DNA of 64,000 bases from a bacterium (GTDB lineage: Bacteria > Zhuqueibacterota > Zhuqueibacteria > Residuimicrobiales > Krinioviventaceae), in the NCBI GenBank assembly GCA_963675755.2, contig CAXXMD010000001.1:1-64000 (forward strand), read 5' to 3'. A model generated the notes under the pieces. The model did not search any database. It was not told the DNA's origin and saw nothing but the letters and a program-made list of their open reading frames with translations. Position numbers and translations under genes: made by a program. Below are positions 1 to 64,000 of this stretch, one piece after another (the stretch's first letter is position 1; every line of letters starts with the position of its first letter).

Positions 1-6
1 ATATCA

Positions 7-2121
7 ATGAAGCGGTTTATTATTGTAGTATTGGTATTTTGTGGAATTGCAGTTTCTGCGGAATTACCGGCAGATTTTCAGATCATTCCTCATCCACAGA
101 ACATTCAGGTATATGAACAGAAATCCCTGCTTTGTAAAGAAATTCAGGGTATTTATCTTGTTGGGGATGTTGATCTGCCTGTGCTGCCATCTCATCTTTC
201 TCAATTGCCATTACTTGATAATCAGACTGGCAAGGCTTTGGTATTATCTACAAGTAGCTCTGATGAGCTTGGAAATAATGCCGAGGGATATATCCTGGAG
301 ATTACTGAAAAGGGTATTTCGATTCAGGCGGTTGGTGATGCGGGTTCTTTTACGCTTGTCAGACTTTGGAACAATTGATAGTAGATGCTAAAGCCGCTCA
401 TATAGGATTACCGGCGTGCCGGATTGTGGACGTACCTGCCTATGAATGGCGGCAGTTCATTTTGATGTAAAACACCATCTTGACCATATGAATTATTATT
501 ATGAAAGTATTGATCGTCTTGCCAAATACAAGATCAATGCAATTGTTTTTGAATTTGAGAACAAGCTACGTTATCAAGAACGACCTCTTGTGGGTACATC
601 TCATGCTATTAGTATTGAAGAAATGCATGCGTTGTCTCAGTATGCTGCTGACAGGCATATTGAAATTATTCCTCTGGTGCAAGGACTGGGACATGCTACT
701 TTTATTTTAAAGCATGAAAAATATAAATCCCTTCGTGAACAGGAAGATAATAAATGGGCATTTTTGTCCATTAAATCCGGAAACATATGATGTATTGTTT
801 GATCTCTATTTGGATGCTATGAAAGCAACACCCAATACCAAATATTTTCATGTTGGTGGTGATGAAGTAGGGAAGTATTGGTGTTTGTGACCGTTGCAAA
901 GGCTATGGACAAGAGCACGGTCAGTTGGGGCTTAATCTGTATTGGTTAAACAAAGTATGTGAGTTTATTAAAGAACAGGGACGTATTCCAATCTATTGGG
1001 ATGACATGCTGTTCAAAGAAGCTGACTTGTGGAAATCCGTGCAACGTAACGATGATGTGTCTCCTGAAGAAACGGCTGCCATGTGGGAAAAAGGTTTGGG
1101 AAATTGAACGCATTCCGTAGCAAGCTACCAATGATGCTGTCTTTATGCGCTGGAATTATGATAATGGCGATTCACCAGGTAGCGGTAGAGCATTGGATTT
1201 TTATAATGACCAGAATTTACCTGCTGTAATAGCAACTGCTGCGCAAACAACGAATACACTGGTCCCCGGATTGGAACGAACCACAACCATCAAACGGTTT
1301 ACAGAGTTTGCACATGAACATGGAATAAATGGATCTTTATGTACCGCATGGGATGACAGCTCTCCGCTAATGGAACTCTATTGGCGGGGTTGGGTTACCT
1401 CTGCTGAATATACCTGGGCTCCGGGTAAGCGAAGTATGGAAGCTTTTGAAAAGGCAATGTTTCAGCGAGAGTTTGGTTTGGACATGTATCCGATATATGA
1501 AACCCTTGCTCCGGGTACAGATTTTTGGGACCGGTCTTATTTCAAGACAGGAACACGCAGAAGCCGTTCAAATGCAATGGTGCCAATTGCTTCTGCCAGT
1601 CACTGGACCAGTAATGAAAAAATTCAGTTCGTTGATAATAAAGAAAAATTTATCGCCTTACCTGATCTTCAAAAACCGGGTGAATGGACAAAACAGAATC
1701 AAGAGATACTGGAAAAAGCTGAAAAACTGGTAAACAGCGATAAAGAAACCAATACTATGTTGAAAGGAAATGTACCATAATGCCAGTAGAAATCGTTATG
1801 GTATTGAGGTTTTGATGGCAATTCAAGAACTGCAATCAACTGCTCCCCCGCATGTTTCTGGCTATAGCTGCATGTGATGTTGATAAAAAATCGGACCGGG
1901 AAAAAGGATTTGAACAGATCAACATTGAAATGGAAAAGTTTGAAAAAGCTGCTGAGAATCTTGAACGTGTCTATGGTAAAATCCGCTTTTGGTCTAATCC
2001 TGATGGATATGTACCAGACCGATACTTTCATTGGGCAAGTCAGGCTGAGGATATCTCCTTCATGTTTCAGGTTGAACGTGGCTTCCATAAATATCTTGAT
2101 GATTGGATGTCTGGAAAATAA
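7..2121 (+). pseudogene. GH20 beta-N-acetylhexosaminidase-like protein, split by several frameshifts (probably assembly indels)
   Basis: Consecutive fragments give a signal peptide, GH20b-like N-domain (IIPHPQ, EGYILEI), HFDVKHH, IPLVQGLGH, catalytic HVGGDEV at 849-869 and TAWDD. Confidence 0.8.
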
Positions 2122-2135
2122 ATAGTATTGTGTAA

Positions 2136-4204
2136 ATGAAAATAAACTTGAAAAAAACCTTTTTGATTATGCTGCTACTCATTATTTGGGTGAGTAGCAC
2201 GTTTTCGGCATCAGACAAGGATCTGTATAATAATCTTGAAAATTGGCAGGCCCGCTGGGGTGATTCTCCTGTGGATTCTGCCGGTGTACCATTATGGATT
2301 TATACCGAACAGTCTGATGCATATTGGGTGAATGTAGACCGCAGCGATTTTTATGGACATCTCAGTTATGATACGATATGGCTGCGTACCCGGTGTCCAG
2401 ATGAGGGGTGGGCTGATCCTACTTTGTTTTTAACAGTCGTATTTTATTCTTTAAATGTTTATGTAGATGCAAAAGAAATATATTCTTTTGGTGATTTTGA
2501 CGGACCCGTCAACAAATATACTTCCATGCACTGGCATATGTTGCCCCTAGGGAGTGAGGCTGGTGGAGAATGGATTTATTTTCGTGTATATTCGAGTTTA
2601 AAAACACATATCGGAATACCGGTATTTGCTGATAACAGGGCATTTGTTGCTCCTCAAAAAAAGGTTATCTCTTTTTAATCAATGCCAGTATTGATAGATT
2701 TGCTTTGGGCTTTTTGTTTATTCTTATTGGAATATTGTCAGTAGATCTGTTTTTTCATCGCTGGCAGTTGAAAAATTATATTTATCTTCCTTTTGCATTG
2801 TTTACATTGTGCGTTGGAATGGCGTTTCTTTTTTCTTCCGAAGTGTCGCAATTCATGTTTCCCAATGATGTTTTTCGGTTGTCAGGGGCTTTAGTAGGAG
2901 TGTTGTTTTTTCCCGTCGGTTTGTTCATGTTTTATGAATATATAGTTTCCCCGGCCCATAAACGCATTATGCGCATGCTGTGGCAGTCCATTCTCATTAT
3001 CGCAGTTTTGATCATCTTGTTTGAATTTACCAATGTAATCTCGTTCGATTCTATTTTGTACCCGGTGTGGGTAGTTTTGATTTTTTTAACTTTTCTGGTA
3101 GCTATAGGTTTTGGTATTTATGGAACACTCAAGGGAAACATGGAGACCAAAACATTTAATGTTGGCTTTATAATCATGACCTTGTTTATATTACATGATA
3201 TTTTGTTCATGTTTGGTATTATTCCATACTGGAGATGGACTGCGCAGTGGGGTGTTTTGGTTTTTGTATTATCTTTGCTGCACATAATTGAGAGACGTAA
3301 TCTTGAGGACCGTGAAAAACTGATTCAATACTCGAATGAACTCAAAGAGTATGGCAATACACTTGAACAGCGAGTTAAGGAACGCACATTGGACTTGCGT
3401 AATAAAAATATAAAACTCGAAGAAACCATGCGCGAGCTGCAAGAAACGCAGCAGCAACTTGTACTGAAAGAAAAAATGGCATCTCTGGGCCATCTGGTAG
3501 CAGGAGTAGCGCATGAACTCAATAATCCTATTGGTGCGGTTATCAGTGCCGCAAATGTGTTGCATCGAGGTGTTGAAAAGATCAAGAACAGCATACTGTC
3601 GGCCAAATCTCTTGATGAGGTTAAAACAGTCAAGGTTGAACAAACGTTAGAGATTCTGGTCCAGAATAACGCCATTATTACAGAAGGCGGTAAACGGGTA
3701 GCGCAGATTGTCAAGAGCTTGAAAAATTTTGCTCGTCTGGATGAAGCAGAGTTCCAAAAAGCTGACATAAATGAGGGGCTTGACAGTACCATTGAATTGC
3801 TTCATCATGAATTGAAAAACCGTATTAATGTAATCAAAGAGTATGGGACTTTACCCAGGATCTCCTGTTTCCCAAATCAATTGAACCAGGTGTTTTTAAA
3901 TATTATTGCCAATGCTGCCCAGGCAATACCGGGTGACGGAGAAATTCGTGTCCTGACCCGGCACATTGATTCAAGCGTAGAGGTTGCAATTGCAGATACC
4001 GGAACCGGCATTATTCCTGAACATATTGAGCATGTTTTTGATCCCGGGTTTACTACCAAAGGTGTTGGTGTGGGTACCGGATTGGGACTGTCTATCAGTT
4101 ATAATATTATTAAAAAGCACAATGGGGATATAAGCGTTAAAAGTGAACCGGGAAATGGTGCTGTCTTTACAATTACCCTGCCTCTTGAACAAAAACCATC
4201 ATAA
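2136..4204 (+). pseudogene. Membrane sensor histidine kinase (extracellular domain + 7TM-like + HisKA + HATPase_c), one frameshift near 2675
   Basis: ORFs 2136-2678 and 2705-4204 join if one T is added to the T run at 2672-2676; VAHELNNP H-box, NQVFLNIIANA, FDPGFTTK, GTGLGL. Confidence 0.85.
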
Positions 4205-4221
4205 AAAATTCAAAAATCAAT

Positions 4222-4279
4222 GTAAAGTTTGCTTGACTTTTTTATTCTGAAATATTATATTATGTCAAGTTAACTTTAC
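4222..4279 (+). promoter_or_regulatory. sigma70 promoter TTGACT(4233-4238)-17-TATATT(4256-4261) with two palindromic operators
   Basis: GTAAAG-N4-CTTGAC at 4222-4237 and GTCAAG-N4-CTTTAC at 4264-4279, directly upstream of the XRE gene. Confidence 0.75.
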
Positions 4280-4292
4280 TTTTAGAGATTAT

Positions 4293-4499
4293 ATGAATGA
4301 GAAAATAGTCAATTCTATCAAAGAGCGACGCTCGCAATTGGGGTGGACCCAGGAAGAGCTTGCCAAACAAAGTGGTGTTTCGCGTCAAAGTATTATCAGT
4401 ATAGAGCGCGGAAAATACATTCCCAGTTTGCCTTTGGCGTTCCGGTTTGCCCGCTTGTTTGAATGTAGTATTGACGATTTGTTTCAATTAGAGGAGTAA
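4293..4499 (+). CDS. XRE/Cro-C1 family HTH transcriptional regulator
   Basis: 68 aa; TQEELAKQSGVSRQSIISIERGKYIPSLPLA is a typical HTH_3 signature. Confidence 0.93.
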   Translation: MNEKIVNSIKERRSQLGWTQEELAKQSGVSRQSIISIERGKYIPSLPLAFRFARLFECSIDDLFQLEE

Positions 4500-4504
4500 T
4501 CATC

Positions 4505-4699
4505 ATGGATGAACGTTTTGTAATGCATCGGCTTTATTCCACTCGCCTGGCTGCTCTTGTAGGAGCGGTTTCCCTGGCAGTCTGGTTTAATGTGGAAATG
4601 ATCCGAAAGGATATTTACCGCTGGGACCTGTTTATTATTTTATGTCTGATGGCCGTAGCCAAAGTGGGTGCAATGTTGTATTATAAACGTACCAATTAA
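4505..4699 (+). CDS. Small two-TM membrane protein
   Basis: GAGGAG RBS, two hydrophobic segments, in operon with XRE gene. Confidence 0.75.
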   Translation: MDERFVMHRLYSTRLAALVGAVSLAVWFNVEMIRKDIYRWDLFIILCLMAVAKVGAMLYYKRTN

Positions 4700-4709
4700 A
4701 AAGGAGTAT

Positions 4710-4952
4710 ATGATGCTGTTATTGATGAACAAAATTAATGATTATAAACATATGATTGCCATTGGTCAGATATTGATGGTTGTTGGTATTTTATTTTCAA
4801 CCATCTCGCTTTTAAGAGTTCCCGGTATTCATGATTTTTGGTTGGGATTTTTAATTGGCCTGGGAATGACCATGATTGTAGTATCTGTTATTTTTAATGT
4901 GCGTGGATTACTCATGTATCGTAAAGAAAAGCAGCAAGCTGCGTTGAATTGA
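4710..4952 (+). CDS. Small two-TM membrane protein
   Basis: AAGGAG RBS before ATG 4710; two hydrophobic helices. Confidence 0.7.
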   Translation: MMLLLMNKINDYKHMIAIGQILMVVGILFSTISLLRVPGIHDFWLGFLIGLGMTMIVVSVIFNVRGLLMYRKEKQQAALN

Positions 4953-5023
4953 TCTTTTTTTGAAAATAGTTAATTAAATCGGTCTCGATGACGAACTAGT
5001 CTGTAAATACGGAAAAAATATAT

Positions 5024-6916
5024 ATGGCACTTTTATCTTTACAAAATATCAGTATTGCTTTTGGTGGTCCCCTGGTACTGGATGGGTTGGATTTACAAAT
5101 TGAGCGCAATCAGCGGGTGTGTCTGTTGGGACGAAACGGTGAAGGCAAGTCAACATTGATGAAGATTATACATGGAGAGTTGGCACCGGATGATGGCGTT
5201 GTTCAAAAAGAGCAGAATATCAGTATCTCTTATTTTACGCAGACTATTCCTCAGGACCTTGAGGGGCCGGTATTCGAAATTGTTGCCAAAGGGCTGGGAA
5301 TTAAAGGCGAGTTATACGCAAAATATCATCGTGAAGAGCGGCGTTTGTTAGAGGCTGGTGATAGTGATCACAGCACACTTGGTGCAATTCACCAGGAACT
5401 CGACGCGGTAAACGGCTGGAGCTCGGTTGAGGCAATATCCAAGATCATGTCTTTGATGAAACTGGATGAAGACTGGCAGTATCAGGAACTTTCCGGCGGG
5501 CAAAAGCGCAGGGTTTTATTGGCTGCTGCTCTGGTGTCAGAACCGGATCTATTGTTGTTGGACGAACCCACCAACCATTTGGATATTGATACCATTGCCT
5601 GGATGGAGTCGTTCCTGCTCAAATCCGGGACCACATTGCTGTTTGTTACCCATGATCGTACATTATTGAGAAATCTTGCTACCCGCATAATTGAACTGGA
5701 TCGGGGCAAGATTTATGACTGGTCTTGTGATTATGATACATTTCTGGACCGTAAGCAAGCCGTACTTGAAAACCAGGAAAAAGAATGGGAGCGGTTTGAT
5801 AAAAAATTGTCGGAAGAAGAGGTGTGGATCCGAAAGGGCATTAAAGCCCGACGCACCCGTAACGAAGGCCGGGTACGCGCGCTTTTGAAAATGCGTGAGG
5901 AACGCATGCAGCGGCGGGAACAGATGGGTTCCGCAACACTCAAAATCAGCGAAGCGGACAGGTCCGGCAAGCTGGTGATAGAGGCCAAAGATATTACTTT
6001 TGCGTATGAGACTGATCCGGTGATACGTGATTTCAGCACTGTGATTATGCGTGGGGACAAGACCGGTATTCTGGGACCCAATGGATGCGGGAAATCTACA
6101 TTGGTGAACCTGTTACTTGGCAATTTGAAACCACAAACGGGCAGCATCCGTACGGGCACCAATCTTTCCGTCACCTATTTTGATCAATTGCGGGAGGAAC
6201 TGGATGGGGAAAAATCGGTGCGGGAAAATGTACTGCCTTTTGGGGATATGGTTACGATCAACGGGCGGGACAAGCACATTTATACATACCTGCAGGATTT
6301 TCTGTTTACACCAGACAGAGCAAAATCCCCGGTCAAGAGCTTGTCCGGGGGGGAACGTAATCGTCTGTTACTGGCTCGGCTGTTTATAAAACCCACCAAT
6401 TTTATGGTATTTGATGAACCTACCAATGATCTGGATGCAGAGACCCTGGAACTGCTGGAAGAGTTGTTGGTGGATTTTCAGGGTACGCTGTTGTTGATCT
6501 CGCATGATCGTACATTTTTAAACAATGTGGTTACCAGCACGCTAGCCTTTGAAGGTAATGGGATTGTTAAAGAATATGCCGGTGGTTATGATGACTGGCT
6601 GCGTCTGCAACCAGACAAGGAAGCGGCAGAAAAGTCCAAAGAAAAAGTTGATAAAAAGGCAGAGTACCTGAAAGAAAAAAAGGCGAAACAGAAAAAGAAA
6701 CTATCGTACAAAGAAAAACTGGAATATGAACAATTGCAGCCCAGAATTGAAGCGCTTGAATCAGAACAGGCAGAATTGTATGAAAAGATGGGTGATCCTG
6801 ATTTTCTGCGGGATAAGGATAGCATGGTAGCTGCAAAAGCGCGTCTGGAAGAGCTGGAAGCCGAGATAGATGCCGCTTATGAACGCTGGGAGTATTTGGA
6901 AACATTGGTACCTTGA
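5024..6916 (+). CDS. uup: ABC-F family ATPase Uup
   Basis: Two ABC cassettes (GRNGEGKS, GPNGCGKS, LSGGQ/LSGGE, DEPTN), no TM segments, WIRKGIKARRTRNEGRVRAL linker, C-terminal KLSYKEK coiled coil. Confidence 0.9.
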   Translation: MALLSLQNISIAFGGPLVLDGLDLQIERNQRVCLLGRNGEGKSTLMKIIHGELAPDDGVVQKEQNISISYFTQTIPQDLEGPVFEIVAKGLGIKGELYAKYHREERRLLEAGDSDHSTLGAIHQELDAVNGWSSVEAISKIMSLMKLDEDWQYQELSGGQKRRVLLAAALVSEPDLLLLDEPTNHLDIDTIAWMESFLLKSGTTLLFVTHDRTLLRNLATRIIELDRGKIYDWSCDYDTFLDRKQAVLENQEKEWERFDKKLSEEEVWIRKGIKARRTRNEGRVRALLKMREERMQRREQMGSATLKISEADRSGKLVIEAKDITFAYETDPVIRDFSTVIMRGDKTGILGPNGCGKSTLVNLLLGNLKPQTGSIRTGTNLSVTYFDQLREELDGEKSVRENVLPFGDMVTINGRDKHIYTYLQDFLFTPDRAKSPVKSLSGGERNRLLLARLFIKPTNFMVFDEPTNDLDAETLELLEELLVDFQGTLLLISHDRTFLNNVVTSTLAFEGNGIVKEYAGGYDDWLRLQPDKEAAEKSKEKVDKKAEYLKEKKAKQKKKLSYKEKLEYEQLQPRIEALESEQAELYEKMGDPDFLRDKDSMVAAKARLEELEAEIDAAYERWEYLETLVP

Positions 6917-6990
6917 TGTTTATAATCTTGCCTGTCTAATTTTTTTTGTTTATTTTAGGGTTATATTTCAAAATATAAAGGGGTACTATT

Positions 6991-7395
6991 TTGCAAAAAC
7001 GACCTGTTTCAGTTACAATCATTGCGTGGTATTTGTTGGTTACCAACGCACTTTCTATTATTTCTACAGCAATTTTTTTCAATGATCCTAAAGCAAATTC
7101 TTTTTTTAGTGCGTATTCCGTCCCTTTACCTGTGTAATATACGGTAATGAATGTTGGAATATTGATTTCCATAATATGTGCGATTGGGATGTTGAAAGGC
7201 TTGAATTGGTCGCGTGTGGTGTATTCAGTTTGGAGTGTTTTGGCATTAATTTATAGTTTAATTGTGGCACCCATGAAGCTTTTGCTGATTTTCAATTTAA
7301 TATTTTTAATAGTTATACTTTATTACCTGTTCAGACCTGTGGCAAACACATATTTTACGAACAAGGGGGATGCAAATGATCCGGCGGGTGCTTAG
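6991..7395 (+). pseudogene. Multi-TM membrane protein interrupted by an in-frame TAA at 7135-7137
   Basis: TTG start after AAGGGGTA; reads MQKRPVSVTIIAWYLL...PLPV*YTVMNVGILISII in frame with ORF 7147-7395. Confidence 0.65.
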
Positions 7396-7810
7396 TATTA
7401 TTTTTTATGTAATAGCGGGACATGTTTTTGGAAGTGCGGGAATAGTGGCTTTTATCAGTATACCTGCGGATGGTATGATTAAACTTTTTCTCCTCGGGTT
7501 GTTTTTGTTTTTTGCGGTTTTGAGTTTAGTAATAGGATTATTGATCTCACCTTCTCGTAAGAAGAAACGTGAAGCGGGAATTGTTCTGTTTGCGTCATCT
7601 GTTGAAATTACTATTGTAATACTGGGTATTCTGTTTGTAATATTGGAACCCAACAAGCCGGAAGGTCTTGATATGGAACCCTTGTATATGTTTAAGGATT
7701 ATGTTAGTGGGATTGGTACTTTATTGATTTTTATTATTTCCGGAGTTCTGTTGTTTGTTCCAACGAAACCGAATCCTGCCCCAGAAAATGAAACCGAAAG
7801 TGATCAATAA
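7370..7810 (+). CDS. Hypothetical four-TM membrane protein
   Basis: 146 aa, four hydrophobic segments. Confidence 0.7.
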   Translation: MQMIRRVLSIIFYVIAGHVFGSAGIVAFISIPADGMIKLFLLGLFLFFAVLSLVIGLLISPSRKKKREAGIVLFASSVEITIVILGILFVILEPNKPEGLDMEPLYMFKDYVSGIGTLLIFIISGVLLFVPTKPNPAPENETESDQ

Positions 7811-7975
7811 ACTCGTGTGAGCTTGAAATTACTTATGAATTAACTGTTAAAAATGCTAAATTATAGTAATTCTGGTAATTGTGCAGGATTTTGTTGATTG
7901 CTATTTGTAAGCTATTCTTGTAATGATCTAATTTTAACTTACTATTATAATAGAAACGGTTCGTCAGGAGGATGC

Positions 7976-8707
7976 ATGACCGTTAAAGAAATGTATAATG
8001 AAATCCACACCGCAATCCAGTTTGCGTCTGAGGGCAGAGCACCCCAGGTGGAGCAGCGGTATCACAAACATAATCAATATATATCGTATGGATTAAAGGC
8101 CCCGGTATTTCGGGATTTGATGAAAAATATTCGCGGACGTGTGATGCGTCTATCCCTGGATGACCGGTTATTGTTAGCGCGGCAGTTGTTCGAATCACAT
8201 CTGGGCGAGCTGGCGGATGCAGGTATATTTATTCTTGAATACAGTGTAAGCGAGTTGACGCCTCATCATTTCAAGCAAATGGACCGCATGATGGACCATT
8301 ACCGGAGCTGGTCGCAGGTGGATGCCATGTGTTTGTACGTGCTGCAACCCATGTTGGCTGCGTATCCGCAGGAGACCCTGAAACAGCTGGAGGTTTGGAA
8401 CGGTTCCGAAAATCGGTGGAAGCGTAGAACCAGTGTTGTGGTGTTTGTACGCAAAGTGGGCAAAAATGCGCAATACACTAAAGACGGATTACGCTTGTGT
8501 GAGAATCTGATTTGGGATACGGAAGATATTGTGCTAAAAGGTGTAGGCTGGGCGCTAAAAGATATGCTCAAAGGTGACCGTGAGCGTGTGCTGGACTATG
8601 TCAAAGAGTTGCGCAGACGCGGAGTATCGTCAGTAATTACCCTATACGCAATCCGCGATATAAAGGGGGAAGAACGAAACGCAATTTTGGATATAGAAAA
8701 ACTATAA
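7976..8707 (+). CDS. DNA alkylation repair protein (AlkD-like HEAT-repeat glycosylase family)
   Basis: AGGAGG RBS; SWSQVD, W..SENRWKRR, EDIVLKGVGWALKD motifs. Confidence 0.85.
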   Translation: MTVKEMYNEIHTAIQFASEGRAPQVEQRYHKHNQYISYGLKAPVFRDLMKNIRGRVMRLSLDDRLLLARQLFESHLGELADAGIFILEYSVSELTPHHFKQMDRMMDHYRSWSQVDAMCLYVLQPMLAAYPQETLKQLEVWNGSENRWKRRTSVVVFVRKVGKNAQYTKDGLRLCENLIWDTEDIVLKGVGWALKDMLKGDRERVLDYVKELRRRGVSSVITLYAIRDIKGEERNAILDIEKL

Positions 8708-8741
8708 ACGTAAACATGATATAGATTTTGGTTAGACCCTG

Positions 8742-9860
8742 ATGGAGGCGACTTTGAAGAACAGGCTGTTGATTATAATTATAATACTTTTGATATCCGT
8801 ATTATCTATAACCGGCAAAAATGATCTGGTTGTATTGAAAAGCGGAAAACAAATAACCGGGACTGTGGTAAATTATGTGCCGGCAAAAGAAGTTACCATT
8901 GTATCGTCTAAAGGAAAGACCCACCATTTCAAGATCAGTGAGATCTCTAAAATGAGTCTGAATGTGAAAAAAATAGAGCTAGCCAATGGCATTGTCTATG
9001 AAAATACCAAAACCGAGATCATTCCCGGGCTATCAGTCACGGTTATGGACAATGATTTGCCTTTGGACTATGCCTATAATCGCAATCTCTCTGTTGTGCT
9101 TGACGCACCGGTGATTGAACCTCAGGATGTTGAACAAACGCTGCCCATGGAACAGTATGCGGAAGTTAAGACCAAATCCATGCCTGAAAACCGGTTTGCG
9201 GTATCCGCATTCGCGGGTTATTATGATCCGTCTTTTCAAGAGATCAATGACGGTATCGAGTTGATCAAAACGTATTATCTGGGTTCCGAAGCCATTGTTA
9301 CCGGGGAAACCGAGGTTAAAGGTGCAATGAACTATGGGTTGGGACTGGAAATGAACATGACTCCGCGATTGCGGTCCCGCTTGGATGTGTCTTATTGGAG
9401 CACAAATTTAGAGGCACAGGTACAGGACAAGGCAGCTTTTAACTATTTGGATGTTGATTATCGGTTGAATGCTGACCTGGATATTGCATTGACTTCTGTT
9501 ATGGTTTCCCTGCTTTATGATTTGAAAAACAGTGAGGGAGGGATTCAACCCTATTTGGGTATAGGAATGGGATTAAACCATACATCGGTTAATTACAAAA
9601 CAGAATTGTTTGTACATGATGCATTGTCTTCCATGATTGATCTGAATTCTTATGAACCTGATGAAGATTATAGTACGAATGATATACTTTTTCAACTAAT
9701 AGCTGGCGTGGATTATCCTTTATCGCACAATCTGGGTATTCGGGCAGAAGCAAAATATTTAGTAGGGGATTATGATCTGGAAATGAAAGAAATTCCAATC
9801 AATGTTACGGATAAAGTAAACGGATTTGCCGCGCAGGTGGGGTTGTTTTATCGATTCTAG
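8742..9860 (+). CDS. Outer-membrane beta-barrel protein (OmpW/OmpA-like barrel) with N-terminal extension
   Basis: Signal-like N-terminus; PYLGIGMG, AGVDY, terminal GLFYRF aromatic BAM-type signal. Confidence 0.75.
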   Translation: MEATLKNRLLIIIIILLISVLSITGKNDLVVLKSGKQITGTVVNYVPAKEVTIVSSKGKTHHFKISEISKMSLNVKKIELANGIVYENTKTEIIPGLSVTVMDNDLPLDYAYNRNLSVVLDAPVIEPQDVEQTLPMEQYAEVKTKSMPENRFAVSAFAGYYDPSFQEINDGIELIKTYYLGSEAIVTGETEVKGAMNYGLGLEMNMTPRLRSRLDVSYWSTNLEAQVQDKAAFNYLDVDYRLNADLDIALTSVMVSLLYDLKNSEGGIQPYLGIGMGLNHTSVNYKTELFVHDALSSMIDLNSYEPDEDYSTNDILFQLIAGVDYPLSHNLGIRAEAKYLVGDYDLEMKEIPINVTDKVNGFAAQVGLFYRF

Positions 9861-9886
9861 TATTTTTTATCTTTTATTAGAGTTTT

Positions 9887-9922
9887 TAAAAAAGCCAGAT
9901 ATTTAAATATCTGGCTTTTTTT
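9887..9922 (+). terminator. Intrinsic terminator (bidirectional type)
   Basis: A7-GCCAGATAT...ATATCTGGC-T7 palindrome. Confidence 0.85.
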
Positions 9923-10036
9923 ATTTCTATAGCAAAATACTTCAATTGAATGAAATTCATTTTTTTTATATTGTACCGTGCAAGTATTTCATCTTAATTA
10001 ATAATAGGGGTTAGTAGTCGCAACAAGGAGAATAAG

Positions 10037-13000
10037 ATGAAAGTCCTTTATTGTTATTTAATACTCACAATTAACCTTTTCGCTTTTGATAATCCTCAAT
10101 CTTTTTTACCTAATCACCCACTTGCCAAGATAAAAGCTCCTGTCAGTTTATTTAACGATTCATTGTATTATTTTAATATGGAATCCTTAAAAAATGTTTC
10201 GGGTGAAAATTGGGGTAATGTAGCAGAAAACACAAATAGTGTTATCCGTATGGAATGGGAGAACCATTATGAATCTTTACATTCTCCAAGTATGGATGAG
10301 ATTTCAGCTATGGCCGTCGATAGTGATGGAAATGTCTATGTTACGGGTAGAAGCTTTCATTCTGGTGGCTCTTTGGATATAACAACGATTAAATACAATT
10401 CCGCTGGCCAGGAGATGTGGAAGGTTTTTTATGATAATCGCAGTGGAAGTTGGGACCGACCATATGATATAGCAGTGGATGCCTATGGTAATGTCTATAT
10501 AGTGGGACAAACCCGAACTGAATATGGATTTTACCAGGGGGTGATCATTAAATATGATTCGCAAGGAGAGTATCAGTGGCAGAGAAGAAAACGTTACGAG
10601 TATGGTAATGATTACAGGAATGCGATTTATGCCATCGATATTGATAATAATAATGATATTTATATTACAGGATCTATTATTACTGATGAAGGTTATGATA
10701 TATTAATAAGCAAGGTTAATCCCTTGGGGCAAGAATTATGGCGAAATGTAATAGATAGATCTGAGTTTGATTATGGTGCAAAAATTCAGGTTGCAGCGTC
10801 TGGAAATGTTTATGTCGCTGCCCAGACAGAAAGTTCTTCCTGGGAAAGTGAAATCATGATATTGAAAATCGGAGTTGATGGTGGATTGATTTGGAAGAAA
10901 GTTTACAGTTCCAGGAGCAGTGATGCCGATGAGATTTTTGATTTCCAGCTGGATGAAAAAGAAAATATCTATTTTTGTGGTACAACTAGCAGATTGGGGG
11001 GATATTTCGATACTATTCTTGCTAAATATGACCGCGATGGAAATATGTTATGGAACCAGTATTATAATGGAACAGCAGATAGCAATGATTATGCTAATGC
11101 TCTAACAATTGATAGCTCTGGTAATGTTTATATTGCATGTAATGTAATGAACCAAAATACGGATTCTGATTTTGCATTAATTAAATACACAGAATTCGGA
11201 AATTTTGAATGGATAGAAATCTTGAACGGAATTACGAATAGTACCGATATTGCGCATGATTTATATATTGATTTAAATAATAATATTTTAGTATTAGGTC
11301 AATTAAAGAATTCAGAGTCTAGTGATGATTGTATTCTGGCAAGCTTTACAACTCTGGGAGCAAGGAATTGGATTCATACTGTAAAAAAATTAGATAATGC
11401 AGACAAAAGTCATATGTTTTTAGTACCTGCTGGTGATAGAAATAGTGTAATTTGTGGAAAGTACAAAGCTCTGGATCATGATTTTGATATGTTGGTTATG
11501 TATTTGTCTGAAACGGGACAAGTCAAATGGGAGCAAACTTTGAATGGTGATTCTTATTCTGATAATGTACCTGCTGATATGTCACTTTGTCCTGATGGAG
11601 GTGTTGTTGTAACCGGTAGTGTAATGGGAGAACAATTGAGTAGGGATATTGCAACAATTAAATATAATTCAGATGGAAGTGAGGCATGGAAATATATATA
11701 TAATGGGCCAGATAATTTGCAGGACTCTCCATCTGATCTTGTTACTGATAAACTTGGAAACAGCTATGTAACCGGTTATAAAACCGGCCAAACCACTGGA
11801 AAAGATTTTATAACTTTAAAATTTAATCAGGACGGACTTTTACAATGGGAGAACGCTTTTGGTCAAAAGGAAAACAGAGATAATGCGGCTTCATGTATCG
11901 CTATTGATAGTACAGAGAATATCATTGTTACTGGTTATGTTAGTACTGAAGGTGATACTAGCAGAATTTACACAATTAAATATGATCCGGATGGAAATCG
12001 AGTATGGCAAAAAAGGTTTTTATACATTGAACCCTTGATAATAATGAGGCCTAATAATTTGTTAATTGACAAAGATAATAATATTTATATTGTTGCATAT
12101 GCCGGAGAGTATTCTTATCCAAATTCTGCATTCATATTAAAATACGATCCCGATGGTAATGTGCTTTGGTATAAACGGATTAAATATCCCGGTTCATATG
12201 AGACCTGGTTGTTCGGAATGACCCAGGATGATTCCTTGAATATTTATTTAACAGGATTTGTTCATCTTGCTGATGGAACCAATACAAACATTATTACATT
12301 AAAGCTGGATCCGGAAGGAAACGAGATATGGTCTCGGTTTTATAACGGACCTGATAACCACCATGATCAGGGGAGAAGAGTTTTATATGATGGAAAAGAA
12401 AATATTTATGTTACAGGATATACGGTAGAGAATCAAAATTCAAATACTATTATTATTAAATATAATACTGATGGCAAACAATTATGGAAAGCCGAATATA
12501 ATGGATCATTGGGTTCAACTGAATTTGCCAATGATTCCGCATTTGATTCAAAAGGTAATTTTTATGTTTTAGCATATTCATACAACTATTCGGCAGATTT
12601 TGTAGTTGTTAAATATGATGAAATGGGTAATGATCAGTGGGCCGTTCGTTATAACAGTGCCGCAGGATTTGGGGATATGCCATATAAAATTGTTTTTGAT
12701 GAACTGGATAATTTTTATCTGTTTGGTTCAAGCTATACCGGAAATGGCAGTGTTTTTACTACACTCAAATATTCACAAATTCCAACTGCGATAAAGGAAC
12801 CAAATACTGGTTTTGCTGATGAATTCAAGTTGTTTCAGAATTATCCAAATCCCTATAATAACATCACAACCATAGGGTATACAATTCAGGAAAAATGTGA
12901 TGTGTCTTTAAAAATATATAATATTAAAGGTCAGCAGGTCGCGGAACTGGTTTCCGGGGAAATACAGCCGGGTACCTATCAGGTGAATTGGAATAGTAAA

Positions 13001-13081
13001 GGGCAAAGCAGTGGTATGTACTTTTATCGTCTTCAGGCGGGTGAATTCAAAGATATACGAAAACTGGTGCTGATAAAATAA
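10037..13081 (+). CDS. SBBP beta-propeller repeat protein with T9SS/FlgD-like C-terminal sorting domain
   Basis: Many D..GN.YVTG / KYD..G...W repeats; C-terminal LFQNYPNPYN...SGMYFYRL. Confidence 0.88.
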   Translation: MKVLYCYLILTINLFAFDNPQSFLPNHPLAKIKAPVSLFNDSLYYFNMESLKNVSGENWGNVAENTNSVIRMEWENHYESLHSPSMDEISAMAVDSDGNVYVTGRSFHSGGSLDITTIKYNSAGQEMWKVFYDNRSGSWDRPYDIAVDAYGNVYIVGQTRTEYGFYQGVIIKYDSQGEYQWQRRKRYEYGNDYRNAIYAIDIDNNNDIYITGSIITDEGYDILISKVNPLGQELWRNVIDRSEFDYGAKIQVAASGNVYVAAQTESSSWESEIMILKIGVDGGLIWKKVYSSRSSDADEIFDFQLDEKENIYFCGTTSRLGGYFDTILAKYDRDGNMLWNQYYNGTADSNDYANALTIDSSGNVYIACNVMNQNTDSDFALIKYTEFGNFEWIEILNGITNSTDIAHDLYIDLNNNILVLGQLKNSESSDDCILASFTTLGARNWIHTVKKLDNADKSHMFLVPAGDRNSVICGKYKALDHDFDMLVMYLSETGQVKWEQTLNGDSYSDNVPADMSLCPDGGVVVTGSVMGEQLSRDIATIKYNSDGSEAWKYIYNGPDNLQDSPSDLVTDKLGNSYVTGYKTGQTTGKDFITLKFNQDGLLQWENAFGQKENRDNAASCIAIDSTENIIVTGYVSTEGDTSRIYTIKYDPDGNRVWQKRFLYIEPLIIMRPNNLLIDKDNNIYIVAYAGEYSYPNSAFILKYDPDGNVLWYKRIKYPGSYETWLFGMTQDDSLNIYLTGFVHLADGTNTNIITLKLDPEGNEIWSRFYNGPDNHHDQGRRVLYDGKENIYVTGYTVENQNSNTIIIKYNTDGKQLWKAEYNGSLGSTEFANDSAFDSKGNFYVLAYSYNYSADFVVVKYDEMGNDQWAVRYNSAAGFGDMPYKIVFDELDNFYLFGSSYTGNGSVFTTLKYSQIPTAIKEPNTGFADEFKLFQNYPNPYNNITTIGYTIQEKCDVSLKIYNIKGQQVAELVSGEIQPGTYQVNWNSKGQSSGMYFYRLQAGEFKDIRKLVLIK

Positions 13082-13131
13082 AAATTAAGCCACTTTCGGG
13101 ACGCTCGTGTTTCCCGAAAGTGGTTTAATTT
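13082..13131. terminator. Bidirectional terminator hairpin between convergent genes
   Basis: AAGCCACTTTCGGGA / TCCCGAAAGTGGTTT inverted repeat. Confidence 0.8.
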
Positions 13132-13133
13132 GG

Positions 13134-14042
13134 TTATGATTCCACCGATTCTATAAACTTTTCTATCTCTTCTTTATAGGTTTCTCTGCGTTCCAGAAAT
13201 CCATAATGAACGCACTCGTTGAGAAAAACGATTCTCGAGTTTTTGTACACCTTTTGTGCTTCATAGGCGGTGCCGTCTCCCAACAAGTCCTGTCTGCCCT
13301 GAATGATCAATACCGGTTTGTCAAAGTTTTTCAGTTTTTCCCTGCAATTGTATTGGATCTTGTACATGTCCTTGTATACCAGGTTAGTGATCTCTTTATT
13401 GCCTTCGGTGAGACGCTTGACAATCATGGGAACATATTCTTTATGATACACATACGCCGGGGCCAGGTTCTTTGCCCATTCGATCTGTGCGGTATAGGTT
13501 GTATCGCCCTGTTTGATTCGATCGTTCCAGTATTTGAGTGAATCTATTTGTCCCTGACTCAGACGAATATTTTTATTGGCATTGAAATATTTCAAAATAC
13601 CCATATCAATTCCACCAGAACTGGAGAGTACCAGGCCCTTTATGTTTTCTGGATAAAGCGTGGCATAATGCTGCGAGAGCCAGCCGCCAAAAGAATGACC
13701 CAGAATTATCCAATTATCGATCTTTAGATGTTTGCGCAAGGTCTCCATATCCTGTGCCATAAGATCGAGTGTGACCGTTGTACTGTCGGTTTTATCGAGT
13801 GTTGACCCACCGGTACCGCGTTGATCAAACAGAATGGTTTGGTAATGGTCAGCAAACAATTCTGCAACTGATTCAAATCCTTTGCAGTTCATTCCGGGAC
13901 CACCATTAACAATCAATAGCGGTTCACCACTGCCATAGGTGATATAATGGAGTGTTCCTTGTTGGGTTTTAATGTAACCATCTTTTCCGGCAAAAGTGAT
14001 TGAAACCAGTACCAGTACGAATAGTATTTGTGTTTTCATCAT
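13134..14042 (-). CDS. Secreted alpha/beta hydrolase (proline iminopeptidase-like, S33)
   Basis: Signal peptide; NGGPG, DQRGTG, GHSFGG nucleophile elbow. Confidence 0.85.
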   Translation of the reverse strand: MMKTQILFVLVLVSITFAGKDGYIKTQQGTLHYITYGSGEPLLIVNGGPGMNCKGFESVAELFADHYQTILFDQRGTGGSTLDKTDSTTVTLDLMAQDMETLRKHLKIDNWIILGHSFGGWLSQHYATLYPENIKGLVLSSSGGIDMGILKYFNANKNIRLSQGQIDSLKYWNDRIKQGDTTYTAQIEWAKNLAPAYVYHKEYVPMIVKRLTEGNKEITNLVYKDMYKIQYNCREKLKNFDKPVLIIQGRQDLLGDGTAYEAQKVYKNSRIVFLNECVHYGFLERRETYKEEIEKFIESVES

Positions 14043-14061
14043 CTTTTCTTTTCCTATAGTA

Positions 14062-14553
14062 TTATGAATGGGTTTCTTTAATCATTATAAAATCGTTTTC
14101 ATTTTCAGATACAATGCTAAATCCGTTTCGTTCATAAAAAGAAACCGCGCGATTGCGCTTGTCTACGCTCAGAGAGACATTGCCAATACTTAGATCTGCA
14201 TAATGTTTTAACAAGGATTTCAAGAGTTGGGTGCCTATACCTTTATTGCGGTATTCGGGCAGTATAGCCATGGCGATTTCGGGTGTTTGGGGATTAATGT
14301 ACCCATATCCCGTATCGGGCGGTTGAAATATCCGTCCCCAGATTAAACCGATGCGGATTTTGTTGTGCTCTGCAACAATGGCGGCATCGTGTTCTCTGCC
14401 CCAATTTTGTATATATCTTGAGATTTCCGGATACGTTAACACTGAACGATGGACAGGAGGTTGGTCGTCCGGAACGAATATGGCCAGGTACATCATGTCC
14501 GCAAGAAACTCGTAATCCAGATTTGTTGTCGGATAGTATCGAATGTTATCCAA
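14062..14553 (-). CDS. GNAT family N-acetyltransferase
   Basis: PEYRNKGIGT acetyl-CoA motif, NRAVSFYERNGF. Confidence 0.9.
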   Translation of the reverse strand: MDNIRYYPTTNLDYEFLADMMYLAIFVPDDQPPVHRSVLTYPEISRYIQNWGREHDAAIVAEHNKIRIGLIWGRIFQPPDTGYGYINPQTPEIAMAILPEYRNKGIGTQLLKSLLKHYADLSIGNVSLSVDKRNRAVSFYERNGFSIVSENENDFIMIKETHS

Positions 14554-14570
14554 AGTACTTCCTTTTCGTT

Positions 14571-15005
14571 TTATGCCCGGGTCAGCTCTACCGCCCAGGA
14601 TGATATTTTTTGATCACCCTGCATCAGTGTTCCACGGATGAGGTATTTATACTCTTTTAATTGTGTCATGAATTCGATACCGGAGAATTTATTATCTTTG
14701 GTTGAATGGATAGACAAGATAGAGTCCTGAACGATTATGAAATTACCAATCAATTCCCCCAATGCCGGATTGACGGATTTCCACGTTGTATGATCTTTAT
14801 CCTTTGGTATGGGTACAATCTCGTAGCTGTTTTGGAATTCTACAGGTTCTTCGTATAATACACGCATATAACCGTTGATTGTCCATTTGTCTGTCAAATG
14901 CTCAACAACAGTTTTGCTGGTCAGGGGGGTGCTGATACCGTTTTGACCGATAAAAGTACCTTTTGCCTGCCATTCACCCGGTTGTAGTAAAAAGGTATGT
15001 TTCAT
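14571..15005 (-). CDS. Conserved hypothetical protein (lipocalin-like beta-barrel)
   Basis: N-terminal FLLQPGEWQAKG, beta-strand-rich, GGGG RBS. Confidence 0.6.
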   Translation of the reverse strand: MKHTFLLQPGEWQAKGTFIGQNGISTPLTSKTVVEHLTDKWTINGYMRVLYEEPVEFQNSYEIVPIPKDKDHTTWKSVNPALGELIGNFIIVQDSILSIHSTKDNKFSGIEFMTQLKEYKYLIRGTLMQGDQKISSWAVELTRA

Positions 15006-15199
15006 GTTTTGCCCCACGTCATTTGGATTATGTATAGCCAAATTTAAGTGCGATGGTTCACTAGTTTGAATACAGTCTTACCGGTAATATGTTTTTTGCT
15101 TTGGTGCGTATTATTGGATGGTGTTATAATTGTTGATTTATACGTTGATGGGGTGTTTTTGTTCCAACGTAGGGCTCTTGAACAAATCAAAGGACTCGG

Positions 15200-15961
15200 C
15201 TAATAAGACCATTCCCATTTCCAGTTTTTGAAATTTACTGAAAATGAGGGATTTGTTTCCAATTGCGATGCTGTGGCATTGATGGCACTAAACTCGAGTC
15301 TTGCCGTTACTCCGCTGGGCTGGTCCTCTGGTACCATGGTTGAAAACGCATTTGTAAATGTTTGATCATCAAAATGCAAAATCCCGATGCCATCAATACG
15401 GTCCATTTCGATTTCTACATTATGATCAGTTGTATCCGGTGTTATAGAAGCCCTGAACTGCCAGTTGTTGCCAGTCCATGTGTAGAGCTGACCGTAATTG
15501 ATACTCCACGGATCAACTACCCATCTGAATGCAACCGCATATTCGGTTTTAGAACTGCTGCCGTCCCAGATAAACAAACCCGCCTGAATGGCTTGACCAT
15601 TCTTTTCAGAATTGCTGCTTGAGGGTGTATCATTCAGACTGAATACAAATGCGGCATTGTGTGTGATATTCATGGCTTTGACATCTGTTTTAGCATAATA
15701 ATTCAGGTTGTGGGCCTTGATGTTGCGATTGTTAATATTAACCTGAACAATTGAACGGTCATTGAGATGCCGGGTATAAATATCTGAATATCTTACCGGT
15801 CCTGTATTGTAATCTCCCACGAGTGAATCTCCCAGGGTGGTTTGCCAGTATTGCATGTTTCTTCCGCTGATCCTGAAATACATGGAATCCGGTTCTGTGC
15901 TGTTTTTTTCGCAAGCTGGTATAAAAGCGATAAATATCAATAATAATATAGTCTTTTTCAT
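15200..15961 (-). CDS. Hypothetical lipoprotein (beta-sandwich/ConA-like)
   Basis: Lipobox-like IPAC; Trp-rich beta-strand pattern. Confidence 0.65.
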   Translation of the reverse strand: MKKTILLLIFIAFIPACEKNSTEPDSMYFRISGRNMQYWQTTLGDSLVGDYNTGPVRYSDIYTRHLNDRSIVQVNINNRNIKAHNLNYYAKTDVKAMNITHNAAFVFSLNDTPSSSNSEKNGQAIQAGLFIWDGSSSKTEYAVAFRWVVDPWSINYGQLYTWTGNNWQFRASITPDTTDHNVEIEMDRIDGIGILHFDDQTFTNAFSTMVPEDQPSGVTARLEFSAINATASQLETNPSFSVNFKNWKWEWSY

Positions 15962-16026
15962 GGTCTTTTCTGATTTAATTTAAATATGTGAAAAGGTATG
16001 CAATTCTTTTGCCAGAGATGGAAGAA

Positions 16027-16052
16027 TGCCGGAATATCATCATATTCCGGCA
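16027..16052 (-). terminator. Terminator hairpin after the dehydrogenase-cytochrome gene
   Basis: TGCCGGAATAT-N4-ATATTCCGGCA followed by UUCUU on the minus strand. Confidence 0.7.
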
Positions 16053-16058
16053 ATTGAT

Positions 16059-18809
16059 TTATTTAACGAGGGTTGTTTTGTATCTTTTAATTGTATTGTC
16101 TGCTCTGAATTCAATGATGTAAATACCAGACGCAACCGGGAGGTTGTGCGAGTCGGTTCCATGCCAGTTGACCTGATAATATCCGGCAGGGTGTTCACGG
16201 TCAACCAGTGATGCTATTTTTTTACCCAGCAGATTGTACACACTGATATTGACATTTGCCTGACTTGCCAGTTGATATCTGATCAATGTTGACGCATTAA
16301 AGGGATTGGGGTAATTTTTATGCATATAGTGCTTGTCCGGTCCTGTGGTTTGAACATGGATCAAAGACGTGTATTTGAATGATCCGTCATGATCAATGAT
16401 TTTTAAACGATATGCATGCTCACCTGGGCCCGGATTGTCTTCTGTGAATGAATAGGTTTGACGTTCCGGTTGAGAGTCAAGTGGAACGAATCCCAAAATC
16501 TGGAACGAATTTTTGACTTTTTTCTCAATCTCAAATCCATATCCATGCAAAGAATGCTGAACCGACCATTCTAGTGTAATAGCATTATTTTCAAAATTGC
16601 CTGAAAACGACAACAGTTGCACCGGTACGGGATAAGAGTCAAGCTCGTTTATCCAGTCAGCAATTACCTGTGTGGCCTGCTCGTCTACAAGACTGGTGGC
16701 AATGGGAGGCATGCGGTTTTCATCCAGCGCCATCATGCGCAAATAAAGAATGGATTCTTCGGGGCTGCCGGGTTTAACTCTGGCAGCATTGGCGGCACCC
16801 AAATCACCAAAGTCTGGTATTTCATCAACAATCATCATTTCTTCGAGGCTGGTTGCAAAACGCAGGTCCATGTTTGAGCGTCCGCTGCTGTTGGGTTGAT
16901 GACAGAATGCGCAATTGGCATCGAGATATGAGCGGGCACGGTCAGATACATCTTGTGTTTCATCATTTATATCAACCAGTTGGGGCCAGTTTGTATAATC
17001 CTCCCCAATATCTTTTGTGAAAAGATTGATGTGATTGAGAGTGCGGAGCTGGTTATCCGTTACCTCACCATAATCGTGGTTTTTGTTAAGCTGACTGGTT
17101 TTGAATCCCAATACATAGCCGGATTCCGGCACATGGCAGGTCAGGCATTCGTTGCGGGAAGGATAGTGGTAAACCTGATCGTATTGCCCTCCGGGTGCAT
17201 CGCTGTCGGTAATGGTAAATGTAACATCCTTGGCATCTGTCAACAAGTTTGCTTCTGTCCCTGCCTGGTTCCATTCGTAGCTGAATCCATCCCACAACTC
17301 ACCATAGGGACGTTTAACCAGGAACCGGGTTTCTATCAATCGACGGCTTGTTGAATTGCCTTTTTCCATTTCCAAACTAAAGTTTTTCACCAAAACCGTA
17401 CCAGCCGGATATTCAAAGGGATTTTCTTGAGAGAATAAGAGTTGCTCGGAACCGGGGAGAGCAATATACCGGTCCTTGTCTGCATTATCTGACCAGAGAC
17501 GGGAATTTACAGAATAAGGAATAACTCCAGGAGAAACGGTACGGGTGTTCATGTCCGAATAAAATCCTGAAGAGGATATAGTTGATGGAACATCCCCGGG
17601 TGGGGGAGAATCCTGGCGGGCGATGATTTTATAAATATTGCCATTATAGCCTACTATATACAATTCCCCGGATTCGTCTTCTCCAAAACTGGTAATATGA
17701 GCGGGACTGGTTAATACCTGGTTTGAGGACAGTACATCTCGCCCTTCGTAATCATATTTCAGGGTCCATATTCTGCGGGATACATAATCGCCAAAGATGT
17801 AAAATCCATCCAGTTGGGGGAGAGATGTTCCGCGATATACATACCCACCGGTGACAGATTCGCCCAGTGTGTGACTGTATTCAAAAACCGGTGTATTGAA
17901 CTCCCATGGGTTGCAACCGGACTGGTAGCAGTGCAGGCCTTCTGTGATATTCCAACCAAGATTGCTGCCCTTGCCCACGATATCAATTTCTTCCCATTTA
18001 TCCTGACCTACATCACCACACCAGAGCTTACCATTAGCCCTGTCAAAGCTGAAACGCCAGGGATTCCGTAATCCCCAGGCATAGATCTCTTTTCGGAAGG
18101 AGTTATCACCCACCAGTGGATTGTCCGGTGGAATAGCGTATTCCAATCCGTCATCTTTATTGTCAACATCAATGCGCAGTATGCTTCCCAGCAGGGTGTA
18201 GCGGTTTTGCCCGTTGCCCCAGGGATCACCCGCACTGCCGCCATCACCAAGGCCGATATAGAGATACCCATCCTGGCCAAATTCGATCATTCCGCCATTG
18301 TGATTTGAGGCAGGCTGTTCTAATGCAAGCAAAATGCGCTCAGAGTTGGGATCAGCAATATTGGGGTCAGAAGAAACCTGGAACTCTGAAATTCTTGTGC
18401 TTCGTATTGTTGGATTGTAATGCACATAAAACAGACCGTTTTGCTCAAAATCGGGATGAAATGCCAAACCCAGCAGACCGGTTTCGCTGCTGCTGGATGC
18501 TACCTTGTCCCTAAGATCAATGAACTTTTCAAAATCAGAGGTGAGGGAGGCGTTATTGAAAACTTTGATAACGCCGGGTTTTTCAACAACAAATATACGG
18601 TCTGTTCCATCATGCGCATGCGTGAGATAGATGGGTGACGCAAAATTGAGATTGGTAAACACCTGTTCAAGGTCAAGATTGCCTACCTCGTCACCGGTGG
18701 ATGTGATGAGCAGAGACGTGTTGGGAGTACGCTCATTGATACCGTAAGGTTGTGAAAACGTAACAGTGACTGTTAACAATATATAAAGTATACTTTTTGT
18801 GATATACAT
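16059..18809 (-). CDS. Secreted PQQ-dependent sugar dehydrogenase (GSDH) fused to a diheme c-type cytochrome (SO2930-like) and T9SS/FlgD-like CTD
   Basis: GLLGLAFHP, NHNGG, GLRNPWRFSFD, DVGQ (GSDH); CLTCH, CAFCH and RMPP; C-terminal NYPNPFN. Confidence 0.88.
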   Translation of the reverse strand: MYITKSILYILLTVTVTFSQPYGINERTPNTSLLITSTGDEVGNLDLEQVFTNLNFASPIYLTHAHDGTDRIFVVEKPGVIKVFNNASLTSDFEKFIDLRDKVASSSSETGLLGLAFHPDFEQNGLFYVHYNPTIRSTRISEFQVSSDPNIADPNSERILLALEQPASNHNGGMIEFGQDGYLYIGLGDGGSAGDPWGNGQNRYTLLGSILRIDVDNKDDGLEYAIPPDNPLVGDNSFRKEIYAWGLRNPWRFSFDRANGKLWCGDVGQDKWEEIDIVGKGSNLGWNITEGLHCYQSGCNPWEFNTPVFEYSHTLGESVTGGYVYRGTSLPQLDGFYIFGDYVSRRIWTLKYDYEGRDVLSSNQVLTSPAHITSFGEDESGELYIVGYNGNIYKIIARQDSPPPGDVPSTISSSGFYSDMNTRTVSPGVIPYSVNSRLWSDNADKDRYIALPGSEQLLFSQENPFEYPAGTVLVKNFSLEMEKGNSTSRRLIETRFLVKRPYGELWDGFSYEWNQAGTEANLLTDAKDVTFTITDSDAPGGQYDQVYHYPSRNECLTCHVPESGYVLGFKTSQLNKNHDYGEVTDNQLRTLNHINLFTKDIGEDYTNWPQLVDINDETQDVSDRARSYLDANCAFCHQPNSSGRSNMDLRFATSLEEMMIVDEIPDFGDLGAANAARVKPGSPEESILYLRMMALDENRMPPIATSLVDEQATQVIADWINELDSYPVPVQLLSFSGNFENNAITLEWSVQHSLHGYGFEIEKKVKNSFQILGFVPLDSQPERQTYSFTEDNPGPGEHAYRLKIIDHDGSFKYTSLIHVQTTGPDKHYMHKNYPNPFNASTLIRYQLASQANVNISVYNLLGKKIASLVDREHPAGYYQVNWHGTDSHNLPVASGIYIIEFRADNTIKRYKTTLVK

Positions 18810-19440
18810 AGATTTACCCCTTTTGTTCTTTTTTCAATGTAAAAGAATCGTTGTAATGAATCAAGAGAATTCATTGTGAATAAATATTAATAGAACAATA
18901 TGCGGTAAATTGTTCCCCAAAGGTAACATTTACCACCTTAAAACTGTGCCAAAAATATGAAAATCTCTAACTAATTTTGAGAGAATAAAATTTTTTTTGA
19001 GACATTTTTTGAGCATGGTGAAGCTAACTTTAATGTCCGGTATTTATATTTCTATAATGAATGTTTTGTGCGCATAATTAGTGATTAATTGCGATTTTTG
19101 TGTTATATGGTGTGTATTTGTGTTATGGTTTTTTACGATATCTTGAAGTTGCAATGGGATTGAATTTTTTGGTCTGATTTGCTATATACGGGCATTTGAG
19201 TTGCGATAGTAAAAGTAGATTTGAAATAAAAATTCCCCATAGCGGGAATGCTCATTGACAACAACAACAACAGTAACCCAATAAAACAGTTGACTGTGAA
19301 TCAATCGCCGGACGGCAAGAGAATTTTTTTTCTCTTTGCATAGTTGTACTTTTGTATAGATATATTTTGTGTGGATTCATTATGTTTCAGGTGATTTGAA
19401 TAATATATGATGTGATTGATGATTTGGTGGTATTCTCTTG

Positions 19441-19648
19441 ACCGTCCAGCGTCGATTCCGGAAGGCTGTTTAGAATCACTCCCCCTCCATACGGCCGCAA
19501 GGCCTGCAATGTGCTACGCGAATTGGATGATTTTGTGAGATATGCCGTGCAACGAGTCAATTGCAGGCCTTGTGGTTGTTCTTGTTTTACAGTACCAAGT
19601 TACCCTTACCCAAAAAAAGCCCCGTTTCATGCCGGGGCTTTTTTTTTA
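19441..19648 (+). ncRNA. Candidate stand-alone structured sRNA (about 205 nt) with C-rich single-stranded motifs
   Basis: GC-rich island in an 840-bp intergenic gap; 20-bp stem 19491-19510/19560-19579 with three G-U pairs; own terminator; possible extended -10 TGGTATTCT at 19428-19436. Confidence 0.55.
19612..19648. terminator. Bidirectional intrinsic terminator
   Basis: A7-GCCCCG-loop-CGGGGC-T9. Confidence 0.88.
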
Positions 19649-20395
19649 TTAGCACTTTTTTGCAACATAAAAAATATTGCTGTAATATTCTGAATATTTT
19701 TTATAGATCTCTATTTCTTTTTCTTCCATTTTTAATACCTGCAAAACATCCTTGTTATCTTGATATTTTTCATACATGTATTGAATTCGCTCCTTTAAGG
19801 GATTATAATAATCGTCCCACCAGTCTGAAGGAGGTTCGATATGATATGAAATTGGATCATAACCCAATGCCTTTATCGTATCAAGATTGTTTGCAATGCT
19901 GGTCATTGGCGGATATATCTCTTGAAAGAATTGATGCAGTTCGTCAGGGATGTCATCTCTGGTCCAGGAAAGTTCTGAAACTGCTATAAAACCACCGGGT
20001 TTTAACAAGCGTTTCCATTCCTGAAATCCCTTTTCAAATCCAATAATAAAAATTGCACCTTCTACCCACAGTACATCAAAAGATTCATCCGGATAGTCAA
20101 GTTTGCACATGTCACCTTTTTGGATGGTGATTCTTTTTTCTAAACCTTTTTCCGTTACAGCTGTTTGTAACTGGTCAAGAAAAGGTTGGTGAAAATCCAA
20201 TGCGGTAATGTGTCCGTTACAAAGAGAAGCCAGGGTTATGGTTTGCTGCCCCGGACCACAGCCAATATCCAGAATTGTTGCATTGTCAATATTTACAGAT
20301 TGCCATGCTCTAGTTGTTGATTGTATACTACCGGGACCTTGTCTCGGCATATTTGAATGGGTTTCCAGAAAATATTGCCATTGTTTTTCGTCCAT
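19649..20395 (-). CDS. Class I SAM-dependent methyltransferase (PRQGPGS family)
   Basis: ILDIGCGPG motif I, GDM, FDVLWVEGAI, LKPGG. Confidence 0.92.
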   Translation of the reverse strand: MDEKQWQYFLETHSNMPRQGPGSIQSTTRAWQSVNIDNATILDIGCGPGQQTITLASLCNGHITALDFHQPFLDQLQTAVTEKGLEKRITIQKGDMCKLDYPDESFDVLWVEGAIFIIGFEKGFQEWKRLLKPGGFIAVSELSWTRDDIPDELHQFFQEIYPPMTSIANNLDTIKALGYDPISYHIEPPSDWWDDYYNPLKERIQYMYEKYQDNKDVLQVLKMEEKEIEIYKKYSEYYSNIFYVAKKC

Positions 20396-20399
20396 TATA

Positions 20400-20497
20400 A
20401 TTGTCCTTATACTCGTGAATCATCATTTTGGGATTTAATTCGCACTCGAGTTTTACCATCCCAAATCCTGATGACGGGGATGGTATCACAGGACAAT
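20400..20497 (-). promoter_or_regulatory. RBS-sequestering leader structure (putative translational attenuator)
   Basis: AUUGUCCU (20497-20490) pairs with AGGACAAU (20407-20400), enclosing two internal hairpins. Confidence 0.6.
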
Positions 20498-20524
20498 AAC
20501 CGATGTATTCATAAATGTAAACAT
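20486..20524 (-). CDS. Putative leader peptide MFTFMNTSVIVL
   Basis: GAAAGG RBS, ATG at 20524, TGA at 20488-20486; last codons overlap the anti-RBS strand. Confidence 0.55.
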   Translation of the reverse strand: MFTFMNTSVIVL

Positions 20525-20536
20525 ACAACCTTTCAG

Positions 20537-21004
20537 CTAGAAATAAATTTCATAAAATTGATAATTGGTTTTCTTCATTCCTAAAGCCTGATAAGTGCTT
20601 TGGGCAATTTGATTTTCATGGTCAACATATAGACGCAATCCGCGAACGTTTGTTTCGTTTTTTGCCAACTCCTCAGCTTTTTCATAGAGAGAAGAGAATA
20701 CTCCTTTTCTACGCCAATGAGGATCAATATAAACACTTTGGATCCACCAGAACAGCCCATCTCGCCAGTCGGTCCATTCAAAGGTGATCATCAGGCTGCC
20801 TATGACAGTTCCTGCTGATTCTGCAACCAGATAAAATCCAAATTGCGGATTTTGCATCAATCCCAATGCACCTTGCGTTACCGTTTCCTTGTTCAAAACA
20901 GTATTCTCGGTTTCGCTTGCCATATTGACATTAAATTGAGCAATAATTTCTGCGTCTGCCGGAACTCCTTTACGAACCAGGATATCAGATTCTTGTAATG
21001 TCAT
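20537..21004 (-). CDS. GNAT family N-acetyltransferase
   Basis: WWIQSVYIDPHWRRKGVF, LRLYVD.EN..AQ.TY..LGM. Confidence 0.92.
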   Translation of the reverse strand: MTLQESDILVRKGVPADAEIIAQFNVNMASETENTVLNKETVTQGALGLMQNPQFGFYLVAESAGTVIGSLMITFEWTDWRDGLFWWIQSVYIDPHWRRKGVFSSLYEKAEELAKNETNVRGLRLYVDHENQIAQSTYQALGMKKTNYQFYEIYF

Positions 21005-21043
21005 TTGAAAAAACTTTCGTTTGTATTTATTTATACCAGGATA

Positions 21044-21394
21044 TTAATAAATGTTTAATAGAGCGGCAAAACCTGCAAAAATTGCAATCACAATATAGAT
21101 GGCAAAGATAACCAATGAGATGATCATCAGGATTTTCATTATATTGAAAAAACTGCCCTGTTTTTCCAGAGCTAGTGCCATTGCGTTTTCATCATTTTGG
21201 TTTTGGAATGTACTGAAATAGTCGGCAGATTCACGCAACCGCAATCCGGAAATGATCATGGGTACGCCAATTAATGCGCCAATAATTGACAAGCACGTTA
21301 AACCGCCATAGACAATATAAAACATGCCCACAAAGCGCATATCTTTGATCATCCGGCCAACATTCTGTGTTTGAACTGGAGTTAAATTGTTCAT
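21044..21394 (-). CDS. DUF5362-like membrane protein
   Basis: MRFVG...IIGALIGVPMIISGLRLRESA pattern; GGAGG RBS. Confidence 0.7.
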   Translation of the reverse strand: MNNLTPVQTQNVGRMIKDMRFVGMFYIVYGGLTCLSIIGALIGVPMIISGLRLRESADYFSTFQNQNDENAMALALEKQGSFFNIMKILMIISLVIFAIYIVIAIFAGFAALLNIY

Positions 21395-21481
21395 AGTGGT
21401 GCCCTCCCTTGATTGAATTTTAAATACCCTTGGTATGGAAAGATATTAAAACCAAACGAGTCAAACAAGATAAAATTCAAT

Positions 21482-22171
21482 TTAATTTTCTATTTCAAAA
21501 TCCAGATTGTCAAAATAAACAATTGCATCTGCTTTTGTGCACAAACCCACTTTGCCAGAAGTAAAAGTGTTGTCGGTAAAATCGATAAATTTTTTATTAT
21601 CAAACCAGCATCGTATACGTCCCTTTTCATGAATTACTTTTAATCGCTCCCATTCATGAGGTTCAATTTTAGAAGCCCATACACTCTGTAGCAATCTTTT
21701 TTCTCCATTTTCTACCTTGTAAACTCGTAATCTTTCTTTTAGTGGATCAGAGAGACATGTATAGTAATTATTGGGATCCTGGTAATGCCATACGGGCCCA
21801 CCAGCCTGTTCCTCCTGGCCGTCTACCATTTTCAGTTCCATTTCAATATCTACATCATTGAACCATGAATTCTCCAGAATGGCAAGATGGAAATGGTTTC
21901 CAAGGCTTTTTTTCCCAAGTTGAGCAATTACATTTTTATGTTTTTTTGCTATGGTATCGGGTATTATTTGCCATGTACCAATTTTACCATTTCCTGTTTT
22001 TTCTATACTCCATTCCGGGGGTAGATTGCCGGTTTTGTTTTGATCAAAATTCAATTCTAATTCATTGATATTTGTTTTTACCATAGATTTTTGCATTTCA
22101 TTCTTTTTACTGCAAACCCAACTGGTAGATAAAAGACATAGAGCAATTATGATAGTTATTTTTTTATTCAT
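21482..22171 (-). CDS. DUF1080 / ConA-like family 16 glycoside hydrolase-type lipoprotein
   Basis: Signal with Cys; D.TFTSGKVGL.TKAD...YFDNL C-terminal motif. Confidence 0.75.
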   Translation of the reverse strand: MNKKITIIIALCLLSTSWVCSKKNEMQKSMVKTNINELELNFDQNKTGNLPPEWSIEKTGNGKIGTWQIIPDTIAKKHKNVIAQLGKKSLGNHFHLAILENSWFNDVDIEMELKMVDGQEEQAGGPVWHYQDPNNYYTCLSDPLKERLRVYKVENGEKRLLQSVWASKIEPHEWERLKVIHEKGRIRCWFDNKKFIDFTDNTFTSGKVGLCTKADAIVYFDNLDFEIEN

Positions 22172-22182
22172 TATAATTTTTC

Positions 22183-23673
22183 TTAATAATTGAGACTGAA
22201 TTGTACATCTAATAAAGACACTGATTTTTCAAAGTCATAATATGTATTAATCATTAATTCCAGTAAAGAACGACGATATTTAATATATGTATCCATAAAA
22301 TTCAATTCAATATCTTTGTGTCGTTCAATAATTTGAATCAAATCTTGTAGTGTTATTTGATTTTCTTTATATTGTTCAATACTCATGTTTAATAATTTTT
22401 TAGAAATGTTCGAGCTCTTTTCAAGATTCAGACAACGAGCTTGATAATCTTGTAGGTTTGTAAAAGCATTTATTATATTTTTTTGAATGTTTTCCTGTTC
22501 TTCCTGAATTTGTAAATTCCGCCTGCGAACATCAACCATTTCTGCTTGGATGGATGCTTTACGCTCACCCCAATCCCATAGTGGGATGTATGCATTGATT
22601 GTTGCGGAATTACTATTGTCATATTCATCCCATATTCTTTTAAAGCGCTCATCTTTTTTTTCCAGACCATAGGTTAACTCGAGGTTAACTTGAAATGCAT
22701 TTTCACCTTTTTGATCATCTACGTCGAGTTCTGAAAATCTTTTATATATGTTGAGTTGTTCTAAGCGAGGATTATTTTCGTAACCTAATTCAAGTGCGTC
22801 ATTCAGTTTAATTGGAACCGGAGTAACGTGAATTTCCGGTTTAATTATTAGTGAATCATTAATATTTATTCTCAATCGTTGTTTTATATTTGCTAATTCT
22901 CTACGTTTATCGCTGTTGTTTTCAAGCAGGTCTTCTGTCTCGTTTGTGATTTCCAGTTCTACCTGAATTCTTTCCATTTCATTTGATGGATTTTTTTCTG
23001 CATGCTGTTTTGCAATTTCCAAAGTTCTTTCAAGTATGTTTAATTGTTTATTAAAAATAGTTTCCGCAAAAACGAGTTCAAATGCATCATAATAATCGTC
23101 ACCAATATCTCTAATGAGCCTTACACGATCATCTATGTATTCCAGTTGATTATCTTGCAATGCGAGTTGTGCTCTTTCAAGATCATTTTTCAGTTCATTG
23201 GTTGTAAAAAAAGGTTGTTCATACTTGAAGTACATTCGATTATAAAAATCAACCTCCCGGTTACCATTGTCCCGTTGTTGATAGCGATACATTTTATAAT
23301 TCAGTGAAATATAACCGTTTGTGGGATATCCGAATAGAATAACAGGTTGACTGATGGATAACTCTGATTGCCAGCGTTGTGTGTTTTCTCGAACGATTTC
23401 ATCTCTATAGAGTGTTGAATTCCATTTATTTTCTGAAACCCGGCTGATATCCGGAGTTTGCAAATTCAAAAATACTTTGGACTTTAGGCCTGCCTGTCTG
23501 GCTTTCAGATCAAACATGGTTTTTTCGATCTCCATCTCGAGCTCTTTTATCCGATAGCTATTATTCAGGGCAATGTCTACAGCTGATTCCAAAGTAAGAT
23601 CTATCGTTTGTTTGGGTGCAGCTAAAATTGTATAATTAAATAAGACACAAAAAAAGAAAACCGCTTTTTTCAT
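22183..23673 (-). CDS. TolC-family outer-membrane efflux protein
   Basis: Signal peptide; LTLESAVDIALNNS, IPLWDWGERK, helical repeats. Confidence 0.85.
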   Translation of the reverse strand: MKKAVFFFCVLFNYTILAAPKQTIDLTLESAVDIALNNSYRIKELEMEIEKTMFDLKARQAGLKSKVFLNLQTPDISRVSENKWNSTLYRDEIVRENTQRWQSELSISQPVILFGYPTNGYISLNYKMYRYQQRDNGNREVDFYNRMYFKYEQPFFTTNELKNDLERAQLALQDNQLEYIDDRVRLIRDIGDDYYDAFELVFAETIFNKQLNILERTLEIAKQHAEKNPSNEMERIQVELEITNETEDLLENNSDKRRELANIKQRLRININDSLIIKPEIHVTPVPIKLNDALELGYENNPRLEQLNIYKRFSELDVDDQKGENAFQVNLELTYGLEKKDERFKRIWDEYDNSNSATINAYIPLWDWGERKASIQAEMVDVRRRNLQIQEEQENIQKNIINAFTNLQDYQARCLNLEKSSNISKKLLNMSIEQYKENQITLQDLIQIIERHKDIELNFMDTYIKYRRSLLELMINTYYDFEKSVSLLDVQFSLNY

Positions 23674-23737
23674 TTCCAACTCCTAATTGATTTCTCATTT
23701 TCTTGCTTAAAGATAGAAATCAATCATTAAAATTTAA

Positions 23738-25156
23738 TTAAAAAGCAGTTTTTTCTGGTTTTGTGGCTGGAAGAATTATCTCTACCCGGGTACCTTTATT
23801 TAATTCACTTTCTACATGAATTTCCCCCTGGTGTGCTTCCATGATCCTTTTACAGATGGAAAGACCCAAACCACTACTATGCATTTCACGACTTCTGGCT
23901 TTGTCTACTCTGTAAAACCGATCAAATATATGTGACAGTTCATCTTTGGGTATTCCTATTCCGTTGTCGCTAACAGTGATGATGATCTTTTGGTCAATAA
24001 TTTGAGTGGAAATTTTTATCTCTCCATTGGATGGCGTATATTTTATTGCATTGTCTATGATGTTGCTGAGAACCTGGCGAATTTTTTCAGGGTCCAGTAA
24101 TTGTTTAATGATTTTATCAGATGGATAATACTGTAAGGTTATTTCTTTTAAAGATGCTGAATTTTTATGAAATTGAATGACTTGAGACAAAAGTGAATTG
24201 ATATCCGTTTGACGAAGTTGAAGATAAGTTTTTTCTGCATCTATACGGGCCAGTGTTAACAAGTCATTAATGATTTTTTCCATAAATCCAATTTCCTGTA
24301 AACTACTGTACAGAGTGTTTTGGTATTCGTGAGTATCTCTGGGTTTACGAAGAGCAACTTCAATTTCACCGCGCATAATGGTTAGGGGCGTTCGTAGTTC
24401 ATGCGATGCGTCACCTGTAAATCTCTGTATAGATTCAATTCCCATTCTAATGCGTTTTATCATTTCGTTAAATGTTAGTGTCAGTTGCCCCAGTTCATCT
24501 TTTGGGTTTGGTGGCGCTGGTAATTCTTTATTTATATTTTTTAAGGTTATTGAGCGGGCTGCAGTTGTAAGATTGGTGATGGGTACAAGAGCCCGTTTTG
24601 CCAGAAACCAACCACCTATTCCTGCCAGAATTAGCATAAAGGGTATTAATAATATGCCATAAAGTCTAATACGTTCTAATATATTATTTGCATATATTGT
24701 TGAACGGCCTGTTATAATGTAAAATGTGTAACTTTTATTATGTTTATCATAAATGGTTGTCGGGGTTTTTAAAATATGGTATGAATAGCTATCTTTGGTT
24801 TTAATTATTTCTGAAGAAATAATGGTCTCATTGGGTGTATCTATATGAAATAATGGGGGGGTGTTTTTGGATTTTATTATTCTTTTTTTTGTATTATAAA
24901 TCTGATAGAATATACCATTTTCTTCAAACTGAAAATTTGAGCTGTGGTCTTTAATATAATCTTTATCCAGTTTTTTATCATCAATACGCATATGTTCATT
25001 TAGCCGTTCAGCTTTTTCTGCTAGTAATGCTTCCTGGTCATTATAGATCTCATTGGATATACCCCAATAAACAAAAATGCCAAATGTCACAAGGGCAATA
25101 AACATTACTATACTGTACCACAATAACAGTCGGAAGCTAAATGAATTAAAAGGCAT
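23738..25156 (-). CDS. CusS/CzcS-like sensor histidine kinase (2TM-HAMP-HisKA-HATPase_c)
   Basis: DASHELRTPLT, NIIDNAIKY, FDRFYRVDKARSR, GLGLSI. Confidence 0.92.
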   Translation of the reverse strand: MPFNSFSFRLLLWYSIVMFIALVTFGIFVYWGISNEIYNDQEALLAEKAERLNEHMRIDDKKLDKDYIKDHSSNFQFEENGIFYQIYNTKKRIIKSKNTPPLFHIDTPNETIISSEIIKTKDSYSYHILKTPTTIYDKHNKSYTFYIITGRSTIYANNILERIRLYGILLIPFMLILAGIGGWFLAKRALVPITNLTTAARSITLKNINKELPAPPNPKDELGQLTLTFNEMIKRIRMGIESIQRFTGDASHELRTPLTIMRGEIEVALRKPRDTHEYQNTLYSSLQEIGFMEKIINDLLTLARIDAEKTYLQLRQTDINSLLSQVIQFHKNSASLKEITLQYYPSDKIIKQLLDPEKIRQVLSNIIDNAIKYTPSNGEIKISTQIIDQKIIITVSDNGIGIPKDELSHIFDRFYRVDKARSREMHSSGLGLSICKRIMEAHQGEIHVESELNKGTRVEIILPATKPEKTAF

Positions 25157-25829
25157 CTGCAGGTCCTTCAATTTTATAACCAATACTTCGAACCGTTTTA
25201 ATCAAAGGGATTGCAAAAGGTTTATCAATTTTTTTGCGTAAAAAGTTAATATAAACATCAACTGCATTGGTATCAGGACTTTCGTTACGTCCCCAGATAT
25301 AGTCTTCAATTGCTTCACGGGACATTGCCCGACCTTGATTACGTGCTAATAATTCTAAAATTCTGAATTCAAGAGGAGAAAGTGATATTTGTTGTTCTTT
25401 GCGAGTTACCGTGTGATTATCTATGGAAATGATAAGGTCTGCTATTTGAAGTTTTTCAGGCTCTTCCCATTTATTTCGTCTTACCAAAGCCTGCATTCTG
25501 GCCAATAATTCTTCAAAGGCAAAAGGTTTTACTAAATAATCGTCTGCTCCTGAGCGAAGCCCTGAAACACGTTCTGAAATTGCATCTTTGGCAGTGAGAA
25601 ACAATACCGGTACCTTATTGCCTTCTTGACGGATTTGTTTTAGTAAAGTTAATCCGTCCATTTTGGGCATCATGATATCAAGAATAAGTATGTCAAATTC
25701 CTGGTCCCGAAGAATGATTAATGCTTCAATACCATTATATGCTGTAGCGACACTCCAATTTTCTTCTTCGAGCCCCTTTTTTAAAAATCCGACGACTTTG
25801 GGTTCATCTTCAACAATCAATACACGCAT
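25146..25829 (-). CDS. OmpR-family response regulator (CusR/CzcR-like)
   Basis: VEDE, LDIMMP, GADDYLVKPF, VDVYINFLRKKID. Confidence 0.94.
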   Translation of the reverse strand: MRVLIVEDEPKVVGFLKKGLEEENWSVATAYNGIEALIILRDQEFDILILDIMMPKMDGLTLLKQIRQEGNKVPVLFLTAKDAISERVSGLRSGADDYLVKPFAFEELLARMQALVRRNKWEEPEKLQIADLIISIDNHTVTRKEQQISLSPLEFRILELLARNQGRAMSREAIEDYIWGRNESPDTNAVDVYINFLRKKIDKPFAIPLIKTVRSIGYKIEGPADAF

Positions 25830-25883
25830 TTATTATCCGTATTTTTATGAATTGGAAGATAAGTTTATTTTATTAAAATTAGA

Positions 25884-26879
25884 TTAAAATTCTTTAACTG
25901 TCCACGATATTGTTTTACCAGCCATAAAGGGAACAACGTTTCCATAATTGTTCGGGATAATAAAATCAGATTTTTCAATCTCGATACTTTTGGGAAAGGG
26001 AGATATATTGTAGATTTTTTGAGCATTGTCTGAAACGAACCCTTGTAATTTATCTAGAGCGTTGTGTTTTTCAAAAAGTTCCGCAAGTACGGCAAGTGCA
26101 ACCGGGGCTGTAAAAACACCCGCAGCACAGCCAGCACATTCTTTTTTGTGCAACGGGTGAGGTGCAGAATCACTGCCAAACATGAGTTTGGGATGTGCAA
26201 TCAGCGCTGCCTGCAACAAGGCCTCTCTGTCATGAGGGAACTTGGCTATGGGTTTGCAAAACAGATGTGGAGATAATAATCCACCCGCAATATCATCCAG
26301 CGTGATAATCAGGTGCTGTAAAGTAACTGTGGCAAAAAGATTTTCATATTGGTCCAGCAATTCTACCGCGTCACGGGTTGTAATGTGCTCCATGATGATT
26401 TTGAGATCTGGAAAATTTTCAGCAAGCCATGCATAAGTACCCAGAAACTCGGATTCTCGATCCAGAACAAATCCATTGGTTTCTCCATGTACCAATAAGG
26501 GGATTTGTAACTCTTGCATGAATTCAAATGTAGAACGTCCCTGATCAAGTGAGCTGATTCCGGATTCGCTGTTTGTGGTTATCCCCGCAGGATAGAGTTT
26601 TATACCAATGATATGTTCTTTTGCGGTTTCAAGTTCATACTCACTGTATTCTCGAAAGAATAAAGTCATATAGGGGGTAAAGGTTTCACTGCCAATGGCA
26701 TGAATAATCTGGTCACGATAGGTCAATAGTTTATCTAAAGAATCTACAGGATCTAAAAGATTGGGCATAATAACAGCACCTGCAAAATGAGAAGCACTGA
26801 GGGGAGCGACAAGTTTGAGCATGTCTGCTTCACGCAGATGTAGATGCATATCCAATGGAGATTGTATAAAAATATTCAT
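25884..26879 (-). CDS. pyrC: Dihydroorotase, homodimeric (type II)
   Basis: [41 protein letters not shown]. Confidence 0.95.
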
Positions 26880-26946
26880 GTAGAATTCCCATTTTTTTTA
26901 ACAAAATTACTGATTTATGATTGAAAATTCAAGTTGTTTCAAGGAT

Positions 26947-27085
26947 AAAAAAAGGATGCCCGTCCAAATAGGGTATTGATGTTTTGGGGTAAGGGTTGGA
27001 CGGGCATGGGGGGTAAGTTGTTATATTTTACAGCAAATTTTATAATTTGCAGAAAAAATTTTAATTTTTTTTTGATTGGATTTGT
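26947..27085 (-). ncRNA. Candidate stand-alone C-rich sRNA (about 140 nt)
   Basis: Consensus promoter upstream, no ORF, 12-bp stem (27007-26996/26967-26956) with a C-rich 28-nt loop followed by CC-U7. Confidence 0.55.
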
Positions 27086-27090
27086 TAAGA

Positions 27091-27119
27091 ATTATACGCT
27101 TTTTTTTTAATTTTGTCAA
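27091..27119 (-). promoter_or_regulatory. Consensus sigma70 promoter TTGACA-17-TATAAT
   Basis: + strand TGTCAA 27114-27119 and ATTATA 27091-27096 with a 17-bp spacer. Confidence 0.85.
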
Positions 27120-27141
27120 GTGTTTATTTTTAAATAAAGTG

Positions 27142-27172
27142 GGGAAAATATCGAGTATTTCGATATTTTCCC
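27142..27172 (-). terminator. Terminator hairpin after the NRAMP-like gene
   Basis: GGGAAAATATCGA / TCGATATTTTCCC inverted repeat. Confidence 0.7.
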
Positions 27173-27212
27173 TTTATATGGTTGTTTTTCATAGTTTTAT
27201 GTGGGTCTGTGA

Positions 27213-28436
27213 TTAAAGCGTTTTTGCCAGATTTAAAAATCCTATAAATGATTGATAAGCCATAAATAATGCGAATAAAAAAGTAATTCCGGTCATAATA
27301 TTAATGGACGTAGAATTTTTATGCTCATGGACAATCTTTTCCTTGTTGAGAAGTATAAGCAGAAATAAAACCAATAGTGGTAAAAACAATGCCTGTATGG
27401 CAAGAGAAATGATTTGGAGGAATACCGGCTTGCCACCAAAAATAGGGGCAATGAGCCCGGCTGCACTGAAAATAAAAGCCATGATCATAAAATGTGGAGC
27501 TTTGGGATCACGTGACAGACCAAAGAATTCTGATATAGTCCATGTGGAAACGAGAGCATTGGGGAATGCAGAAGAGAGCCCCGCTGCCATTATACCGACT
27601 ACAAACAAGGTTGCTGCAAATTTACCAAACAGAGGAACAAGTGTGTATGCCATATCGATTGCTTTTTCCACGTGAATTCCGCGAACATGTAATGTTGCAG
27701 CGGCACCAGCCATAACCACTGCTGAAACAACAAAAACTAATACACCAGTAACAATAGCATCCTTGTTGGCGTGTTTCAGGTCATTGATAGTCCAGCCCTT
27801 GTCCATGACTACGAACGAGCGCATTACAACTACACTCCCAGCCAGAGTGGTACCAACCATTGCGGCTGCAATCATGCTGCCGCCTTGCGGTACACTGGGT
27901 ATAAATCCTTTTGCAAAGCTCATAGCAGAAGGATGCGCATAAAACAAGTTGATTATAAAACTCACACCCAGTACCGTGACAAAGATAATCAATACACGTT
28001 CAAAAATTGAATATTTGCCCATTATAATCAGTAAAAAAATGAACGTGCACCAAATGATGCTGGAAAGTAAAAAGTTCATACCGGTCCATGATGCAAACGC
28101 TTCGGAGACAATTCCCAATACACCAATATTGGATGTAAATTGACTGACCACAACAGCCAGGACGATATAAAATCCTGCAACCGGGCCAAAATGCTCTCGG
28201 GTTAATGCTACAAAGGTTTTTCCTGAAGCAAAGGTCAGTCTGCTAACAGAGCCTATCAGTACCCAGAAAAAAAGGCAGGACAGAAACAGCGTCCACATTA
28301 AACTCATACCATGTTCAGCACCTGCTACCACCAGAGAAGATACGCTACCTGTACCGATTGTTGCGCCAATCATAAAAATTGCCGGACCATAAGAAACAAT
28401 TGTGTCTTTGAATTTGGTAAGGAAAGAGTTTTGCAT
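27213..28436 (-). CDS. NRAMP-like (APC superfamily) transporter
   Basis: About 11 TM segments; GPAIF..GATIGTGS, AAMVGTT, AAGLSS; lacks canonical DPGN. Confidence 0.8.
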   Translation of the reverse strand: MQNSFLTKFKDTIVSYGPAIFMIGATIGTGSVSSLVVAGAEHGMSLMWTLFLSCLFFWVLIGSVSRLTFASGKTFVALTREHFGPVAGFYIVLAVVVSQFTSNIGVLGIVSEAFASWTGMNFLLSSIIWCTFIFLLIIMGKYSIFERVLIIFVTVLGVSFIINLFYAHPSAMSFAKGFIPSVPQGGSMIAAAMVGTTLAGSVVVMRSFVVMDKGWTINDLKHANKDAIVTGVLVFVVSAVVMAGAAATLHVRGIHVEKAIDMAYTLVPLFGKFAATLFVVGIMAAGLSSAFPNALVSTWTISEFFGLSRDPKAPHFMIMAFIFSAAGLIAPIFGGKPVFLQIISLAIQALFLPLLVLFLLILLNKEKIVHEHKNSTSINIMTGITFLFALFMAYQSFIGFLNLAKTL

Positions 28437-28708
28437 AACCAGATCCCTTATTTTAATTTGATTTCCCGCTCATTTAATGTACTATTCCTTGAATCAATTT
28501 CAAGCTCATTTTGTTAATTTTTGAAGAAATTAATTAATTTAGTATGATATTAAATTCTACTTGCATATTTATTGTTAATTTGTATTATAATCTATCACTT
28601 GTTTGATGTCAGTCACTTCTTTTTTGTATATAAATTACTAACCTGAATATATTTTTATTTAAAACTGTTTACATGTAATAAACGCTATTGCATTGATGGA
28701 GGAGAAAA

Positions 28709-29998
28709 ATGTCATTCAAGAGTCAATTGGTGAAAGTAATTGTTCTTGTTTTACTGGTTTTGTTTACCACCAGTCCGGTATTCAGCCAGAATGCTGCAAA
28801 AGGAATCATGTCATTTTATCGGGATGTTTTTGAACAAGATGAAAAGAATTTATATGATTACCTGATAGATGAATTGATGAATTATATACAAGACCATCCT
28901 GATAGTACAGATACTGCTGAAGCATTATTACTGTTGAGTAAATCATATCAAAACAGAGGCAAAGAGTATGAGGCACTTGCTGCCAGTTTGAAATTGCTGT
29001 ATCTGTTCCCCGGGGCGGCAAACCGGCAGGAATGTATTAATTTTGCCACCAGTATTATTACCACACAGAGAAGCTTTGATTCTGATGAAGCAAAATATAC
29101 TGCGCTTGTTAATGAAACGGTAGCCGGCATTAGCCGTGCTGATCGGTTCTATGAATATCTCAACATGTTGATCAAGTTAGACGAAAAAGATTTATACGAT
29201 TGGACGATTAACTCTGCCCGATCCTTTTATTCACAGTTCCCCAATGACAGCCGTTTAGATAATGTACAAAAGTGGATAGGGGATATCTATCTAGAAAAAG
29301 GTGACGAGTGGCAGGCATCTATGAGCTATCTAAAACTGGATTATACACACCCCAATAGTCCCTTATTACCAGAAACCCGTTATTTGAAAAGTAAGATTTT
29401 GTACGAGGAATTACGCGAGTATGAACTTGCGGTACAATCTCTTGAACAAATAGCGGCTTCATGGCCCACTCATGAATATGCTGCTGCATCCCTGTTTATG
29501 ATTGGTGAGATTTATGAAAATAAATTAAAGGATTATGATAAAGCTATACTTTATTATCGTAAGCTGGTAGATATGTTTCCACAATATCCCAAATCTGTAA
29601 ATGCATTGCTCTCAATTGGTGAAATAAACGCAAAGCGATTGGACAAATACCCGGAAGCTATTGCCGCTTATAATGAATTTGTTGAAAAATACCGCTCTAA
29701 TCCTCAGGGTGTGGAAGCTTTGTTACGGGTTGCCGAGTTGTATGAAGATGAGGTTAAGGATTATACCCAGGCAGCTGCTTATTACGCTCAGGTGGCAGAG
29801 ATTTATCCCACCTATGATGACGCACCTGATTGTTTGATCAAAGCGGGTGAAATCAGTGAAGATAAGTTGGGAGATTACAAACAAGCGGTGACCTATTATC
29901 AGATGGTGTTGAACACTTTTCCTGATCATAAAAAGGCCAAAGACGCAAAAAAGAAACTGGATAAAGCTCAGGAAAATTTACCTGCGGGAACATTTTGA
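28709..29998 (+). CDS. Exported tetratricopeptide-repeat protein (BamD/CpoB-like repeats)
   Basis: Signal peptide; repeated A...Y......(Y/F)P....A..AL..(I/A)G units. Confidence 0.85.
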   Translation: MSFKSQLVKVIVLVLLVLFTTSPVFSQNAAKGIMSFYRDVFEQDEKNLYDYLIDELMNYIQDHPDSTDTAEALLLLSKSYQNRGKEYEALAASLKLLYLFPGAANRQECINFATSIITTQRSFDSDEAKYTALVNETVAGISRADRFYEYLNMLIKLDEKDLYDWTINSARSFYSQFPNDSRLDNVQKWIGDIYLEKGDEWQASMSYLKLDYTHPNSPLLPETRYLKSKILYEELREYELAVQSLEQIAASWPTHEYAAASLFMIGEIYENKLKDYDKAILYYRKLVDMFPQYPKSVNALLSIGEINAKRLDKYPEAIAAYNEFVEKYRSNPQGVEALLRVAELYEDEVKDYTQAAAYYAQVAEIYPTYDDAPDCLIKAGEISEDKLGDYKQAVTYYQMVLNTFPDHKKAKDAKKKLDKAQENLPAGTF

Positions 29999-30035
29999 TT
30001 TGAAACAATTTTGAATTCGTAAACCTTTCGATATA

Positions 30036-30059
30036 CCCGTCCGTTATATAACGGACGGG
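30036..30059. repeat. Perfect 24-bp palindrome between convergent genes (terminator- or REP-like)
   Basis: CCCGTCCGTTATATAACGGACGGG is its own reverse complement. Confidence 0.75.
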
Positions 30060-30093
30060 CACTCTTTGCAAACAAAATATTTTTTTAGAGCAA

Positions 30094-30766
30094 CTATGAA
30101 CAAAAGCCCGGCATACCTTCAATGGCATAGGCGCGAACAGAGCAGGAATCCAATCCTTTAATTGGCATGGGGGGTATAAGAGATGAAAAATATATCGTCC
30201 TGAAGTTTATCTATATTCTGCATGACTTCAAGAAACATAATATCTTGCGGCATGACGATTTCATGAATATCGCAGGCATCTTTAACAGAATGTTCAATTG
30301 CAACACCATCACCAAAACCAATACATTTTACTTTTTTCTCCGCAAACCACTCTCCTGATTCTTTGCCAAGATAGGGGCGTTTGTCATTGGGATCATTACT
30401 GAATGGTACATTGTGATAAGGACTGTCAAGAATAATTACATCACCTTCTTTAACACGGCCCTTGTCTGCTTTATCCAACATCTCTTTGGTGATGGGCGCC
30501 AGGGGATCACATTCCAGTTTTAGCAGTACTCCGCGACCGAAAAAGGCGGTAACTGGTAATTGTACAATGTCTTTCCAATCCGAATCATAATGATAGGGAG
30601 TCTCGATATGTGTTCCCAGATGAGAGGCTACCGTTACCCTGGAATGATAATCTTTGGTACTCTCTTGAAAGAACCGTTCTACCTCGCATAAACGTGTTGT
30701 ATTTTCAGGATCTACATGCAGGCTGAGATCAATAGCCCGGTATCCATTGATTGTAAATACTGACAT
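30094..30766 (-). pseudogene. Cyclase family (kynurenine formamidase-like) metal hydrolase; one extra G in run 30169-30174
   Basis: IDLS, HLGTHIETPYH; removing one G gives PMPIKGLDSCSVRAYAI ending at TAG 30096-30094. Confidence 0.8.
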
Positions 30767-30776
30767 ACTTTACCTC

Positions 30777-31829
30777 CTAAAAAATTTCCGAAAAAGGCTT
30801 GAGAACAACTTTTTCCAGATTTTTTATGCTCAAATGTTCTTTATTATTTTGAATATTACGAATGATTTCTGTAATGGTATCGTTAACCGGGGTTGCAATT
30901 CCGGTTTGTTGAGATTTTTTTGCCAAAAATCCATTTATACTTTCTACCTCGGTCATTCTGCCTTTTTCAAGGTCCTGCAGCATACTGGGTTTACCACTAC
31001 GTTGCGGTTCAAAGAATTTACGTAATTGTGCGCGCATGGCATCAGGATCGTTTTCCAATGCTGTTTTGAATACCTGCGGATCGATTCCGTTGACCTGATC
31101 TACCTGTATACCGAGTTTTTCTGCCACGGACAAGGTTTCCGCTTTTAGTGAAAGTGCTGTGTCGAGTGCTTTGGGGGTGTCAAGAATTTCACCAAAGGTG
31201 CAGCCCAATGCTGCTGAAAGTCCGCTCATGGATACATTAATTACCAGCTTTGTCCAGCGCATACCTGAAAGATTGGTAGATATCTCTACAGCACCGGCAT
31301 GTTCCAAGATGGCTTTTACAGCCAGAATTCTATCTGATATGCTGCCATCGGGTTCACCAATTTTGTAAAGCATACTGGCCGGTTCACCGGCAAGTCGTGC
31401 AACGCCCGGTGCTTCCAGACCCGCAGCCCAACCGACGATGGATCCTCCCAGGGTACGATTTTCACCAACATATGAAGCAATTTTTTCTTCAGGAACGCCG
31501 TTTTGTGTAGAGAGAACCATACTACTATCATGAAGATGGGGCAAGAGTCCGGAAAGGGCCGCATCGTCTGCTGTGCTTTTTACAGAATAGATTGCAAGAT
31601 CGTAAGGACCATTCATCTTTTCCGGGGTAACTGCGTTTACCGGAACGGTTATATCCATACCGCCTGTGATTTTAGCCCCGTTTTGATTCAGTGCATTTAC
31701 ATGATCTGTATCTACAGAAACCAGGTCAATATCATAACCTGCTTTTGCAATCAGGGCCCCAATAATAGTTCCAGTTGCTCCGGCCCCCAGTAGTACGATT
31801 TTTTTGATCTCTGGTTTGCTCACATTCAA
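30777..31829 (-). CDS. panE: 2-dehydropantoate 2-reductase (ApbA/PanE family)
   Basis: LGAGATG, VKS, QNG, WTKLVIN, SMLQDLEKGRMTEVESING. Confidence 0.85.
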   Translation of the reverse strand: MNVSKPEIKKIVLLGAGATGTIIGALIAKAGYDIDLVSVDTDHVNALNQNGAKITGGMDITVPVNAVTPEKMNGPYDLAIYSVKSTADDAALSGLLPHLHDSSMVLSTQNGVPEEKIASYVGENRTLGGSIVGWAAGLEAPGVARLAGEPASMLYKIGEPDGSISDRILAVKAILEHAGAVEISTNLSGMRWTKLVINVSMSGLSAALGCTFGEILDTPKALDTALSLKAETLSVAEKLGIQVDQVNGIDPQVFKTALENDPDAMRAQLRKFFEPQRSGKPSMLQDLEKGRMTEVESINGFLAKKSQQTGIATPVNDTITEIIRNIQNNKEHLSIKNLEKVVLKPFSEIF

Positions 31830-31850
31830 CTCCTGTATAATTTATTTTAC

Positions 31851-33249
31851 TTATTGTTGCCAGGGTATACGACCTGCCTTTTGAATATGCAGCATTAATG
31901 CTTTGAGCAGGAACTTGAACTCGGGATGCTGATCGTCAGTTATTGGATGCTGTTCAGAGGGATCATCATCCAGATTGAACAGAGCATATGGCTCAAAGGG
32001 AGAATTCTGCAAAAGCTTCCAGGGACCGCGTCTGGCTGCGTAATAATCTCTGCCGCGATAGCGGTTGTTGCCTTCACGACGCATCCAAAAAACCACGCGT
32101 TCAGGATCGCCTGCTTCTTCTTTACCCAAAAGCGCGTTGAGCATACTTTTACCTTCAATTTCGTGAGTTAGCGGTACACCGGCAGCTTCACAAAAAGTAG
32201 GAAAGAGGTCCATGGTCAGGGCTACACCTCTGCCGCTGCTACCGGGTTTAATTTTATCTTTCCAAACCGCGCACATGGGTTCACGGATACCGCCTTCGTA
32301 CATGTCTTGCTTTGCTCCACGCAGATGATGATGGTCGGGCGCCGAGGTCAACACGGCCGCCATTATCGGATGTAAATACAATGAGTGTATTGTCATACTG
32401 ATTTGAATCTTTGAGTGCCTGAATGACCCTTGCCTATGCCGGCATCGAGATGTTCAATGAGTGCAACCAGTTTAACCCGTTTGGCATCCATTTGCGGTTC
32501 ACGCTCACGGACTTTGTTCACCCATTCCTCAGGTGGTTGTATAGGGTGTATGCGGAGCATTGTAGGCCAGATAGAGAAAAAAATGGATTGGCTGTTTCTG
32601 CCCGGTTTTTTAATATAATCTGCAGACCAGTCAGAGAGAAAAGGTCAGAAGCATGGCCTTTGGGATCAATTTCTTTATCGTTCAAACGCATGTAATTGTT
32701 TCCGTGCCGGCGATGGGTATTGTAATCGTCCATCATGTCACCCAAAAAGCCGTGGAAATGGTCAAATCCGCGTTCGTTGGGAGTAGAGGGAGATTCGAGT
32801 CCCAAATGCCACTTGCCAACTATTGCAGTGTGATAATCTGCTTTTTTCAGCATTTGTGAAATCAGAACCGCATTGGGATCCAGAGAACCCCAACTGTCGT
32901 CTGCATGAGTACGGATTACACCAGGTACACCCACCAGATCGGGATAGCGTCCGGTTAACAGTGAAGCACGGGTGGGAGAGCATACGGGACAATTGGCGTA
33001 AAAGGTATCGAACCGGATACCATCCGCATACATTGCATCAATATGGGGAGTGCGCATGTCTTTTGCGCCCATAGCACCCAGATCGCCATACCCCAGGTCA
33101 TCCACCAGGATCATGAGAATATTGGGTTTGGGAGTTGATGCTTTTGAATTTTGAGTAGTACAAGCTGCAAGGCCGGTTGAAACGGCTGCTGCACCCAGTG
33201 CTGTGGATTTGAGAAACGAACGGCGGGACAAACTACTGGATTGTGACAT
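31851..33249 (-). pseudogene. Tat-exported Cys-type sulfatase, split by frameshifts (probably assembly indels)
   Basis: SRRSFLK Tat signal, PNILMILVDDLGY, CSPTR, GKWHLG, YEGGIREP, LFNLDDDPSEQ. Confidence 0.88.
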
Positions 33250-33480
33250 TTCAGGCTCCGTTTTTTTTTATTTCTAGTATAAGGAAAAATTGTGTTTGGT
33301 AAAAGGTTTTTATTGATTTCTTTTAAAAGATTTTGGATATTAACATATCGGGGTTGTTGACTGATTTAAAAGATCACAGTTTTAATCTCAATTATAATCC
33401 GTGGAATTCGAATTTTTAGAAAATCTCAAATTGATTTATTAATTATTTGTTTTGCAGTTGACATAAACTGAGGGGTCGCT

Positions 33481-34267
33481 ATGAAAATTAAAAAATATTT
33501 AATCATACCCATTCTGTTTCTGATTCTCTGGGGTTGTGAGAACAGATCTGCAATTGTGCAGCCCAATCAAGAAATGCAAACCTATCCGGCAATCAATACG
33601 GTATTGTCACAAAAAGAAATTGACAAATTGCAACGTTCATTTCTGGCAAAATATCCTGAAATGAGCACAACAACCTTTGATGAATATGGATTTTATCAGT
33701 ATGTCGCACAAAAGACCTGATACAAACGAGCCCCTTTGTATGGGATAAAACGTCAGGCCATTGATATGGCAATATCCTTTATTCTCGAAAATACTGAATT
33801 TTTCCATTTGGAAGACAAAAAAGAGTTGTTATTTGATAATGCACGCGTTTACGGCGATCAATGGATTATTACTTTGCAGCAACAGAAACAGTCGGTGTTC
33901 CGGTATATCATAATTTAATACATGTATATACAAGTTATAATGGAGTTAATGCTATCAGCGGGGGTTTTTTATCAAAACATTACAGTGCCTGAAGCACCTC
34001 CTTCTTGATCAAGAAGCCATCGCAAATAAAATTGTTGGTTATGAATTTATCTTTTATTGTTGGGGTCCTGTAAATGTAGTGTTGGATAAAGATATGATGG
34101 GCACAGAACACCAGTTGGTTTTGTATCCGTTGCGAAAGGAAAATTATCGACAGATCCATCTTGCCTGGCAGATTCCGTTGACCGTATCAAACAGCTTTGA
34201 ATTCTTGTTGTTTGTTGATGCAATTACTTTTGAGGTGTTGGCAGTTGAACCGTTGTTTATTTGCTGA
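33481..34267 (+). pseudogene. Hypothetical lipoprotein with PepSY/propeptide-like C-terminus, frameshifted
   Basis: Lipobox LWGC; fragments 33481-33720, 33736-33918, 34079-34267; LAWQI...FVDAITFEVL. Confidence 0.5.
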
Positions 34268-34294
34268 ATTAATAATTTAAGGATATAGTTTAAC

Positions 34295-35547
34295 GTGAAA
34301 AAAAATACTATTAATAATGATAACTTTTTTTATATGTTTTTACCGGTTGTTCGTTTAAACATGGCTCCATTTCCGGCATGGTAACCGGTCCTAATGGTAA
34401 AGAATTAAAAAAATCCGGGGTATTGATTGAGGGATTTACAAATTCAATCGTTCATCAGTATACTAAAAATAGCAAATTTACGTTTGACAACCTGGAACCC
34501 GGAGTTTACAAAGTCATTGTATATGGATTGCATCATGAAACAATAAATTTTATACCCATAGTGCTGGAAAAAGGAGAGAATATTAATCTGCAAATAAAAC
34601 TTGATCCCGTGTATTTAGAGACGGATGCGAGTTCTCTTGATTTAATTGTTTATGAGAAAAAGTTGGTTCCACCTAATGTTATCCCTATGCCCCAAAAGCA
34701 AGATGGTACATATGCTGCCCAAATTCCTACACCTGGCGATACTATTTATTATCAGGTGGGCGGAATATTCAAGATGAGAGATCACGATATCAATGTCGAA
34801 AAAGTAACTGCCGGAACACAAGCAAATGATTACCTGTTTGTACCGCGTTTGTTTGACCGAAATAGCGGTGCTGTTGCCTCCATTCTTGTCACTCCAAACG
34901 AGTTGACCGAGATCGTGTTTGATCCGCAGGTAATAGAAAGCGTGGAAAAGGTGGGGTCTGTCAAAGTAGTACCGGAAAACAGCCTTGCTGCAAAGGTTTG
35001 TGACAAATGGTCCCGAATCCGTAAAAAGAAACTGGATCTGGATAAAGCAAGATGGGTCAATAACGATACGTTGGATGTTGTGTATAAAAACGAGTATTAT
35101 AAATGGCTAAAGAATCAATACAAGCAGGAAAAAAATAAATTGGTGCAAGATTACCTGTTGCTGTCTATGATGGATAATGAATATTGTAAATATGATTACA
35201 GGTTTTTATACAAGAATATTCAATTAAAGCCTGGTTCGCTGGCATACAGCCTGATAGATATGGATCTGGTGGGAATTCTCGGTAGATTGTATTCATTGTC
35301 AAGGGAACCCAAAGCGATTAATGCTCTTGAAGATATTATTGAAGAAAATCCTAATCCTAACATACAGGCTCAAGTACTGTTGTATTTGGTTTCAGTATTT
35401 TATAAAACGGATAATGAACGGGCAATGGAGTATTATAAACGGCTGGTTGTTTTTTATTTTGATACACATGTGGCCCAGGAAGCCATTCGAAAATACGATC
35501 CTGAAAATAAAATAACCAAAGAGATATTAAAGAACTTTAGTATTTGA
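34295..35547 (+). CDS. Exported protein with carboxypeptidase-regulatory-like N-domain and TPR-like C-terminus (5' frameshift)
   Basis: G.VTGPNGKEL, FTFDNLEPGVYKV; GTG at 34295 begins a signal-like sequence that is out of frame with ORF 34378. Confidence 0.55.
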
Positions 35548-35673
35548 AATTTTCTGCCAGGGGAAGTTAAATTTTTTAAAAAAAATTACATATTCGGGAA
35601 TACAGTTGCAACAATTGATGTTTAAACATTTAAATTTGGAAGTAATAATGAATTTAATATAAAGGAGAACATC

Positions 35674-36526
35674 ATGAGTAAAACTGTATTAGTAACAGGA
35701 GCAACTGGAAGTCAGGGTGGTGCAGTAGCACGCGAGCTGTTAAAGAAAAAATTTAATGTACGTGCAATGACCCGTAATCCTGATGGTGAAGCGGCTAACG
35801 CACTCAAAGCTCTGGGTGCGGATATTGTTAAAGCTGATTTTGAAAATACAGAATCTTTAAAGAACGCAGTTGCAGGTGCCTGGGGAGTATTTTCAGTCCA
35901 GAATACCTGGGAAAGCGGCGCAGAAAAAGAGATAGAACATGGAATTAAACTCGCTTCTGTAGCCAAAGACGCAGGAGTTGAACACTTTGTTTATACTTCG
36001 GTGCAATCTGCTGATCGGAATACGGGTGTGCCCCATTTTGACAGCAAGTTTGAAATTGAAAAAGCAGTCAGAAAAACGGGATTCCCCTACATATACAATA
36101 TTACGTCCTGTCTTTTTTATGGACAATTACACCGGTCCCTTTTTTAAACCCGGTTTGGATGAAGGCAAGTTGACTGTAGGCATTAAACCCAATACGCCAT
36201 TGCAGGTTGTTGCTGTTGATGATATAGGTAGATATGCCGCACTTGTATTCGAAAAGAACAACGAATTTAATGGAAAAGCTCTGAGCCTTGCTGGTGATTC
36301 ATTGACCATGCCTGAAACTGTTGAAATTTTATCAGGTATAAATGGCAAGACCTTTACATTTGAGCCAACCCCCATCGAGCAGGTACGTCAGTTTAGCAGT
36401 GACTTTGCATCCATGCTCGAATGGTTTGACAGCGTTGGGTATAATGTAGATATTGATGAATTAACTCAATTAACCGGAGTCAAGCCTGTATCATTCAAAG
36501 AATGGTCTGCAAATAAAAAATGGTAA
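35674..36526 (+). pseudogene. NmrA/HSCARG family NAD(P)-binding protein, one frameshift near 36090
   Basis: VTGATGSQGG, PHFDSK, TILRPVFFMDN. Confidence 0.88.
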
Positions 36527-36546
36527 TCTTTATTACCCAATATATT

Positions 36547-36583
36547 ACGCGTGATGTGCAAATTTAACATCACGCGTTTTTTT
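36547..36583 (+). terminator. Intrinsic terminator
   Basis: ACGCGTGATGT / ACATCACGCGT followed by a T run. Confidence 0.8.
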
Positions 36584-36767
36584 GTTTTTCACTTTTTGTG
36601 AAATTTTTTTTCATTTCCTTTGGTTATGTAAAAAACCCTGGAACTGAATTTCTTTCTTATTTTTTCCCGGTAATACCTATCCTTTGATCAAGTCAATCCT
36701 TTGAAAAAATCAGGGTGTAACATCCTGGCCATTTTTATTATTGAATCATTAAACAAGGAGGTTTATT

Positions 36768-37665
36768 ATGATTCTGGTAATAGGTGCAACCGGTATGGTT
36801 GGTGGTGAAGTATGCCGCCAGTTGGCAATGGAAGCTTTGCCTGTACGCGCTATGATCAGAAATTCTTCGGACCCGGCCAAAGTCCGTGATTTAAGTGATA
36901 TGGGTGTTGAATTGGTTCGTGGGGACTTGCGGGACACATCTACTTTTGCACCTGCATTGAAAAATGTGAGTGAAGTTATTATGACCGCTTCTTCAATGCC
37001 TTTTTCGTATGTTGCAAATGTGAATGATATTGAGAATGTTGATAGAAAAGGAGTAATAAATTTTATTGACCGTGCAAAAACGCGATTATATAGAAAAATT
37101 TATTTACTTGTCTTTTTCCGGTCATCTGGATGAAGAATGCCCATTGCAAAAGGCAAAACGTGCTGTAGAAACCCATTTAAAAAAGAGTGGTATGAAATAT
37201 ACCATATTGCGGCCAAGTTTTTTTATGGAAATCTGGTTATCTGCTGCTGTAGGGTTTGATGCGGAGAATCGCCACGTTAATCTATATGGTGATGGCAATA
37301 AACCCATCAGTTATATTTCATACCGGGATGTGGCCCGGTTTGCCATTGAAAGCTTGACGAATCCCGCTGCGAAAAATGCAATTTTAGAGATCGGTGGGCC
37401 TAACCAGTTATCTCAATGGGATGCTGTGCGAATTTTTGAAGAAGTTTCGGGAGCTCATTTTGATATTGAACGGATACCACTGGATGTGCTTGAAAAAACA
37501 ACGCCTGGACGCTCAAGATCCCATGCAGAAATCATTTCCTACCTTGATGATTGATGCTGCCAAGGGGGGACCCTATTGAAATGAATGAATTGTCTAAAAA
37601 ATTCCATGTACCGTTAACTTCGGTACGTCAATTATGCCTCGGTTGTTTTGAACCGAAGACATTAA
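36768..37665 (+). pseudogene. NmrA-like / atypical SDR oxidoreductase, frameshifted (3' end approximate)
   Basis: ILVIGATGMVGG, AKRAVE.HL..SG..YTILRPSFFME, DVARFA. Confidence 0.82.
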
Positions 37666-37685
37666 GTTTGAATTGGAGGTTTTCA

Positions 37686-38609
37686 ATGAAAAGTATAAAA
37701 ATATTTTGGATTATCGTTGTTTGGATTTTATTTTTTCTGGTTTCCGGGCTACATGCAGAAACCGGTTTGAAAAGTGAAACAGCAGCCAAGCTGGATTCCA
37801 TAGCTATGGAATTTTTTACTCAGGGAGAGTTTGATAATGCAATAGAGAATTATCAAAGCGCTTTAAAAGTGGATCCAAAATATACCAGATCCTTATGGGG
37901 ATTGGCAGCCTCATATGTACTAAAAGATGAAACAAACAAGGCCATTGATATGATTTCAAATCGTCTGGACAATTGTACAGATCCGGATATGAAAATTAAT
38001 TTGAAACTGGAATTGAGCGGTTTGATGTACATAGAAAAGAAAAATGTACAGGCAAATAAGCTTTTAATGGATCTGAAAGACAATCTTGATGAGGTTCCAG
38101 AGCCCTTGGACCAATTACGACTGTTACAAACAATGGGTATGATCTGGCGTGAAGGTGGAGACATGACCCATGCTGAATTGGCCAATCAAAAGCGCTTGGA
38201 CATTGTAAAAACTGCTGATATTGCTGATTCTCTGAAATTACCTCATCATGCAAATGCTTTGTGGGACCTGGCCCATTTTGCAATAATAAGGGGAGATATG
38301 ACCAAAGCTAAAGAATGTGAAATTGCAATGCTAAATCTGGATATTGAAAATCCTGAAGAAACTTTGCCATATCAGAAAATGCAGGCCGTGTTTGCATTAT
38401 ATGGAGGACGCTATGATGAAGCTATAGAATTTTTCAAAACACAAAAAACAAATGTTGGCATGAAACGACTTGCTTTTGCATATACACAAAAAGGTGATAC
38501 TGAAATGGCAAACCAGGTCATTTCTGAATTGGCATCCAACTATCAAAGGGGAATACTTTATCTTATGATCCGTAACAACATGGTTAATGGTTTAAATCCT
38601 GTATTATAA
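37686..38609 (+). CDS. Exported TPR-containing protein
   Basis: GGAGG RBS, signal peptide, GEFDNAIENYQSALKVDP. Confidence 0.75.
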   Translation: MKSIKIFWIIVVWILFFLVSGLHAETGLKSETAAKLDSIAMEFFTQGEFDNAIENYQSALKVDPKYTRSLWGLAASYVLKDETNKAIDMISNRLDNCTDPDMKINLKLELSGLMYIEKKNVQANKLLMDLKDNLDEVPEPLDQLRLLQTMGMIWREGGDMTHAELANQKRLDIVKTADIADSLKLPHHANALWDLAHFAIIRGDMTKAKECEIAMLNLDIENPEETLPYQKMQAVFALYGGRYDEAIEFFKTQKTNVGMKRLAFAYTQKGDTEMANQVISELASNYQRGILYLMIRNNMVNGLNPVL

Positions 38610-38618
38610 AAATATCAA

Positions 38619-38660
38619 TCCACAAAAGAGCTGATTATGAAAAATTCAGCTCTTTTGTGG
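38619..38660 (+). terminator. Terminator-like hairpin
   Basis: CCACAAAAGAGCTGA / TCAGCTCTTTTGTGG. Confidence 0.7.
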
Positions 38661-38745
38661 GTAACCTGAAATTTTTTTATTGCCCTGTGTATTGAATTTG
38701 CTTATGTTAAATCATGGCAAAACACATTAATCAGGAGGTTGGGTA

Positions 38746-40334
38746 ATGAAAAAAGTATTACTGGTTTTATGCGTGTTTTTAAATTTTGCAGTTGTTCAGG
38801 CGGGTACCTCTTTTTCTGTCATGGATTATGGTGCCAAAGGAGACGGAAATACTCTGGATACCCAGGCGATCCAAAAGACAATTGATGCTGTAGCAGAGAA
38901 TGGAGGTGGTACGGTTTACCTTCCGTCAGGCACTTATTTGTCTGGTACAATTTTTTTTAAAAGTCATGTCAGTTTATATCTGGAAGCGGGTGCCACTTTA
39001 CTGGGCAGCACAAATCTGGATGATTATCCGGTAACCATATGTGAATACCGGTCTTATACGGATAATTATACCGTGCGCAGCTTGATTTATGCCGAAAAAG
39101 TTGAAAATGTTTCTATTCTGGGACGTGGTACTCTGGATGGCCAGGGTGCGGCTTTTAAAGATCGTCGTACCAAAGAAAAATCCATACAAAGATCGTCCGT
39201 ATATGATCAGAATGATTGAATGCAAGGACGTAACGGTTAGGGATATAACAATCGTCAATTCTCCCATGTGGGTACAGCACTATATTGCTTGTGATGATTT
39301 GCTGATTGACGGGATTACCGTCAGTAGTTTTGTAGCAGGAAATAATGATGGCATTGATGTTGACAGTTGTCATCGTGTTCGGATTGCCAATTGTGATATT
39401 TACAGTGGTGATGATGCTATTGTGTTAAAAGCAACATCGGCCCGTGCCTGTAAAGATGTTACGGTAACCAACTGTGTATTGTCAACACATTGTAATGCAT
39501 TCAAACTGGGTACCGAATCCAATGGCGGATTCCAGAATATCACTTTTAGTAACAGCACCGTGTTTGATACCAGGTTATCTGCCGTTGCTCTTGAAATGGT
39601 TGATGGCGGTTTGCTGGAGCGTGTAACGGTTAACAATATTGTGCTCAACAATGTGGGTAATGCAATATTTATCCGTTTTAGGGAACCGTGCACGTCCGTT
39701 TTTGTCAAAAGGTCCTGGCGGATCACAGGGAACCTGGGAACGAAAAGCCGAACTTGAACCTCCCGGTATGGGCGCGTTGCGCAAGGTTGTCATCTCGAAT
39801 ATGCAGGGAATTGATGTAGGACCTGTGGGTTGTTCCATCACCGGTTTACCCGGCTATGATGTAGAGGATGTAACCATTTCCAATATCAATCTGGAATGTG
39901 TTGGCGGCGGTACAGCTGATATGATTGATCGGGAAATTCCGGAAAAAGAAGATGCCTACCCCGAGTTCAAAATGTTTGGTGAATTGCCGGCATATGGATT
40001 TTATGTACGTCATGTTGATGATATAAAATTTGACAATATAGAGCTGACATACAAGAATGACGATGTTCGTCCTGTTTTTGTTTTTGATGATGTTAAAAAT
40101 CTGGATCTGTTTGATGTTGACGGTGAATTGGACGCAACAGCACCTGCATTTATGATTATGAATAATATTGATGGTGCTTTTGTGCATGGCAACCGTCCCA
40201 CACGAAATATGGGCGTGTTTATTAAAGCAGAATCTGCTAAAAAAGTAATGGTTATGAACAATGATTTATTGAATGTAAAAACTGTTTTGGATAAATCAGA
40301 TGCTGTGAAAAAAGAAGATATTGTAATAAAATAA
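38746..40334 (+). pseudogene. GH28 polygalacturonase-like protein, split by two frameshifts
   Basis: DYGAKGDG..LDT.AIQ, NNDGID, GDDAIVLK, KLGTES, PAYGFYVRH. Confidence 0.88.
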
Positions 40335-40349
40335 TTTGAATTTTTAGAT

Positions 40350-40434
40350 ACTGATGAAACAAAACACCCTGTCATACACGTAAAAAGAATCACATTATGA
40401 TAATGTCAGGTGGTTTTGTTTTCATCAGTTTTTA
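40350..40434 (+). repeat. Long imperfect inverted repeat (about 25-bp arms) followed by a T run
   Basis: ACTGATGAAACAAAACACCCTGTCAT / ATGTCAGGTGGTTTTGTTTTCATCAGT. Confidence 0.65.
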
Positions 40435-40452
40435 TATAAGGAGTGTGAATAA

Positions 40453-40641
40453 ATGGCTGAACCCGGATGTACAGAGTGTCCCTTTAGAGCGAAATATGAC
40501 AATAATCCCAAATCAATACTGGGCAGATTGTGGCGGTGGCATATCAATTTTTGTCCCGGATGGAAAGAGTATTTTACCAACCTGCCCGAAAATGATAGAA
40601 TTGATCTGGCAAAAAAATACAGTTTTAATAAATATCAATAA
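40453..40641 (+). CDS. Small Cys-containing hypothetical protein (CxxC...WRWH...CPGW)
   Basis: AAGGAG RBS, 62 aa. Confidence 0.75.
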   Translation: MAEPGCTECPFRAKYDNNPKSILGRLWRWHINFCPGWKEYFTNLPENDRIDLAKKYSFNKYQ

Positions 40642-41405
40642 AGCAGCACATCTTGTGTTGTAATTTCGTAATCGCTGGTTACTTTTAACGCGATTTTGTA
40701 ATTGTCTACTTTGACAACAGTAGCCGTACCAATAGTAAAACCATTTCTTGATATCGTATACGTATCATTTACATTCATGGGGGTTTTGTCGGTAATCTGG
40801 ACAAGAATATAGTTTTTAACAACATTCACAATTTTCAAGGGGGTTGTGATCTGCATACCCTCATCTTTGACCAGAGGTTTTGACTGTACGGGTTTTTCCT
40901 GGATGGGTGCCGGTTGTGTAGGCTGTACCGGTTGCTCGGGTTTGGATTTGCCCAGGCTGGAACCAAGCTTGTCAAAAAGTGCTTGTTCCAAAACTCCTCT
41001 AGAATTACAATCGTACCAGCTTTTGGTTACCTTGGTTTCATACCCTTCAATTTTTACCGCAATTCGCACAGTTGTCTGTTTCTCTGATAATCTGTACAAG
41101 GTGATGGTGTAACTGTATTCCGCGCGGTTCCAAATACCCATACCTACTCTGGGTTTGTATGCAATTTCGTTCAACCGGGTATCTACATCTCCAACCAGAT
41201 TGATTGATTTGGAAACAAACTGCATGTTGTTTTTGTCTATAGACTCTACCGGTATATCCATCTCAGATATGGCGGATAATAATGCGTTCCAGACTTTGGT
41301 ATAAGACATGTCAAAAGTTTTTGAATTGTTGACAGGTGCAACAGATGTCTGCGTTGCTGCACATCCCAGAAACAAAAGCAAGAGAATTGGAATATATTTT
41401 TTCAT
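40635..41405 (-). CDS. Hypothetical lipoprotein (BamC/DUF3568-like N-domain, Pro/Gln linker)
   Basis: Lipobox FLGC; TF.MSY.KVW.AL. Confidence 0.65.
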   Translation of the reverse strand: MKKYIPILLLLFLGCAATQTSVAPVNNSKTFDMSYTKVWNALLSAISEMDIPVESIDKNNMQFVSKSINLVGDVDTRLNEIAYKPRVGMGIWNRAEYSYTITLYRLSEKQTTVRIAVKIEGYETKVTKSWYDCNSRGVLEQALFDKLGSSLGKSKPEQPVQPTQPAPIQEKPVQSKPLVKDEGMQITTPLKIVNVVKNYILVQITDKTPMNVNDTYTISRNGFTIGTATVVKVDNYKIALKVTSDYEITTQDVLLY

Positions 41406-41445
41406 AACAGTCCCGTGATTTATTGCTATCCTTTTTAAAATTCAG

Positions 41446-41476
41446 AGGGATCCGTTTATCAAAAAACGGATCCCTG
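41446..41476 (-). terminator. Terminator-like hairpin after pepF
   Basis: AGGGATCCGTTT / AAACGGATCCCT. Confidence 0.7.
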
Positions 41477-41482
41477 TTGAAA

Positions 41483-43387
41483 TTATTTGGAAATCAATTT
41501 ATCCAACTCGTCCACGGTTTTATCAAACAGTTCCAGTGCTGATTGAATGGCTTCCGGTTTTGTAAGATCCAAGCCAGCTTCTTGCAGCATGAGAACCGGT
41601 GCGTTTGAATTGCCGCCTTTGAGCATGTTTAGATACGCGTCTCTTGCCGGTTCACCTTCTTCTTTGATCTTTTTAGGCAAATGCAATACCGGATGACAAG
41701 CCCGTCGCATAGGTGAATACATAATATTTGTAATAAAAATGGGGGATATACGCCCATTCCATGTGGTCGTTTTCATCCATGGTGAAACCAGAGCCATAAT
41801 AAGTTTTGATCAATTCCGTGTAAATATCATTGAGTTTGTTTGCTGTAATGGGTTCACCTGCTTCGGCAAGCTGGTGAAAACGGAGCTCAAATTCTGCAAA
41901 CAGAGTTTGACGATAGATGGTTGTACGAATAGTCTCCAACAGTTCACTAAGCAGCCAGGCTTTTTCTTCATCAGACTTGGCATGATCTATCATGTATTGT
42001 GAGAGTAGAGCTTCGTTACAGGTTGAAGCGATTTCTGCCAGAAACGGAACATATCGCCATGACAAATAAGACTGGTTGTTCATGGAATAATAACTGTGCA
42101 TGGCGTGACCATATTCATGTGCAAGTGTAGATACGTCGTTAAAAGAGTTTTGAAAGTTCATCAAAACATAAGGATGTCTGCCATATGTTGAAGATGAAAA
42201 TGCACCGCTGTCTTTATTTTTGTATGGATAAATATCGATCCAACCGTTTGCGGGATCCATAGCGGTTTTTAACATTGTATTGTATTCCTGACCAAGTGGC
42301 GTAAGTGATTGTTGGATATACTGAACACCACTGTCATAATCCATTTCCATTTCAATCTGTTTAACCATGGGTACATAAAGATCGTAAATGTGAATGTCAT
42401 CCAGTTTGAGTGCTTTTTTACGCAACTCTATGTATTTGTGCAGTGGTTTAACATTAGCTTTAACTGTGTTGATGAGATTCATATACACTGCAGGATCGAT
42501 ATCGTCTTTATCCAGGTATGCATCGATAACCGTATTGTATCCTCTGGATTTTGCCAGAAAAAGACTGAATTTTGCCTGTTCACCCAGGGTGGTTGCAAAA
42601 GTATTTTCATAGGTTTTCAGGGTGCTGAACATGGCGTCAACAGCCGCTTTACGAACCTCGCGGTTTGGTGAATGGCGAAGCAATCCGTAATTGGAAAAAG
42701 AAAGTTGCACCTCTTTATCTTCTCCTTTAATCATGGGCAAAGGCATTTCAGAAACCAGTGCGCCAAAAGCTTTTTCAGGAGCGGCGGGCAATTCATTTAA
42801 ATCGATTTGTGCCCAGAGATTATCTCCGGCAAGAGATAAAATGCGCTCTTCATCAGGAGAAAGCACTCTGTCAGCTCTTTTACGAAGACTGTTGATATAC
42901 GGCATAAAGTTTTTAGTTCAGGGGCTTTGGATATTGCGTTTTCAAGTTCCGAATCAGACAAACCCAGTATGGTCTGACGTAAAATTGCGCCTTCCTGCAT
43001 AATCCCTTCAGTGAGTGTTAATGCTGTTTGGTGACGTGCAATTACGGCCTGATTGGTGGTTGCTGTTTCCCGCTGCAGGTTTGCATAAAGGGTCAACCGG
43101 TTAATGCGGTCATCCAGATTGAAATATGCCTGCATGTAATCGGCAATCCCTTTGGGAGATGACAGTGCATTGTGCATTTCAGACAATGCTTTTAGATCAA
43201 GTTCGCACTGATCAATTTCTGTTTGCCATTGCGCATTGCTGCTGCAGAGAGGGGTGAGGTCCCATTTGTATTCATTGGGTACATCAGATGCTTTCATGTT
43301 GGCGTCGGGAGTAAAGGGTGCAGCCTGGATTGTGAAAAAGGAAAGTAGAATCATGGTGATGGTCCAGTGTTCAATTCTTGTTCTCAA
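41483..43387 (-). pseudogene. pepF: Oligoendopeptidase F (M3B) with signal peptide, two frameshifts
   Basis: YKWDL, SGAFS, HPYVLMN, TLAHEYGHAMHS, AEIASTCNE, WAYIPHFY. Confidence 0.9.
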
Positions 43388-43492
43388 AATGACCTCCTTG
43401 TTAGAATGTGGAGTAATTTACAGATCAAGATACGTACAAAATATAAAAAAGGGTACAAAAAAAAATGATTTTTGTTTATCCTGATTGTTTCT

Positions 43493-43804
43493 CTAGTCCA
43501 TATGAAAAACTTCTGTCAGTGGTTTGGTGACCGGTGAATTATCCGGATTGGTTTCCATTATATCTTGCATATACGCCCACCATTTTTGAACCAGAGGATT
43601 TTTGCCCAGATCCTGGGATGATGCGCCCGCTACCAGTTGATACCCAAACAGAATGTTTGTTTCGGGATCGTAGAATATACTGTAATCTGAAACTCCAGTC
43701 TCTTTTAATAATTCTTCGAGTTCGGGCCAGATCTCGTTATGGCGCTTTATGTATTCCTGTTCATAACCCGGATTAAGTTTCATTTTAAAAGCAACACGCT
43801 GCAT
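43493..43804 (-). CDS. rhaM: L-rhamnose mutarotase
   Basis: EYIKRHNEIWPE, YSIF, KWWAYM.DIMETNPDNSP....L.EVFH. Confidence 0.93.
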   Translation of the reverse strand: MQRVAFKMKLNPGYEQEYIKRHNEIWPELEELLKETGVSDYSIFYDPETNILFGYQLVAGASSQDLGKNPLVQKWWAYMQDIMETNPDNSPVTKPLTEVFHMD

Positions 43805-43807
43805 GGT

Positions 43808-44572
43808 TTACTCCTGATTATTAATATTTATATCGATTATATTACAATTCCAATTGTTCTGGTTTAGGGCTGCAATTATTATCGCATTTCGGGTATCGGG
43901 GATTTGCGCCAAGCGTGTACCCTGGTTGTCCCAAACCGCACTTTTACCTGCTGTATCAATGCCACCGGTTTTTTCACTGTGATTAGCAAGAAACACCGGC
44001 ATTTTGTATTTTACAGCAATAGACTTAAGGATCTCAGCATCCTTGTCATATCCATTGGGTGTTATAAACGCCCCTGCAAGGTAAAGTGTTGCGCCATTTT
44101 GGGCGGCATCACGTGAGTGTTGAGGATTGGTAAAATCCGCGCATATTGCCTGGGCGATTTTGTGGTTGTTTGTTGAAATCATAATTTGATGATTTCCCGG
44201 AACAAAATATTCCTCTTCACCCGGGTGCAAATAGCGTTTGGTGTGAGTATCTATATTGCCAACAGGAAAGAAACAGAGATTTGCTATATTTAATTCACCC
44301 TTTGAATCCGGAACCGGGGCCCCTGCAAGGATTATGATATTATTTTGAACTGCCAGTTGTTGCAATGTGGTTAATTGAGGATCATCCGGTAATATACAGC
44401 AATCTTGAGCAAGTTTAGGTTCATAACCCGTTAAAGACAATTCCGGAAACAGAATGATATTTGCCCCTTCTTGGGCAGCTTTTTTGATATATTTTGAATG
44501 GATTTTGATGTTTGCGTTTATATCCGCCCTGATGGATGGCGTTTGAGCAATGGCTATGGTTATAGAATACAT
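43808..44572 (-). CDS. Carbon-nitrogen hydrolase (nitrilase superfamily)
   Basis: FPELSLTGYE, K..LHPGE, AICAD (E-K-C triad). Confidence 0.9.
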   Translation of the reverse strand: MYSITIAIAQTPSIRADINANIKIHSKYIKKAAQEGANIILFPELSLTGYEPKLAQDCCILPDDPQLTTLQQLAVQNNIIILAGAPVPDSKGELNIANLCFFPVGNIDTHTKRYLHPGEEEYFVPGNHQIMISTNNHKIAQAICADFTNPQHSRDAAQNGATLYLAGAFITPNGYDKDAEILKSIAVKYKMPVFLANHSEKTGGIDTAGKSAVWDNQGTRLAQIPDTRNAIIIAALNQNNWNCNIIDININNQE

Positions 44573-44669
44573 ACAGATTTCCATTAAACATAGGATTCAG
44601 AGTGAAATATAATAAATTATAAATTGGAAATCATGTTTTTTTACTGTATGTATCCATTAATTTAATGGA

Positions 44670-45284
44670 TTATATAGGTTTTACCCTGTATATGTTATTT
44701 TTTTTAGATATTTTCCCTTTATTGATACCTGTTTTTAAGACTTTTTCATATAATTCCTGATAATCATTACCAAGTGCTATCCCGTTTTGTTCCAAAATTC
44801 CATCTGAATTATTGTCGAAAAATGTGGTCTCGAATCCCGTTCTGTTATCAATTACTGTGAATTTATTAAAAGACTCATTTTGAGAAATTAAATGTGTTTG
44901 AACAATGCATGAACGTACATCTCCGGGACATTTATAAACTCTAATATAAGCAAGTGTGTGGAAACTTTTTTTCAGATTTGCCGATTGGAGCCCCGTATTG
45001 TAAATTTTGTTTGCTTCATCTATGCTCAGGTTGCCAACAATTACCTTGTCGATAGATTTGTCCTGATCATAATCAAAGGCACGTAAAACAACCTTGTTAT
45101 CAGATCGCTGGATCAACATATTACCGCCACCTCCGTCGGTAATGCGAGAGCTTAGTATTTCATAATGATTTCCGTTTATTTGAAAGGCAAACAGTCCAAT
45201 TCCTGTCTGTTTGGGGGGAGTGGATAAGCATCCCAACATAGAGGCGGTAACAAATATGATGATCAATAAATATAATGATCTCAT
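44670..45284 (-). CDS. Hypothetical lipoprotein
   Basis: Lipobox MLGC; two DxDxDG-like motifs (DYDQDK, DNNSDG). Confidence 0.65.
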   Translation of the reverse strand: MRSLYLLIIIFVTASMLGCLSTPPKQTGIGLFAFQINGNHYEILSSRITDGGGGNMLIQRSDNKVVLRAFDYDQDKSIDKVIVGNLSIDEANKIYNTGLQSANLKKSFHTLAYIRVYKCPGDVRSCIVQTHLISQNESFNKFTVIDNRTGFETTFFDNNSDGILEQNGIALGNDYQELYEKVLKTGINKGKISKKNNIYRVKPI

Positions 45285-45411
45285 TTTAGACCTCCGTAAA
45301 TTGGTAAAATTAAATTTTACCTCCTCTATCGTTTATAACATTTGAAACAAGAATTTCAGTCCAAAAAATATGCAATATTATTAGATTTTAAAATCGGAAT
45401 CATTGGTTAAC

Positions 45412-45765
45412 TCAACAACACGAATTGTTCTTTTCAACAAGAGGATCCGAATTACATTCGCAATTGCAGTCACAAGCAGATAACAATTCTTTAGGTGTGT
45501 TTTTGTAGATTTTAATGCGTTCTTTTCTGATTTCAAGGATATCCGCTCTATTAACAATGATATTCATACCATTTTTTGGTTTTGTACAGCAAGCACTTTT
45601 GATTTCACCGTTTACATCAACTGCGCAGATATTACAACAGCCCATACTTTTTCGGGATCTATAACAAGGTGCAGGAATTCGTATATTTAACCTGTCTGCA
45701 ACATCAACCAGGTTTTTATCATTTGATAATATTTCTGTTTTTATACCTTCAATCAATAGTGACAT
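45412..45765 (-). CDS. Stand-alone 2Fe-2S (Fer2_4 / NuoG N-terminal-like) protein with Cys-rich tail
   Basis: IPAPCY...GCCNICAVDV....SAC...GM.I; tail CDCNCEC...SCC. Confidence 0.78.
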   Translation of the reverse strand: MSLLIEGIKTEILSNDKNLVDVADRLNIRIPAPCYRSRKSMGCCNICAVDVNGEIKSACCTKPKNGMNIIVNRADILEIRKERIKIYKNTPKELLSACDCNCECNSDPLVEKNNSCC

Positions 45766-45779
45766 GATCTTTCCAATAG

Positions 45780-46610
45780 TTAATTAAAAATTTGTTTTTG
45801 CATGGATGTTGTAAAAATATGACCATTTGAAAACTGGTCCAGAATTTCTGTAATTAAAGATTCTCTATCTTGTTTGGGTAAATGCATAAATATGATTTCT
45901 TTGGGTTTTAAATACGTGTTTAATATTGAAACTGCGTTTTCTGAACGATCATAACGCTCCATAAAAATAATATCAACAGGTTCCAATGTACTGAATATTT
46001 GATTGTTCATATAAAGTGGTGCGTCACCCACATGGAGAATTCTTTTATTATGCAAGGTTACAACAAAGCAAAGGTTCTCAACATTCCTGTGACGATTTAT
46101 TTTTTTACCGGTTTGCGGATTAATGTCATAATATGGACCGTGATGAACTCTGGAAATGGTTATAGGGATATTATTGATGGTTGTATCAACCTTTGCAAAC
46201 AATTCCGGGGTGATCTCAACGATTTGAGCGACAATTTCCGGAAAAGCTTCCAATTCTCGCATTTTTTCCGCTGCCTGTGCAGGACACACCAGTTTGCATT
46301 GTTTGTTGGCTTTTAAAATATTACCTGTCAGCTCTGCATCAAAATGGTCCCTGTGGGAGTGCGTTGCAAAAATTACATCAAGATTATCAAAAGGAGGGTG
46401 GCCTGTTTTCATATTTTGAATAACCTGAGGCGCAGGCACATCGCAGTATGTGATGGTTGAATCATTAAAAGCTGCATCGATCAGGATTTTTTGTGTTGAA
46501 TTGTTGAGCAGAAAACCTTCATTGGCGATATAGGTAATCACTAGAGGATCTTTGGGAGCTGATAATAAATTAACTGAAATGATCATGATGATTAAAATTG
46601 AATTTTTCAT
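45780..46610 (-). CDS. Exported MBL-fold metallo-hydrolase
   Basis: TYIANEGF, THSHRDHF, LHVGD, FMH. Confidence 0.85.
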   Translation of the reverse strand: MKNSILIIMIISVNLLSAPKDPLVITYIANEGFLLNNSTQKILIDAAFNDSTITYCDVPAPQVIQNMKTGHPPFDNLDVIFATHSHRDHFDAELTGNILKANKQCKLVCPAQAAEKMRELEAFPEIVAQIVEITPELFAKVDTTINNIPITISRVHHGPYYDINPQTGKKINRHRNVENLCFVVTLHNKRILHVGDAPLYMNNQIFSTLEPVDIIFMERYDRSENAVSILNTYLKPKEIIFMHLPKQDRESLITEILDQFSNGHIFTTSMQKQIFN

Positions 46611-46619
46611 CTTTTACCT

Positions 46620-47156
46620 CTAGACATTTATTTGTACAATTTCATTTTCAGGAATTTTGAAATCATCTTTGATATATCCAACCTTGAAGCTGCTAGATTT
46701 ATTATTATCAAACTTGACTTTATTTTGATCTCCTCGATATTCCCTTATATGTAAATAGAAACTTTGTTTTCTATATTCATATTTATACATGACAAGCCAG
46801 TCCCACAGATCTTTTTCCAGGCCATGTATGTATTTAAAATATTGGTTCTCTGTTTTGTTTTTGTTTATATCTTCCAGGGCTCTATTAATTTTATGCTCTG
46901 ACCAGCCTTTTTTCTGATATTTCTTTTTTTGCCTCTGAGAATAATCCAATTCTGTATCAGATTCAGTACCATATTCCGGGTCATATAGACCGCATGAGCA
47001 AAATTCCATTATAATATAATAGCTCGAATAATTGTTTGGTAATGCATCAATAAAACATTTATTGTTGGATTGGAAATAAACAAGTTGGTCCGGAAGTTGG
47101 TTCAGCATTATTATATCCGGACCTTTGGGCAGACCGATATTAATAAAATAACACAT
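46620..47156 (-). CDS. Hypothetical protein
   Basis: GGGGG RBS; MCYF start, CSC, KY.KKGWS..KI.RAL. Confidence 0.65.
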   Translation of the reverse strand: MCYFINIGLPKGPDIIMLNQLPDQLVYFQSNNKCFIDALPNNYSSYYIIMEFCSCGLYDPEYGTESDTELDYSQRQKKKYQKKGWSEHKINRALEDINKNKTENQYFKYIHGLEKDLWDWLVMYKYEYRKQSFYLHIREYRGDQNKVKFDNNKSSSFKVGYIKDDFKIPENEIVQINV

Positions 47157-47179
47157 AAACCCCCTCTTGTGGATCGGTT

Positions 47180-48478
47180 TTATTGAATAGTCAGTTTGAT
47201 AACGATAAACGGTGTTACTTTATCAGAGTCCGGCAAACTGATCTCAAGTCCTTTTGGTGTGGATTTGTACGATACTTTATTGCTGTTTGATAATTGAACA
47301 GCAGAAGTAACGGTTTTGTTGTAATCCGGTAAGAGAATTTTTTCCTGCCAATTTATCACATGTACATAGATAAAATTATCTTTATGGGTTGTTACTCCCC
47401 AATCCTGCGGAGGTATGGGGCCGCCGCGCGTACCATAGACAGATACTCCATTCACATCCAGCCATTCACCTATCTCTTTTAGTACATCTATCTGGCGCTG
47501 TTCAATACGACCGTCCATCATGGGACTGATATTGAGTAAAAGGTTGCCACCGCCGCCAACGGTGTTGAGCAGAATGCTGAGGCATTCATCTGTGGATTTA
47601 AGTTTGTCGTTAGGCTTCCAGGCCCATTGCGTGCAAATGGTCATGCAGGTTTCCCAGGGTGTTTCCGGTCTGTATGCCCCAACTGTTTGTTCCGGGGTTT
47701 CAAAATCTCCCGCATAATCCGGGCTTTTGGTAATGCCTTCCATGCCTACCCGGCCTTTATCAACCCGGTTGTTAATTAATAATTCATCGTTCAGGTTACG
47801 CGACCATGTATAGAGATCAATGCCCCTTTCATGGGTCCAGGGCTCTTCCCATTCACCGTCAAACCACAGTACTTGTGTGTCATATTTCTCTACCAGCTCC
47901 GTAAGCTGGTTTTTCATAAACCGGATGTATGATTCCATATCCGGATTTTCTTTCATGATCCTTTTATCACCTCGTCTGACCAGAAACGGATAATCCGGGT
48001 GATACCAGTCAGCAAGAGAGTAATAGGTGCCAAAAAAGATACCCTGTTTGCGGCAGGCATCAGAGAGTTCTTTAACAATATCACGTTTAAATGGACCGTT
48101 CATAATATCGTAATCTGTAAATTCCGAATCCCAGAGAGAAAAACCGTCGTGGTGTTTGGCAACAAGGACGATGTATTTCATGCCCGCGGTTTTGGCTATT
48201 GATACCCATTCATCCGCGTCAAATAGCACCGGATTAAATTCTTTGAAAAGCTCATCGTATTCGTCTACAGGTACCTGAATGCCACGCGACAGGCTTATCT
48301 CGGTACCACGCAATGAAGAGGGACCCCAGTGGATAAACATACCAAAACGCAGATCCTGCCAGGTGTTTAACGATTTTTGGTTCGGTACAAGATCGGGATT
48401 CTTTTCAACCGTACCGACAGGGGATTGGCCTAAAAGCGGGACGCATAAACATAAAAGAAATAAAATTGTCTGTTTCAT
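47180..48478 (-). CDS. GH29 alpha-L-fucosidase
   Basis: RFGMFIHWG, KHHDGF.LW, YYSLADW, LWFDGEW, PWETCMT, NLLLN. Confidence 0.95.
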   Translation of the reverse strand: MKQTILFLLCLCVPLLGQSPVGTVEKNPDLVPNQKSLNTWQDLRFGMFIHWGPSSLRGTEISLSRGIQVPVDEYDELFKEFNPVLFDADEWVSIAKTAGMKYIVLVAKHHDGFSLWDSEFTDYDIMNGPFKRDIVKELSDACRKQGIFFGTYYSLADWYHPDYPFLVRRGDKRIMKENPDMESYIRFMKNQLTELVEKYDTQVLWFDGEWEEPWTHERGIDLYTWSRNLNDELLINNRVDKGRVGMEGITKSPDYAGDFETPEQTVGAYRPETPWETCMTICTQWAWKPNDKLKSTDECLSILLNTVGGGGNLLLNISPMMDGRIEQRQIDVLKEIGEWLDVNGVSVYGTRGGPIPPQDWGVTTHKDNFIYVHVINWQEKILLPDYNKTVTSAVQLSNSNKVSYKSTPKGLEISLPDSDKVTPFIVIKLTIQ

Positions 48479-48516
48479 CAGATTCTCTTTCTGTTAATGG
48501 TAAGCAATCGTGTTTT

Positions 48517-49164
48517 TTACAGGTCAGATTCATGCCATTTTTGTTCAAGAAACTCTACAGGATGGAAATAATATTTATTTAAATCATCATTGTCATAACA
48601 GACCCCCCAATAGGTACCATAATGCATAAAGGGGCGTTTGTTGTCAGGTTTTCTGGATTTTGGCTTTTTTTTCATTACTTCAAAATGAAAATGATCAAAT
48701 TGCCAGCCATATTTATCCAGTTCGTCTTTGCTCATGTATCTGGCAATCGGTGTTTCGGGATCGACGATTTCTCCCAAAGTGCATTCAATTCCGGCAATAT
48801 GTTCGTACACCGTCCATATTAATGTAGAATCTTTTTGTAAATGTTCAATAATTATTTGAGCATAGGGGCCGTCATCTCTCAGGCTGATCACCTTGCCTTT
48901 AGCAGCCGTATAGACCGGCTCATCCGTATAATTTTTAGATGGGCGTTTAAAATCTACTCCCGTGTGCAGATGTTCAGGCACATTAGGTCGTGCTTTACGA
49001 ACCAAACCGAATTTCCCAATCCCCGTGAGTTTTACAGCCTGGGAGGATTGCCGGTTATCGCTGTTAAAGGGCAGGTACCATTTTAGCGGAGCAGCCGCGA
49101 ATGTTAAATTAGTGTTTATTATTAAACAGATGAATACAGCAAGGAGGCATAATCGTTTTCGCAT
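48517..49164 (-). CDS. M23 family metallopeptidase
   Basis: Signal peptide; HTGVD, YEH, HFHFEV. Confidence 0.85.
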   Translation of the reverse strand: MRKRLCLLAVFICLIINTNLTFAAAPLKWYLPFNSDNRQSSQAVKLTGIGKFGLVRKARPNVPEHLHTGVDFKRPSKNYTDEPVYTAAKGKVISLRDDGPYAQIIIEHLQKDSTLIWTVYEHIAGIECTLGEIVDPETPIARYMSKDELDKYGWQFDHFHFEVMKKKPKSRKPDNKRPFMHYGTYWGVCYDNDDLNKYYFHPVEFLEQKWHESDL

Positions 49165-49180
49165 TTTCTTTTTTCCTTTT

Positions 49181-50056
49181 TCAAATCTTGCTTGTTTTTT
49201 TGATATAGAATGTACTTTCAATAGTATAAATAATTAAAGCCAGCCAGATAAAAGATAAACCCGTTAGCTTTGCTTTATCAAGCGTTTCGTGATAGATCAA
49301 GAGTCCTGTTAAAAAAATCATTGTAGGATATATATATTGCAAAATACCTACTACAGACAAGCTGATGAGTCTTGCGCCTGTAATAAATATTAGTAATGGC
49401 AATCCGCTAATTACTCCTGCACCAATTAACAATAGAGTATATGTTGATGTATCAAAAAAATGAAATGAATTGTCTTGATATAACATAAAAAGATAAGTAA
49501 TGGATAATAGCGACAAGATTAAAGTCTCTAAAGTTAATCCTTCTACAGAGCTGAGTGGCGATTTTTTTCGTAATAGTCCATAAGTACCCCAGGTTACAGC
49601 AAGGTACATGGAAATCCATGGGAATTGACCATATAAAACAGTCATAATAACTACACCAAATGCTGCAATTGATACAGATAACCACTGTATTTTGCGCAAT
49701 TTTTCATGTAGAAAAAAGATGCCGAGAAAAATGCTGACCAATGGGCAGATAAAATAACCAAGACTGGTCTCAATAATATAACCGGTGTTAACTGCCCAAA
49801 TATACATACCCCAATTTGAACCAATTAAAAAAGCAGGAACTATTATGATCCATTTGTTACGGGTAGAGATAAATTTGGAATAGAGTGATTTCCAACCGTT
49901 TTTAGTAGAGATGATTATTGTAAAGAATATAAAAGACCAGAATATTCGATGAGCCAGTATTTCGGTGGCAGGAATACTTTTTAATGTTTTCCAGTAAACG
50001 GGGTGTAATCCCCAGAAAATATATGCACTTGTAGCGTATATTGTTCCTCGGTTCAT
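49181..50056 (-). CDS. rarD: EamA family transporter RarD
   Basis: EILAHRIFWS, NW..YIWAVN, SLGYFI.PL, GILQYI.PT. Confidence 0.92.
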   Translation of the reverse strand: MNRGTIYATSAYIFWGLHPVYWKTLKSIPATEILAHRIFWSFIFFTIIISTKNGWKSLYSKFISTRNKWIIIVPAFLIGSNWGMYIWAVNTGYIIETSLGYFICPLVSIFLGIFFLHEKLRKIQWLSVSIAAFGVVIMTVLYGQFPWISMYLAVTWGTYGLLRKKSPLSSVEGLTLETLILSLLSITYLFMLYQDNSFHFFDTSTYTLLLIGAGVISGLPLLIFITGARLISLSVVGILQYIYPTMIFLTGLLIYHETLDKAKLTGLSFIWLALIIYTIESTFYIKKTSKI

Positions 50057-50253
50057 TGTTTATTCTTTCAATTCTAGAAAATGATAGTCTAGTATGTTAA
50101 AAAACTGCATCCCCCCGATAGAAAACTAATATAATGCATGAAATTTTGAAAAACAACAAGTGTAAAGAAATGATCAAAAATATTTGGGAAATTAAATGTA
50201 TGATCAGGTGGGACTGGATGAATACCCATATATCAAGTTTTTATAATCAGAAT

Positions 50254-50769
50254 TTATCTGCTAAAAGACATTTTTTTGTTTCTTATGTGGTTAAACCATC
50301 TGTCTAATGCAAAGAGCAGCGCAAGAATAATCAATGCAAGTACAGGTATAGGTGTATTGAATTCTATTGATTGCAATTGATTGCCCAGATTCTGTAAAAA
50401 TGGCTGCAATTCGACCGATTCGGTATGTGGTGTGGTAATTACATCCTGTACCAATTGTTTTGTATCCACATAATAAAAAGAAACATTGATAGCCACAATT
50501 ACTACAAATAAAGCAATAAACATGTGAAGCAGATTGAAATGTACTTTGCCCATTGTTGCGATGTTGGTTTTTTTGATTACATCGCTGGTAAAACCGGTGG
50601 ACAACTGTATGTCCTGGTCGTATTCAAGGGACGCATAGAGTGAACGGTATTGATCAAGAGAATCGCGTAAAGCACGATTTTTACCCAGTTCAATTTCGAA
50701 CCGTTCTTCCATATCCGGAGGCATGTTGCCGTCCAGATAATTCTGTATGTCATGATCTGTAAAGTTCAT
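50254..50769 (-). CDS. Putative membrane anti-sigma factor
   Basis: Overlaps the ECF stop codon; IQNYLDG N-domain and two TM segments. Confidence 0.72.
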   Translation of the reverse strand: MNFTDHDIQNYLDGNMPPDMEERFEIELGKNRALRDSLDQYRSLYASLEYDQDIQLSTGFTSDVIKKTNIATMGKVHFNLLHMFIALFVVIVAINVSFYYVDTKQLVQDVITTPHTESVELQPFLQNLGNQLQSIEFNTPIPVLALIILALLFALDRWFNHIRNKKMSFSR

Positions 50770-51347
50770 TCGTTATATAGATCCTCTGTTTTATATTGTG
50801 CCACCAGTTGTTCTTTTAGCATTTTGCGGGCACGAAATAAATAATTTTTAACAGTGCCTTCGGGCATGTTCATGATCTCACCGATTTCGTAATAACTCAT
50901 TTCCTGCAGGTGATAGAGGGATAGTACACTGCGATATTTAATGGGCAGCTTTTTGATTTCCTGCTCTAGTTTATTATGGGCGTCTCTGTTTTCAAGTTCT
51001 GTTTCGGGAGTTGGGCTGTAACCTTGCAGGTGGTCAAGAGTCATGTCTTCCGGGGCAATATCACTATAGAGAGCAGCTTTTTTCTTTTGCAAATAATTGA
51101 TACATGTGTTATATGCAATACGAGCTATCCAGGTGGAGACTTTGCTTTCAAACTGAAAGGTATGTAAATTTTGATATATTTTTACAAAAACATCCTGGCA
51201 TAAATCTTCCCGGTCTTCAGGTATGTGTACCAGTCTGAAAACAATGTGAGATACCAGGTTTTTATAATCATCTACAAAAGCACGAAAAGACCGGGTGCTA
51301 CCCTCCAGTATACTTTTAATGCGCTCTTGTTCCAGGTTTTGTTTCAT
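50766..51347 (-). CDS. ECF RNA polymerase sigma factor (SigW/RpoE-like)
   Basis: EDLCQDVFVK, STWIARIAYN, SYYEIGEIMNMPEGTVKNYLFRAR. Confidence 0.93.
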   Translation of the reverse strand: MKQNLEQERIKSILEGSTRSFRAFVDDYKNLVSHIVFRLVHIPEDREDLCQDVFVKIYQNLHTFQFESKVSTWIARIAYNTCINYLQKKKAALYSDIAPEDMTLDHLQGYSPTPETELENRDAHNKLEQEIKKLPIKYRSVLSLYHLQEMSYYEIGEIMNMPEGTVKNYLFRARKMLKEQLVAQYKTEDLYNE

Positions 51348-51355
51348 ATTATAAT

Positions 51356-51429
51356 AGACCTTCAAGTCTTTATAATGTTGCATACGAAATTTAAAAAAAA
51401 TGTGCAACCTTTTTTTTGGTTTTCTGTCT
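51356..51429. promoter_or_regulatory. Divergent pair of ECF promoters TGCAAC-N17-GTCT
   Basis: Minus: TGCAAC 51382-51377, GTCT 51359-51356; plus: TGCAAC 51403-51408, GTCT 51426-51429. Confidence 0.75.
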
Positions 51430-51475
51430 GATATTTATAGAAAGAGCAAAGAAATTTTAAATAAGGAGAATAATC

Positions 51476-51847
51476 ATGGGAATTCTGGTACCTATAATTT
51501 TATTTATTGTCATCGGATGGATTATAAAAATTTTATCTGATAATAATGTTAAGCGTTTATTGATCACCCAGGGTAAACTGGATGAAAATGCCAAATATCT
51601 CTATATTGACAAGCTTGAGCGATATGTACCTACTTCATTAAAATGGGGAATGGTTATGATAGCGCTGGGACTGGCAATATTTATAGGCAAGATTGTTGAC
51701 GCTATGAATATAACCGGTTTTGGCCGTAATGATGAAGAGGCGTTGATCTTTTCTCTCATGTTTATCTTTGGCGGTACTGCTTTGATCATTTATTATGTTA
51801 TTGCCAGCAGAATGGCTAAAAAGGCAGAAGAGGAAGATAAAGCATAA
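51476..51847 (+). CDS. DUF6249-like membrane protein
   Basis: AAGGAG RBS; SLKWGMVMIALGLA, FIFGG.AL...Y; divergent from ECF. Confidence 0.72.
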   Translation: MGILVPIILFIVIGWIIKILSDNNVKRLLITQGKLDENAKYLYIDKLERYVPTSLKWGMVMIALGLAIFIGKIVDAMNITGFGRNDEEALIFSLMFIFGGTALIIYYVIASRMAKKAEEEDKA

Positions 51848-51878
51848 TAAAATTTTTCAAATAATCATTTTTATAAAG

Positions 51879-51908
51879 AGATGGGATACTTTGCCCATCT
51901 CTTTTTTT
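51879..51908 (+). terminator. Intrinsic terminator
   Basis: GAGATGGG / CCCATCTC followed by T7. Confidence 0.8.
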
Positions 51909-51989
51909 ATGCCTATCGTGCAGGTTAGTTCTTGATTTATGTGAAAAAAGTTTGTATATATTATGTTTATATAAATTACAGGATTAATT

Positions 51990-52847
51990 ATGAATAAAGT
52001 ATCAGCAATTTTATTGATTTCATGTCCGGACCAAAAGGGAATTGTTGCGGCAGTCTCCCGGTTTTTGTATGAAAATAATGGCAATGTTGTAAGATTAGAC
52101 CAGCATGTGGATTTTGAAGAAAATATTTTTCTTTCCCGTATTGAATGGGAAATGGAAGGATTTGCCATTCCCCGGGAAAATATCAAAAATAGTATTGAAG
52201 AACTGGCTTTGTCTTTTAATATGAAATGGGAATTGAAATTCTCTGATTATAAACCCAAAGTTGCTATTTTTGTATCAAAGTTGAATCACTGCCTGTACGA
52301 TGTATTGTCCCGTTACCAGGCAGGTGAATGGAATATAGATATTCCACTTGTTATCAGTAATCACCCGGATGCTGATCATATTGCGAAAAAGTTTGGTATT
52401 AATTATTTCCGTTTTCCGGTAACCCAGGAAAATAAAGCAGAGCAGGAAAAAAAGCAGATTGAATTACTGCATGCCCATGATATTGATTTTATTATCCTTG
52501 CCCGTTATATGCAAATTCTCTCTCCGGAATTTGTTGATACTTTTCCGAATCAGATCATAAATATACATCATTCTTTTTTACCCGCTTTTCCTGGCGCAAA
52601 GCCCTATCATTCTGCGTACAAACGAGGAGTCAAGATCATTGGTGCCACCAGTCATTATGTAACATCAGAGCTGGATGGCGGGCCGATTATTGAACAAGAT
52701 ACCATACGCGTTACCCATCAGCATACTATATCTGATTTTGTTCGTAAAGGAAGAGATCTTGAAAAGGTTGTACTTGCCAGGGCCATTTGGCTTCATATCC
52801 AAAATAAAGTATTGGTTTACAAAAATAAAACAGTTGTATTTGACTGA
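51990..52847 (+). CDS. purU: Formyltetrahydrofolate deformylase
   Basis: ACT domain CPDQKGIVA; LARYMQIL, INIHHSFLPAF.GA.PY, GATSHYVT..LD.GPIIEQ. Confidence 0.97.
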   Translation: MNKVSAILLISCPDQKGIVAAVSRFLYENNGNVVRLDQHVDFEENIFLSRIEWEMEGFAIPRENIKNSIEELALSFNMKWELKFSDYKPKVAIFVSKLNHCLYDVLSRYQAGEWNIDIPLVISNHPDADHIAKKFGINYFRFPVTQENKAEQEKKQIELLHAHDIDFIILARYMQILSPEFVDTFPNQIINIHHSFLPAFPGAKPYHSAYKRGVKIIGATSHYVTSELDGGPIIEQDTIRVTHQHTISDFVRKGRDLEKVVLARAIWLHIQNKVLVYKNKTVVFD

Positions 52848-52855
52848 GGTTAACC

Positions 52856-53986
52856 ATGAAACATATTGTTGTGTTAGGAGCGGGTCTGGTAGGCAGTGCT
52901 ATTGCCATTGATCTTGCACAAAAAAGTCAGGTTACTGTAGCAGATAAAAATGCAGATCGCCTTGCAGATTTGAATGAAAATGAAAATATTACTACAGTCT
53001 ATACAGATTTGTCATTCCAGAATCAAATACAGCCCCTTATTATGGATGCCGATATTGTAGTAAACGCATTACCGGGATTTATGGGGTATGAAACGCTAAA
53101 GACAATCATTCAAACAGGCAAGGATGTTGTAGATATTTCATTTTTCCCTCAGGATGCTTTAGAACTGGATGAATTGGCCAGGCAACACAATGTTACAGCA
53201 ATTGTAGACTGTGGAGTAGCCCCAGGATTGAGCAATTTGCTTCTAGGACATCATGCCGAATCCATGGAGATAGACAGCTTTGTATGCTATGTGGGAGGTT
53301 TGCCCATTGAAAGAACATGGCCATATGAATACAAGGCGCCTTTTTCTCCGGTTGATGTAATTGAAGAATATATTCGTCCGGCAAGACTGGTTGAAAATGG
53401 CAAACTGGTTGAACGACAGGCTTTGTCAGAACCTGAGCTGATTGATTTTGGCGAGTTGGGAACCCTGGAAGCGTTCAATACTGACGGACTTCGCAGTCTT
53501 GTCAAAACAATGAATGTACCGAACATGAAAGAGAAAACGCTCCGGTATCCCGGGCATATTGAATTAATGCGCGTATTAAGGGAAACCGGCTTTTTTAGCC
53601 AGAATCCTGTGCAAATTGGTGAAGCTGAAATCAGTCCTCTTGATTTAACCACAAAATTACTATTACCCAAATGGGAATTGAAGCGTGGTGAAAAAGAATT
53701 TACAATTATGAAAATTATCATCAAGGGCAAAGAACAGGGTGAATCCAAAAATATTGAATACCTGTTGTATGATGAATATGATGTTGAAACCGCGACACAT
53801 TCTATGGCAAGAACTACCGGCTATACCTGTACCGCTGCCGTTTCTTTATTGATTGAGGGCAGATATAGTGAAAAAGGGGTATTACCTCCAGAGTTGTTGG
53901 CAAAAGATTCCGGAGCTGTATCACATATATTAAATTATTTAAACGAACGAAAAATTGAACTGCAAAGAAAAGAAGTAGAAAACTGA
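52856..53986 (+). CDS. Saccharopine dehydrogenase / lysine 6-dehydrogenase family protein
   Basis: LGAGLVG, DCGVAPGLSN, YVGGLP, LEAFNTDGL, KTLRYPGH, MARTTGY. Confidence 0.9.
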   Translation: MKHIVVLGAGLVGSAIAIDLAQKSQVTVADKNADRLADLNENENITTVYTDLSFQNQIQPLIMDADIVVNALPGFMGYETLKTIIQTGKDVVDISFFPQDALELDELARQHNVTAIVDCGVAPGLSNLLLGHHAESMEIDSFVCYVGGLPIERTWPYEYKAPFSPVDVIEEYIRPARLVENGKLVERQALSEPELIDFGELGTLEAFNTDGLRSLVKTMNVPNMKEKTLRYPGHIELMRVLRETGFFSQNPVQIGEAEISPLDLTTKLLLPKWELKRGEKEFTIMKIIIKGKEQGESKNIEYLLYDEYDVETATHSMARTTGYTCTAAVSLLIEGRYSEKGVLPPELLAKDSGAVSHILNYLNERKIELQRKEVEN

Positions 53987-53990
53987 AATT

Positions 53991-54626
53991 ATGGCAAAGA
54001 ATAAATTGTTCCGATATGCAGAACTACCCACACTTGACAATGTAATTAATAAACCTGAAGTATATAAAGATCATTGGGCATCCGGGTACTTTGGAAATTC
54101 CAAACCCATTGTGGTTGAATTGGGAAGTGGTAAAGCAGAATATACTCTGGGGTTGGCAGAAAGATATCCTGATAAAAATTTTATTGCTATAGATGTTAAA
54201 GGTGCCCGGTTATGGGTGGGCGCCAAAAGTGCAATAGAACACGGACTGGATAATACAGCATTTGTTAGAATGTATATAGAAATGTTGACCGATGTTTTTG
54301 GTGAAAAAGAGTTAGATGAAATCTGGATACCGTTTGCTGATCCTTTTACTAAAAAACCAAATCGTCGTTTGGTTTCTCCCATGTTCCTTGAACGATATCG
54401 ACCCTTGTTGAAAGACGATGCCAAAATTCATTTCAAAACGGATGATACAGATTATTATGAATATGCATTAACCGTGCTTGAAGAGAAAAAATGTACAATA
54501 CATCACAATAATTCTGATATTTATACGGTACAGGAACCCGATGAGTCGGTATATATACAGACAACATACGAGTTAAAACATCTTGCACTTGGTAAAACTA
54601 TAAAGTATATTTGCTTTAGTCTTTAA
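53991..54626 (+). CDS. trmB: tRNA (guanine-N7)-methyltransferase
   Basis: ELGSGKA, IDVKGARLW, EIWI.FADP (variant of FPDP), HFKTD, TTYE. Confidence 0.92.
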   Translation: MAKNKLFRYAELPTLDNVINKPEVYKDHWASGYFGNSKPIVVELGSGKAEYTLGLAERYPDKNFIAIDVKGARLWVGAKSAIEHGLDNTAFVRMYIEMLTDVFGEKELDEIWIPFADPFTKKPNRRLVSPMFLERYRPLLKDDAKIHFKTDDTDYYEYALTVLEEKKCTIHHNNSDIYTVQEPDESVYIQTTYELKHLALGKTIKYICFSL

Positions 54627-54671
54627 AATACGCCATTACATAATATTTGGGCAATTTGGGATACACCAAAA

Positions 54672-55397
54672 ATGGATCAGGAATCCAAATCTACAATACC
54701 AGAAAATACTATAGAAACACTCGCCAAAAGTTTTTATAAAGAATCTTCAGGGTATGGTTTCAAGCAGGTTGATTATTTAAAATTTGTAAATAATTTGCTT
54801 GATATTGCGATGAAGAACCAAAAGAATGGACAAATTGTAACTGAACCTGTAAAAGCCTGGTTGCAGGCAAATGGAACCGAGCCTGAACGATTTCCCCTCT
54901 GTGGTACACGGTTGTTCATTCGAAAAGCGGCACCGTTGGATGACAAACCGGTGCTGGAAAAATGGTTGAGTGACAGATTTGGTAGATTTTTTCTATTGTC
55001 ACGGGTTACTGCGCAATTTATGAGTCTTGATGAGATGTTGTATGATGAAAAGAATCATATCGGCATTATTACACTTTTGGATGGGACCTCAATAGGGGCG
55101 CTGGCATTTTTGAATTATGATGGAAATCAAAAAAAAGCAGAATTGCGTAAAATGATAGGTGAACCCGAGTTCAGGGGCAAGGGGTATGCTAAAGAAGCAT
55201 CAAAACTCTGGTTACATTATGGATTAACTACTCTGGATTTACGCAAAGTGTATTTGAATACACTTGACACAAATATTAGAAATATTCGATTAAATGAAGA
55301 ACTGGGTTTTAAAGTTGAAGGCATTCTTACAAATGAAATCATGATTGATGATGTTTATCATGATGTTTTGAGGATGGGGCTTCGCTTCAAAGTGTGA
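54672..55397 (+). CDS. GNAT (RimJ/RimL-type) acetyltransferase with helical N-terminal extension
   Basis: IGEPEFRGKGYA, N.RNIRLNEELGFKVEG.L. Confidence 0.85.
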   Translation: MDQESKSTIPENTIETLAKSFYKESSGYGFKQVDYLKFVNNLLDIAMKNQKNGQIVTEPVKAWLQANGTEPERFPLCGTRLFIRKAAPLDDKPVLEKWLSDRFGRFFLLSRVTAQFMSLDEMLYDEKNHIGIITLLDGTSIGALAFLNYDGNQKKAELRKMIGEPEFRGKGYAKEASKLWLHYGLTTLDLRKVYLNTLDTNIRNIRLNEELGFKVEGILTNEIMIDDVYHDVLRMGLRFKV

Positions 55398-55512
55398 AAT
55401 ACTCTTGACGAATAAAGTTTACAATTAAAAATAGTAAAATTTCAACTTGCTTATCTTGATTTATTATTTTATTATAAATAAAGCATTTTAGTATAATTAT
55501 GGAATTCCCAAA

Positions 55513-55833
55513 ATGATAAAACGATTGCTGATTTGCTACAACTGTGGTGCTGAAATTGAATTTGAAAGAAAAATATTTAGACAAGCAACTTGTCCGGAAT
55601 GTGATTGTTATCTTCATTGTTGTTTAAATTGTGACAATCACGATCCCATGGCACCACATGAATGCCGGGAATCTCAAGCCCAGTGGGCAAGAGATAAAGA
55701 AGCTGCAAACTTTTGTGATTATTTTGAACCTGTTGAAGGAGCCAATCATAAAGTCAGCAGTGCAATGAAACGCCAACAAGATGCCAAAAGTAAACTGGAA
55801 GATTTATTTAAAAAAACAGATACTGAAGAATAG
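55513..55833 (+). CDS. Cys-rich zinc-ribbon hypothetical protein
   Basis: CYNC, CPEC, CCLNC, CRE, ANFCDYF, C-terminal LEDLFKK. Confidence 0.75.
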   Translation: MIKRLLICYNCGAEIEFERKIFRQATCPECDCYLHCCLNCDNHDPMAPHECRESQAQWARDKEAANFCDYFEPVEGANHKVSSAMKRQQDAKSKLEDLFKKTDTEE

Positions 55834-55968
55834 TGACAACAGAATTGCCATTTTTGACATATTTGGCATAATTATAGCTTTGTAATTCTTAGTTAATAGT
55901 GCGATTTTTTTCTAAATACAGAAAGATAACAGGTGATGAAATCACATGTGCAGTAATTGGGGAATTGT

Positions 55969-57897
55969 ATGAATGAAAAAGCAAACATAATGGTTGTTGA
56001 AGACGAATTCATTGTGTCTATGGAGATACAAGATCGTTTAAAAGGTTTGGGCTATAGCATAGCTACGGCTGTTGCTTCTGGTGAAGAAGCAATTGAGATG
56101 GCTGAAAAAATTAAACCTGATCTTGTACTTATGGATATTATGTTAAAGGGTCAGATGGATGGAGTGGAAGCTGCGGAGATTATTCGTAACCAGTATGAAT
56201 TACCTGTTATTTATTTAACTGCTCACTCTGATGAAGCAACGTTAACGCGTGCCAAGATTTCCCAACCGTTTGGTTATCTGATAAAACCGTTTGATGAACG
56301 GGGTTTGCATACAACAATTGAAATGGCGTTGTATCGCCATGAAATGGAGAAAAAACTTAAACAAAGCGAACAATGGCTTTCTACTGTATTAACAGGAATT
56401 GGAGATGCAGTAATAGCCACAGATGCCAGTTTATTGGTCAAATTTATTAATCCTGTTGCTGCGACTATCATTGATATTGACGAGAATGATGCGTTAGGCA
56501 AAAACATTAATTCAATCTTTAATCTCCAGTCCGATGATCTGGGTGAATTGAATAAACGCATTATTTCTGTGCTTGACACTGGCAAAGTAGAAACTTTTCC
56601 TTCAGATATTTATATTTATAATAATAATGGGGACCAGGTTCCGGTGGATTGCAGTGTTTCACCAATCCGGGATGATAAGGGCAATATTAATGGTATTGTG
56701 CTCGTATTCAGAGACATAACCGAAAAGATAAAACTTGAAAAGCAACTCACCCAGGCACAAAAAATGGAAAGCATTGGTATGATGGCGGGTGGCGTTGCGC
56801 ATGATTTTAATAATATTTTGGCTGCAATTTTGGGTTACGCCTCATTTATCAAAGTAAAGATACCTACAGATGATCCGAATTTTAAATATGTTGAAACTAT
56901 CGAGCGCAGTGCCCAGCGTGGAGCTGAACTGACTGCTCAATTGTTAACATTTACACGCGGTGGAAAGCAGGACATTAAACCGGTTAATGTTAATAGTATT
57001 GTTAGAGAAACTGTCAAGATTATTTCAAGCACCTTTGATAAAGCGATATCAATAGAAACCCGTTTATTTGATGGATTACCATTCGTTCAGGCAGATGAAG
57101 TCCAGATGCAGCAATTGTTGATGAATCTGTGTGTAAATGCACGAGATGCTATGCCGCAGGGCGGAACGCTATCCATTGAGACGGATATGATCATGATCCA
57201 TGAGCGTGATACTACTTTTTATATGGGCGCCAAGGCTGGTAATTATGTTTCATTGTCTATTACTGATACGGGTATTGGAATGGACAAGGACACACTGGAT
57301 AAAATATTTGATCCGTTCTTTACTACCAAAGAAAAAGGCAAGGGTACGGGTTTAGGACTATCTATGGTTTATGGTGTGGTCAAGAACCATGGCGGTTTTG
57401 AAAAAGTTACCAGTGAACCGGGTAAAGGTACAACCTTTAAAATTTATTTCCCGGCCGGTGACCATATTGAGCAACAAGCAGAAAAACTCAAAAAAGCACC
57501 ACAACATGGTGATGAGGTTATTCTTGTTGTTGATGATGAAGAACCTATACGCCTGTTTGTTAAAGATGTTTTGGAATCTTATGGATACACTGTAAAATTG
57601 GCTGAAAATGGAAATCAAGCCATAGATATTTTTGAAAAAGAGCATAAAGATATCGATCTGGTAATTCTGGATATGATTATGCCCAAAATGGGTGGGTTAC
57701 AAACCTATCTGAAATTGAAAATGATTAATCCCAAGGTAAGAGCATTCTTATCTTCAGGATATAGTCCGGATGGTCAGGCGGGTGAGATTCTTCGCCGGGG
57801 TGTAAACGGATTTTTACAAAAACCTTATGAGATGAATGATCTGCTTATAAAAGTACGTGAAATCCTGGATATGGAACCCGAACATTTAGAAACCTGA
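55969..57897 (+). CDS. Cytoplasmic hybrid histidine kinase (REC-PAS-HisKA-HATPase_c-REC), CckA-like
   Basis: VEDE...MDI...KPF; [11 protein letters not shown]; [12 protein letters not shown]; [14 protein letters not shown]; C-terminal REC. Confidence 0.93.
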
Positions 57898-58016
57898 TAC
57901 ATTTTTTAAAAACCTTCCAAGCAACTTGCGTATTCTCTTGTTTGTTATGTTGATCCGCTTTGCTTTATTGTGATTTCTTTGTTATAATCCTAATTCATTA
58001 ATAGAAGGGATTATTT

Positions 58017-59705
58017 ATGTACAGAGAAAAATCAACAGGAATGGTGGCTTTGGTTCTATTTTTAATATTTTCCATTCAATTATTTTCAAAACCCCCGAAC
58101 AATTCTGAAAACAAGATCTGGCAAACCCAGGATATTGATGTAATCCGTTCATTATACAGAGGGAATGATGGGCAGCCATCCCGTAATGTATTTTTGTCTC
58201 AAAATGGTTTGAGTCCAACTCATATACAATATGAAGCGATACCTTGTTTTAGATCAAGTTTCAAAGTTGATGATGTTGAAATAAAAAACAATACTCTTTT
58301 AGTGAAACCCGGCGCAAAACCCGTTCAAACAGATTTTTATATAACATATAAAAAGACATTTTTTACTTCCAATATCGCTATTCCCGTTTGGGATGTGAGG
58401 ATCTATGAACAAGATCGCAAAGTGATTGTTGGAGGGTATTCCTCCAAGTATAATGAGCGACCTGTTGCTGTTATAAATCGTTTTGGTGATTTTGAACAGA
58501 CCCTATCCAATGATTTGGCTGCTGAATTTCCTGTTTTATCAATTCCTTTAGAAAATCTATTATTTGATCCGTTCGAATGGCGTTTATATCATGTTCAACC
58601 CGGTTTAGGAAAAGAGATTACAGAGCAATATAAAGATTTTTTACCTATATCGGTTGCAAATAAAAATCATCAAATTTTGGATGATGCTCATTTTACTATC
58701 AGAGTTGAACAGGATAATTCTATCCATTGTTATCTGTTGAACGGAACAACTGGTACCAAAATAGCCAGTTGTACATTTGATTCACCCTTGTTGCAAAAAA
58801 TTGAAGGATATCAACCAAAGCTGATAAAAGGTTGTGTGCAGCCGGAAGACGGCAAAGTCATAACATTGGTTTTTAAAGGCGTATTGGAAGAAAATATAGA
58901 GCATTTTGAAAATATGTTAATTATAGATTCTCAGAATCAAACAACTCGAAATGAAGTAAAGCCGGAAATTGTGATCGATGGATATTTTGATGAGTGGCGG
59001 AATGTGAGAGGAGTTGATGATCCTGAAGGAGATTATGTCTCTTATTTATATCCTAATCCTGATACGGATATTTTAGAGTTCAAAGTATCGCACGATGATC
59101 AATATTTGTATTTTTATTCAAGGATTGCCGGAGCGCATGGCAGGACAGGTCCAACAGGGCGTTATTACTGGTACACCTATATTGATGTTGATGCTGATCC
59201 CAATACCGGGTATCCGCCAACTCGTGATGATAATTGTTATTTCGGTATAGCTATTGGTGACGACAGTGAAGCCCAGTTTGAATTTGTAGGCAATTCCTTT
59301 ATTAAAACCTTTTTTGGCTTTACCGGTGTAGGTACTGAAAAAGAAGCTCTGGAAGGAAAGTTGAATTTGGGCCCTTCATATTATTCCGCAACTGCTCCGA
59401 ATGGAGATAAACGTGATCGTTACAAAGTGGAATATGTGAATCGAGAAGGTTCCCGGTTTATCACACATGATAATACACCTGGCACCAGTGAAGATATTGT
59501 CATGGCACTATCTGCAGATGGTTCAGAAATGGAAATGCGTGTGGAAATGAAAGGATTTCTTACCAATGTTTTGGGAGAATATCTGGTTAAAAAAGGAAAT
59601 ACAATCAATATTGCAGTAGGTGCTGAAGGTGCAAGCGGTCATTACAATAGTGGTAAATGGGGTGCGGATTCAAGTCCTGTGATATATAATTATACAATTG
59701 ACTAG
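58017..59705 (+). CDS. Exported hypothetical protein with C-terminal DOMON/CBM9-like domain
   Basis: Signal peptide; IVIDG.FDEW....DP.GD....DI....V..D..YLYF. Confidence 0.6.
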   Translation: MYREKSTGMVALVLFLIFSIQLFSKPPNNSENKIWQTQDIDVIRSLYRGNDGQPSRNVFLSQNGLSPTHIQYEAIPCFRSSFKVDDVEIKNNTLLVKPGAKPVQTDFYITYKKTFFTSNIAIPVWDVRIYEQDRKVIVGGYSSKYNERPVAVINRFGDFEQTLSNDLAAEFPVLSIPLENLLFDPFEWRLYHVQPGLGKEITEQYKDFLPISVANKNHQILDDAHFTIRVEQDNSIHCYLLNGTTGTKIASCTFDSPLLQKIEGYQPKLIKGCVQPEDGKVITLVFKGVLEENIEHFENMLIIDSQNQTTRNEVKPEIVIDGYFDEWRNVRGVDDPEGDYVSYLYPNPDTDILEFKVSHDDQYLYFYSRIAGAHGRTGPTGRYYWYTYIDVDADPNTGYPPTRDDNCYFGIAIGDDSEAQFEFVGNSFIKTFFGFTGVGTEKEALEGKLNLGPSYYSATAPNGDKRDRYKVEYVNREGSRFITHDNTPGTSEDIVMALSADGSEMEMRVEMKGFLTNVLGEYLVKKGNTINIAVGAEGASGHYNSGKWGADSSPVIYNYTID

Positions 59706-60673
59706 TCAGATATAACTTTATATTCAGCTGCCAGATTAAATGTTTTGGCAGCTTTTTCTTTTTTAGCAAATATGGAAAGATTATATACTCCTTTATGGGG
59801 TAATGCCAGGTAAATAATTAATGTGTTGTTATTGTACTCTATGCTAATATTTTGTTCGGAAATGTCATCGTCTTCAAAGCTTAGACGGACCTTGCACTGT
59901 ACATCATCCGGTATATAGAATTTCATTGTATCCTGTTTATCTGCATGAAATGTGCATTCTTTATGGGTTAATGCCTGCATTCCCAGCTCGAAAAACGTCC
60001 ACTTTACATATATGCTTTTTTCAAATTCATCCAACGTAACTTTTCGAGATAGCAGCTGCCATTGCTGATCTTTTGGGAAATGCGAGTAGATCAATTCTTC
60101 TGGAAGTGTGAGGAAATAATAGTCATTAAATTTGTGTATATATTTTCCATTGTTCATGTATCCCGCGCCCCAGGTGGGATCAATCAGGTGCCAGGTACTG
60201 TCAATTTGTACGGCAATCCATGCGTGATTGGTTGTTTTTCCCTCAAACGATGCCCCCGAAGAGTAATTCACACCTTTGGCCCATCCATTAATCTCGACAA
60301 CCTTTAATCCGATAATATCGGCAAGGCTTTTATACAAACCGGCATATCCACCACAAACTGCTTTGCGGGTCCGCAAAACATCATTTGCAGATACATTGCT
60401 ATGAAAAGATGATACTGTTGGATTCACATTATAATAAATATTTTCTGCCATCCACCGGTATAGCGCCCTGGCTTTATCGGAATCGGATTTTGCTGTCTTG
60501 CCTAAATACATGGCCAAAGATTGTATGCTGGTTTCAACAGAATCCGGTGTATTGAGTGCGATTGTATCCATTCGATTTAATGAATCGGAAAGGGGTTGAC
60601 TGTTATTGCGTATGTATGGCGAACACGCAACAAACATGAACAGGAATGTGATGGAAATGGATTTTTTTATCAT
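59702..60673 (-). CDS. Transglutaminase-like (KY peptidase/Cyk3-type) lipoprotein
   Basis: Lipobox FVAC; AVCGGYA, HAW.AV, LIDPTWGAG, YF...P..LI..H.P. Confidence 0.88.
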   Translation of the reverse strand: MIKKSISITFLFMFVACSPYIRNNSQPLSDSLNRMDTIALNTPDSVETSIQSLAMYLGKTAKSDSDKARALYRWMAENIYYNVNPTVSSFHSNVSANDVLRTRKAVCGGYAGLYKSLADIIGLKVVEINGWAKGVNYSSGASFEGKTTNHAWIAVQIDSTWHLIDPTWGAGYMNNGKYIHKFNDYYFLTLPEELIYSHFPKDQQWQLLSRKVTLDEFEKSIYVKWTFFELGMQALTHKECTFHADKQDTMKFYIPDDVQCKVRLSFEDDDISEQNISIEYNNNTLIIYLALPHKGVYNLSIFAKKEKAAKTFNLAAEYKVISD

Positions 60674-60762
60674 AGAATTCTGTTTGTTTATTCACTTGAA
60701 TTTATTGAAAAAAAAAGACATATTCAATTTGCAATGAATATAACCATGAAATGGAGAGATTT

Positions 60763-61803
60763 ATGTCTGGACGTATGCAAAAAATAAACTTAATGCTTGT
60801 TTTGATTTTTACAGCATCCTGTTTTGCAGGGAATGGAGAGAAAATTGTTATTGCGCATCGGGGTGCCAGCGGATATCTGCCGGAACATACACTAGCTGCC
60901 AAAGCTATGGCTTATGCGATGAAAGCGGATTATCTTGAGCAGGACCTGGTTATGACCAAAGATGATCAACTGGTTGTGATGCATGACATTAATCTTGACC
61001 GTGTTACCAATGTGGATTCAGTATTTCCTGAAAGAAAACGCAAGGATGGAAAATATTATGTAATTGACTTTACCCTGACAGAGTTGCAAGCTCTTTTAAT
61101 GACTGAAGGCTTTGATGTTAAAGATGGGGTAAAAGAACAGAGCTATAAAGGGCGTTTCCCCATGATGACGTCAAATTTTAAAATACATACCTTTCAGGAA
61201 GAGATAGAATTGATTCAGGGATTGAATAAAAGTACGGGAATGAACGTGGGAATCTATCCGGAAATCAAGCAGCCGGCATTGCATCTGGATGAGGGCAAAG
61301 ATATCAGCAAGCAAGTGCTTCAAGTTTTAAAACAGTATGGATATGTAAAGAAAACTGATCTGGTATATTTACAGTGCTTTGATCCCCGAGAGGTTAAACG
61401 CATCCATGACGAGTTGCTGCCCGAGTTTGGAATGGATGTTTCATTGATTATGCTCATTGGAAATGCAGACCGGGACGAAAACGGTAAAGTTGAAAATGAA
61501 TTGATTGCCTGGATGTATGAAAAAGGGGGAATGGACAAAATTGCAACTATTGCGGATGGTATTGGTCCTGATTATAATTTGATTGTAGAATATGATAAAA
61601 CAACAAACAAGATAGAATTGACCGATTGGGTTGAGCGGGCACATAAAGCAGGATTAAAGGTGCATCCTTATACGATCCGTTCTGATAGACTGCCGGAATA
61701 TGTGAATGGTCTGGAGCCATTTGTCAGGCTGTTATATGAAAAAGCGGATGTAGACGGTGCGTTTACGGATTTTCCGGACAGGGTAGTTGAGATTGTTCAA
61801 TAA
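60763..61803 (+). CDS. glpQ: Glycerophosphodiester phosphodiesterase
   Basis: IAHRGASGYLPEHT, EQDLV.TKD, IYPEIK, HPYT.R.D, FTDFPD. Confidence 0.95.
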   Translation: MSGRMQKINLMLVLIFTASCFAGNGEKIVIAHRGASGYLPEHTLAAKAMAYAMKADYLEQDLVMTKDDQLVVMHDINLDRVTNVDSVFPERKRKDGKYYVIDFTLTELQALLMTEGFDVKDGVKEQSYKGRFPMMTSNFKIHTFQEEIELIQGLNKSTGMNVGIYPEIKQPALHLDEGKDISKQVLQVLKQYGYVKKTDLVYLQCFDPREVKRIHDELLPEFGMDVSLIMLIGNADRDENGKVENELIAWMYEKGGMDKIATIADGIGPDYNLIVEYDKTTNKIELTDWVERAHKAGLKVHPYTIRSDRLPEYVNGLEPFVRLLYEKADVDGAFTDFPDRVVEIVQ

Positions 61804-61858
61804 GTTAAGGAGTAATTTTACCCAAATTAAAAAAAATAAATATAAAAGGGGAGTGAAA

Positions 61859-63181
61859 ATGAAAATTACAATGCCAACTTTAGAAATTGAAGAATTTGAA
61901 GGTTTTACAAAAGAAAATGATATTTTTAATCGCGAATATTTTGCGGAGCAATTAACTAATTTAATTGTTAACACTGATGATGAACTTGTTGTTGCACTTG
62001 ATTCACCTTGGGGACAAGGCAAGACAACTTTTGTGAAAATGTGGCGTGGTTTGTTGTATAAAAAGGGGATAAAAAGTATTTACTATGATGCTTTTAAAAA
62101 TGATTATACTCATGATCCATTGTTGACACTTTTAAGTGATGTAAATGAGATAATTATAGATGAACTCAAAGATGCAAAAGGGGCAGAGTTTAAAAAGAAC
62201 GCAATTTCTATTTTAAAGACTGTTGGAAAAGTTGGACTTCGTATAGGATTGAGAACTATTACTTCAGGAATTGTAGATGATACTGTATTCAAAAATGCAG
62301 AAATAGGTGACGAATTAACAAATATTTCAGATGATTTTATTGAAAAAAGATTTAATGAACTACATACTGATAAAAATTTTATTGATAAATTTAAAATTTC
62401 GTTAAATGAAATAGTTGAGGAAATTGGTGAAACAGGGAAATTAGCTTTTTTTATTGATGAACTTGATAGATGCAGACCTGACTTTGCAATTGATTTGATT
62501 GAAAAAATAAAACATTTTTTATCAGTTCCCAATATTGTTTTTGTTTTTGTTATTAATCGGACTCAAATGGAAGAAATAATTAAGATCAGATATGGTTCAG
62601 GAATTGATGGATTGAAATATCTGCAAAAATTTGTCCATGTTTGGACAAGTTTACCTCAAAATTATAATGATTATAAAAGTAACGGCAAAATATATTTAGA
62701 ATACTGTTTAAATAGAATGAACTTTGAACAGAGTAATAGCTCTTATGGAGATGTAATAGATATTTATTCTAATTTATTGAATTATTATAATTTATCATTT
62801 AGAGAGATTGAACGTAGTTTGTCAAATTTTGCTATTATGCAAAATGTAACTAATGGTTTTAACAAATATGATTATATTTGGATTGCAATTTATATATCTA
62901 TTATAAAAGTATTATACCCAGATATTTTTATTAAGTTATTTGATAAAACAATTAATTATCCTGATCTTGTTAAAGATACTAATTTAGAGAATTTGGTTGA
63001 TCAACCACATTTGACAAAATTTGAGTCTCATCGTTTAAAGGAGAAATTAAGAGTTGAACTATCAAGTAAAGAAGAATTAGTGGAATTGAATAAAAAATAT
63101 AGTGATCAACATAGTTCCGGACTATATAAACAAGAAATTATTTCGGAAATTTGTAATTGGTTGGGGAGATTTCAAGTTTAG
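61859..63181 (+). CDS. KAP-family P-loop NTPase (no TM segments)
   Basis: Walker A SPWGQGKT, Y.DAF..D, Walker B FIDELDRCRP, EKIKH, YL.KF. Confidence 0.9.
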   Translation: MKITMPTLEIEEFEGFTKENDIFNREYFAEQLTNLIVNTDDELVVALDSPWGQGKTTFVKMWRGLLYKKGIKSIYYDAFKNDYTHDPLLTLLSDVNEIIIDELKDAKGAEFKKNAISILKTVGKVGLRIGLRTITSGIVDDTVFKNAEIGDELTNISDDFIEKRFNELHTDKNFIDKFKISLNEIVEEIGETGKLAFFIDELDRCRPDFAIDLIEKIKHFLSVPNIVFVFVINRTQMEEIIKIRYGSGIDGLKYLQKFVHVWTSLPQNYNDYKSNGKIYLEYCLNRMNFEQSNSSYGDVIDIYSNLLNYYNLSFREIERSLSNFAIMQNVTNGFNKYDYIWIAIYISIIKVLYPDIFIKLFDKTINYPDLVKDTNLENLVDQPHLTKFESHRLKEKLRVELSSKEELVELNKKYSDQHSSGLYKQEIISEICNWLGRFQV

Positions 63182-63230
63182 AGATAAAGTGATTATATTA
63201 GCTCATACTTATATTATCTTCATACATATT

Positions 63231-63288
63231 ACCTCCAGAAGCTGATTTATTAAGAATTTTGAGATGAGATTTGTTTTCTTCTGGAGGT
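63231..63288. repeat. 11-bp inverted repeat with 36-nt spacer between convergent genes
   Basis: ACCTCCAGAAG / CTTCTGGAGGT. Confidence 0.6.
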
Positions 63289-63323
63289 GATTGTAAATTG
63301 TAGAAATGTAACTTAACCAAGGA

Positions 63324-64000
63324 TTATGGGGTAAACAACCAATCCGGAGAATGAGACTCGAACCGGATCATGTCATATCTTTTTCCCTCACCGTACTCGT
63401 ATAAAATTCCAATGTTACCGTTGGCAAGGCGGGTCATGCAGGAATAAGCAGATGGCCCCGCATGAACCAGTTTGGCATTTGACCAGGTTTCGCAATTGTC
63501 AAAGCTGCATTTTATGGTCATGTGTGTGCGTCCTTTGGGTACAGCGGGATTGGAAAATAATATCATGTTTTTCCCATTATACTCTCCAAAATCCAATATC
63601 GATGCCTGACAACGGGACTCTGTCAGTTGATAATCGTGGTTGATTTCACTCCAGGTTTTTCCACCGTCCGTGCTTTTTGAAATTGCCCGACTGTATTCAT
63701 CGTTATAAGAACGCATATTCATGAGTAATGTACCGTCCGATAATTCAACGATCTGGCTCTCATTGCATCCGGGTGTGATGGACTCGCTTTTGTTCCAGGT
63801 TTTGCCATGATCATCACTGTATAGTACGTGTGAACCGTAACCGTAAGGACCATTACGAATCGTACCCTCGGGATCATCATAGCTGTGGTTTGCGGGGATA
63901 ACCAGCCGGTCTTTGAAATTTTCATGTTTCATTTGAATACCAATACCGGGGCCGGTTGCATACCATCCCCATGAAGGATCTTTGAGCGTTTCTGTCATGT
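63324..64000 (-). CDS. GH33 sialidase-family protein (5' part outside window)
   Basis: Asp-boxes SDDHGKTW, STDGGKTW, SFDNCETW; ATGPG.GI, NESQ, SAYS, LYE. Confidence 0.9.
   Translation of the reverse strand, partial: MTETLKDPSWGWYATGPGIGIQMKHENFKDRLVIPANHSYDDPEGTIRNGPYGYGSHVLYSDDHGKTWNKSESITPGCNESQIVELSDGTLLMNMRSYNDEYSRAISKSTDGGKTWSEINHDYQLTESRCQASILDFGEYNGKNMILFSNPAVPKGRTHMTIKCSFDNCETWSNAKLVHAGPSAYSCMTRLANGNIGILYEYGEGKRYDMIRFESHSPDWLFTP

Follow-up and report, generated by a model that had tools for sequence, protein, structure and literature searches.

The window analysed here, a 64,000-nt stretch of genome G000, contains two gene-free loci. Locus A lies between the start of a PQQ-dehydrogenase/cytochrome gene at 18809, which is divergent from it, and the end of a convergent methyltransferase gene on the minus strand. 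Locus B lies on the minus strand, as does pyrC, which follows 68 nt further downstream. Conservation across the window was measured against a genome of the same genus (G001), with which the aligned window had a mean identity of 0.90. Loci A and B were the only blocks at least 97% identical to G001 over 150 nt that carried no long open reading frame (ORF); three other supposedly intergenic blocks at this level lay under ORFs of 62, 104 and 196 aa. These alignments indicate that both loci are real conserved non-coding units, whose conservation exceeds that of the flanking genes; they behave as functional non-coding elements would and resemble genes for small regulatory RNAs. Folding confirmed that each unit ends in a hairpin followed by a U-run, as the initial annotation had stated. 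Its remark that neither is a named family also held, with no Rfam family found at gathering score in the window.

Extent and strand of locus A

The unit first proposed at locus A comprised 208 nt (19441-19648). This unit is conserved, but it represents only the 3′ part of a larger block (19125-19648). Identity to G001 per 100-nt bin was 0.93-0.98 in the block, compared to 0.84-0.91 in the flanking genes and 0.54-0.72 in the remaining spacer. The locus is single copy, its differences recur in DNA contigs from a second organism, and a model search for relatives outside the genus retrieved none in the 41 other genomes of the order. As judged from sequence comparison, locus A makes up the 3′ domain of a conserved block of ~370-520 nt that is specific to the genus; its features are as follows:

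19125-19648, plus strand: non-coding block of ~520 nt, 97-98% identical in G001
19232-19249, either strand: 6-bp hairpin in which a compensatory double change (U-A to C-G) and three loop changes distinguish G000 from G001; a U-run follows on the minus strand only
19284-19324, plus strand: predicted 5′ arm of a long-range helix or inverted repeat, partner 19432-19471
19387-19479, minus strand: rival frame of 30 codons that begins with GUG immediately behind GGAGGGGGA, which is the C-run of locus A read in reverse complement, and that forms part of a 57-aa frame
19428-19436, plus strand: possible extended -10 element TGgTATTCT, read from the sequence; the start would be near 19441-19443
19432-19471, plus strand: predicted 3′ arm of the long-range helix, overlapping the earlier proposed 5′ end at 19441
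19479-19490, plus strand: C-run CUCCCCCUCCAU containing CCUCC, as in the anti-SD of 16S rRNA (predicted unpaired probability 0.88-0.94)
19491-19579, plus strand: predicted long hairpin of 20 consecutive pairs, three of them G-U (19493, 19494, 19497), enclosing 49 nt
19600-19611, plus strand: tandem UUACCC UUACCC between the long hairpin and the terminator, including the 10-mer at 19602-19611 (predicted unpaired probability 0.86-0.94)
19612-19648, both strands: bidirectional intrinsic terminator A7-GCCCCG...CGGGGC-U9 with 13-nt arms, 100% complementary, at a distance of 1 nt from the methyltransferase stop (19649)

The folding models suggest that the block is most likely a structured plus-strand RNA ending at the terminator common with the convergent methyltransferase gene. 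The plus-strand consensus fold of G000 and G001 contained 161 pairs, none of them broken, with one compensatory and two wobble changes; this comparison involves one close relative, which, like the four sequences of locus B, is too few for a proper covariation test. Two one-sided changes in the long-range helix, 19322 A>G and 19465 G>A, preserve plus-strand pairs; on the minus strand both would disrupt pairing. When the fold was taken from one genome alone, the differences broke three plus-strand pairs versus two minus-strand pairs.

It is unlikely, in our judgement, that the conserved block represents instead minus-strand sRNA or peptide material, or a DNA-level regulatory region. In the minus-strand version, an sRNA would end at the 19249-19232 hairpin and its U-run, and/or the 30-codon frame behind GGAGGGGGA would be translated. 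Such a reading is consistent with the finding that the hairpin carrying the compensatory change has its U-run solely on that strand, that the strong terminator (19619-19648) is that of the minus-strand gene, and that both strands fold alike (MFE −67.0 and z −3.2 for plus; −66.5 and −2.6 for minus). However, only the plus strand accommodates the G-U pairs in the 20-bp stem and the two long-range wobble changes, just 13+2 pairs of the long hairpin stem form on the minus strand, and the promoter scan found no minus-strand promoter. Among the candidate frames, indels between the genomes strike all except two, and the 30-codon frame differs in G001 by one synonymous and one non-synonymous change. 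In the DNA-level version, the region would be bounded by the inverted repeat 19306-19324/19432-19451, the inner part of the long-range helix, and might contain divergent promoters or an invertible switch. This repeat of ~19 bp does flank 106 AT-rich bp, but the inverted form of a switch was not seen in DNA contigs from four runs, contigs being prone to drop rare variants. As to the plus strand, no promoter was scored in the spacer (18810-19648), the sole hit (18766-18794) lying inside the neighbouring gene. Because the terminator also serves the minus-strand gene, it is no proof of a plus-strand RNA, and the 5′ end of locus A, even its plus-strand assignment, is tentative.

Locus B, its relatives and pyrC

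The elements of locus B, whose start was placed from the promoter and whose end is the U-run, are as follows:

27091-27119, minus strand: sigma-70-type promoter TTGACA-17-TATAAT from the promoter scan, matching 12/12 positions and identical in G001
26947-27085, minus strand: predicted stand-alone sRNA of ~139 nt, with promoter and terminator, near-identical in G001
27006-27017, minus strand: CUUACCCCCCAU, a C-rich tract that abuts the terminator stem on its 5′ side (predicted unpaired probability 0.83)
26956-27007, minus strand: terminator hairpin from the fold, with a 12-bp stem (AUGCCCGUCCAA/UUGGACGGGCAU) and a 28-nt loop, followed by U7 at 26953-26947

Locus B has thus its own promoter and its own terminator, its fold z-score was −6.2, and the frame on the opposite (plus) strand is shifted between G000 and G001. 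Most likely, it is a stand-alone small RNA: the consensus sigma-70 promoter would direct a transcript of ~140 nt that would stop at its own intrinsic terminator.

Two relatives of locus B were detected. One, on the metagenome contig L026, scored 102 bits; the other, in the genome G017 from a different genus, scored 46.6 bits (E 1e-4 genome-wide) and, under the core model, 94.8 bits. Together with G000 and G001 they make up the family as defined here. The stem GCCCGUC/GACGGGC is kept in all four members, and C>U changes in the stem yield G-U pairs on the RNA (minus) strand only. A C-rich, G-poor tract immediately 5′ of this stem and a large loop with a C-run were likewise found in four of four sequences, CUUACCCCCCAU being aligned with UCCCCUCUCACACCCC in L026 and CCCCUCCCUCACCCCC in G017. 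In contrast, the shared word ACCCUUACCC, which had been put forward as the motif defining a family, is kept in G001, where the whole loci are ~100% identical, and is replaced by ...GAGCCCCGGUAAGACU... in L026 and ...AAGUCCCGGUAAAACU... in G017. What the family keeps is the single-stranded C-rich tract at the terminator, the stem and the C-run in the loop, and not ACCCUUACCC. The 5′ end evolves fast, and promoter-like sequences (TTGACT-17-TAATTT/TATTTT) lie further upstream of the copies in L026 and G017. By these alignments, locus B belongs to a small lineage-restricted family.

Its position raises the alternative of a cis-acting leader or attenuator of pyrC rather than a free sRNA. The unit lies directly upstream of pyrC and in the same direction in three of the four members (G000, G001 and L026), and the stretch from the terminator to pyrC is also conserved in G001. 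In G017, however, ~4.5 kb separate the unit from pyrC and the ORF behind it is convergent, which means that the unit is no leader in that genome. Besides, pyrC has its own conserved promoter-like box in G017, L026 and L027, the unit is absent upstream of pyrC in G014 and G005, no Rfam match to PyrR-binding or other leader families was obtained, and an alternative antiterminator pairing was not seen. We consider a leader function quite unlikely and retain the stand-alone small RNA as the preferred reading of locus B.

The shared 10-mer and ribosome binding sites

Sequence reading and searches located the 10-mer ACCCTTACCC at 19602-19611 (plus strand) in locus A and at 26996-26987 (minus strand) in locus B, as the initial annotation had reported. 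Its accompanying observations were likewise correct: an A-run lies 3′ of each copy (AAAAAAA at locus A, CAAAAC at locus B), a C-run lies directly 5′ of a stem in both units (CUCCCCCUCCAU at 19479-19490 and CUUACCCCCCAU at 27017-27006), and CCGUCCA is present in both (19442, plus; 26997-27003, minus), a heptamer that as CCGTCCA occurs seven times in the window. The 10-mers and C-runs were predicted to be accessible, with mean unpaired probabilities of 0.83-0.94 (0.83-0.98 across all C-rich motifs of the two loci), figures that hold for either assumed 5′ end of locus A.

We then asked how often such a word occurs. Counting both copies that prompted the idea, the window holds six near-copies with at most one mismatch versus 2.13 expected (at least six in 0 of 100 shuffles), and the 6.48-Mb genome holds 12 exact copies versus 6.4-6.7 expected (Poisson P 0.03-0.04). 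Nine of these 12 are within coding DNA by a crude ORF map, and four are intergenic by inspection. Separate intergenic regions of the window have 259 different 10-mers in common, four of them with at least six G/C. The genome-wide count does not make the 10-mer special, and its presence in both loci is best put down to chance, both sequences being rich in C and poor in G. The excess of near-copies and the hairpin that holds a third copy leave some probability of a link through the 10-mer. This copy (G000:C3:2814721) is intergenic, next to another T9SS-cargo gene, and occupies a conserved hairpin loop; its match to the loop of locus B extends for 13 nt.

These features could be assembled into one Hfq-independent circuit comprising locus B, locus A and the hairpin at G000:C3:2814700-2814760, in which exposed UUACCC(C) loops would pair with GGGGUAA of T9SS-cargo leaders. 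Two pairings would suit such a circuit: one at the ribosome binding site (RBS) of the gene at 18809 for the PQQ-dehydrogenase/cytochrome, the other between the locus B loop and the leader hairpin loop of the second T9SS-cargo gene (13 nt perfect, 19/21 with one bulge). When the locus B core was shuffled, 98% of the shuffles found a 13-mer match somewhere in the genome. We regard this circuit as improbable. The host lineage is uncultured and rich in T9SS. Separately from any such circuit, locus A may represent a new class of structured RNA, ~370-520 nt long.

The ribosome binding sites themselves were also inspected. The 16S rRNA ends in ...CACCUCCUUUCU, and AGGAGG is the norm, sites of the GGGGUA type being a small minority: of 4845 ORFs, 66 have GGGGTA at the RBS position, compared to 1106 with GGAGG/AGGAG. 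This runs against the proposal that GGGGUA(A) serves as the ribosome site here. Among the three G-run SD sites originally cited, AAAAGGGGTAAATCTATG before 18809 is sound and the other two are not, since a canonical AGGAGG lies 8 nt before the ATG at 38746 and GGGTA serves there just as spacer, and the TTG at 6991 opens only a 48-codon frame. Duplex energies of the seeds with 3681 start regions were no better than those of shuffled seeds and so gave no support to the suggested pairing with SD sites. The C-rich tract of locus B might act as a seed that pairs with G-rich mRNA stretches, the SD region included, and such pairing might be Hfq-free, as with RsaE/RoxS; this, like the anti-SD mechanism as a whole, is what we infer. 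A search of G000 (98% complete) yielded no Hfq match.

The initial annotation had taken loci A and B as sibling trans-acting sRNAs of an undescribed ACCCUUACCC family that repress genes with GGGGUA(A) sites. The predicted accessibility of both 10-mers with their A-runs, the near-copies in the window, the third copy in its conserved hairpin and the start of the gene divergent from locus A behind AAAAGGGGUAAAUCUAUG would fit this reading. However, the covariance models do not detect each other's locus: the locus B model scored 9.6 bits on locus A (E 0.12), and the locus A model scored 13.8 bits on locus B in a local match that covers only the shared word. In genome-wide searches of G000 and G001, neither model retrieved the other locus, with one locus found per genome. 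The position of the word differs: in B it is part of the 28-nt terminator loop, in A it follows the hairpin and lies outside it. The order of motifs and stems is unlike and there is no colinear architecture. Moreover, locus B relatives outside the genus are without the word, most genomic copies lie in ORFs, the 13-nt match is matched by nearly all core shuffles, and GGGGTA in RBS position is not enriched before T9SS-cargo genes (2/274 versus 64/4571 for the others). A sibling family is very unlikely on this evidence. Our main reading, to which we give a probability of about 55%, is that loci A and B are distinct non-coding elements with no relationship to each other, B a stand-alone sRNA and A the 3′ domain of a larger block. 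The pair are ordinary new sRNA candidates and not a demonstrated anti-SD family.

Least credible is the idea that the C-rich tracts are protein binding sites, through which the RNAs would sponge a protein recognising C-rich or UUACCC RNA instead of base-pairing: each RNA has several predicted exposed C-rich motifs and the terminator stem sequence, beyond its structure, is kept over three lineages, but motif copies per RNA are just 2-3 and no candidate protein emerged, CsrA, the one global RNA binder found in G000, recognising GGA motifs.

Comparison with known systems

The closest parallel in mode of action would be RsaE/RoxS of Firmicutes, an Hfq-free sRNA with several unpaired C-rich regions that pair G-rich mRNA stretches; several such regions are predicted at both A and B. 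The loci differ in that RsaE was not among the Rfam matches of either one up to E 10, at any threshold tried, in that the lineage is T9SS-bearing and uncultured, and in that the C-tract of locus B abuts the terminator, whose 28-nt loop holds a C-run.

Cuckoo RNAs are an alphaproteobacterial CCUCCUCCC family with 2-4 adjacent hairpins and CCUCCUCCC in each loop. The likeness consists of an unpaired anti-SD-like C-rich motif and of sequence conservation that beyond the genus is lost except for the motif (PMC4615179). The locus A C-run is in a linker, not a loop. Membership was rejected, since CCTCCTCCC had no match on either strand of the whole window and the arrangement of 2-4 adjacent hairpin loops was not matched.

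With pyr leaders (PyrR-binding attenuators; enterobacterial pyrBI/pyrC), locus B shares a position directly upstream of pyrC and a terminator between promoter and gene; it differs in having no Rfam hit and no link to pyrC in G017. Locus B resembles most plainly a generic intergenic sRNA gene, being short, provided with a sigma-70 promoter and an intrinsic terminator, free of any frame that G001 conserves, fast-evolving at the 5′ end, and conserved above its flanks. From such genes it shows no difference in kind and would simply be one that has not been described before.

Two conserved intergenic loci

The source genome consists of 6.48 Mb in three contigs (39% G+C), and the window is the opening 64 kb of contig C1. 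When the window was aligned with a genome of the same genus (G001), the mean aligned identity was 0.90, and every block of 97% identity or more was under a long ORF except at the two loci, A and B, which had been proposed to form a family of anti-SD sRNAs. Three further blocks mapped as intergenic were covered by ORFs of 62, 104 and 196 aa. A 62-codon frame at 34079-34267 (+) possibly encodes an unannotated small protein; its block is ∼97% identical in G001 and belongs to a 1.1-kb stretch where the ORF map was empty.

Features of the two loci and their surroundings in the window
19240-19653 (97% threshold) or about 19125-19648 (bins): locus A block conserved in G001
26887-27064: locus B block, at least 97% identical in G001
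16059-18809, − strand: gene for a PQQ-dehydrogenase/dihaem-cytochrome protein with a T9SS tail
19649-20395, − strand: SAM methyltransferase gene
27119-27091, − strand: locus B promoter, TTGACA-17-TATAAT, 12/12 match

The pattern of conservation indicates that both loci are real conserved elements. The initial annotation had recognised neither as a named family, and neither matched any of 4227 Rfam families; at the gathering score no family was found in the window or in L026 and L031, the loci carrying relatives of locus B, and the E-value mode returned terminator-like noise only. There was no evidence that loci A and B descend from a common ancestor; the initial annotation had raised the possibility that they are siblings. 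Each locus model found exactly one locus in the source genome and one in G001, without detecting the other locus, and the order of the elements differs between the two. With filters off, the cross-scores were 9.6 bits (E 0.12) and 13.8 bits, the 9.6-bit match aligning the C-tract plus terminator and not the 10-mer common to both loci. Loci A and B are two ordinary, previously undescribed sRNA candidates.

Locus B and its relatives

Locus B has an NRAMP transporter gene (27213-28436) on one side and pyrC (25884-26879) on the other, all three being on the − strand. The predicted RNA of ∼139 nt would comprise an AU-rich hairpin (7 bp), the tract CUUACCCCCCAU and a terminator stem (12 bp) whose 28-nt loop contains the 10-mer, with a U7 run behind it. 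A covariance model detected a relative directly upstream of pyrC on the metagenome contig L026 (102 bits) and another in G017, a genome of a different genus of the same family (46.6 bits; 94.8 bits with a core model). Three elements are common to all four sequences: a C-rich, G-poor tract preceded by an A-rich run; the stem GCCCGUC/GACGGGC, where C>U changes yield G-U pairs on the RNA strand only; and a C-run in the loop. The L026 and G017 copies extend further at the 5′ end, where they carry a TTGACT promoter of their own and a G-rich box that is conserved; the source genome lacks this extension. The box GCCGUAC..GGGGCGGAGCUG...ACGGC, conserved in both and without a match in Rfam, is absent from the source genome and G001.

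Long relatives of locus B (∼300 nt) with the common TTGACT promoter and box
L026 2415-2640, − strand
L031 1640-1850, − strand (locus of G017)

Over 19 genomes of the family, the core model gave strong matches in the source genome, G001 and G017 only; those at 24-27 bits were ordinary terminators. Among 29 pyrC loci of named genome contigs, no locus B relative was found beyond a G001-like record. The position next to pyrC could suggest an attenuator of that gene. Because the G017 unit is located ∼4.5 kb away from pyrC, with a convergent ORF behind it, because pyrC of that genome is equipped with a conserved promoter-like box of its own, and because no locus-B-like unit was found upstream of pyrC in two other genomes (G014 and G005), we interpret locus B as a free-standing sRNA. 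As an sRNA candidate, locus B is fairly secure.

Regarding pyrC itself, a conserved box GGTTTT(C/T)ATTGCTTCATAT(T/C)AAAAAAAT is located 40-60 nt upstream of the gene in three relatives (L024, L026 2745-2790 and L027 60-100), in which it is probably the pyrC promoter; the source genome and G001 do not have it. The named genome contigs returned by the pyrC scan were, the G001-like record apart, mostly Campylobacterota MAGs at 51-67% identity, and from these matches the class II dihydroorotase at 25884-26879 may be of foreign origin.

Locus A and its surroundings

Locus A lies within an 840-nt spacer between two − strand genes. The 208-nt unit delimited in the initial annotation (19441-19648, +) is predicted to contain a 20-bp stem including three G-U pairs (19493, 19494 and 19497), which on the opposite strand become C-A mismatches. 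The stem is followed by tandem UUACCC and then by a bidirectional terminator, which sits 1 nt away from the convergent gene's stop codon. Conservation extends ∼300 nt further upstream. A predicted long-range helix (19284-19324/19432-19471) crosses the proposed 5′ end, and two one-sided substitutions in it keep the + strand pairing. The bidirectional terminator, the upstream conservation and the helix over the 5′ end complicate the reading of the 208-nt unit, and locus A belongs to a larger conserved block.

All 161 pairs of the consensus fold were intact. The hairpin at 19232-19249 showed a compensatory double change and a free loop; its U-run is on the − strand only. Differences between the source genome and G001 did not separate the strands when a single-genome fold was used. 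Both the strand and the ends of locus A are putative, as is the assignment of the upstream 300 nt to an RNA. Outside the genus, BLAST against 40 relatives gave matches to the terminator only, the covariance model found no copy in the 41 other genomes of the order, and phage and plasmid collections gave no match. No small ORF within the locus was convincing. In DNA contigs of four runs, the differences were those of G001, and an inversion joint was not found. The spacer part upstream of the 18809 gene is diverged except for an island of 36 nt (18925-18960) that is identical in G001; the island carries TGGCAC on the − strand and no −12 GC element.

The shared 10-mer and the anti-SD proposal

The sequence features listed in the initial annotation were all found at the coordinates given there, and the C-rich words of both loci are predicted to be unpaired with a probability of 0.83-0.94. 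Two counts speak for more than chance. With up to one mismatch, the 10-mer had 6 matches in the window against 2.1 expected, a number reached by 0 of 100 shuffles, and 12 exact copies in the genome against 6.4-6.7 expected (P 0.03-0.04), both counts taking in the discovery pair. The larger share of the evidence points to chance. On a crude ORF map, 9 of the 12 genome copies were within ORFs; by eye, 4 of the 12 were intergenic. The density of TTACCC in spacers did not exceed that in genes. The spacers of the window had 259 distinct 10-mers in common, 4 of them GC-rich, and the three GC-rich ones other than this word were plainly accidental. A GC-rich 10-mer common to two spacers of a 64-kb window is what chance predicts, and the result is mainly cautionary. 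As a family signature, ACCCUUACCC was unsupported: it is replaced in the L026 and G017 copies of locus B, and a shared 10-mer without conservation in relatives gives no ground for such a name.

A third intergenic copy, at C3:2814721, is inside the loop of a conserved hairpin and shares 13 identical nt with the locus B loop (19 of 21 if one bulge is allowed).

Hairpin outside the window
C3:2814700-2814815 (L091 800-915): AUCGGGC...GCCCGAU with loop CAACCCUUACCCC, in a spacer 98% identical in G001

This hairpin is followed by a bidirectional terminator. On the − strand it lies downstream of a 10/12 promoter and probably forms part of the leader of another T9SS-cargo gene. It may represent a target site or a third member of the family, and is a lead that keeps the family idea alive. 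The 13-mer match (C3:2814719) is statistically unremarkable, because 98% of 2000 shuffles of the locus B core had some 13-mer match in the genome. Other look-alikes were set aside: C3:2819568 carries the same 12-mer, CTTACCCCCCAT, in a part not conserved in G001; C3:2482013 is a region of divergent promoters and has no terminator; and C1:139185 belongs to a gene's 3′ UTR. This 3′ UTR (C1:139180-139290; L064 580-700; gene end ...KRKKWNMFGDLD) has a layout like that of locus A, with a C-run ending in CCCAU, a GC-rich stem, and an A-run plus terminator. At C2:2039130 (−), CAUACCCCCCAUG immediately precedes a strong terminator in a spacer, resembling the layout of the locus B core.

The organism uses canonical Shine-Dalgarno sites: the 16S 3′ end is ...CACCUCCUUUCU, and AGGAG and GGAGG were enriched 16-21-fold ahead of crude ORF starts. 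CsrA was found in the genome, and no Hfq was detectable. The link to GGGGUA ribosome-binding sites was likewise unsupported as a family signature, 66 of 4845 ORFs having GGGGTA at the RBS position (1106 have GGAGG/AGGAG). T9SS C-terminal sorting domains were present in ∼274 of the 4845 ORFs (5.7%), and GGGGTA was not enriched before these cargo ORFs (2/274 vs 64/4571 others). GGGG sites were commoner in T9SS-cargo ORFs than in other genes (22% vs 11%), and so were GGAGG/AGGAG (34% vs 22%). Of three G-run SD sites cited as examples, only the one before 18809 stood; the ATG at 38746 has AGGAGG upstream and the start at 6991 opens a 48-codon frame. In a scan of four seeds against 3681 start regions that took in the + strand genes, duplex energies equalled those of shuffled seeds.

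Exposed C-rich seeds are an established mode of action, examples being the C-rich regions of RoxS and the CCUCCUCCC loops of cuckoo RNAs (PMC4615179). In a genome with no detectable Hfq, an anti-SD C-rich seed would be the most economical guess for locus B. If confirmed, the candidates would be the earliest small RNAs to be described from this uncultured lineage, in which Hfq is not detectable, and would provide one more independent case of C-rich-seed regulators outside Firmicutes and Alphaproteobacteria.
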